Positions 1 through 64,000 of a DNA stretch of 64,000 nt are shown here, piece after piece. Every line of letters starts with the position of its first letter. Within the stretch, counting starts at the first letter, position 1. Under the pieces are notes generated by a model that searched no databases, was not told the origin of the DNA, and worked only from the letters and a program-made list of their open reading frames with translations. A program made the position numbers and the translations under genes. This DNA is from Eledone cirrhosa (taxonomy: Eukaryota), in contig OZ024745.1 of NCBI GenBank assembly GCA_964016885.1, positions 50,344,001-50,408,000 on the forward strand, written 5' to 3'.

Positions 1-2040
<2,040 letters not shown>

Positions 2041-2817
2041 GACAATAGCAGCTATTTCTTTATTTATCTTTCTATACAATGCCTCCCCTACACATTCACC
2101 CACTAAAAAAACAAAACAAAAACAAACACAAAACAAGACAAGATAGAATGAAAGATTTATAAGGTTCTTTCTATTTGTTTTGCTAGACCACAACACATGC
2201 ACCGGTTAAGTTTCACTTCATTTTTATTAATCAGGTAATTATTCCATCAATTAGTTGGTTAATCAGGAAATTAATTAGTTATCATAGTCCTTTCGTCACA
2301 GCATGTGACGTTATCACTATTTGAATGTGTATATGCGTGTTTATGTGTGTTTATATGTGCGCACGCTTGTGTGTGTGCGTGTGTGTGCGTGTGTATGTAT
2401 GTGTGTGTGTGTGTGTGTTTGTGTATGTTCTGCGTCTGTCAGTTATTATCACGGTGAATGAACCCCACCTATTCCTTTGTATTTGCAAAACTAGGAACGT
2501 AGTATATAGCACAAGATGTTCGGAGGGACAGTGTAGGAATAAGAAAATAACTTACATGGGTGAGACAGTCCGTAGCATAGGAGAAAGAATAAACGAACAC
2601 TGGCGAGAACTCCAAGATAGGAAGAACTCATCAGTATTCCACCAACAAACCAAAATAGAACATGGAGTCACACTACAAAACATAGAAATAAAAATCAGAT
2701 CCACACACAAAAAAGACGCAATTCTCCGACAAATTACAGAAGCGACAAACATAAATGAACTCCAACCAAAATCAAACAGAAAACATGAGTGAAATAACAA
2801 CATCACAACTAGTAATC

Positions 2818-3144
2818 AAGGACAAGATAAAGACATACAGAGACACACAAGAAGCAAACTAATTAAGGACAAGATAAAGACATACAGAGTCACACAAGAA
2901 GCAAACTAATTAAGGACAAGATAAAGACATACAGAGTCACACAAGAAGCAAACTAATTAAGGACAAGATAAAGACATACAGAGTCACACAAGAAGCAAAC
3001 TAATTGAGGACAAGATAAAGACATACAGAGTCACACAAGAAGCAAACTAATTAAGGACAAGATAAAGACATACAGAGTCCCACAAGAAGCAAACTAATTA
3101 AGGACAAGATAAAGACATACAGAGTCCCACAAGAACTAAACTAA
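2818..3144 (+). repeat. 47-bp tandem repeat, 7 copies
   Basis: Unit AAGGACAAGATAAAGACATACAGAGTCACACAAGAAGCAAACTAATT starting at 2818, 2865, 2912, 2959, 3006, 3053 and 3100. Confidence 0.95.
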
Positions 3145-3215
3145 TCAATCAAACCAGTCACACACAGATAGAACAAGCAACCAACTAGTGACAAGTAAAT
3201 AAACGTATAAATGAA

Positions 3216-3246
<31 letters not shown>

Positions 3247-3357
3247 AAACACACATACCCGGATATTACGCATGCGCATCCCAAATACACAGCACACAAC
3301 ACACAAAAAGAAGATGGTGTAGGACAAAACAAACGAGGGACACAAAATAACAAATCA

Positions 3358-3400
3358 GTCACTGAGGAGGTCACAGAATGTATGGCAAAAGATCTTTGAC
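3358..3400 (+). ncRNA. Decayed minimal hammerhead at the PLE 3' end (G12 mutated)
   Basis: GTCA-CTGAGGA-GGTCACAGAATGTATGGC-AAAA-GATC-TT-TGAC then AATAAA. Confidence 0.55.
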
Positions 3401-3509
3401 AATAAACAAAGAACCATCAGGTTATTAAAGGAACCAACTGGAAATCTGTAATAAATTGAAGTGAAAATCCAACAAGTGCATGTGTTTTTATTGGCAGCAT
3501 GACCCTCCC

Positions 3510-3551
<42 letters not shown>

Positions 3552-3554
<3 letters not shown>

Positions 3555-3885
3555 TCTTCTTTGCCCACTTTTCCTGAGAGGGTCGTGTGGGCAGAGTCCT
3601 CAAACACTCCCTCGAGCGGGTCCTGTCAGAAGCAAACACCGCCACCAACTGATGTCCGAAGGTGTACATCCGAAGATGCTGTTGTGATTGGGTTTAGGAG
3701 ATCAGCAGAGTATTCTCTCCACCTCGCGAGAACTCCAGACGCATTCGTGACAGCAAGTGTGGAGGAGGGCTTCTTATTACGAAGTTGGCGGATGGTCTGC
3801 CAGAACACTTTATTTGCTGATCTGAAGTTGGATTCCAGCTTAACCCCAAAGGAACACAGAACCTTCCCACATCCCAACCCTCTCA
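3552..3885 (-). mobile_element. Internally deleted RTE-like LINE fragment
   Basis: FGVKLESNFRSANKVFWQTIRQLR...RWREY..LLNP joined to an LPTRP-type C-terminus and a short AAG tail next to (TA)n. Confidence 0.6.
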
Positions 3886-4783
3886 CACTCTAACTCTCCC
3901 ACACTCCAGCTCTTCCACACTCCAAACCTCATTTTCCACTCCACTCTCCATTGCCTTCCACGAAAAAAAAAAAAAAGCCGTAACTTATTCTACCATCATT
4001 TTTACTGGGGAAAATGAAATTTCTATTTGGGTGTGTAGAAAGGGAATGGGGGTATACATGTATGGACGAGGAGGGGGTAGTATGAATGTATGGTAGGATG
4101 GAAGGTTTAGCATAAATATATATATATATATATATACGATATTAACAAATGGAAACTATATTTATAAAACCATATTTATTTCATTATACATATTTCAAGG
4201 ATACCAAGTTAAATTATGGTATGCCTTCATCAGACAAAATACAATATATACCAGTTTTATAAATAAACATTGACGTACCCTTTTCAAAATGCGACCGTTA
4301 GTTTTGGGAGACATTGTTGTAATACTATTGCTAGAAATAATAACAGAACACACTCACTGTTTGGTTGGTTTTCGCTTCTGCGTCTTTTATATCTCCATAG
4401 TTAATTCATTTGCCCATCAATGTTTATCACTGACTGACTGGCGGTCAAAAATACAGATATAAATACATATATATAGTCTAACAAAGTTCTTTCGTTGCAC
4501 ATAATAGTACCACTGGTGATGTTGCAGATGTGCAACGAAAGAACTTTGTTAGACTATATATATGTATTTATATCTGTATTTTTGACCGCCAGTCAGTCAG
4601 TGATAAAGATTGATGAGCAAATGAATTAACTATGGAGATATAAAAGATGCAGAAGCGAAAACCAACCAAACAGTGAGTGTGTTCTGTTATTATTTCTGGC
4701 AATAGTATTACAACAATATGACTCTCCCCAAGTATAACAATATTTGTTTCGACACACGATTTCATATAAAAAACCTCGCAAAA

Positions 4784-4951
<168 letters not shown>

Positions 4952-5599
4952 TTAGAAACACACATATACATGCGGACACACACATATATACATGAATGCA
5001 TCCGCACCCAACTGTGAGTTAAGGGTGCCAACTTCACCGATGTTGCTCAATGATATTGTTTTTGTTTATGCCACGAAACTACGTAGTCGAGGAATTTAGG
5101 AGCAGCTTAGGTATGATACATTTTATTACTAATTATATCTAAATGTTTCTTCTCTCTTCATAATGTATTTTTAACTCTGATACTGGTTCAGTCTGGTTCA
5201 ACTGAATTGGTCTGTCCCAGTCATTCATTGAGCAACATCGGTGAAGTTGGCACCCTTAACTCACAGTTGGGTGCGGATGCATTCATGTATATATGTGTGT
5301 GTCCGCATGTATCTGTGTGTTTCTAAATATATTGTTAATAACTCCCTCTGGTCGAGCAATCTTTGAGGTGTGGGGACAGCTGGATAGCTTCCATTACTCA
5401 TACTTCTCGACTTCTTCGCCACCTCTTCTACGGCCTCGATATAAATGCCCCCTCCGCCTCCGTGGTATTTTCTTCGGGGTTATAAGAGGCTTAGCTCTGT
5501 TTCTCGACCGTTATATCGCGTGACTATCTCCCCCTCCGCCTTTTGGGATTCTTTCTCACGTCGTGTAGACGCGTTCTTGAGACTAGTAAAATGAGGTAT

Positions 5600-5687
5600 C
5601 CTCTTGATAAGTCGGCAGACCTCGCAAGGACTCTATATCTTTATGATATATTGTTTTTGTTTATGCCACGAAACTACGTAGTCGAGG
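5600..5687 (+). ncRNA. Hammerhead motif, U3-A8 core variant, long loop II
   Basis: CCTC-TTGATAA-GTCGGCA...TGCCAC-GAAAC-TACGTA-GTC-GAGG. Confidence 0.65.
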
Positions 5688-5754
5688 AATTTAGGAGCAG
5701 TTTAGGTATGATACATTTTATTACTAATTATATCTAAATGTTTCTTCTCTCTTC

Positions 5755-5846
<92 letters not shown>

Positions 5847-5972
5847 TTTTGCGAGGTTTTTGATATGAAATCGTGTGTCGAAACAAATATTGTTATACTT
5901 GGGGAGGGTCATATTGTTGTAATACTATTGCCAGAAATAATAACAGAACACACTCACTGTTTGGTTGGTTTT

Positions 5973-6574
5973 CCAGGTCACCAGTTGGTGCTACTGGTAA
6001 CATGTATCCTAGTACAACCTGTCTCGTAAACGAGTTGGCGACTAAACTGGCAACCCCACCAAGGTTTCTTGGTGAGGAGGGTGACTTTGGACATCCTGCA
6101 GGACTAAAAACAAAACCTGTCAAAGGGCAAAGGAGCTCTTAAGAGTCAATGGCCATCCAAAATCACCGGGAGAGATGACCCCTTAGCCTTTGTCAAGGCA
6201 GAATTCTAGGAGAAGGAAAACTCTGATATAACACCTGCAACCCTGATGGTATCCAATGATGTTGACTTGTTCTTCTTTTTGGTAAATATCATCTTGGTTA
6301 AGAGAGTGGGACTGGCTTTGTGCAGTACCTTTGCTCACTATAAAAGCTTCACGGCACAGGCATTGCTTTATATCTGGAGATCTCTCTGCACTTGTCGTCA
6401 CATGGTACCATGGACCCAGCACTATGTGTCAATAATTGTCACAAGTGTAGTGTTTGTACCAGAGTTTTCAAGTCGCTGGCTGGACTAAAAAGTCATAGTC
6501 GTTCAGCGCATCGGTAGGGGTTCTCCTACATGGATATAAACTAGTGGCCGTACTCGAAAACGAGTTGGCAGCCA

Positions 6575-6576
<2 letters not shown>
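5973..6576 (+). mobile_element. Probable LINE (RTE-like) 5'-UTR remnants
   Basis: GC-richer non-coding block with the motif CTCGTAAACGAGTTGGC repeated as CTCGAAAACGAGTTGGC (about 6023 and 6554) and GGCGACTAAACTGGCAACC. Family assignment is from recollection only. Confidence 0.35.
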
Positions 6577-6611
<35 letters not shown>

Positions 6612-6829
6612 TATAATATATATATGGGAGGGAGAGAGTAGCATAAATATATGATGAGAAGGAGGGGGTAGAATGAATATATATATATATTTATATATAT
6701 ATATTTATATATATATAAAGATGGTTGGGGTGGAAGAGAAAATTAGACGCTCCACTGCTGATTGAAGGGGCTTTTTTGATGGCGGGGCTGTTCGGAAATA
6801 CAAGTTGTCTTTTCCCCTGCTATTCACTC

Positions 6830-10081
<3,252 letters not shown>

Positions 10082-10270
10082 AAAATGTTTGACCCCGACG
10101 GCAGAGCTCAAGCCGTTTCGACGGCTATTTCTGAGTCCAAAAATAGCCGTCAAAACGGCTTGAGCTCTGCCTTCGGGGTCAAACATTTTCCTATTACCCA
10201 CTCTACAACACTAAGTATTGAGTACTCTGGTGCGTTACGGTCCATCTGATTCCTTACCACACCTCCTTCG

Positions 10271-10335
<65 letters not shown>

Positions 10336-10714
10336 ATGTATATATGCATATATATATATACACATCTATTTGTATATGCGCTGCAATTTATATACATGCT
10401 ATGTAGAGACAGATGGAAGAGATATATATAGATACATATATAGAGAGGGAGAGAGTTGGTGTTAATTGATATAAATTTCTATTTATTTGCCACCAGGGCA
10501 TCAACGATTGGGACAAATACAAAGGGGGGAGTTTACATACATTTAAAAAGACGTGTAAAAAACATATAACAAATTAAATTTAACAATCGATGTCCTCAAT
10601 AGGGAGGGGCGTTGACATGGGTCGCACACACCCCCGAAAAAATGTGCAACCCTCCTCTTCAGGGGCACAACGAGCGGGTGCCTCCTTCCTCTTCTCATTC
10701 TTCTCCTCTCTCAC

Positions 10715-13700
10715 CTACAGGCTGATATAGAGAGAAGGCCCATTCACTCGGGCCATTCTCGCTACTTTCACCCACCTTTCATAAAACTTGCTGGGCTAAA
10801 GCACCTCTCTCTCCATTCTGATCCTTCTTCTAAAGTGGTACTTGAAAAAAAAGACCAGTTGTTGGCCGGAGAGTAAGGTGTCTGACCTCAGCCCTTTCAA
10901 CCTTGTCCACCATACAACTTCTTTCGCCATAGCTATCACACAGAGGAAAACCGCCTCTCCTTCGTTTTTGAAAGGGGGAGGCGGTTTGATCGTGACAATG
11001 TTCTCGATGGTCAACCGGATTGGTCCCACCCGCGACAGTAGTCGTTCCACATAGCCCCACAGGTCAGCAACGCCCGGGCAGTGTACGAATGCGTGTGCGA
11101 CGGTTTCCTCGTCACGCACGCATCTCGGACAGATATTCTTCGAGGGGTCCCTACCCGGGAGCCCGTGTCTGTAGAGCTTGTCCCGAACGGGTAGAGCTCC
11201 TCGGTAACATTGCCAAGCCAGGGACTTTTGGAAGTTGTCCATCGGTCCCGGGCCAAACGTCCTACCGAATAGACTGGCCAGCTCATCCTCCTCCATGACA
11301 GAGCCCCTCCGAGAGCGTCGTCGCACTTACTGCGCACCAATCCTCTATAGAATGTTGAGGTTGAGTCTCCACTGATTGCCGGATCCGCTTGCCAGAGGGC
11401 CGTGAGCGCCTGGGCACATTCAATGTGCCAGTCGCCCACTTTTCTCGGTCTTTGCTTGACCCAGGATTGCAGCTCGGTGAGTGAGACGAGTCTCAGAAAG
11501 GCTCGCCTCACAAACAGGGCCCACACCGTCTGACCGGTGAGGAATACCTGGAGGTGCCGTAGCCTTAATGCGTGTCTACGCATCGTCAGCCACAGCATCC
11601 CCAGCCCTCCGTTCGAAGGGTGTTGACAGCAGATGGATCTTCTCACCAAAGGAGCCCGCTTCTTCCAAAGAAATCGGAAGAGCGCGCGCTCCATTTTGGC
11701 GAGTGTTTTCTCTGGGTAAGGCACGACGGTCAAGCGGTAGTAGATGACGAACCAGACCCCGAGCAGCTTTACCGGTCCCTCCGTCCAGTGTCCGACGATG
11801 CCGTCGGAGGGCATCGTTTTGCCCCTCCACGTCCCGAGTTGCAAACCGACAGACTTGTCCCGGCTCAGCTTGGCTCCTGTGAACCTTTCATATTCTTCCA
11901 GTAAGGTGCCGATCTGCCCGATTTCCGAGGCGCATGACACCATTACTGTCACGTCATCGGCGTAGGCCGACACCTCTTTCCGCAATCCCGGTTCCAAGGG
12001 GATGCCCTGCAACAGCTCCAGCTTCCTCAGTAGTGGCTCGAGAGCCAGCACATACAGGAGGGAGGAGAGAGGGCATTCCTGTCGGATGGATCGCGTGATC
12101 AGGAATGGCTCCGAGAGGTAGCCGTTCACCTTGACCCTCGAGCAGGTGTTGCTGCTGTGCATTGCAGCAATCCAGCCCCTGAAAACGGGTCCGAAGCCTG
12201 CCGCCGCGAGCACCGCATCCAGGTACCGATGGTCAACCCTATCGAACGCCTTAGATTGATCCAAGTTGATCAGGGCCCCACCAAAGCCGGGTTCGTTTCC
12301 TACCCTCTCTACGATGTATCGCATGAGGTGGAGGTTGTCGTGTATGGACCTGGACGGGATTGCGCATGTCTGCGCTTCTCCCACCAGGTTCCCGACGACA
12401 AGCGCCAACCTCTTCGCTAACACCTTGGCCAAAATCTTTAACTCTGTGTTTAACAGAGTTATGGGCCTGAAGTTATCTATGTCATCCCCCTTGTTCTCGT
12501 CCTTCCTCACCAGCGTGACTACGCCTTTGGTCACAGAACTAGGAATTCTCCCGTTCTGTTGCCAGTTGCAGTAGACCGCCTCGAGGAGACCGGAGAACAA
12601 GCCCGGCATCGCTACATAAAGTTCGTATGGTAGACCATCGAGACCCGGAGATTTGCGTTTGCCGCATTGGCTCAGCGCTTCCCCTATTTCAGCGGCTGAA
12701 ATCGGCCTCTCGCAGGACTTCACCTCCCCGTCCGAGAGCCGCGCCAGACTGTCGAGGTATGGACCGAAATCCATGGCCCCACCCGGCCCGCCGCCCCTCC
12801 TGAACAGTCGTGCAAAGCGCCGTTGAAAGGCCGCGCTCATCCGCTCAGGTTCAAGGATCACGCGTCCATCCTGGTCCTTCAAAGACCGAATCGTGGACTT
12901 GTTTCCACTTTTTGCCTCTGTCACTCGGGCCCAGCTAACAGCTTTGGCTCCCTCGTTACCCAGAGCACGTATTTTACTCCTGACAACGCAGCCCTCGTGC
13001 TTCGCATCAAAGAACAGGCCTATGGCCGTTCTTGACGCCAGCACGCCCACCACGTTGCCACTCCTAATCGCCTCTTCTACTCTATTTGTTAATTGCCTTT
13101 CAGTTCTATTCCTATCTGATGCTAATTCCTGACTAAAACCTATCGATTCTATTCTAATTTCTCTCTTGAGAGAGCCCCACCATCTGCTGTTGACAATTGC
13201 CCCCATCAAACGCTTCTTAACTAGTGTGCTAATCCGCTTACTCTAAGCTTTGTTTGTCGGTAAAGGCAAGTTTAGCTTCCAGTAACCGGGTCCCTGTCTA
13301 TGAGTTCTATCAAGGTTGACCACTCTGGTCACCAACTTGTGATCCGAATAGTCAACCATGAACATTCGTGGACAGCTTAATATGTCCCTATCCTTATTTC
13401 TAACTAGGAACCTATCTAGGTACGGCCTAGATGTTCCGCTGCGATTAGTCCACGTCCACAGTGGCACAGTCGGAAAATCTAGTCGATATCTATCGGCCAG
13501 ATCAAATCGGCCGATTAATCGTTTGAGGCTGTTACACCCCCCTCTATCGGGACATGCCCCTACATAGTCCCAACGTGCATCCAGGATACCATTCCAGTCC
13601 CCCACTAAAAGCAAGGAGCGAGACGTTCCCAGGAAATTCTCCAGGCGTCGGAAGAAGTCCGGTCGCGTTGTACCAGATGTGGCATACGCTGCTACCAGCC

Positions 13701-14001
13701 TGAAAGCTCTACCTTCACCACTGCCGACGTCTAAAACCACCAGTCGACCCTCTGGGTCCAGGTGTACCTTCTGTGTGGCAAGACCCAGGTATTTTCGCAG
13801 CAGAACGACAACCCCACCCCCACCCCTCGGCTGACAGAGAGATGCATAGATGGGGGCCAGTTGGCGCTCGCTGCTGATCCTGGACTCGTAAATAACCATT
13901 ACATCCACTCTGTGCGACCTGGGGTCATTTAAGAGTTTGCCCTGTTTCCAGGACATCCCCAGGCCGCGTGCATTCACACATCCAACTCTTATATTGGCCA
14001 T
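10715..14001 (-). pseudogene. LINE ORF2 (APE endonuclease, reverse transcriptase, C-terminal zinc-binding domain) split by frameshifts
   Basis: APE motifs CVNARGL, GDWN, LDRF, SDH, WKLN (13243-14001). RT motifs KSPGLDGLP, FRPITLLN, DQSKAFDRV, AYADD, LGVWF (11011-13209). CPRC..ETVAHAFVHC (10796-11326). Last frame ends at TAG 10715-10717. Confidence 0.9.
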
Positions 14002-14043
14002 GTTGGTGCTGAAGAGTTTAAAAGGAAGAGGAAAGGAAATTAC

Positions 14044-15919
14044 TTACCTCTTCGTCTCCTGGGGACCAGGCTGCACAATTTCCATGGGGGTGTTGGAAGG
14101 GTTGTTTGGTGGGGTGGTGGTTTGTGGTAGGTTGAGGACATCAGTGTGTGGTGGGATTAGGGTATTTGGTGGGGTGTGGGTGTCTGGTGTGGGGGTGGGG
14201 AAACATCTCAATAGGACGTGGTTAAGGGGTTTGGTGCAGTTGGTCCCCACATGCATTGGATGGTTCTTTTTCAAAGTTACATAGGTTTCCGTTGGGACCC
14301 TAATCATCATTAGGTGCGGTTTGTTCGCTGCGCATGTGAAAGTGATCCCTTCGGTTTCCACCGAAGGGTTATTTTCTATTGCTTTCATCAACGTTTTATT
14401 GTTCTTGTTAATGTATGTATAGAGTTTTTGTTGTGTTGTGTTTGTTTTTGTTTGTTGTTCTTGTGCGTGTTTGCGTTTTGTAGTATGTGTTATGTTTTGG
14501 GGAGGGGTGGGGTTTTCTTGTTTGTGATGTTTGTTCTATTTGTGCTGGTGGTTGTGTGTTTGTAGCATTTTTGTTAATGTGGTGCCTTTTCTTTTTCCTT
14601 TTCACCTGTTGAAAGGGTTCTCCCTCGTCGTCACTGGGTGACGTTGATACGGAGTCCTCTTCCGTGTTGTTGGGGAGAGGCATATTTGGGGGTTTTGTTG
14701 TGGTTGCTTTTGTATTTGTTTTAGGTTCGGAGGGATTGGGTGGAACAGTGTTTTGTGTTGTTATTTTTCCGTGTTGTTGTTGTTGTTGTTGTTGTGGTGG
14801 TGGTGGTGGTGGTGGTGGTGGTGGTGGTGGTGGTGGTGGTGGTGGTGGTGGTGGTGGTGGTTGTGTTGTTGTGTTCGGGGTTGACAGAAGAGCCTTTTTT
14901 TTACTCCTTAATTGAGGACAGGCAGCCATCAGGTGACCCCTGCTTAAGCAGTTGTAACATGACGGCCGCCTTCCCTCCACTGAAATGTTTATATAAGTTA
15001 GCCCGTCCAGAGGCACGCGTTGTGGGATATTCGCTATTCGTTCTGGGCTCATTTGCACCAGAACTTCTACGCTGGTCCCACCAAATACACCTCCGGAGGA
15101 CTTTCCTATTGAAATTATCTTGTCTTCATCAAAGTCAATGATTCCACATAGTATCCACCAAATATTTACATTTGGTGTGATACTCATTATTTTTATTCTT
15201 TGTGTCCTTTTTCCCCTGTATGTGGGGAAAAAGGTGAAGCGGGGGGACACAATGGGTGATACCGAGTACTTTTGTGCTGTTGACTGGTTGTTCATTAGCA
15301 CCGAAATGCTACCAAACAGTTTACCTTTTTGTATGAAGGTTATGTCCTTTATTGCATCTTTTAGAAACAGCTCAATTTCATTTTGTGATAATTGAGCTGG
15401 TTTTCTTGTTTCGTTCGATATTGTCCTGAAAACTGTGGTTTTCAGGACAGCCTCTCTACATAATTTCTGTGGAGAATTGATGCTAAAAGCACCGTTTTCG
15501 CCAAAAGTCACGAATTGTTTTGCGTCTTGTAGTAGTTGTTTAGCATTTGTTATGTCTATTGGCGTGTATAGTTCGTTTTTTTTTACAGTCTGTGCGAACG
15601 TTGTTTTGGTGTTGTCTTTTTTGTTGCTGCTGTTGTTGTCTTTTTTGCTGCTGCTGTTGTTGTAACTGTTGGTAATATTGTTCATGTTTCCCTTGGTGTT
15701 GCTATTGTTGCAGTTGTTGGTTGTGGTGTTATTGTCATTGTTCTTGTTGTTGGTGCTGGTATTATTTACCGGGTTTGGTTTCGTGGTTTCAATATTTTCA
15801 ACGTTTTTCGATAATTCGAGGGGGGAAGGCTGCAAGCTTTGTACTCCTACCTTCCCTCCACCACTTTTCTTAGTGGGCGTGGAACTCACGACAGTGTGCG
15901 AGGTGGAAATGGCATCCAT
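14044..15919 (-). pseudogene. LINE ORF1 (gag-like, zinc knuckle); open 15919-14408 with a probable frameshifted tail ending at 14044
   Basis: EGRRPSCYNCLSRGHLMAACP knuckle; Asn-, Pro- and Thr-rich low-complexity linkers. An overlapping +1 frame (..QKLYTYINKNNKTLMKAIENN..PQETKR*) continues to 14044. Confidence 0.8.
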
Positions 15920-16124
15920 TGCTGACTACCAAGTCTACACAGTTTTGAGATGAAAATGAAAATTTCGCCCCAGAAAGGGGCGAAAATTAGTTGACTCAAC
16001 GTCTGAAGGCCCAGGCAAGGGGTTAAACTAAACAATGCTATTAAATTGAGCAATGAACTCACAGTTTTTTTTACAATAATCCGTAAAGGTCCGGAGCGAA
16101 GTAATTCACGTCTATATCAAGTGG

Positions 16125-16860
16125 TAATTGATATAGAGAGGAAGGTTGGGCGAGTGTGTTGTATAATAGATATAGAGAGGGGGAGAGATTGATGTTTAGT
16201 GATATAGAGAGAGGAATTTGAATAGAGTTCCCTGTAGTAGATATACAGAGGGGGAGAGTTTGGCGTTAATTGATATAGAGAGGGGTATTGGAAGAGAGTT
16301 AGGTATAGTAGATATAGAGAGGGGGAGAGTTGGGTGTTAATTGATATAGAGAGGGGCGGGGAGATTGATGTTTATTGATATATCATAGATACGGGTACTG
16401 GAAGAGAGTTCCAAGTAGTAGATATAGAGAGAGGGAGAGTTTGGTGCTAATTGATATAGTGAGAGGGGCGATGGAAGAGAGTATCGTGAAGTATATATAG
16501 AGAGGGGGAGAGTTTGGTGTTAATTTATATATAGAGTGGGATTGGAAGACAGTACCGTGTAGTAGATATAGAGAGGGTGATAATTTGTTGGTTGTAGATA
16601 TGCAGAGAGGGATAATGGGAAAGTGTCGTGTAGTAGATATAGAGAGGGGGAGAGTTTAGGGGTGATTGATATAGAGGGGGGATTGGGAAAGATAAGGGAA
16701 GATATTTATGGATAGTGAGAGAGAGTATTAGTGTTAGATATAGAGAGTGGAATAGGAGGGGCGGTGTCGTGGTAGATATAGAGAGGGGTAGAGTTTGGTT
16801 TTAGTAGATTAAAAGAGAGTTTTGTGTGATAGACATAGAGAGGAGGAGAGTTTGGTGGCA
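16125..16860 (+). repeat. Degenerate purine-rich minisatellite (GATATAGAGAGGGGGAGAGTTTGG...), target of the Tx1-like insertion
   Basis: GATATAGAGAG recurs about every 30-35 bp; the same unit is present left of the LINE at about 10405-10473. Confidence 0.85.
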
Positions 16861-18300
16861 CTCTCGGGTCCCATATAATAGAAGGGGTGGCAATAATGAG
16901 GGTGAGGCTTGGGAAATCAGTAATTGTATTGTGTACGTTCGTAAATATGGGATTTCTTGTAATGTTCTTTTGAAATATATAATGTTTTTTTTTAATGTAA
17001 AATAAAATTGTTATTATTAGATTCTCCAACTGCCGTATCAATATGAATTAATTACAATAAAATTTCACCGGAGATAGATTAACAAAATTTAATAAGTGGG
17101 TGAGGGCCGTTGGTGGAATAAAAACCGGAGTGGGTGGGTTGGAAAAAATCTAACAAATTAATAAGCTAGGGGTGGGGACGATTATTCAAGACTTGAGAGT
17201 ACGTGAATTATTGAAGGACGTAAGAATGAAAACTTAATACCGAAGTAGATTTTAAATATTTATTCATTATGGATAAGCCGTGTTACTCTGGAGTCTCACC
17301 TGCGTACTCACAGAATCATCAGTGATCCTGTGAGTGCGCAGGTGAAACTTTAGAGCAACAAAGATCACCAATAGCCATAATAAATGAATATATATATATA
17401 CAAAATTTAGTACAGCATCAACGAAGCCATGGTTGCAGCCAAGCTAACGAATGCAGTTTCGGTGTACAGCTAAGCACTCGATAGGGTATATAACCCTAGA
17501 GTTATAACATTACGTTTAGATAGCTTTGCAAATTGAAGACAGCGACCATAGCGACGAAAAAGACTGAACTCAGGAAAAATGTTTTGACTAACCTGGACCA
17601 TCACGTCGACATCAATACACAACACATAATATATACCACATAATATAATATACATCACATATACTCCATAATATCTCCGCTAGGTTTCTGTAAATCCGAA
17701 ATCGACAAAATCCACTTTCAGGGGTCTGCAAGTTAATGGTTTTTGAAAATAGAACAATGGAGTTTACTTCGTCAACAAGTTTTTCGTTCTGGTCCGCTCG
17801 GGTGTTGATGCTAGAGTAAGCGCTGCTAACAAACACATGGTTTTCCCAAAGGGAGGTAACCCCCGATTTTGGCGGTCAATTCAAAATTTGGAACAAAGGA
17901 ATAAAAATTCCTTTACACAAACCGAATTAAGCACTCAACTTGAAGTTATCAAACAAACATAAACAATTAATCGATCAATAGAATTGTCTAATTAAATTAA
18001 TCAATTAATCGTTAATTCTATGAGATAATAATACAAAATTTAGTACAGCATCAACGAAGCCATGGTTGTATCCAAGCTAACGAATGCAGTTTCGGTGTGC
18101 GCAGCTAAGCACTCGATAGGGTATATAATCCTAGAGTTATAACATTACGTTTAGACAGCTTTGCAAATTGTATATATATATAACAAAGATGGCACTGGGT
18201 ACACGGAATCGTGTGGCCTCTGTCGTCATTGAAATATGTATCCCAGCCTTATCAATAAAGGACTTTAACATCTGAGAATAATTCGGATTTTCTTATTCTC

Positions 18301-18435
<135 letters not shown>

Positions 18436-19361
18436 GTGTGTGCGTGTGTGTGCGTGTGTGTATGAGATGAATAAATTGGGTATAATATCAGTTTCTTACC
18501 AAATGCGAAGAAGCTCGATAAATTAACCCCTTAGGAAAGGGCACAGAACATAATTTTTTAAAATTATATATGTATAGTGGTGGTGGAACTAGGCGGGGAG
18601 AGGGTTCGTTCCCCTCCAATAATTATATTTTCTCCCCAAACTACCAAAACACATATCTATTTGGATATGCGCTACAATTTACGTACATGTTATGTTTATC
18701 GCATATCGAAGTTTTCTGACCATTTCAGAGTACAAAGAGCTAAACTAATCACTACAACTAAATTGTACAAATTTTCCCTCCCCACCACCACAATATTACG
18801 GGATCGTCTGAGTTTCAGAAGATCTCGTAATAGGGTGAAAGAAGCGATTCTCTGCTTAAACTTTAATAAGTACTTATAATAAATATTTGCTCTCTCTCTC
18901 TATATATATATAGGAAAAGATTCAGGACCCCGACGGCTGAGCTCCGGCCATTTGGACAGCTAGATCCGAACTAACACGCTCTTTGTTATATATATATATA
19001 TATATATATATTTGAATTTTGCTTGTTCTTCTTATCTTAATATTATAGTTCTGGTATGTCAAATTAATACCATAGAACAACCTTAAATCATAGACAACCT
19101 ATATATTTCTAGGGGTACTTAGTACCCATGGGCATATTAACTTCTTCTATTATTATACTCCGTTATGTTGAGAACAAATCTGTTGTTTCTATTTAGCTGC
19201 TATTTTTAGTAACGAGATAGACAACATGTCTATGTTTTTCCCGCTTTCACCTCGGGCAGTTCACGTACGGGTCATTTTTCGGCCTTTTGGATCTGTGCTA
19301 GCTGGCAGATAACAATATATTTTAACGTTCCTGGGTCTTTAGCCCTAGGAAAGGAAAATGC

Positions 19362-19440
19362 TTCTCTGATGAACTTTGATTTTCCATTGGAAATCCATTG
19401 GATTTCTGGTGTTTTACAAAGCGAAACCGATCGGTAAGGG
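19362..19440 (+). ncRNA. Type I hammerhead motif with extended loop II
   Basis: TTCT-CTGATGA-ACTTTG...CAAAGC-GAAAC-CGATCG-GTA-AGGG. Confidence 0.72.
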
Positions 19441-20312
19441 CCAAAAGAATAGGTAAATATTTAAATTATATTTTTTAATTTATTATAAAAAATTGGTTGA
19501 ATTTTGCTTGTTCTGCTTATCTTAATATTATAGTTCTGGTATGTCAAATTAATACCATAGAACAACCTTAAATCATAGACAACCTATATATTTCTAGGGG
19601 TACTTAGTACCCATGGGCATATTAACTTCTTCTATATATATATATATATACAATCCTTATCGAGCCCTCTTCGGATTTATTATTACTATATATATATATA
19701 TTGTCTACGCGTTATACTTTTCGCTACCAATCATTCCACATTTTTTTTTTTTTTTTTTTTTTTTTGAGTTGCTAACGATGAATTATTTGGCAGACTCAGA
19801 TATTATTGTATTCAGACCGTTAACAAGATCCTCATTGATACCATTCCAACCGGATGTTGAAGCCCAGTTGTCAGACGATATTTTTTCCATCTCTTTTTTT
19901 TTACTGAGAAACCAACCACCGCAGCACGTGACAGCAATCCCAGCAGACATTGGAAACATTTAAACTCCATGCAAGGTTGTCACTTCTTCTTCTGATTCTT
20001 TCTTCTTCTTCTTCTTCCTTTTCTTCTTCTTCTTCTTTCTTTCTTTCTTTCTTTCTTTTCTTTCTTTTGTCTTCACATCAGATCTAACCAAGACGCGGGT
20101 ATTACAGAGAGAGAGAGAGAGAGTGAGAGAGACAGACAGAGACAGAATGGGAGAGAGAAAAGGATACATAACTGATCATCTAAGAAGCTGTGTCAGGTTA
20201 ATATGCAGGTAACATTATCAGGCGTGTCTACGTCATATATAATATGACAGTCAGATCATCAGTTAGACATTCTCTCTGTAACAGTAAATAGAAAAAATAT
20301 TCCCTCTTTAAT

Positions 20313-20498
20313 CATAATTGTTTCTACTTTAGGCACAAGGCCAGCAATTACCCAGTGCATTACTGGTACTTTATTTTATCGACCCCGTAAGGATGAAAGG
20401 CAAAGTCAACCTCGGCGGAATTTGAACTCAGATCGTAAAGGAACGTAACTATGCTGGAAAGCATGGCGTCCGACTCTCTACCGATACTGCCAATCCAC
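20313..20498 (-). mobile_element. tRNA-derived SINE, same family
   Basis: Reverse complement of the 41664 copy. Confidence 0.88.
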
Positions 20499-21006
20499 TT
20501 AATCATAATAATCTCTAATTTTCCTTCTATTTTTCTCCCATGGGCAAGCTATCTTATTTTTGTTTGTTGGTTTCGGAAACAAATGCTAGTTTTCTTTCGT
20601 TTTAATCTTTTCGTTACCATATTTCTAATGAAAGACACAGCCTATGATTTTCAAATAATTTTGAAAATAATCAAAACTTCTGGGAGATTTAGTAATATAA
20701 CTAACTTTCTCATATTGAAGCTGAATATGTTAGATGGCTTAACTAATGGATAGATTTGGTCATTCCGATTAGCAAATCGTGATACAATTACAAATGCTCT
20801 CAACATCATGCAAATCATCCATCGTAGATGTGGTATCTCAAAAAAAAAAAAAAAAAAAAAAAAATGCCGGATTCATAATACTCCTCTAATGCCGTAAAAA
20901 TCACAATACGCCATAAAAATATATATTGTGATTTTTACAACATTAAATGAATATGGAATCCGGCTTTCTGTTTCTTTGTAGTATATATATATATATATAT
21001 ACATAT

Positions 21007-21069
<63 letters not shown>

Positions 21070-21090
21070 CACATATATTTACATATATAT

Positions 21091-21121
<31 letters not shown>

Positions 21122-21166
21122 CACTCATATATATATTTATATATATACACTCATATATATATTTAC

Positions 21167-21285
<119 letters not shown>

Positions 21286-21648
21286 TTGGAGCTCTGAAAT
21301 AGCAATATATATATGGATGTATATATAATGTATTTTGCAATACACTTTATGCTTAATTAAAAGCATTTTGAAGACCGTAAGCTATTGTTTTAAAGTAGTG
21401 ACAAATTCACTCACTTTGATCTCAGCAAACAGTAGCTTACGGTCTTCAAAATGCTTTTAATTAAGCATAAAGTGTATTGCAAAATACATTATATATACAT
21501 CCATATATATATTGCTATTTCAGAGCTCCAATTCTAATTTTTAATTTCTGCCTGACCAACAACCGCTCTGCATAATCAGCTCCTGATTATTTACTAGATT
21601 TCTATAAGAATATAACATCATTGATCTCAGTAGACAGGCGGGGTAGTT

Positions 21649-21692
21649 GGCCTTGATAAGCTTCAACAAAAGCAAAACATGTCATGTCGGCT
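21649..21692 (+). ncRNA. Decayed hammerhead motif, U3-A8 core variant (G12 mutated to A)
   Basis: GGCC-TTGATAA-GCTT-CAACAA-AAGC-AAAA-CATGTCATGTC-GGCT. Confidence 0.55.
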
Positions 21693-21805
21693 TATCTCCC
21701 CTGTTTGCTGAGATCAAAGTGAGTGAATTTGTCACTACTTTAAAACAATAGCTTACGGTCTTCAAAATGCTTTTAATTAAGCATAAAGTGTATTGCAAAA
21801 TACAT

Positions 21806-21854
<49 letters not shown>

Positions 21855-22037
21855 TATATAAATATCAGACTCGTCAACTCACCTAGTATGACGGGGAGAT
21901 TTCCCACCCACTTTGAGGTGGGTGAGAGATGTCTTCTCTTGTGAAAATGGATATAGCTTTCGTTGTCTCATATCTCCCATTTTGGGGGCACTTCTTTTCA
22001 TGGTACTCCTTTTGGGGGCTTTTTAGAGGTTGGCAGG

Positions 22038-22087
<50 letters not shown>

Positions 22088-22235
22088 AAGAGGTATAAGT
22101 CTACATTTCATAGTTTGTTTTATTACTTGTGGACTTCGTTGAATGCTCTACCCTGCAGACTGAAGTGTTGGTGTTAAGCTAACACACAATTTGATTAATT
22201 ATATATATACGTATATATATATATATAACCATGTC

Positions 22236-22284
22236 CATTACGAGCTGAGGATCCGCTAAGGTGAAACAATTGTTCTCGGTATGG
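22236..22284 (+). ncRNA. Type I hammerhead motif
   Basis: CCATTACGAG-CTGAGGA-TCCGCTAAGGT-GAAAC-AATT-GTT-CTCGGTATGG; GUU triplet. Confidence 0.8.
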
Positions 22285-22306
22285 TGAACTAACTGTTGTG
22301 TAACCA

Positions 22307-22381
<75 letters not shown>

Positions 22382-22598
22382 GAATAATCGAGAATCGGAA
22401 TATCAGCCCACGAAATCACGATAAACAAATCCGATATGTGTGGCAGAGGGCTCAATAATTTGGATAAATCAGAGCTATAACTATCGTTAAAATACCAACT
22501 CATAGAGATCATGCCTAAAATCACCCGTGCAGCCGAAAAAGAACGACCAGGAAGATTCGGGTCACTCAAATAAAATATCAATAAATGAATAAATTAAA

Positions 22599-22634
<36 letters not shown>

Positions 22635-22649
22635 TATATGTGTGTGTGT

Positions 22650-22713
<64 letters not shown>

Positions 22714-22887
22714 AAGAAGAGTGGCAGTGACATTGAAATTGTGACATTGCTGCTTGATCACTTTATTTTGCAGCCAGATGAAGCGACCAAACTCAAACTT
22801 CGAAATCACTGCCACGAAATTTAGATTCTACCCAATCAGTTAATGTTCGAATGTTTTCAATGCTATGGTATTTTAAACACACTTCTC

Positions 22888-22919
<32 letters not shown>

Positions 22920-22938
22920 TACATATATACATATATAT

Positions 22939-25900
22939 TCTAGGGCGGGTAAAATTCCCGAGATCTATGGACGAGTTCTCTTCAGCGGTCTCTATCCCTC
23001 ATTATCGCTGCCATGTCCTGCGTCTCCAACAGACCAGTGTCTGTCCTTAGGGCATCAACATACGTTAACTTTGGTCTTCCTCTTCCAGTGTGTCCATGTA
23101 GGGGCTCCCACAGGAGCACTGAGTGCAATGTCAACTCTGGATGTCGGTGACATGTCCAGCCAACCTCAGTCTCCCGCGCGTCACTCCCGAGCTGACCCCT
23201 GGGAGACCCCCATACAGCCCTGAGTTCTTCATCCTCAGTGTATACTGATTAATGTTCAGAGCCATCCTCAGCATTCTCGTGTAGCACCCATCCACCATCT
23301 GAGTGAATTTTTTGGTCAGTGTCCAAGTCTCAGACCCGTACAGCAGCACAGACTCCACTACAGCAATGAAGAGGCGGATCTTCAGGTCTCACGAAGGTCC
23401 GACTTCCACACCGATCTCAAGCTGTGGCACGCCGCCCAGACTTTGCTCTTCCTCTCAACCACATCATCTTCCGTATTCCCAATCTTTGCTCCCAAATACA
23501 GGAAGTCCTCAACCAATTCTAGCGGCTTCCCGCCTACATTAGTGATCCCCTCTGGCTTCTCAACATTCTCTACCAGATATTTTGTTTTAGTCTCATTCAT
23601 TCTCAGCCCCACACTCATCGACACAGTCTCAACCTCCCGCATCAAATCCTCTGCCTCCTTCACTGTATTTGTCACCCAAACTATGTCGTCGGTAAATTCA
23701 GCATCTGATACCTTTTTCGCCTTAACTCTCCTGCTCTGAGCCGGTGCTACAGTAAAGCCAGAGTCCTGGTGTTTCTCCAGTGCAAGGCGCATACAATAGT
23801 CCACTACGATGACAAAAAGGTAGGGAGCCAATGTATCTCCCTGGAGCACTCCAGCCAGTATCTCAAAGAACTCTGTCATCCCATCAGGTGTAATGAGTTG
23901 GGCTTTAGTGTTGGTGTAGAGCAGTGATATCAGGTCCACTATCTTCTTGGGGGTTGCATAAGCCTGTAAGATCTTCATCAGGCAGTGAGGGTCCACAGAA
24001 TCAAAGGCCCTCCCAAAGTCAATGAAAACCATGACCGCAGGAAGGCACTTTGCTCTAGCTCCCTCTAATATCCTCCTCAGCATCAGGATGTGACTGGTGG
24101 TTGATCTTCCCTCTCTGAAGCTGTTCTGGTTGTCCCTGGGTTTCTTCTCCATCTCAGGCTGGATCCTGTTAAGAATCATCCTGTTGAGGGTCTTTGCCAC
24201 AAGTGACGTCAGTGAGATTCCCCTGTAGTTGTTGGGGTTAGAGTGATCTCCATTCTTTGGCACTGAGACGATGTTACTGATCCTCCACTGATTCGGGGCA
24301 ACTCCCTTCTCCAGTGCCTGGTTACAGAACCCCAGGATGATATCACCAAACTCACACCTCTTCATCACCTCTGATGCCACTCCATCCTCTCCATGAGCCT
24401 TGCCCTCCTTGATCTTCTTCTTGGCTCTCTGAAGCTCCTCTCTGGTGAAGGGCTCTGTCTCAATATCCAGTTCTTCAAACAGCCGCCTGATCTCCCCAGT
24501 GCTCTGGGCTGTGGAGGGTGGCTCTCCTAGTAGGGTCCTAAAATGGTCTAGCCATTTCCTCTTCCTATCCTTGGGCCCCGTTCCCTGGATCTGACTCGAA
24601 CACCTTCTCTTCCTCCCTGTGATCTCGTTGATGATCATCCAGCTCTCCTTACATCCAGATATGTCAACCACTCTCTCCACACTTCTGATCTTCTCTATCA
24701 GTGCCTCCTCTCTGACCTCAGTGTAAGCGGTACAGAGTTCTTCCCTCATCACCTCCACAGTCTCCATCCTCTCCTCCGTAGGATCAGCATAGAATTAGTC
24801 CTTGGCAGCCTTCAGGTGTTCTCTGGCTGCACACACTTTTGGGTTTGCAGAGCTGACGTGCTTCCTTTTGTTCTTTTTCCTCGGCACCAGGGTTTCACTT
24901 GCTTCCGCCACTGCATTGGTGAAGTGCCCGTACTTCCTCGTCACACTCTCCTCAGTCCATCCTCTGTCTCTCCACACAGAACACTGAACCTGTTCCTTAC
25001 TTCCCCTGTGAACCTCTCCTGTAGCTTATCATCTTCCTTGAAAGCTCCCCAGTCATAGATTGCTCTCCGGAGCTGAGCCTTGCTCTTTCTTAAACTCACC
25101 CGGACCTCACTCATAACAAGCCGGTGGTCACTACCCAGTGTACTGAAATAGTTGTATGGTTCTGTGTTCAGAACACTATTCCGCCACTTTTTCCTCACCA
25201 GAATGAAATCAATCTGGGACTTGGACAGGTGCATATCTGAGATGTAGGTCCACATCTTCCCCAGATTCTTCCTAAACCTTAGGTTGGTCGCCATCAAGTT
25301 CGCCTCCAGCAGGGTGTCTCTCAGTAGTCTTCCATTTCGGTTGGTGTTGTTATGGAAGTACCAGCAAGGATCTTCACTGCCCTCCTTACTCAAATGTGCA
25401 TTGAAGTCCCCCAAAACAAGCAGGATGCTATGTGCTTGAGTGGTGTTGACAGCTATACACACCTCCTCATGGAACTCTTCCGCACTCATATCACTGTCTC
25501 CCTCGGTTGGACTATAGGCTGAGATGACTGTCAGTCTTGGGTTTCCATTGAAGGTCACCCTCAACACTCGCGGGGAGACAGGCATTAGTTCATTCACCAA
25601 TAGACTGGTTTTTGTGCTGAAAACAAAACCCACTCCTCCCACTGCAGCATTGGTCATGTTCCTCACTGCCGATGTGGTGATGAGCTGGCTCCTCTTCCCA
25701 ATCATTACACTCCTCACGGGCACATCGTGTAGGATCCTGTGTTCTTGGATCGCAAGTATCTGTATACCACTCTCCTCGAACAGATGTCCCAACTCCTCTC
25801 TCTTCTCCAGCGTCCGAATAGTCCTCACATTCAAAGTGCCCATTTTGATGGCTCTTCTGCAGGACAAAACTACATTATTTATATTTGTCTCAGAGACAGC

Positions 25901-26229
25901 TGATCCATCATCCACTGGCCATCTCCGTGGCTCTAAGGCAGCAGAGTCATAACGTCCAGGCTGCTCCTTGACAGTGTAATTAAGGGCTCTAACCCTAATG
26001 CTGTTAGATCGACTCTCCATATTTCTTTTCAATAGCTGACAATATCTTACCGGCGCCACTCGAATAAGGTAGTTATTTAACCCATAAATAGGGCCCTAAC
26101 AGGTACTACTACTCCGGGCCAGAGCAGACCTGGGAGTTATGACAACTAAGGGGTAACTCCACATTCCACCACAGCTCCTGAACTCCCGAACTGGAGCCTT
26201 GCCACTGGATGTAGTTTAATGTCATACCC

Positions 26230-26235
<6 letters not shown>
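22939..26235 (-). mobile_element. RTE-clade LINE, single ORF (APE+RT) with several frameshifts, inserted in (TA)n
   Basis: APE motifs GTLNVRT, QEHR, AYSPT, GDFNAH, IDFI, SDH (24941-26059). RT motifs NYRGISLTS, GVLQGDTLAPYLF, degenerate EFTDD, FLYLG (23382-24767). RTE tail ESVLLYGSETWTLT, RLRLAGH, GRGRP. Ends right after the stop codon. Confidence 0.92.
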
Positions 26236-26304
<69 letters not shown>

Positions 26305-27062
26305 TCATATATATATACATATATATATACATACTCCCCCTCTCTATATATATTATATTTCTGTGTATGTGTATGTGTGTATGCATGTATGTATATATGT
26401 ATGCGTGTTTGTGCGAGTATGTGTATATGTAATGTACGTATTTAAATGCTTACTGTATGTATGCAGGTATATATACATATATACATATGTGTACGTGTAT
26501 ACACACACATACACAAACATAAACACAAACACATACACCCGCTCACATACACACATATACACACATACTGCGTCTCTTCAGTAAAACCACACGACATACA
26601 GTCCTTATTCAAATAGTTGGACAATTGGAAGAAGAATTTTTCTCCGTTCAAGTTTTTGGAGAATCGACGGATTTTTAATGTTGTTTTCCGAATCTATTTT
26701 TATAGTATTTTATTAGTTACAGTAGACAACAATTCAGCGAGTTCTTTCGCTGTGGTTGGTCCATTTTCTCTACCATGTTTTTCGATTATTTTTTTGATTA
26801 TTTTTGTTAAAGAAAGTATATTATAGAGCGTTTTATAGACTTTTGTTAAATTAACACATTCACACACTTATCTCCCTTTCTATGACCTCTTCATTCTTCT
26901 TTTATTATTTTATATAATGTTTTTTTTTTTTGTAAAGAAGAAAACAAAAAAGGTAGATAGCTAGTGTGGTGCTGATGGTATTTCTCTGTGTGTGACTGTG
27001 TGTCACTCTGAATGTCAATATATATTGCTATACACACATGTATATTGGAGTACATTTGTAAT

Positions 27063-27132
<70 letters not shown>

Positions 27133-27281
27133 TATATATATATATATATATATTTATGGATATATATATATGGATATATATATATATATATACGTATATA
27201 CATATACACGAATAAATGTATGATTACAAATGTACTCCAATATACATGTGTGTATAGCAATATATATTGATATTCAGAGTG

Positions 27282-27333
<52 letters not shown>

Positions 27334-27438
27334 GTATGGATATGTATATATATATAAATCAATTCTTTTTCAAATATTTAATCTAATCTATGTTTATATT
27401 ATTTTGATTAAGAAATGTTAACAATAATATTAATCAAT

Positions 27439-27531
<93 letters not shown>

Positions 27532-27821
27532 AAAGAGAAACAACAATATTTTCTTTCATTTGATTGGTTGTTACTGTCAATGACGTTGTCAAATGAATGA
27601 AAGACACTATCGGCAGCTGAGGATTTCTATACCTAATGTTGTTATTGTTTTTGCTGTTGTTGTATGTTATGGCATATATATATATATATTTATATATATA
27701 TTTATATATATGTGTGTGTGTGTGCATAAATATATATATGTGTGTGTGTGTGTGCGTGTGTGTGTATTTATACATATACATATATATATACATACATATA
27801 TATTTATATATATATATATAC

Positions 27822-27894
<73 letters not shown>

Positions 27895-27941
27895 CATATA
27901 TACATATATATATATATACATATATATATATACATATATAC

Positions 27942-27972
<31 letters not shown>

Positions 27973-27987
27973 CATATATATATATAC

Positions 27988-28048
<61 letters not shown>

Positions 28049-28669
28049 ATATATATACACACACACATATATATATATATATATACCTACAAACGCACAC
28101 ACACACACATTCACACAAAACGCGCATGCACACACATTGTTTGTGATGAGGCAAAAGAGAATTAGTGGTGGTGGCAGCGGGAGTAGGATGGGAGGGGAGG
28201 GGGGGGGAGAAGACACTTCTCCAACGTCTCCAATATCTCCAATGTCTTCAATGTCTCCAGTGTTTCCAGTGTTCCAGTGTTCCGATGTTTCCAATGTTTC
28301 CGACATAATTTCAATGTGAAGTGCCATTTAACACCTGTCCGAAATCTTCCAATATCTCTCCACAGATACAGATCATCTATATGCACCGAAGTGTCGATCT
28401 CTTAACAAATTGATGATCATCAGGGGTCCAACAATATCGACTCAAACATCGTTTTTTTTTATATTTGTCTTAACTCTTTTGCCGTCGGTTTTATTTATTC
28501 TGTTTCGCAATATTTTTTGCTTAAATGACAATGGCGTCGAAAGCGAAGCAATAAATAAATAAATAAAAACAGCAGATAAATGTGTACATACATATATGTA
28601 TATGTATGTTTATTATATATATGTGTATATATATATGTATGTATATCTATGTTTGTATATGCATGTATA

Positions 28670-28726
<57 letters not shown>

Positions 28727-28737
28727 GTATATGTATG

Positions 28738-28804
<67 letters not shown>

Positions 28805-28865
28805 ATGTATGCATATATAAGTATATATATAGATATATGTATATATATACATACATGTATATGTA

Positions 28866-28930
<65 letters not shown>

Positions 28931-29451
28931 GGTAAACAAGTAATTTCACAATCGGTACAATATGTGGAAGGAATATATTAGGTTAACGCTTAAAATAGCA
29001 GAAAGAGGGTTTTCACGTTTCGGACGCTACTCCTTCATCAGAAGAAAGAATGAGAAATTAGAAAGATTGAAGGGACGGGCGAGGCGGAATCGGAAAAAAT
29101 GTTTTTATTGAAAAATAATAGTGCCATTATAAAGAAATATATTCTAATTATATACATATATATATATTTATATATATCAGGATTAAACCAGTATTAAACT
29201 CGTTAGACAATTATTCAACGGCAGGAGCTCAGCCTTCGGGCTGTGTGTATGTGTGATAATTTTCCTTTCGATAATATCACTGACAACGATGAGTTCAAGG
29301 AATTATTTCTTAATCTGAGGGATCACTTGATAATCCGTTTGCCTCATAGCTTTAGTTGCACAATAGCTGCACACCAATCGGCGAAACTGCAGTGTAGATA
29401 TTGAAGTGAAATTAGGCAACTTTCTATCTATTTGATCTTCCCACTTACAAT

Positions 29452-29483
<32 letters not shown>

Positions 29484-29511
29484 TATATATGTGTATATAT
29501 GTATATATGTA

Positions 29512-29594
<83 letters not shown>

Positions 29595-29709
29595 TTGGGG
29601 AGGGTCATATTTGTGTAATATTGCCAGAATTAATAACAGAACACACGATTTCATATAAAAAACCTCGCAAAACTAATTCATCGCCGCTATATATATATAT
29701 ATATATATA

Positions 29710-29784
<75 letters not shown>

Positions 29785-30526
29785 GATATTAATAAATGGA
29801 AACTATATTTATAAAACCATATTTATTTCATTATACATATTTCAGGGATACCAAATTAAATTATGGTATGCCTTCATCAGACAAAATACAATATATAACA
29901 GTTTTACAAATAAGCTTTGACGTACCCTATTAAAATGCAACCATTGTTTTTGGAAGTAATCCGGATAGTGAATTGTTTATATAACTTTAATAAGTCATAG
30001 TGTTAAGGACAATTAGAAAAAGATTGTTGACTTAATATCTCTCTGTTGCTTTCCTCTGTTTTTCTTATTTCTTCCTTTTTTTCTTCTTTCTTCCTTTCCT
30101 CCTGTCTTTACTTATCTCTTTCTTTTTTTCTCCATGCATCTCTCTCTCCGATATTTCTCCACGTTTTTTCTTTCTCTCCGTCTTTTTCTTTCTCTCCGTC
30201 TTTTTCTAATTGTCCTTAACACTATGACTTATTAAAGTTATATAAACAATTCACTATCCGGATTACTTCCAAAAACAATGGTTGCATTTTAATAGGGTAC
30301 GTCAAAGCTTATTTGTAAAACTGTTATATATTGTATTTTGTCTGATGAAGGCATACCATAATTTAATTTGGTATCCCTGAAATATGTATAATGAAATAAA
30401 TATGGTTTTATAAATATAGTTTCCATTTATTAATATCGTATATCTACTCCAAATACTTGTCGAGTGCTTTATATCAGTTATAAAAATATTTACTTGTTGT
30501 ATCCCAACAATTTTAAATAGAACTTT

Positions 30527-30595
<69 letters not shown>

Positions 30596-30642
30596 CTGTG
30601 TGTGTGTGTGTGTGCGTACATACATATGCATACATACATATA

Positions 30643-30688
<46 letters not shown>

Positions 30689-30734
30689 TATACATACACA
30701 CATATATATATATATATATATATATGTGTATATA

Positions 30735-30765
<31 letters not shown>

Positions 30766-30798
30766 TTATGTATATACATACATATATATATGTATATA

Positions 30799-30871
<73 letters not shown>

Positions 30872-31442
30872 CTATCCAGGTGTGTGTGTGTGTGTGTGTG
30901 TATGAGTATGTGTGTGTGTGTGTGTGCATTGTGAAGTTATTTGTTTTTGTATATATTTACATAAGTTAGATTAAGTAAAGTTATTTACGTTCATTTAATC
31001 CTGACCAGAATAAATTAAAAAATAAGACAGATGGCCAGGTAGACGTATACACCTAACCAGGTGTATCCGTACACACCTAACCTGACTTAGCCAGGTGTAT
31101 ATACACCTAACCAGGTTTATCTATACACAACTCTATGGGTTCTGTTGAAATAAAACTTCATATATTTTTATGAACCATATTGAAGTATTGGAATATTTCA
31201 TACAATGTTTTTCTTTAATTTCTGAAAAAAAATTGTATTTTATTGCTGACCTGAACAATAACTACATATACACACGGCCTGTGCTGCCATTAAAGTCAAC
31301 TAGGCAGAGATGTAGGGCGCAGGTCTTAAAAGACGCATTATTGAATCTTAAAGCATCACAGTTTTATACATATTTGTATAATTTGTCTTTTATTCTTTTA
31401 TAACTTTAACTTTTATTCACAGTTGCACAAAAATATAATAAT

Positions 31443-31659
31443 TGTTTCTACTTTAGGCACAAGGCCAAACATTTGAAGGGGAGGAGAAAGTTGATTAAAT
31501 CAACCCCAGTGTATTACTGGTGCTTTAATTTATCGACCCTGTAAGGATGAAAGGCAAAGCTAACCTCGGAGGGATTTGAACTCAGAACGTAATGGACCGT
31601 AACTCTATGCTGCAAAGCATGGTGTCCGACTCTCTACCGATACTGCCAATCCACCGCAT
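31443..31659 (-). mobile_element. tRNA-derived SINE with target-site duplication, nested in the CRE-like 3' UTR
   Basis: Same family; AAAAATATAATAAT repeated at 31429-31442 and 31660-31673. Confidence 0.85.
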
Positions 31660-31823
31660 AAAAATATAATAATACAATGCTTACAGAACGAAAACACGAA
31701 CATAAATGATACATACAAATATAAACGCATAAAAAAAGACACAAAAACACATTAAAAAAGGAAGAAACAAGGGGTGCGGTGATAATCCACCACTAAGTGC
31801 GACAATCGGCAGCATTTCACATC

Positions 31824-31943
31824 CTAGGGGTTAACTAATACTTTGAGGCAAGCCAACACGCTCGCAGCATTACCACGAGTGATGGCGAGGCCAAGGCGCC
31901 GAAACAACCAGGCACCCTCACGGGCATCGCCTGACATCCTGTA
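31824..31943 (-). mobile_element. C-terminal fragment of a restriction-like-endonuclease (CRE-like) non-LTR retrotransposon
   Basis: Minus strand reads YRMSGDAREGAWLFRRLGLAITRGNAASVLACLKVLVNP*, matching the F.RLS.A..RGNA terminal motif of RLE elements. An AT-rich 3' UTR continues toward about 31410. Confidence 0.7.
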
Positions 31944-34347
31944 TAAGTGAATTTAATATATAATTATTTCCTGTGATCAGTAAATAAATCGTAAACCATC
32001 TTTGCCACATAGCAGCGTTGGGGAAATATTCAAAGTGGTGGAGAGGGTCGTATGGTGTTATGACCTGCACTATGACCTTGCATGAATGGTTGTGAAATGA
32101 TGCAAGCTTATTTTCTCAGTGAGGTCAGAGCAATAAGTGTCAAAATCTAGCTCTGTTAGCTAACCATCCCTCTACATTTGAAATTATTTTATTTAGGAGA
32201 ATGGGGCGTCCATTATAGGGCTAGCTTAGGTCGCTAAATGTGCAGACGCCGGCACTGCATATACATCTTTCTACACACATATGAATATATATCGTTTTTC
32301 TACATATAAGTCAATGTGTGCATCGTTTTACAGACATATGACTACATATACTCTTGTCTAAACACATATGACAACATATATATTTTCTACATATCTATAT
32401 TACTATATACACAACACTACTTATACACCTCTCTCTTTAATTAAGTATGCATCTTTCTACACACAGCTATATAGATTTTATTAACAGGAAACTTTAAAAC
32501 AATTTTTTCAAGTGTATGAAGCATTTCAAATATATGGTTAGGATTGTTTTTGGAAGGCCGATTAATGTGAGTTAGAAATACGGGAGTGAAACTAAGTAAG
32601 CCAAATAAATCAAAACAAAACAACAGTTTGCACAATTACATTATATTTCCTGGTATTTCAAAGTTAGGACAACTGGAATGGGAGGAGAAAAGAGACAAAA
32701 GGCAGAATAAAAAGGAGGAGCAGAAAAAGGAGAGCACAGAAAGGAGATCAGAAAAAGCGCGCATAGACAGAAAAAAGAGCAGTAAAAGAGAGCATAGACA
32801 GAAAGGAGAGCAAAGAAAGAGAGCTTAGACAGAAAGGAGAGCAGAAAAAGAGAGCATAGACAGAAAGAAGATCAGAAAAAGAGAGCAGAGACAGAAAGGA
32901 GAACAGAAAAAGAGAGCATAGATAGAAAGGAGAACAGAAAAGGAGACTTTCTCTGCCTTAGTATCGTAGGAAGCATCCGCTAAAGATGTATTAATGATCT
33001 TGAAATACACCAATACCGCTGTAAGTTACGCGGTTAGTAAGTTCACTGTGACAGACAGAGAAACTACATCCATGTTTATTATACATAAACACGTGGGTTC
33101 ATATATACTTGTATATCTCTTTATTGGTGCAGTTGAAAGCAAGTAAAGCACAACATTTACCCTGCTTTATAAATATGATCCATGGCATGGGTTCTTAACT
33201 TTTGATGAAATCGTAAGGGATCGGTCGTCCATGACACAGCGTGCCATGGTCATTTAAACCAGGTGGAACCCATCCCTTTTCAGGTCTGAACACAGCCGAT
33301 TTCTTCCAGAGAAAAAAGCGATCTCGAAGGGATGATGAAAGGCAAAGTTGATCTTGACTGGATTTGAACTTAGAGAGCAAAAAAAAAGCCACAAAGAACA
33401 TCTCGAAGCATTCTATCCGACATATCAATATGATACATTGTGTCTGGATAAAATAAATCAGTGCTTATATCGGATTATTTCACCTAAGCCGGATTAGTAA
33501 GATAACCAGACCAGTAAGGAGTTGATGGGAAGGGTGTTAGTAGCTTGTCTAATAAAACAATATGTTACAAATATGTTACAACTGTAGATTATAAGATTGA
33601 AGTCCCACCCACGGCTTGGTTTTATCACCCAACCACAGGACCAACGACTGGTTAGGAAAGCCGCAGTAGGTTGGTGGAGTATTGTGGCAGTCTGCTATTT
33701 TGCTTGAACGATGATGATGGTGGTGGTGGTGGTGATGATGATGATTATGATAATGACGATGATGATGATGATGATGATCGTGATGATAATGATGATGATG
33801 ATTCTGATGAGGACGACGACGACGACGAAAACGACCATGGCGGTGACTATGATGGTGACGATGATAACGATGAAGATGGTGGTGGTGATGATGATGATGG
33901 TGGCGATGATGATGATGATAATAATTGTTTCTAATTTTGGCACAAGGCCAGCAATTATCCCAGTGCATTACTGGTACTTTATTTTATCGACCCCGTAAGG
34001 ATGAAAGGCAAAGTTAACCTCGGCGGGATTTGAACTCAGAATGGCAAGGGCCGTAACTCTATGTTTCAAAGCATGGATAATAATGCAACACCAAGAAGAA
34101 GCAAAAAGTGAAGTTGTAGGTATTATTGTACCTGTTTGCGGTATCAATAACATACATAAAAGAAGACAAGGTGTAGAGAAGGTGAAGTGGGTGACGTGGA
34201 GAAAAATAAAGAAACTAAACAATAACTACAAAGTGATGTTGTCGGTGGTGATGGTGGTGGTGGTGGGGTGTTGGTCGTCAAGCAGTGTGCACACACCTTG
34301 TGAGGTTCTCCGAGCAGCAAAGAGAAAGTGGGGAGAGATGAGCCGAG

Positions 34348-34452
<105 letters not shown>

Positions 34453-34902
34453 AGTCGAGAGAGGGAATCAAAAAGAGAGAGAGAGGAGGGAAGAGTGAGT
34501 GGGAGAGAGGGACAGAGAGACAGACAGAGAGAGAGAGAGAGAGAGTCCCGAAAATCGAACGTCTGTCGCAATGTGTGACATGTGCAGTACGTGCCTTGGA
34601 CGACCATGCAGCAAACAAAAGCAGACGTTGCATATTTTTCTTCAAAAGCAGACGTTACAAACCGCCCTCCAAACCCCGCCTCAGTCTCTTCCGTCAATGT
34701 TTGTCAACGAAACCAAACTATTTATATATCTGGCTGTTTGACTCTGCAACATCAATTATAAACAACACAAGACAGGCTGTTGCTTCTTCTTGTCGCTCAT
34801 CTTCTATTCATTTTTATCTTAGCATTAACCTTTTCCTTAACCACCACCCTCCATTTTACTGTCAACATATATACGTATGTATGTATGTGTGTGTATGTAA
34901 GC

Positions 34903-34961
<59 letters not shown>

Positions 34962-35153
34962 ATATAGTAATGGCTTCTACAGGACTAGAACTGTTTCATT
35001 CGAAGAATGATTTCTTTCGAATGAAACAGTTCTAGTCCTGTTGAAGCCATTTCTATATTAAATATATATACTCTGCTATGTATTGAGTACCACACACACA
35101 CACACACACACACAGATACACACACACACATACACACACACACACACACACGC

Positions 35154-35193
<40 letters not shown>

Positions 35194-35475
35194 GCATATG
35201 TGTTTGTGTATTGGTGTTGTAGCTGTTGGTGTTACTGTTGTTTCTGTTGTTGTTGTTATTGTTATTGCTATTGTTGATGATGTTTTTGTTGTAGTTGGTG
35301 TTACTGTCGCTGTTGTTGACCTGTGTATTCCAGCAGGTAATCCCTCACCAACGAAACGATTCATCGCAGTCAAAATAACTGTGCCTGTTGTGTTAGTGTA
35401 TTATTACCTGTGTGTTTTTATTTGCCTGTATTTGCTTATGTGTCTATTTGTACGAGTGTGTATGTGTGCGGGTGC

Positions 35476-35565
<90 letters not shown>

Positions 35566-35667
35566 TTGTGTGTGTACATTTGTGCATGTGTGAGTGTCTC
35601 ACTGGGAACAGATGCCAACTAACAGTGACACAAGGTGGTATCATATCTCTCTCTTTCTCTCTCTCTC

Positions 35668-35738
<71 letters not shown>

Positions 35739-35902
35739 ATATATTTCATTTTCCCGTTTATTTCTCTTCTTACTCGCGTCTATTTCTTCTATCTCTCATT
35801 CTACCTTCTGATGAAAGACTAATATCAGAAACGTAAAGAGACTATTCTAATTTATATCATAATTGCACTGTATTGCTCTTCTTTCACTTTTTGACTTTTC
35901 GC

Positions 35903-36054
<152 letters not shown>

Positions 36055-36228
36055 CCCGGGTTCACTCGGTAATCACACCAAGTAAGGTACTCAATATATA
36101 GCAGAGTATATATATATATAATATATAGAAATAGCTTCTACAGGACTAGAACTGTTTCATTCGAGGGAAATCATCAGGAAAGCCCTGATGATTTCCCTCG
36201 AATGAAACAGTTCTAGTCCTGTAGAAGC

Positions 36229-36399
<171 letters not shown>

Positions 36400-36679
36400 T
36401 GATCGATCGTATGTGTAGAAAGGGGGTTAGGCGGGAAATAATGATGCTTACCTTCCAATTTTTTTCAGTCGTGACTTTCTCACTGTAGCAATCACTGATT
36501 ATAGCTGTTATTTGACCTTAAAGGTGGACTTGATCAGATATCAATAATTAGACAAAACCTTTATGTTATTGATTTATCGATACATTCAAAGCTCTTCTAA
36601 CATCTGGCCTACAGAAACCCAGAGTATGGCGGAGAGTTGGTTAACTCCAGAGCTGTGAGATGTGCTAATCGACATTAAT

Positions 36680-37060
36680 GTATCTGGTCAACACCCTATA
36701 TAATGGAATAGACCTCCGTCAGAGTCGACGATGAGTGTTCCAGTTGTTCGATCAACAAAATAACTTGCACGTGAAATTAACAGCAGGTGGCTGAGCATTC
36801 CACAGACACATACGCACTTATTTCGTAATTTCCAATTCACATTAATTTATCTGGCCAACGTCCTATATAATTCAATGGACCTCCGTCAGAGTCGACGATG
36901 AGTGTTCCAGTTGTTCGATCAACAGAACAGTTTTCTCATGAAATTAATGGCAGGTGGCTGAGTATTCCACAGACACATATGCACTTATTTCGTAATTTGC
37001 TGGGAGATTCTACAGGACACAATGTATGACAAGTCAGGCCCTTTGAATAACAGGTACATT
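36680..37060 (+). repeat. About 170-bp direct duplication of a second interspersed repeat; degenerate relatives at about 55770-56050
   Basis: GACCTCCGTCAGAGTCGACGATGAGTGTTCCAGTTGTTCGATCAAC occurs twice, followed by GGTGGCTGAG.ATTCCACAGACAC. Confidence 0.7.
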
Positions 37061-37254
37061 CGATTCCGACGAATTACACTTCTCCTTCTCAATATATTCT
37101 TTTATCTGTTTTAGACTGCGGCCATGCTGGTGCATCCATATTTTTTTATATTCTGACACAAGAAGAAGGCTCAATTTTACCCTAAGAGCAACAAATACAA
37201 TTGGGGAATATCGGAAAGAAATAGGCATAGTTTATCAAAATACAAATCCAAATC

Positions 37255-37570
37255 CAGGGCCTTCTCACTCCTATTGGAGGAACCCCCTCCCTAGTTGACC
37301 TCCACAGCTTCCTATCTCTGGCCATATTGGGATATGTGACACTGAAGTCTCGGGTCAGATAGTTACGCTATCTTGCCTTTGACCTCCCTTTAATTCTTCA
37401 GTGCTTTGGTGTCCACTCTGTCACTCTAATAACCCATCTGTTGTCTCTGAGACGAGAGACATAACCAGCCCATCTATGTTTACCCTTCTTGATGGTCTCG
37501 ATTATGTCCTTCACTCCAGTCTGCTGTGGAATCTAAGTGTTGCTCTTCCTGTCATGTAAGGTGATGTCGA
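37255..37570 (-). mobile_element. Degenerate RTE-like LINE 3' fragment
   Basis: Minus-strand peptide remnants (..GRSKAR*RNYL..WPE..) resembling an RTE C-terminus. Confidence 0.45.
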
Positions 37571-37584
37571 GTTTATCAAAATAA

Positions 37585-38270
37585 GAATGTCTAATTTAGG
37601 TACAAGGCAAGCAATTTGTGGAAGAAGAAAGTCGATTATATCGACCCCAATACTTTACTGGTACTTTACTTTATCGACCCTGGAAGAATGAAATAATTGT
37701 TTCTATTTTTGGCACAAGGCCAGCAATTATCCCACTGCATTACTGGTACTTTATTATATCGACCCCGTAAAGATGAAAGGCAAAGTTAACCTCGGAAGGA
37801 TGAAATAGGCACAAGGCCAGCAATTATCCAGTAAATTACTGGTACTTTATTTTATCGACCCCGTAAGGATGAAAGGCAAAGTCAACCTCGGCGGGATTTG
37901 AACTCAGATCGTAAAGGGACGTAACTATGCTAGAAAACATGGCGTCCGACCCTCCACCGATACTGCCAATAATGAAAGTAATGTATATTCAATAATTGTT
38001 TCTACATTTGGCACAAGGCCAGCAATTATCCCAGTGTATTACTGGTGCTTTATTTTATCGACCCCGTAAGGATGAAAGGCAAAGTTAACCTCGGCGGGAT
38101 TTGAACTCAGACCATAAAGGGACGTAACTCTTTGCTGCAAAGCATGGCGTCCGACCCTCTACCAATACTGCCAATCCACCGCCCTACAAAATAATGTTTC
38201 TACTTTTGGCACAAGGCCAGCGATTACCCCAGTGCACCACTGGTACTTTATTTTATCGACCTCGTGAAAG
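37585..38270 (-). mobile_element. Cluster of about 5 head-to-tail or nested SINE copies
   Basis: GG(C/T)ACAAGGC and TATCGACC motifs recur near 37600, 37710, 37808, 38010 and 38208. Confidence 0.85.
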
Positions 38271-38679
38271 CATTTGCGTTATATTGCTGTGTCACCTTTT
38301 GAAAATTAAAAATACTGTTGTTTCAATTTATTTGGGATAAAATGTAGTTTATCAGTGAATATCAGGTTGACTTAAGAAACATTGAGAAAATTTGAATGTT
38401 TCAATGTAGTCGTCCCAACGTAAATGACTACAATAATTGTTTCTACATTTGGAGTATTGGACAACGTACTTTGCGGTATATAGCTACAGCCGTTTACGTT
38501 CTGAGTTCAAATCCCGCAGAGGTCAGCTTTGCCTCTCATCTTTACGGGATTGGTAAAATAAAGTACCAGTAACTCACTGGACACAATCTAATCGCTTTTC
38601 TCCTACCCCGAAATTGTTAGTCATGTGTCTAAATCAGAAACTGTGATGATAGTCATTTTAATGTAAATAGTAAACATCT

Positions 38680-39180
38680 ATTTTAATGAATTAATGAAGA
38701 ATTTTTAGTGAATTACTAAAATGGTTATTTTCTCACGAAGATAGTAACAACATATGGTTCTTCTATAAATTTACGATTTTAATTTAAATAGTAACCTTTT
38801 AAAATGGGTGCTTTTGTTTAATAGAACCGGTTTTGTATGGATTGGTGTCAAAAGGAGTAATGAATAATTTTGAAGGATTTACTAAAATTATTAATTATTT
38901 CATTACTAAGATATTAACTTAATATGTGGTTCTTATATAAAATCATAATTTTAATTTAAACGGGCACCCTTTTTAAATGGATGGTTGCTTTTGTGGAAGC
39001 AGAAGCGATTTTGGTTGAGCTGCTATGAAAAGGGTTAAGGAATAATTTTGATGAATTTACTAAAATTATTTCATTACTTAGAAATTAACTTAATATAGGG
39101 TTCTTATATAAAATTAAAATTTTTAATACTAATAGGAACCGGGGCCGGTTTTGGAGGGATTGGTATCAAATGAGTTAAAC
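38680..39180 (+). repeat. Three degenerate tandem units of about 170 bp
   Basis: GAATAATTTTGA....TTTACTAAAAT..TT and GGTTCTT.TATAAA recur at about 38700, 38865 and 39040. Confidence 0.65.
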
Positions 39181-39562
39181 GTATAGGTGCCTAAATCTCC
39201 CTCACTCTACACACACGCACACACGAAAAAAAAAAAAAAAGCTACGGAACTTCAAATTTTCATATTCAGAGGTGAGTCTTTTATAATAGTAATAGGAATG
39301 AACATCATGGCAAGATTTCACCTTGGAACGTAAAGGGCTTTAAACAATCTAGCGATTGGACTAGAAAATAGATGAGAAGCAAACAATCGATTATATCGAC
39401 TCAACAAGTCACAGGTATTTTATTTTATTGTCACCTAAAGATGAAAGCCAAAGTTGAACATAACGGTGCTAGAACGCTAAACCTGAAGAGCCTGAACAAA
39501 TACATCAAACAGTTTTAATCGTCGTTCTAACGATTCTCTATATATATATCGCATATATATAT

Positions 39563-39738
<176 letters not shown>

Positions 39739-39874
39739 GTAGGTCCCGGGTTGAGTCGGGGATAACCACAGTAAGTAAGGTACTCAATACATGGCAGAGT
39801 AAAATTTTTTTATTTTATAGAAGGAGCTTCTACAGGACTACTACTGTTTCATTCAGATGAAATCTTCAGGAAGC

Positions 39875-39923
39875 GCTTCCTGAAGATTTCATCTGAATGA
39901 AACAGTACTAGTCCTGTAGAAGC
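39875..39923 (+). ncRNA. Type I hammerhead ribozyme motif, same family (mirror copy on -)
   Basis: GCTTC-CTGAAGA-TTTCATCTGAAT-GAAACAG-TACTAGTC-CTGTA-GAAGC; helix I covaries relative to the 40396 copy. Confidence 0.8.
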
Positions 39924-39942
39924 TCCTTCTATAAAATAAAAT

Positions 39943-40063
<121 letters not shown>

Positions 40064-40072
40064 ATATATATA

Positions 40073-40121
<49 letters not shown>

Positions 40122-40180
40122 CGTGAACCTAATAAACTTTTATTTGTACTGTCTCTCTGTTTTTGTTCCCGTCCAAGTTT

Positions 40181-40235
<55 letters not shown>

Positions 40236-40395
40236 GTTATTCCGGGTTGAATCGGAGGTAACCACAGTAAGTAAGGTACTCAATACATAGCAGAGTATAA
40301 AAGTTTTAATATAGATGAGATTCTACAGGACTAGAACTGTTTCATTCTTTAGAAATCATCAGGAATCTGGGTATCAAAAAATTTTTTTGATACCC

Positions 40396-40446
40396 AGATT
40401 CCTGATGATTTCTAAAGAATGAAACAGTTCTAGTCCTGTAGAATCT
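40396..40446 (+). ncRNA. Type I hammerhead ribozyme motif (mirror copy on - at 40318-40368)
   Basis: AGATTC-CTGATGA-TTTCTAAAGAAT-GAAACAG-TTCTAGTC-CTGTA-GAATCT: helix I AGATTC/GAATCT, helix III ACAG/CTGT, GUA cleavage triplet. Confidence 0.8.
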
Positions 40447-40458
40447 CATCTATATTAA

Positions 40459-40501
<43 letters not shown>

Positions 40502-40509
40502 CACACACA

Positions 40510-40622
<113 letters not shown>

Positions 40623-40897
40623 GGGCGCGCACGCACAAATAGGAGCTAAGGTGAGGGCTTCATCTTGACCCCTCGGCCTGTTAGAAATAGCAACTAACTC
40701 ACACACAACCGTCTAAATATGACAAATTGGATGTGACCTGTGGTTTCATGAGCGTGTGAAAAGGTTGAGATGGTCATGGCTGAAATGCTTTTGATCATAG
40801 ATCTGCTGCATCAGGGTTAAACAACATAAACACACACATACACATGCACACGCACATGCACATATATTTATAAATATACACACATACATTTATAAAT

Positions 40898-40990
<93 letters not shown>

Positions 40991-41239
40991 CTATATACCC
41001 CCTCTACCACAAAGTACCCGTACGGAAGCACAACACAAGTACACCCGCTCATTAACAGAAAAACATATCACGCACACATACACACAAACACACACACATA
41101 CATACACTCACACACACACACACACTAGCTAAAAGCTAGTCAGTCAAACATGCTGAAAAACCAGGCTGTGGCAAGCAAACACCCTCATTGTCTATTTATT
41201 ATATATATTTATTTATTTATGTACTTTATTTGGTGTTAA

Positions 41240-43065
41240 ACACTACCACCACCACCACCACCACAACCACTACCACCACCGCCGCTACCAGCACCACCAC
41301 AGCCACAACGCCACCACCGCCACTTCCACCACCGCACCACCACCACCACCACTACCACCACCACCACCACCACAACCACTACCACCACCGCCGCTACCAG
41401 CACCACCACAGCCACAACGCCACCACCGTCACTTCCACCACCGCACCACCACCACCACCACCACTACCACCACCACCACCACCACAACCACCACCACCAC
41501 CACCACCACCACCACCACCACCACCACCACCACCACTACTACCACCTCCACTACCCCAATATGTAGGCCCTTGTGGCCAATAAAGTAATTATTATTATTT
41601 AGTAGTAGTAGTAGTAGTAGTAGTGACTGTCATCATTATTGCTGTTGTTATTGTTGTAGAAAAGGGCGGTGGATTGGCAGTATCAGTAGAGGGTCGGACG
41701 CCATGCTTTGACGCATAGAGTTACGGCCCTTGCCATTCTGAGTTCAAATCCCGCCGAGGTTAACTTTGCCTTTCATCCTTATGGGTTCGATAAAATAAAG
41801 TACCAGTAATGTACTGGTTAATTGCTGGCCTTGTGCCTAAAGTAGAAACAATTATTATCACTGTCATTATGAGTTCAAATACCGCCTCTGTCAACTTAGC
41901 CGTTCGTCCTTCTAAGATCGATAAAATACCAGTCAAGTACTGGTCCCACTTCCAAATTGTTGGCCGTTCATCCTTACGGGGTCGATAAAACAAAGTACCA
42001 GTAATACACTTGGATAATTGCTGGCCTTGTGCCAAAAGTATAAACAATGATTATCATTTATCCGTGAATTTACTTCAGTTGGTGTTGTTGATGGTTGTGG
42101 TGATGTTGTTGTTGTTGGTGGTGGTGGTGGTGTTGTTGCTGGTGTTGGTGGTGGTGTTGGTGGTGGTTGTGGTGATAGCGTTGTTGTTGTTGTTGATGGT
42201 TGTGGTGTTGTTACTGGTGGTGTTGTTGTTGATGGTGGTGGTGTTGTTGTTGGTTGTGGTGGTGGTGGTGTTGTTGATGTTTGTGGTGTTGTTGATGGCT
42301 GTGGTGACGGTGTTGTTGTTATTGATGGTGGTGGTGGTGGTGGTGCTGGTGGTGGTGCTGGTGCTGGTAGCGGCGGTGGCCGCTGGTGGTGGTGGTGGTG
42401 TTGTTGCTGGTGGTGGTGGTTGTGGTGATAGTGTTGCTGTTGTTGATGTTTGTGGTGTTGTTGCTGGTGGTGTTGTTGTTGATGGTGGTTGTGGTGATGG
42501 TGTTGTTGTTATTGATGGTGGTGGTGGTGTTGTTGTTGGTGGTGGTGGTGTTGTTGTTATTGATGGTGGTGGTGGTGGTGTTGTTGGTGGTGGTGGTGTT
42601 GTTGTTATTGATGGTGGTGGTGTTGTTGTCGTTGGTGGTGGTGGTGGTTGTGGTGGTTGTTGTTGTTGATGGTTGTGGTGTTGTTACTGGTGGTGGTGGT
42701 GTTGTTGGTGATGTTGTTGGTGGTGTTGTTGGTGGTGGTGGTTGTTGTTGTTGATGGTTGTGGTGTTGTTGCTGGTAGTGGTGGTGTTGTTGGTGGTGTT
42801 GTTGGTGTTGTTGGTGGTGTTGTTGGTGTTGTTGCTGGTGGTGATGGTGTTGTTGGTGGTTGTGGTGATGTTGTTGGTGGTTGTGGTGATGGTGGTGTTG
42901 TTGTTGGGGGTGTTGTTGTTGTTGGTGTTGTTGTTGGTGGTTGTGGTGATGGCGTTGTTGTTATTGGTGGTGGTGTTGTTAATGGTTGTGGTGATGTTGT
43001 TGTTGTTGATGGTGGTGTTGTTGTTGTTGTTGGTGGTTGTGGTGTTGATGGTTGTAGTGATGGTG

Positions 43066-43099
<34 letters not shown>

Positions 43100-43730
43100 T
43101 GGTGGCGGTGTTGGTAGTGTTGGTGATGTTACTGGTGCTAGGCAGTGTTGTTGTTGTTGATGTTGGTGGTGTTGGTGTTAGTGGTGTTGTTGTTGGTGGT
43201 GTGGTGTTGGTGGCGTTGGTGGTGTTGGTGTCATTGGTAGTGTTGGTGTTGATGTTGTTGGTAATGATGTTGGTGGAGTTGGTGGTGTTGTTAATGTTGG
43301 TGTTGGTGTTGTTGGTGGTGTTGGTGGTGTTGTTGGTGGTGTTGGTGGTGGTGTTGGTGGTGGTATTGTTGGTGGTGTTGGTGGTGGTGTTGTTGGTGGT
43401 GTTGGTGGTGGTGTTGGTGGTGGTATTGTTGGTGGTGTTGGTGGTGGTGTTGGTGGTGGTGTTGGTGGTGGTGTTGGTGGTGGAGTTGTGGTGTTGTTAG
43501 TGTTGGTGTTGGTGTTGTTGGTGGTGTTGGTGGTGTTGGTGGTGTTGGTGTTGGTGTTGTTGGTTGTGTTGTTGGTGGTGTTGGTGGTGTTGTTAGTGTT
43601 GGTGTTGGTGTTGGTGGTGGTGTTGGTGGTGGTGTTGGTGGTGGTGTTGTTGGTGATGTTGTTGGTGGTGTTGTTGGTGGTGTTGTTGGTGGTAATGTCG
43701 GTGGTGTTGGTAGTGATGTTGGTGTTGGGG
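41240..43730. repeat. (ACC)n tract 41240-41555 and a 1.65-kb degenerate (GGT/GTT)n tract 42075-43730 upstream of PRDM13
   Basis: Directly visible trinucleotide repeats. Confidence 0.95.
41664..41855 (+). mobile_element. tRNA-derived SINE, full-length copy (MetaSINE-like core)
   Basis: A box TGGCAGTATCAG, B box GAGTTCAAATCC, core TTTGCCTTTCATCCTT..GG.TCGATAAAATAAAGTACCAG, tail GGCCTTGTGCCTAAAGTAGAAACAATTATT. More than 15 copies in the window. Confidence 0.88.
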
Positions 43731-44335
43731 TGAGGGAGGGAGCTTTTGTTAAAGGCCTGTCACTTCTACCTTGGAAACATCTGTGTCAACGGCGAATTTC
43801 TCTCACATCTTCCTCTCCTCTCACCCCCTTCTCACATCTTCCTCCCTCTCTCTCTCTCCTCTCCTCTTCCCCCTTCCTCACGTCTCACCTGCCGCCTCCA
43901 CCCACTCCTAGACACGGAAGTCTAGCGCTGTTCGGTCGCCTTGAAAAGCACCAGCGAAATCAGGATGACTGTCAGTCGTAGAGATTACTCTAGCTTGTCA
44001 ACAACACCACCACCCAAAAAACTGGTGCCCTGCCCTGCCTTGCCTGGGTCGGGTTGGACGGACAACCCGTTACTTGTTGTCCTCGCGTACTTTGAAGGTG
44101 TTTAACGTTGTTTGACGTTGTTGGCGTTATTCACATAGTTCATTTTTATTTATATATTTATTTATTTATTTATTTATTTATTTATTACACCAGTCTTAAC
44201 CGTTTTATAAACAGACTTCACCAGCATCATCATCGTCCTTTTCACCATTATCATCGCTACCGTCGTCATCACCATCATCGTCGTGATCCCTATCATAGTC
44301 ATCATCATCATCATCATCATCATCATAATCATCAT

Positions 44336-44366
<31 letters not shown>

Positions 44367-44734
44367 AGCATCATTATCATCATCAGAATTTACCGTCGTC
44401 GTTGTTGCTGTTGGATAATTCCTCCTGTTGCGATCTTCCCGAAGAAGACCTTCCTGCCAACAACAGTTTGGTAACAAGTGCCGTCGTTAATGCTATCTTC
44501 CAAACACTATTTCTGCATCCTTCGCAGACACAGACGCAATTGCAGTGACACTCACCCATAGACCTCCAGATCTAAACCTAAATAACAGGTGGAAGCCTTG
44601 ACTGACGTCCACCACCCCGACTCTCGCAGACACGGACGCAATTACAGAGCGACACATACCCGGATACCCCAACCAAAACCTAAACCTAAATAACTGGTGG
44701 AAGCCCTGTCCGAATTTCATACACAGTTACAGAA

Positions 44735-58434
<13,700 letters not shown>

Positions 58435-58578
58435 GACAAAACTTTATAAATTAGAAAAAAGAAAACCAAGTAAAACCTAAAAAAATATATATAGATATTT
58501 ATTTATTTATTTTATTGATGAACAGTAACTGCTGCATGTAAATATATTTGTATATAATTATACATATTGATATACATA

Positions 58579-58640
<62 letters not shown>

Positions 58641-59102
58641 ATGTACTATGGCTACAAAGCTATATCAGTGACTCGTGGGCCAAACCTATATATATATATA
58701 TATATTTATTTATATATAATATTTATTTGTACCATCAAATTAAAGATAATATTAAAACCAATACAATTTATCAAATGATCTCAGAAACGAATTTTGTTGT
58801 TGTTGCTGCTGCTGTTATTTGTTTTTATCGTTATTATAATTATTGCTGTTATTAATAATGTTGTTATTGTTGTTGAAGTAATCACTGATAAAAAAAAAAA
58901 TAATAAAAAAATTCTATTATGTCATGTGATGGCGTCTAATGAGGTCCATCGTGATACGAGGTGTGTCTAGTGCATTTATACCAGGCAGAGCCCATTTCTC
59001 ACCAAGCCTGAACACAGCTGATTTACTACAGAGAAAGAAAGAGTTATAGATGAATAATCGACACCAATACTTAACTGGTACATTATTTATCGACATCGAT
59101 GA

Positions 59103-59286
59103 ATTGGCAGTATCGGTAGAAGGTCTGACGCCATGCTTTGCAGCAAAGAGTTACGGCCCTTTATGATCCGAGTTCAAATCCCGCCGAGGTTAACTTTGCC
59201 TTTCATCCTTACGGGGTCGATAAAATAAAGTACCAGTAATACACTGGAATAATTGCTGGCCTTGTGCCAAAAGTAGAAACAATTAT
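59103..59286 (+). mobile_element. tRNA-derived SINE downstream of PRDM13
   Basis: A box TGGCAGTATCGG, B box GAGTTCAAATCC, same core and tail. Confidence 0.88.
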
Positions 59287-60076
59287 TTATCGACATTGAA
59301 AGAATGAAAGTAAAACTGACCTCGGCGGGGTTGGAACTCAGAGAGCAAGAGAGCCGGAACTAATACGGCAAAATATTCTATCCGTCGTTTGTCAATTAAT
59401 TCACCGCCTTAACACTGTGGTTATATATGTTAGTTATTTAACTGACAGCGAGCGGCAGCTCTCTAAGTTCGAACAGGGTGGTGCATTGTGTCCTCCTTGA
59501 GTAAGACACTCCATTTCTCATTACTCCAGCTCCCTCAGTTGAAAGATGGAAAAATGAGTACCATCAGAGCTGAGGGTTAATCTTGTGACGGACTGACATT
59601 GCATTCTCGTGTACTTAACTCAAGTGAAACCAAGATAAGCTTCTGCCTGTTAATCCTCAAGGATTGAGACAGGCTTTAACTCTGTAATGAACTGGTGTCC
59701 CACCCATTTACAGGATGGTCTTCTACTCTCAAACCAAGATAATTTCTGGCCTGGTGAGCTTCGGGGGGATTGGGAAAGACTTTAATCGTGTGGATTGCTA
59801 TATTGTACTCCCAAGCTGGAGTTAATTAATACCAATGAAAACAGGATAAGTTCCGACCAGATGGGCCACTTGGCCTCGAGACAGGCTTTAACATAACTAA
59901 CTTATTTCATCAACCCTACCTCCATGAAAGATACAATGTGAACCTTAACGAGAATTGAATTCAGAATATATAAAGGAACGTTAGGAAATCTCGCACGACA
60001 TATTGTGCAACATTCTAAGGAAATTTGGTAGATGGAAACTGTGAGGAAGCCTGACATACACACACATATATGTATA

Positions 60077-60180
60077 TACAGGATGTCCCCAAAAATACAT
60101 ACACTCTTTGATTACCTGTACAGGCAATATTTATTAGAATTCTATTGACGTGTGTATACATTTTTGGGGGAAACATGTGT
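60077..60180. mobile_element. Tc1/mariner-like MITE
   Basis: TA-CAGGATGTCCCCAAAAATACATACAC ... GTGTATACATTTTTGGGGGAAACATG: imperfect terminal inverted repeats. Confidence 0.5.
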
Positions 60181-60881
60181 GCGTGTATGTGTGTGTGGGG
60201 GGGGGGGATGCTTGCGTTTACTGCTTATGTCTCAAAACATACCGGTTCAACAAAAAGTGATCGATACTTGAAAAAATAAAGAAATAAATACTGCCCCAGC
60301 AGTACTTTACTTGTACTGTATCTTATATTGACTCCGGAAGCCGTTGAACTCAGATTATAACAAAGTAATGTAATAAAATCTCGCACAGTATGTTAAAACT
60401 GTAGTAAATGTCGTATAAAACGTCTATCATGCTGAAAAAAAGATGGTAAAATGTGTATGTCTGTGTGCACGGGAGGAGAGAGTGTTGCGGTGGTGTTTTT
60501 TTTTTTTTTTTTTTTTTTTTGTTAATCCAACACAGTGACAAGACAGAGATAAAGAGAGAGAGAGAGAGGGAGAGGGAGAGAGAGAGAGAAAGAGAATGTT
60601 AATAAGTCTTTATGGAAAGAGGGTGGTAGACAGCGATTTCTTAAAATCCTAAACGATTATATTATTCATATATATTTGTTTTTTGTTTGTTTGTTTTTTG
60701 TTTTCTTTTTTGTTTATTTTAGTCTTTACTGGACCTTTTTTCTGTTTCTCCATTGTGATCCTGTCTCTATTTGTACTCCATAAGCCCGACACGTCGAACT
60801 TTCCTTCTTCTTTCCAATATAAAGTGTGAAACTAATAAGACTTTTTGTACCGGTTTGTTGTCTCCTTAAACTATATATATA

Positions 60882-61930
60882 TGCTAGCAGCTGAGCCCGG
60901 TTGCACCCGGGGCCACTTTTTATTAAGTTAATAATTTGAAAAATATTATTGAAAGTTTATTATAAAGAAGCAGTTTCAGGAAAAAAAATAGAAATATGCA
61001 CTTTGGGCTGGACGGCGTACAATGAGAAGTGGAGCGACGTGAAAAGCGTTGTTTATTAACAGCGAAATAGCAATGTCGATGATATGCAAGTTTGAAAATG
61101 CAGATTATGAAGGTTTGTATGATAGTTTACACTTTGATTGCCCTGGTCAGCAAGAGGGGCCTCTATATATTAGACGTTTATTAGAAGAGGGGGAAATAAC
61201 TAACCCCAGTATTAGAACAGGGGGTTTGCAATGTAAGGGTTTTATTTCTTTTGTTTGAAAACAGTGACCTTTTTCGGTTTGGCATTTCGTAAAATTCTAC
61301 TGCAGAATCGATTTCATAAAACGGTACTGTATGATCGTTATAGTAGTATTTAAATTTAATATAGAGCAACTGTAATTGAAAAATGAAAATGAAATGTACT
61401 ATAGAAGGCAATCTGCATTTTCAAACTTGCATATCATCGACATTGCTATTTCGCTGTTAATAAACAACGCTTTTCACGTCGCTCCACTTCTCATTGTACG
61501 GCGTCCAGCCCCAGGTGCATATTTCTATTTTTTTCCCTGAAACTGCTTCTTTATAATAAACTTTCAATAATATTTTTCAAAAACAGCGAAAGAACGTTGT
61601 GTTTGATATGTTATGAAAAAATTGATGAGTTTAAAAATTTGTATGAAATTGTAAATAAGACAATGAATATTGAAAGCGACTACGGAAAATAACTCATCCA
61701 AGTATTAGAACAGGGGGAAATAACTCACCGGAAGCGATAGTAAATAGACCGTTTGGGGGCCCTAGGGACCACATTTTTCAAGTTAGAGATTTGAAACCTC
61801 GTCTATTTGCTTCCTTGGCACGTTTTACATAGGTGTGTAAATTTTCATGTACGTCCGACCACGTCTACCACCATTTAACCGTGCACAACTGAATTTCAAC
61901 CACCACCCATTTCACAAATATATATTAGAT
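60882..61930 (+). mobile_element. Non-autonomous Helitron/Helentron-like element with an internal inverted duplication
   Basis: Starts CTAGCAGCTGAGCCCGGTTGCACCCGGG after (TA)n and ends ATATATATTAGAT. Internal inverted arms at about 60941-61106 and 61410-61580. Confidence 0.5.
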
Positions 61931-62123
61931 ATATAATAATAAAGTATGAATTGCTACGTGTAAAAAATACATATAGGGAAACAAGTATTATCCAACCGTA
62001 TGCCAATGTGGTTCTATGGCGGGTTAATAAATTAACAAGCCAGAACATATAAAATCAAGGTCTAGCAAATAGAGAAAAAGGTTTAAAATAAATTTAAAAA
62101 AATTCGCAGTACTTACTATATGT

Positions 62124-62205
62124 GCCTTTACCGCGGTTTCATGCTCCAGAATAAACGGAAAATCCAAGCGGATTTCCATTGAGAAGGGAACAATCTTCAG
62201 AAGGC
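62124..62205 (-). ncRNA. Type I hammerhead motif with extended loop II
   Basis: GCCTT-CTGAAGA-TTGTTCC...GGAGCAT-GAAAC-CGCG-GTA-AAGGC. Confidence 0.8.
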
Positions 62206-62584
62206 TCTTCTCCCTCGGAGAATATAAAATTCACGAGTTCAAATCACAAACTGACGCCATACAAAACCATTCCGAAATGAGAGCGAATGATGAAAGAAAT
62301 AATTCTGTCTGGTGCCGTGTGCAAAGACAAAAAGTAGGGTGGACAGGTCAATGTCCTGTCACTAGAAATAGCAGCAGTCCAAACGGCCAAAATCTTATCT
62401 CTACCTTAGAACCACATTGGCATTCGGTTGGATAATACTTGTTTCCCTATATGTATTTTTTACACGTAGGAATTCATACTTTATTATTATTGATCTTCCC
62501 CTAAGGTAGAGATAAAATTTTGGCCGTTTGGACTGCTGCTATTAAAATTTATTTTAAAACTTTTTCTCTATTTGCTAGACCTTG

Positions 62585-62637
<53 letters not shown>

Positions 62638-62851
62638 ATAATAATAATAAAATTGAAGACTAAAATCCAAAGAGGGCTCGATAAGGAAAATATATATCAA
62701 ATATATAAGAACCGTAGAGCAAATATTTATTAAAATAACAGATTAAAGTTTAAGCAAAGAATCGCTGCTTTCACCCTTAACGGGATCTTCTGAAGATCCC
62801 GTTAAGGGTGAAAGCAGCGATTCTTTGCTTAAACTTTAATCTGTTATTTTA

Positions 62852-62893
<42 letters not shown>

Positions 62894-63165
62894 AAATAGA
62901 AAAAAGGAAAAAATTCAGAAGAAAATGCTGGAGGGGTTCTTTCAGTATAATATCGAAAACTTTTATTTATAAAGTGGGTATTTCCGCATTTAATAGTGGT
63001 ACCGGTTTCAGCATTTTATGCTTATTCCATGGTGGATGTGCAAAGTGCAGTTAAGCTGCATATTTATACGCAAAATAATAATAAAATGGGAAAGAAAAAT
63101 TATTAGTTTTTACATACATATTTAGAGAGGAGAGTTCATATCTCGGTCCAAGGTTGTCCTTCGTT

Positions 63166-63224
<59 letters not shown>

Positions 63225-63839
63225 TATATATATGTATAGTGACATTAAGAATTGCAGATTTTTGTGAAACTTTGGGAACAATGATTTCACTGTGGTTGAT
63301 GTTATTTAATAAATCAAATCTTTACAATAAGTCGTTATTGATATTAGTTCTGGTAAGTACTTATTAACTTTTTAATCACCAATATCTCTTAGATCATTTC
63401 TATCTGACCCTCTCAACAAAACCCTAATATCATTCTCACTCCATCTTCACTTCCTAATCATAAGAAAAATGACAAAAAATGTCATTTAAAAATTTTATTT
63501 CTATTTTTTTTTTATTTCTCCCTTTCATCTGTACATACTGTCTTACACCGCTCTACTCCTAGACCCCCCCCCCATCTTCTCCCTCTCTCTTTATATAAAT
63601 ATATATGTATGTATACATCTTCAACGTAACACAACAGACCAGTTTGAAAATACCTCTGAATGCAAGAAAGTTTTTAAAAGTTAACAAGTACTTACCAGAA
63701 CTAATATCAATAACGACTTATTGTAAAGATTTGATTTATTAAAGAACATCAACCACCAGTGAAGTCATTCTTCCTCTTTTTTCAAATTTATCTTACTGTC
63801 CTCAGGAATTACCTTCATTTTCTTATACACACACACACA

Positions 63840-63959
<120 letters not shown>

Positions 63960-64000
63960 TGTATATATAGTGTATTTTGCAATGCACTGTATGCTTAATT

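Follow-up and report, generated by a model that had tools for sequence, protein, structure and literature searches.

The LINE element and its surroundings

The window, i.e. the whole 64-kb stretch of DNA analysed here, 12% of which consists of dinucleotide repeats, carries on its minus strand a full-length but inactive L1/Tx1-like LINE of 5,651 nt (10474–16124), delimited from its ORF map, Pfam matches and a search for target-site duplications. This element is inserted at the edge of a 71-bp satellite found at 16121–16686 and 10400–10473. It displays L1-type ends, namely an AATAAA motif at its 3' end (10482–10487, minus strand) and, on both sides, an 11-nt direct repeat found by direct-repeat search, which is a candidate target-site duplication (5' copy at 16125–16135 and 3' copy at 10463–10473, both on the minus strand). 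The repeated word also belongs to the flanking satellite, several units of which hold it (three for the word of the 5' copy), and this may point to a target preference.

ORF1 (14044–15919, minus strand) probably encodes RNA-binding-like domains and a weak CCHC knuckle. Its look-alikes in the Atlas, at 0.90–0.92, include clusters of CCHC, RRM and ZCCHC3 type, and its Pfam match to zf-CCHC (E 0.013) is below the cut-off. The ORF is 40% A and contains three AATAAA signals (15353, 15197 and 14400). As the preliminary description had noticed, ORF1 of this copy is frameshifted upstream of its end, the frame changing between about 14535 and 14408. Its last ~20 codons (14061–14118, minus strand) are well covered by related contigs from all four runs that were compared, which suggests that the tip of ORF1 next to the putative donor described below is conserved.

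ORF2 (10715–14001, minus strand) begins with an ATG at 14001, with A at −3 and G at +4, and this Met is the protein start in close relatives. According to Pfam, ORF2 encodes an APE-type endonuclease at its N-terminus (PF03372, E 2.9e-8, above the cut-off), a reverse transcriptase (PF00078, E 7.7e-24) and, in the frameshifted C-terminal frame, a zf-RVT domain (PF13966, E 6.6e-8). The closest solved relative is the L1 ORF2p (E 5.5e-34, vs E 7e-19 for R2). ORF2 carries an 18-nt deletion near 13848, stop codons at 13245–13243 and 10798–10796 and a frameshift near 11290; with these lesions and the frameshift of ORF1, the copy is dead. Named protein matches come from Argonauta hians (59%) and Octopus bimaculoides (49%) and, together with the dinucleotide repeats, suggest an octopod host. 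In a tree of endonucleases, which includes no Tx1 references, the window LINE falls beside proteins of O. bimaculoides and Argonauta (8 rows, 100/99). The element is presumably Tx1-like.

Elsewhere in the window, a second, decayed LINE (22990–26240, minus strand), which we take to be RTE-like, has a single ORF encoding an endonuclease and a reverse transcriptase, ends with a TA repeat and displays no donor at its ORF end. A 433-aa open frame at 57133–58434 (plus strand) encodes C2H2 zinc fingers whose sequence presumably resembles PRDM13.

The ORF1–ORF2 junction in the window copy and its relatives

The minus-strand letters at the junction are those that the preliminary description had reported. 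A donor-like site, GAG/GTAAGT (14042–14050), straddles the end of ORF1, so that the stop codon TAA (14046–14044) occupies its positions +2 to +4. It is followed by a pyrimidine tract and an acceptor-like CAG (14009–14031) located 7 nt 5' of the ORF2 ATG. The span from the donor G (14047) to the acceptor G (14009) is 39 nt, and the two ORFs are 42 nt apart. With the 39 nt removed, ORF2 would continue the frame of ORF1, and the spacer left unspliced also keeps this frame, interrupted by a single stop codon. By its GT and AG ends, consensus donor and pyrimidine tract, the spacer resembles a U2 intron; its sole branch-point-like word (TAAAC/TTAAC-like, read by eye) lies about 10 nt from the AG.

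According to simple counts rather than trained models, the 14047 donor is the best U1 match of the whole element (8 of 9 positions) and the 14009 acceptor ranks first among 148 YAG sites scored for pyrimidines. The presence of one strong donor in a 5.6-kb element is unremarkable (1 observed vs 1.07 expected at the same threshold), but the position of this donor exceeds chance. The longest plus-strand word common to the 200-nt junction regions of this LINE and of the distant family described below, AGGTAAGT, occurs only once across both strands of the window, at 14049. Its chance of occurring in a given 50 nt is about 0.0007 (about 0.005 for GGTRAGT), the test of position having been made independently, in the distant family. 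In addition, folding compared with shuffled sequences predicts an RNA hairpin (14025–14053, minus strand) in which the purine-rich ORF1 end and the donor would pair with the pyrimidine tract; its support in the window copy is modest (z −1.65; 8 of 200 shuffles fold equally well).

Related contigs from four runs (987, 2248, 20 and 12 records) were aligned on 13800–14640, and only the best-supported rows were considered. Of the four diverged variants of the spacer that were shown, one has GTAAGT, one GTGAGT and two GTAGGT, in each case after a G, and the letters past +6 vary. Within the donor, these variants differ only at +3 and +4, where U1 tolerates variation. The triplets at +2 to +4 are the three stop codons, all of which occur among the copies. 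The GTAGGT variants show a matching change in the 3' arm of the predicted hairpin, a change noticed by eye in two partial sequences and which is only a lead.

Among the 12 indel rows shown (of 47), seven are losses of 1–2 nt within 14016–14041. Furthermore, partial letters give a GT-to-AG span of about 31 nt in one copy and about 40 nt in another type. Judging from these contigs, the frame of the spacer is not kept among copies, which argues against readthrough. In one group (9 contigs, agreement 0.78), the 30 nt 5' of the ORF2 ATG contain no AG; of the two sites, the acceptor seems to be the less constant. Of the three properties for which the preliminary description had proposed an alignment of family copies, the donor is found conserved in these rows, the acceptor apparently less so, and the frame is not kept.

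The excision of the 39 nt does not appear among the 15 joints shown (of 108) in the contig alignments, contigs in which rare variants are dropped; dips of depth over the spacer were left out of the reading. A joint between 13844 and 14047, given without its intervening letters and starting at the 18-nt deletion specific to the window copy, was rejected as a splice. None of the best 150 protein matches, obtained with a query carrying an X at the stop codon, spans the junction. Two of these 150 representatives, P0078 and P0124, carry long N-terminal extensions, rejected as ORF1 fusions because they show by eye no likeness to the ORF1 tail. A weak search with the ORF1 tail gave no match among 24 candidate proteins, and the protein searches gave 2 matches among longer proteins and 4 among proteins of similar length.

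Donors at the ORF ends of a distant LINE family

The scan of prokaryote assemblies led to a distant family, represented by 50 loci in two metagenome bins that hold animal-type LINE DNA, which we infer to be co-binned host DNA. The endonucleases of this family and of the window LINE are 38% identical. Residues 160–336 of ORF1 also align between them (24%, E 9e-13), and the ORF1 of the distant family has a zf-CCHC match above the cut-off. In G001, a bacterial metagenome bin, 73 endonuclease matches lie in arrays. Indeed, contigs C3–C19 (L001–L047, L049–L056, L063 and L065) carry head-to-tail arrays of mostly intact L1/Tx1-like units of 6.4–6.8 kb, which have ORF2 and the 3' UTR in common and have exchanged their 5' UTRs and ORF1 starts. 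These arrays look like co-binned animal DNA and resemble telomeric or centromeric LINE arrays. Another bacterial bin includes a eukaryote-like contig (G002:C16, 539 kb; L057–L061) with decayed, dispersed copies of the distant family, likely a contamination of the reference collection.

Viral contigs, metagenome contigs, plasmids and 150 + 400 further prokaryote genomes were scanned and gave no usable result. Four other loci, i.e. three large-virus contigs with a lone reverse transcriptase-like ORF and one unrelated contig, were set aside as uninformative for the junction. In each of the large DNA virus contigs L077, L079 and L080 (186–211 kb), a single isolated ORF of about 490 aa is 29–31% identical to the reverse transcriptase region of the present LINE group.

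In 49 of the 50 loci of the distant family, the end of ORF1 consists of the stop codon, a G and GTAAGT, followed by 7 nt and the ORF2 ATG; the exception is a decayed copy (L048) that has lost the GT. The motif here stands 3' of the ORF1 stop codon and not over it. ORF1 and ORF2 are out of frame, and the junction displays neither a pyrimidine tract or usable AG before the ORF2 ATG nor a significant hairpin (z +0.43). All 64 ORF1 ends matched in G001 are followed by GTAAGT and none belongs to a spliced retrocopy, these array copies being nearly identical and corresponding to about 6–8 subfamilies rather than to 64 independent events. L061, a more diverged copy, differs in its stop codon and spacing and yet retains AG/GTAAGT. 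A sister family (L065, 44% identical to L020) is devoid of the junction donor; it has one donor within ORF2, at +213, and another where this ORF ends. Also considered was an 18S-pairing UGGGA motif located at the distant junction, which was dropped since subfamilies do not share it.

The motif is not restricted to the junction. GGTRAGT occurs exactly twice in all six distant units scanned (two of them bounded by fixed offsets), once 13 nt 5' of the ORF2 ATG and once where ORF2 ends, whereas 0.63–0.84 occurrence is expected anywhere per unit. The site at the ORF2 end is present in 9 of 9 aligned sequences, including L061 and L065, at the very start of a 3' UTR of roughly 700 nt. In eight aligned 3' UTRs, one near-duplicate row being left out of the scoring, GGT and AGT are two of the only 11 invariant runs of at least 3 letters in 953 columns. 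A pyrimidine-rich TAG lies 207–250 nt downstream of this donor in 7 of the 8 scored 3' UTRs. Moreover, a GTAAG site is found at +50 to +112 in each of seven 5' UTRs of the distant family, only three of which carry strong acceptors 3' of it; acceptor-like sites are common in T-rich UTRs. In L007 (455–560), and also in L011, L015 and L063, the donor-like site of the 5' UTR lies inside a perfect 15-bp inverted repeat, which for L007 gives a predicted stem with z −4.4 (0 of 200 shuffles). About 175–195 nt past the L007-type donor, a strong TTTTCAG acceptor-like site gives the 5' UTR of these LINEs an intron-like appearance.

The window copy has weaker counterparts of both outer donors, with a U1 match under 7/9. 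The one in the 5' UTR, ACT/GTGAGT (16057–16065, minus strand, about +62), stands after an A run; with its G at 16062, it is the only GTRAG in this 5' UTR and no ATG precedes it. A weak acceptor-like stretch 5' of ORF1 (15935–15990, minus strand) includes CTAAT at 15990 and a TAG ending at 15935, with 12 of 20 pyrimidines, and a 9-bp hairpin (15963–15985) lies within it. At the end of ORF2 (10709–10737, minus strand), a pyrimidine stretch, the stop codon TAG and GTGAGA form a site that is donor-like (TAG/GTGAGA) and acceptor-like at once. Joining the 14047 donor to the AG of this stop codon would restore the last Arg and the stop codon of ORF1, as would any donor-like word at this place.

Possible uses of the donors

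From these comparisons, the conserved feature of the ORF ends appears to be the donor rather than a mini-intron. The splice-signal reading of the preliminary description is thus supported by the conservation of the donor in diverged copies and in a 38%-identical family, but the ORF1–ORF2 fusion that it proposed as the outcome is not. That the spacer is a real mini-intron leading to such a fusion in the cephalopod family seems very improbable. Admittedly, 39 nt separate the element's best donor from its best acceptor, the two would splice in frame, indels in the spacer would leave the spliced fusion undisturbed and short canonical introns are reported in humans (PMC5435141); no minimum intron length for cephalopods was found in the literature surveyed. 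However, the distant family has the donor without any acceptor and only 7 nt before the ATG, one group of copies has no AG, the span is about 31 nt in one copy and the only branch-point-like word is about 10 nt from the AG. Furthermore, the ORF2 Met is kept as a start in close relatives and the junction is unspanned among the best 150 matches. As RNAs that make reverse transcriptase are preferentially copied (PMC5860796), an efficiently spliced form should also have replaced the family. Fusion by readthrough of the stop codon, for which the in-frame spacer of the window copy and its single stop would speak, is hardly credible and largely refuted by the frame-breaking spacers: copies of related runs have lost 1–2 nt, spacers of about 31 and about 40 nt occur, all three stop codons are seen, and the ORFs of the distant family are out of frame. 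It is just as hard to believe that all the motifs arose by chance. Although a strong donor is expected roughly once per element, the sister family lacks the junction donor and only two independent lineages have it there, chance does not account well for a position-specific recurrence in an independently found family (p about 0.0007–0.005 per site) at three equivalent sites.

The explanation that we prefer, tentatively and with somewhat less than even confidence, is that the donors of the ORF ends and 5' UTR are selected splice sites that would use distant acceptors to give single-ORF mRNAs. The 14047 donor and 14009 acceptor would be too close for efficient joining, the 39-nt gap thus keeping the two ORFs from being joined, and the predicted hairpin would mask the donor. 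If the 14047 donor were spliced to an acceptor located at the ORF2 end or 3' of it, the product would be an ORF1-only mRNA encoding an unchanged protein. For the window copy, the partner might be 10715; for the distant family, it might be an acceptor of the 3' UTR, about 240 nt 3' of the donor that stands where ORF2 ends. In the cephalopod family, the 5' UTR donor could be joined to the 14009 acceptor to give an ORF2-only mRNA, like the human SpORF2; after the join of 16062 to 14009, the ORF2 ATG would become the first ATG. The unspliced RNA would be the template of retrotransposition, and it is for this reason that genomic copies would keep all the signals. In mammals, a splice junction near the stop codon avoids nonsense-mediated decay. 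The location of the ORF2-end donor at the start of the UTR, near the stop codon, and more generally of donors at stop codons, fits such avoidance, the rule being mammalian and the host a mollusc.

Several observations stand against distant splicing. No spliced retrocopies are found in G001, L065 has no junction donor, one copy group has no AG at 14009 and L048 has no GT. The ORF2-only step would not be general, as no clear acceptor precedes ORF2 in the distant family. The donor variants correspond to the three stop codons, so that two constraints coincide at +2 to +4. Lastly, by analogy, splicing harms transposition of the human L1 (PMC5860796), which would count against selected splice sites in a related element.

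A more elaborate version of distant splicing, unlikely as a whole, would treat the ORFs as mutually exclusive exons, with one 5' UTR donor serving both, each ORF flanked by an acceptor on its 5' side and a donor on its 3' side, and the unspliceable 39-nt gap between the two ORFs. ORF2 would then be produced from its own spliced mRNA and not by re-initiation, and hairpins would mask the donors in the transposing RNA. In alpha-tropomyosin, mutually exclusive exons are kept apart by an intron too short to be spliced. The likeness lies in a strong donor and an acceptor too close to join, each with possible distant partners; here, however, entire ORFs of a mobile element would take the place of exons, and it is only in the cephalopod family that all the sites are found. 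Ty1/copia elements (copia, EVD) splice out their enzyme ORF to make a gag-only mRNA and use the unspliced RNA as their genome, but these are LTR elements with one long ORF, whereas the present element is a two-ORF LINE.

Two other readings dispense with regular splicing. The donors could be docking sites of the U1 snRNP, rarely or never spliced, guarding an A-rich intron-less transcript from cryptic poly(A) signals or attenuation, the pyrimidine tract serving as one arm of a hairpin or as a U-rich aid to U1 binding. This reading, the main rival, which we hold to be doubtful, agrees with donors more consistent than acceptors across families, with the absence of spliced retrocopies in G001, with the strong predicted stem around the L007 donor and with poly(A) signals in ORF1 (3 in the window copy and 4 in L055) and none in ORF2 of either. 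Moreover, 5' splice sites protect against attenuation by Restrictor (PMC12211998). It does not account for the placement of the donors at stop codons instead of elsewhere in a long UTR. In addition, U1 bound 230–700 nt 5' of the true poly(A) signal would be expected to inhibit it. Evasion of HUSH was set aside as the role of such sites, since the intron-mediated protection does not need a 5' splice site (PMC8770142).

Alternatively, the motif could be kept for a role unrelated to splicing, either as a signal for termination and re-initiation, the hairpin bringing the ORF1 stop codon near the ORF2 ATG, or as a protein-binding site in DNA. Translation of ORF2 would then rely on re-initiation, a mechanism proposed for L1 and SART1, the standard model being re-initiation across the spacer between the ORFs (PMC5972666). 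The correspondence of the +2 to +4 variants with the three stop codons and the hairpin predicted over the ORF1 stop agree with this proposal, and the donor of the human L1 has an explanation at the DNA level, being attributed to a RUNX3 site (PMC5860796). Nevertheless, we judge it improbable: in the distant family, the motif lies past the ORF1 stop and the junction has no significant hairpin, and further copies of the motif stand in the 5' UTR and where ORF2 ends, places at which re-initiation is needless. Re-initiation may still be the way in which ORF2 is made from unspliced RNA. The present LINE shares with L1 and SART1 two ORFs that lie a short distance apart (42 nt here and 63 nt in L1) and an ORF2 with its own ATG, but the re-initiation model does not explain why U1-complementary motifs stand at ORF ends (PMC5972666).

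Splice signals are already known in LINEs, and the conserved ORF-end donors would be a new variation. The human L1 makes a spliced ORF2-only RNA (SpORF2) beside its full-length RNA, using a 5' UTR donor and an internal acceptor (PMC2896524). The window copy has the corresponding pair, with the 16062 donor lacking an upstream ATG and the 14009 acceptor, and the distant family has no such acceptor before ORF2. Unlike what is described for SpORF2, the best candidate acceptor here lies 7 nt 5' of the ORF2 ATG, and the window lineage has further putative donors at both ORF ends, kept between 38%-identical families. A donor in the 5' UTR of the human L1, conserved near the 5' end of the element, is seldom used, RNA structure having been proposed to conceal it, and its spliced products (SpIREs) are dead ends (PMC5860796). 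As far as compared, that work describes no donors at ORF ends. Such donors were mentioned for L1/Tx1-like elements in none of the titles and abstract openings surveyed, mostly from non-subscription literature.

LINEs are copied via RNA and should therefore lose working splice sites. The presence of ORF-end donors across 38%-identical lineages would thus point to a selected use of the spliceosome or of U1 by an intron-less element. If true, this would provide another answer to the questions of what sets the ORF1:ORF2 ratio in two-ORF LINEs and how these escape RNA surveillance. In Octopus vulgaris, the recently active elements include L1-Tx1 families (13 families, 421 insertions; PMC13282606).
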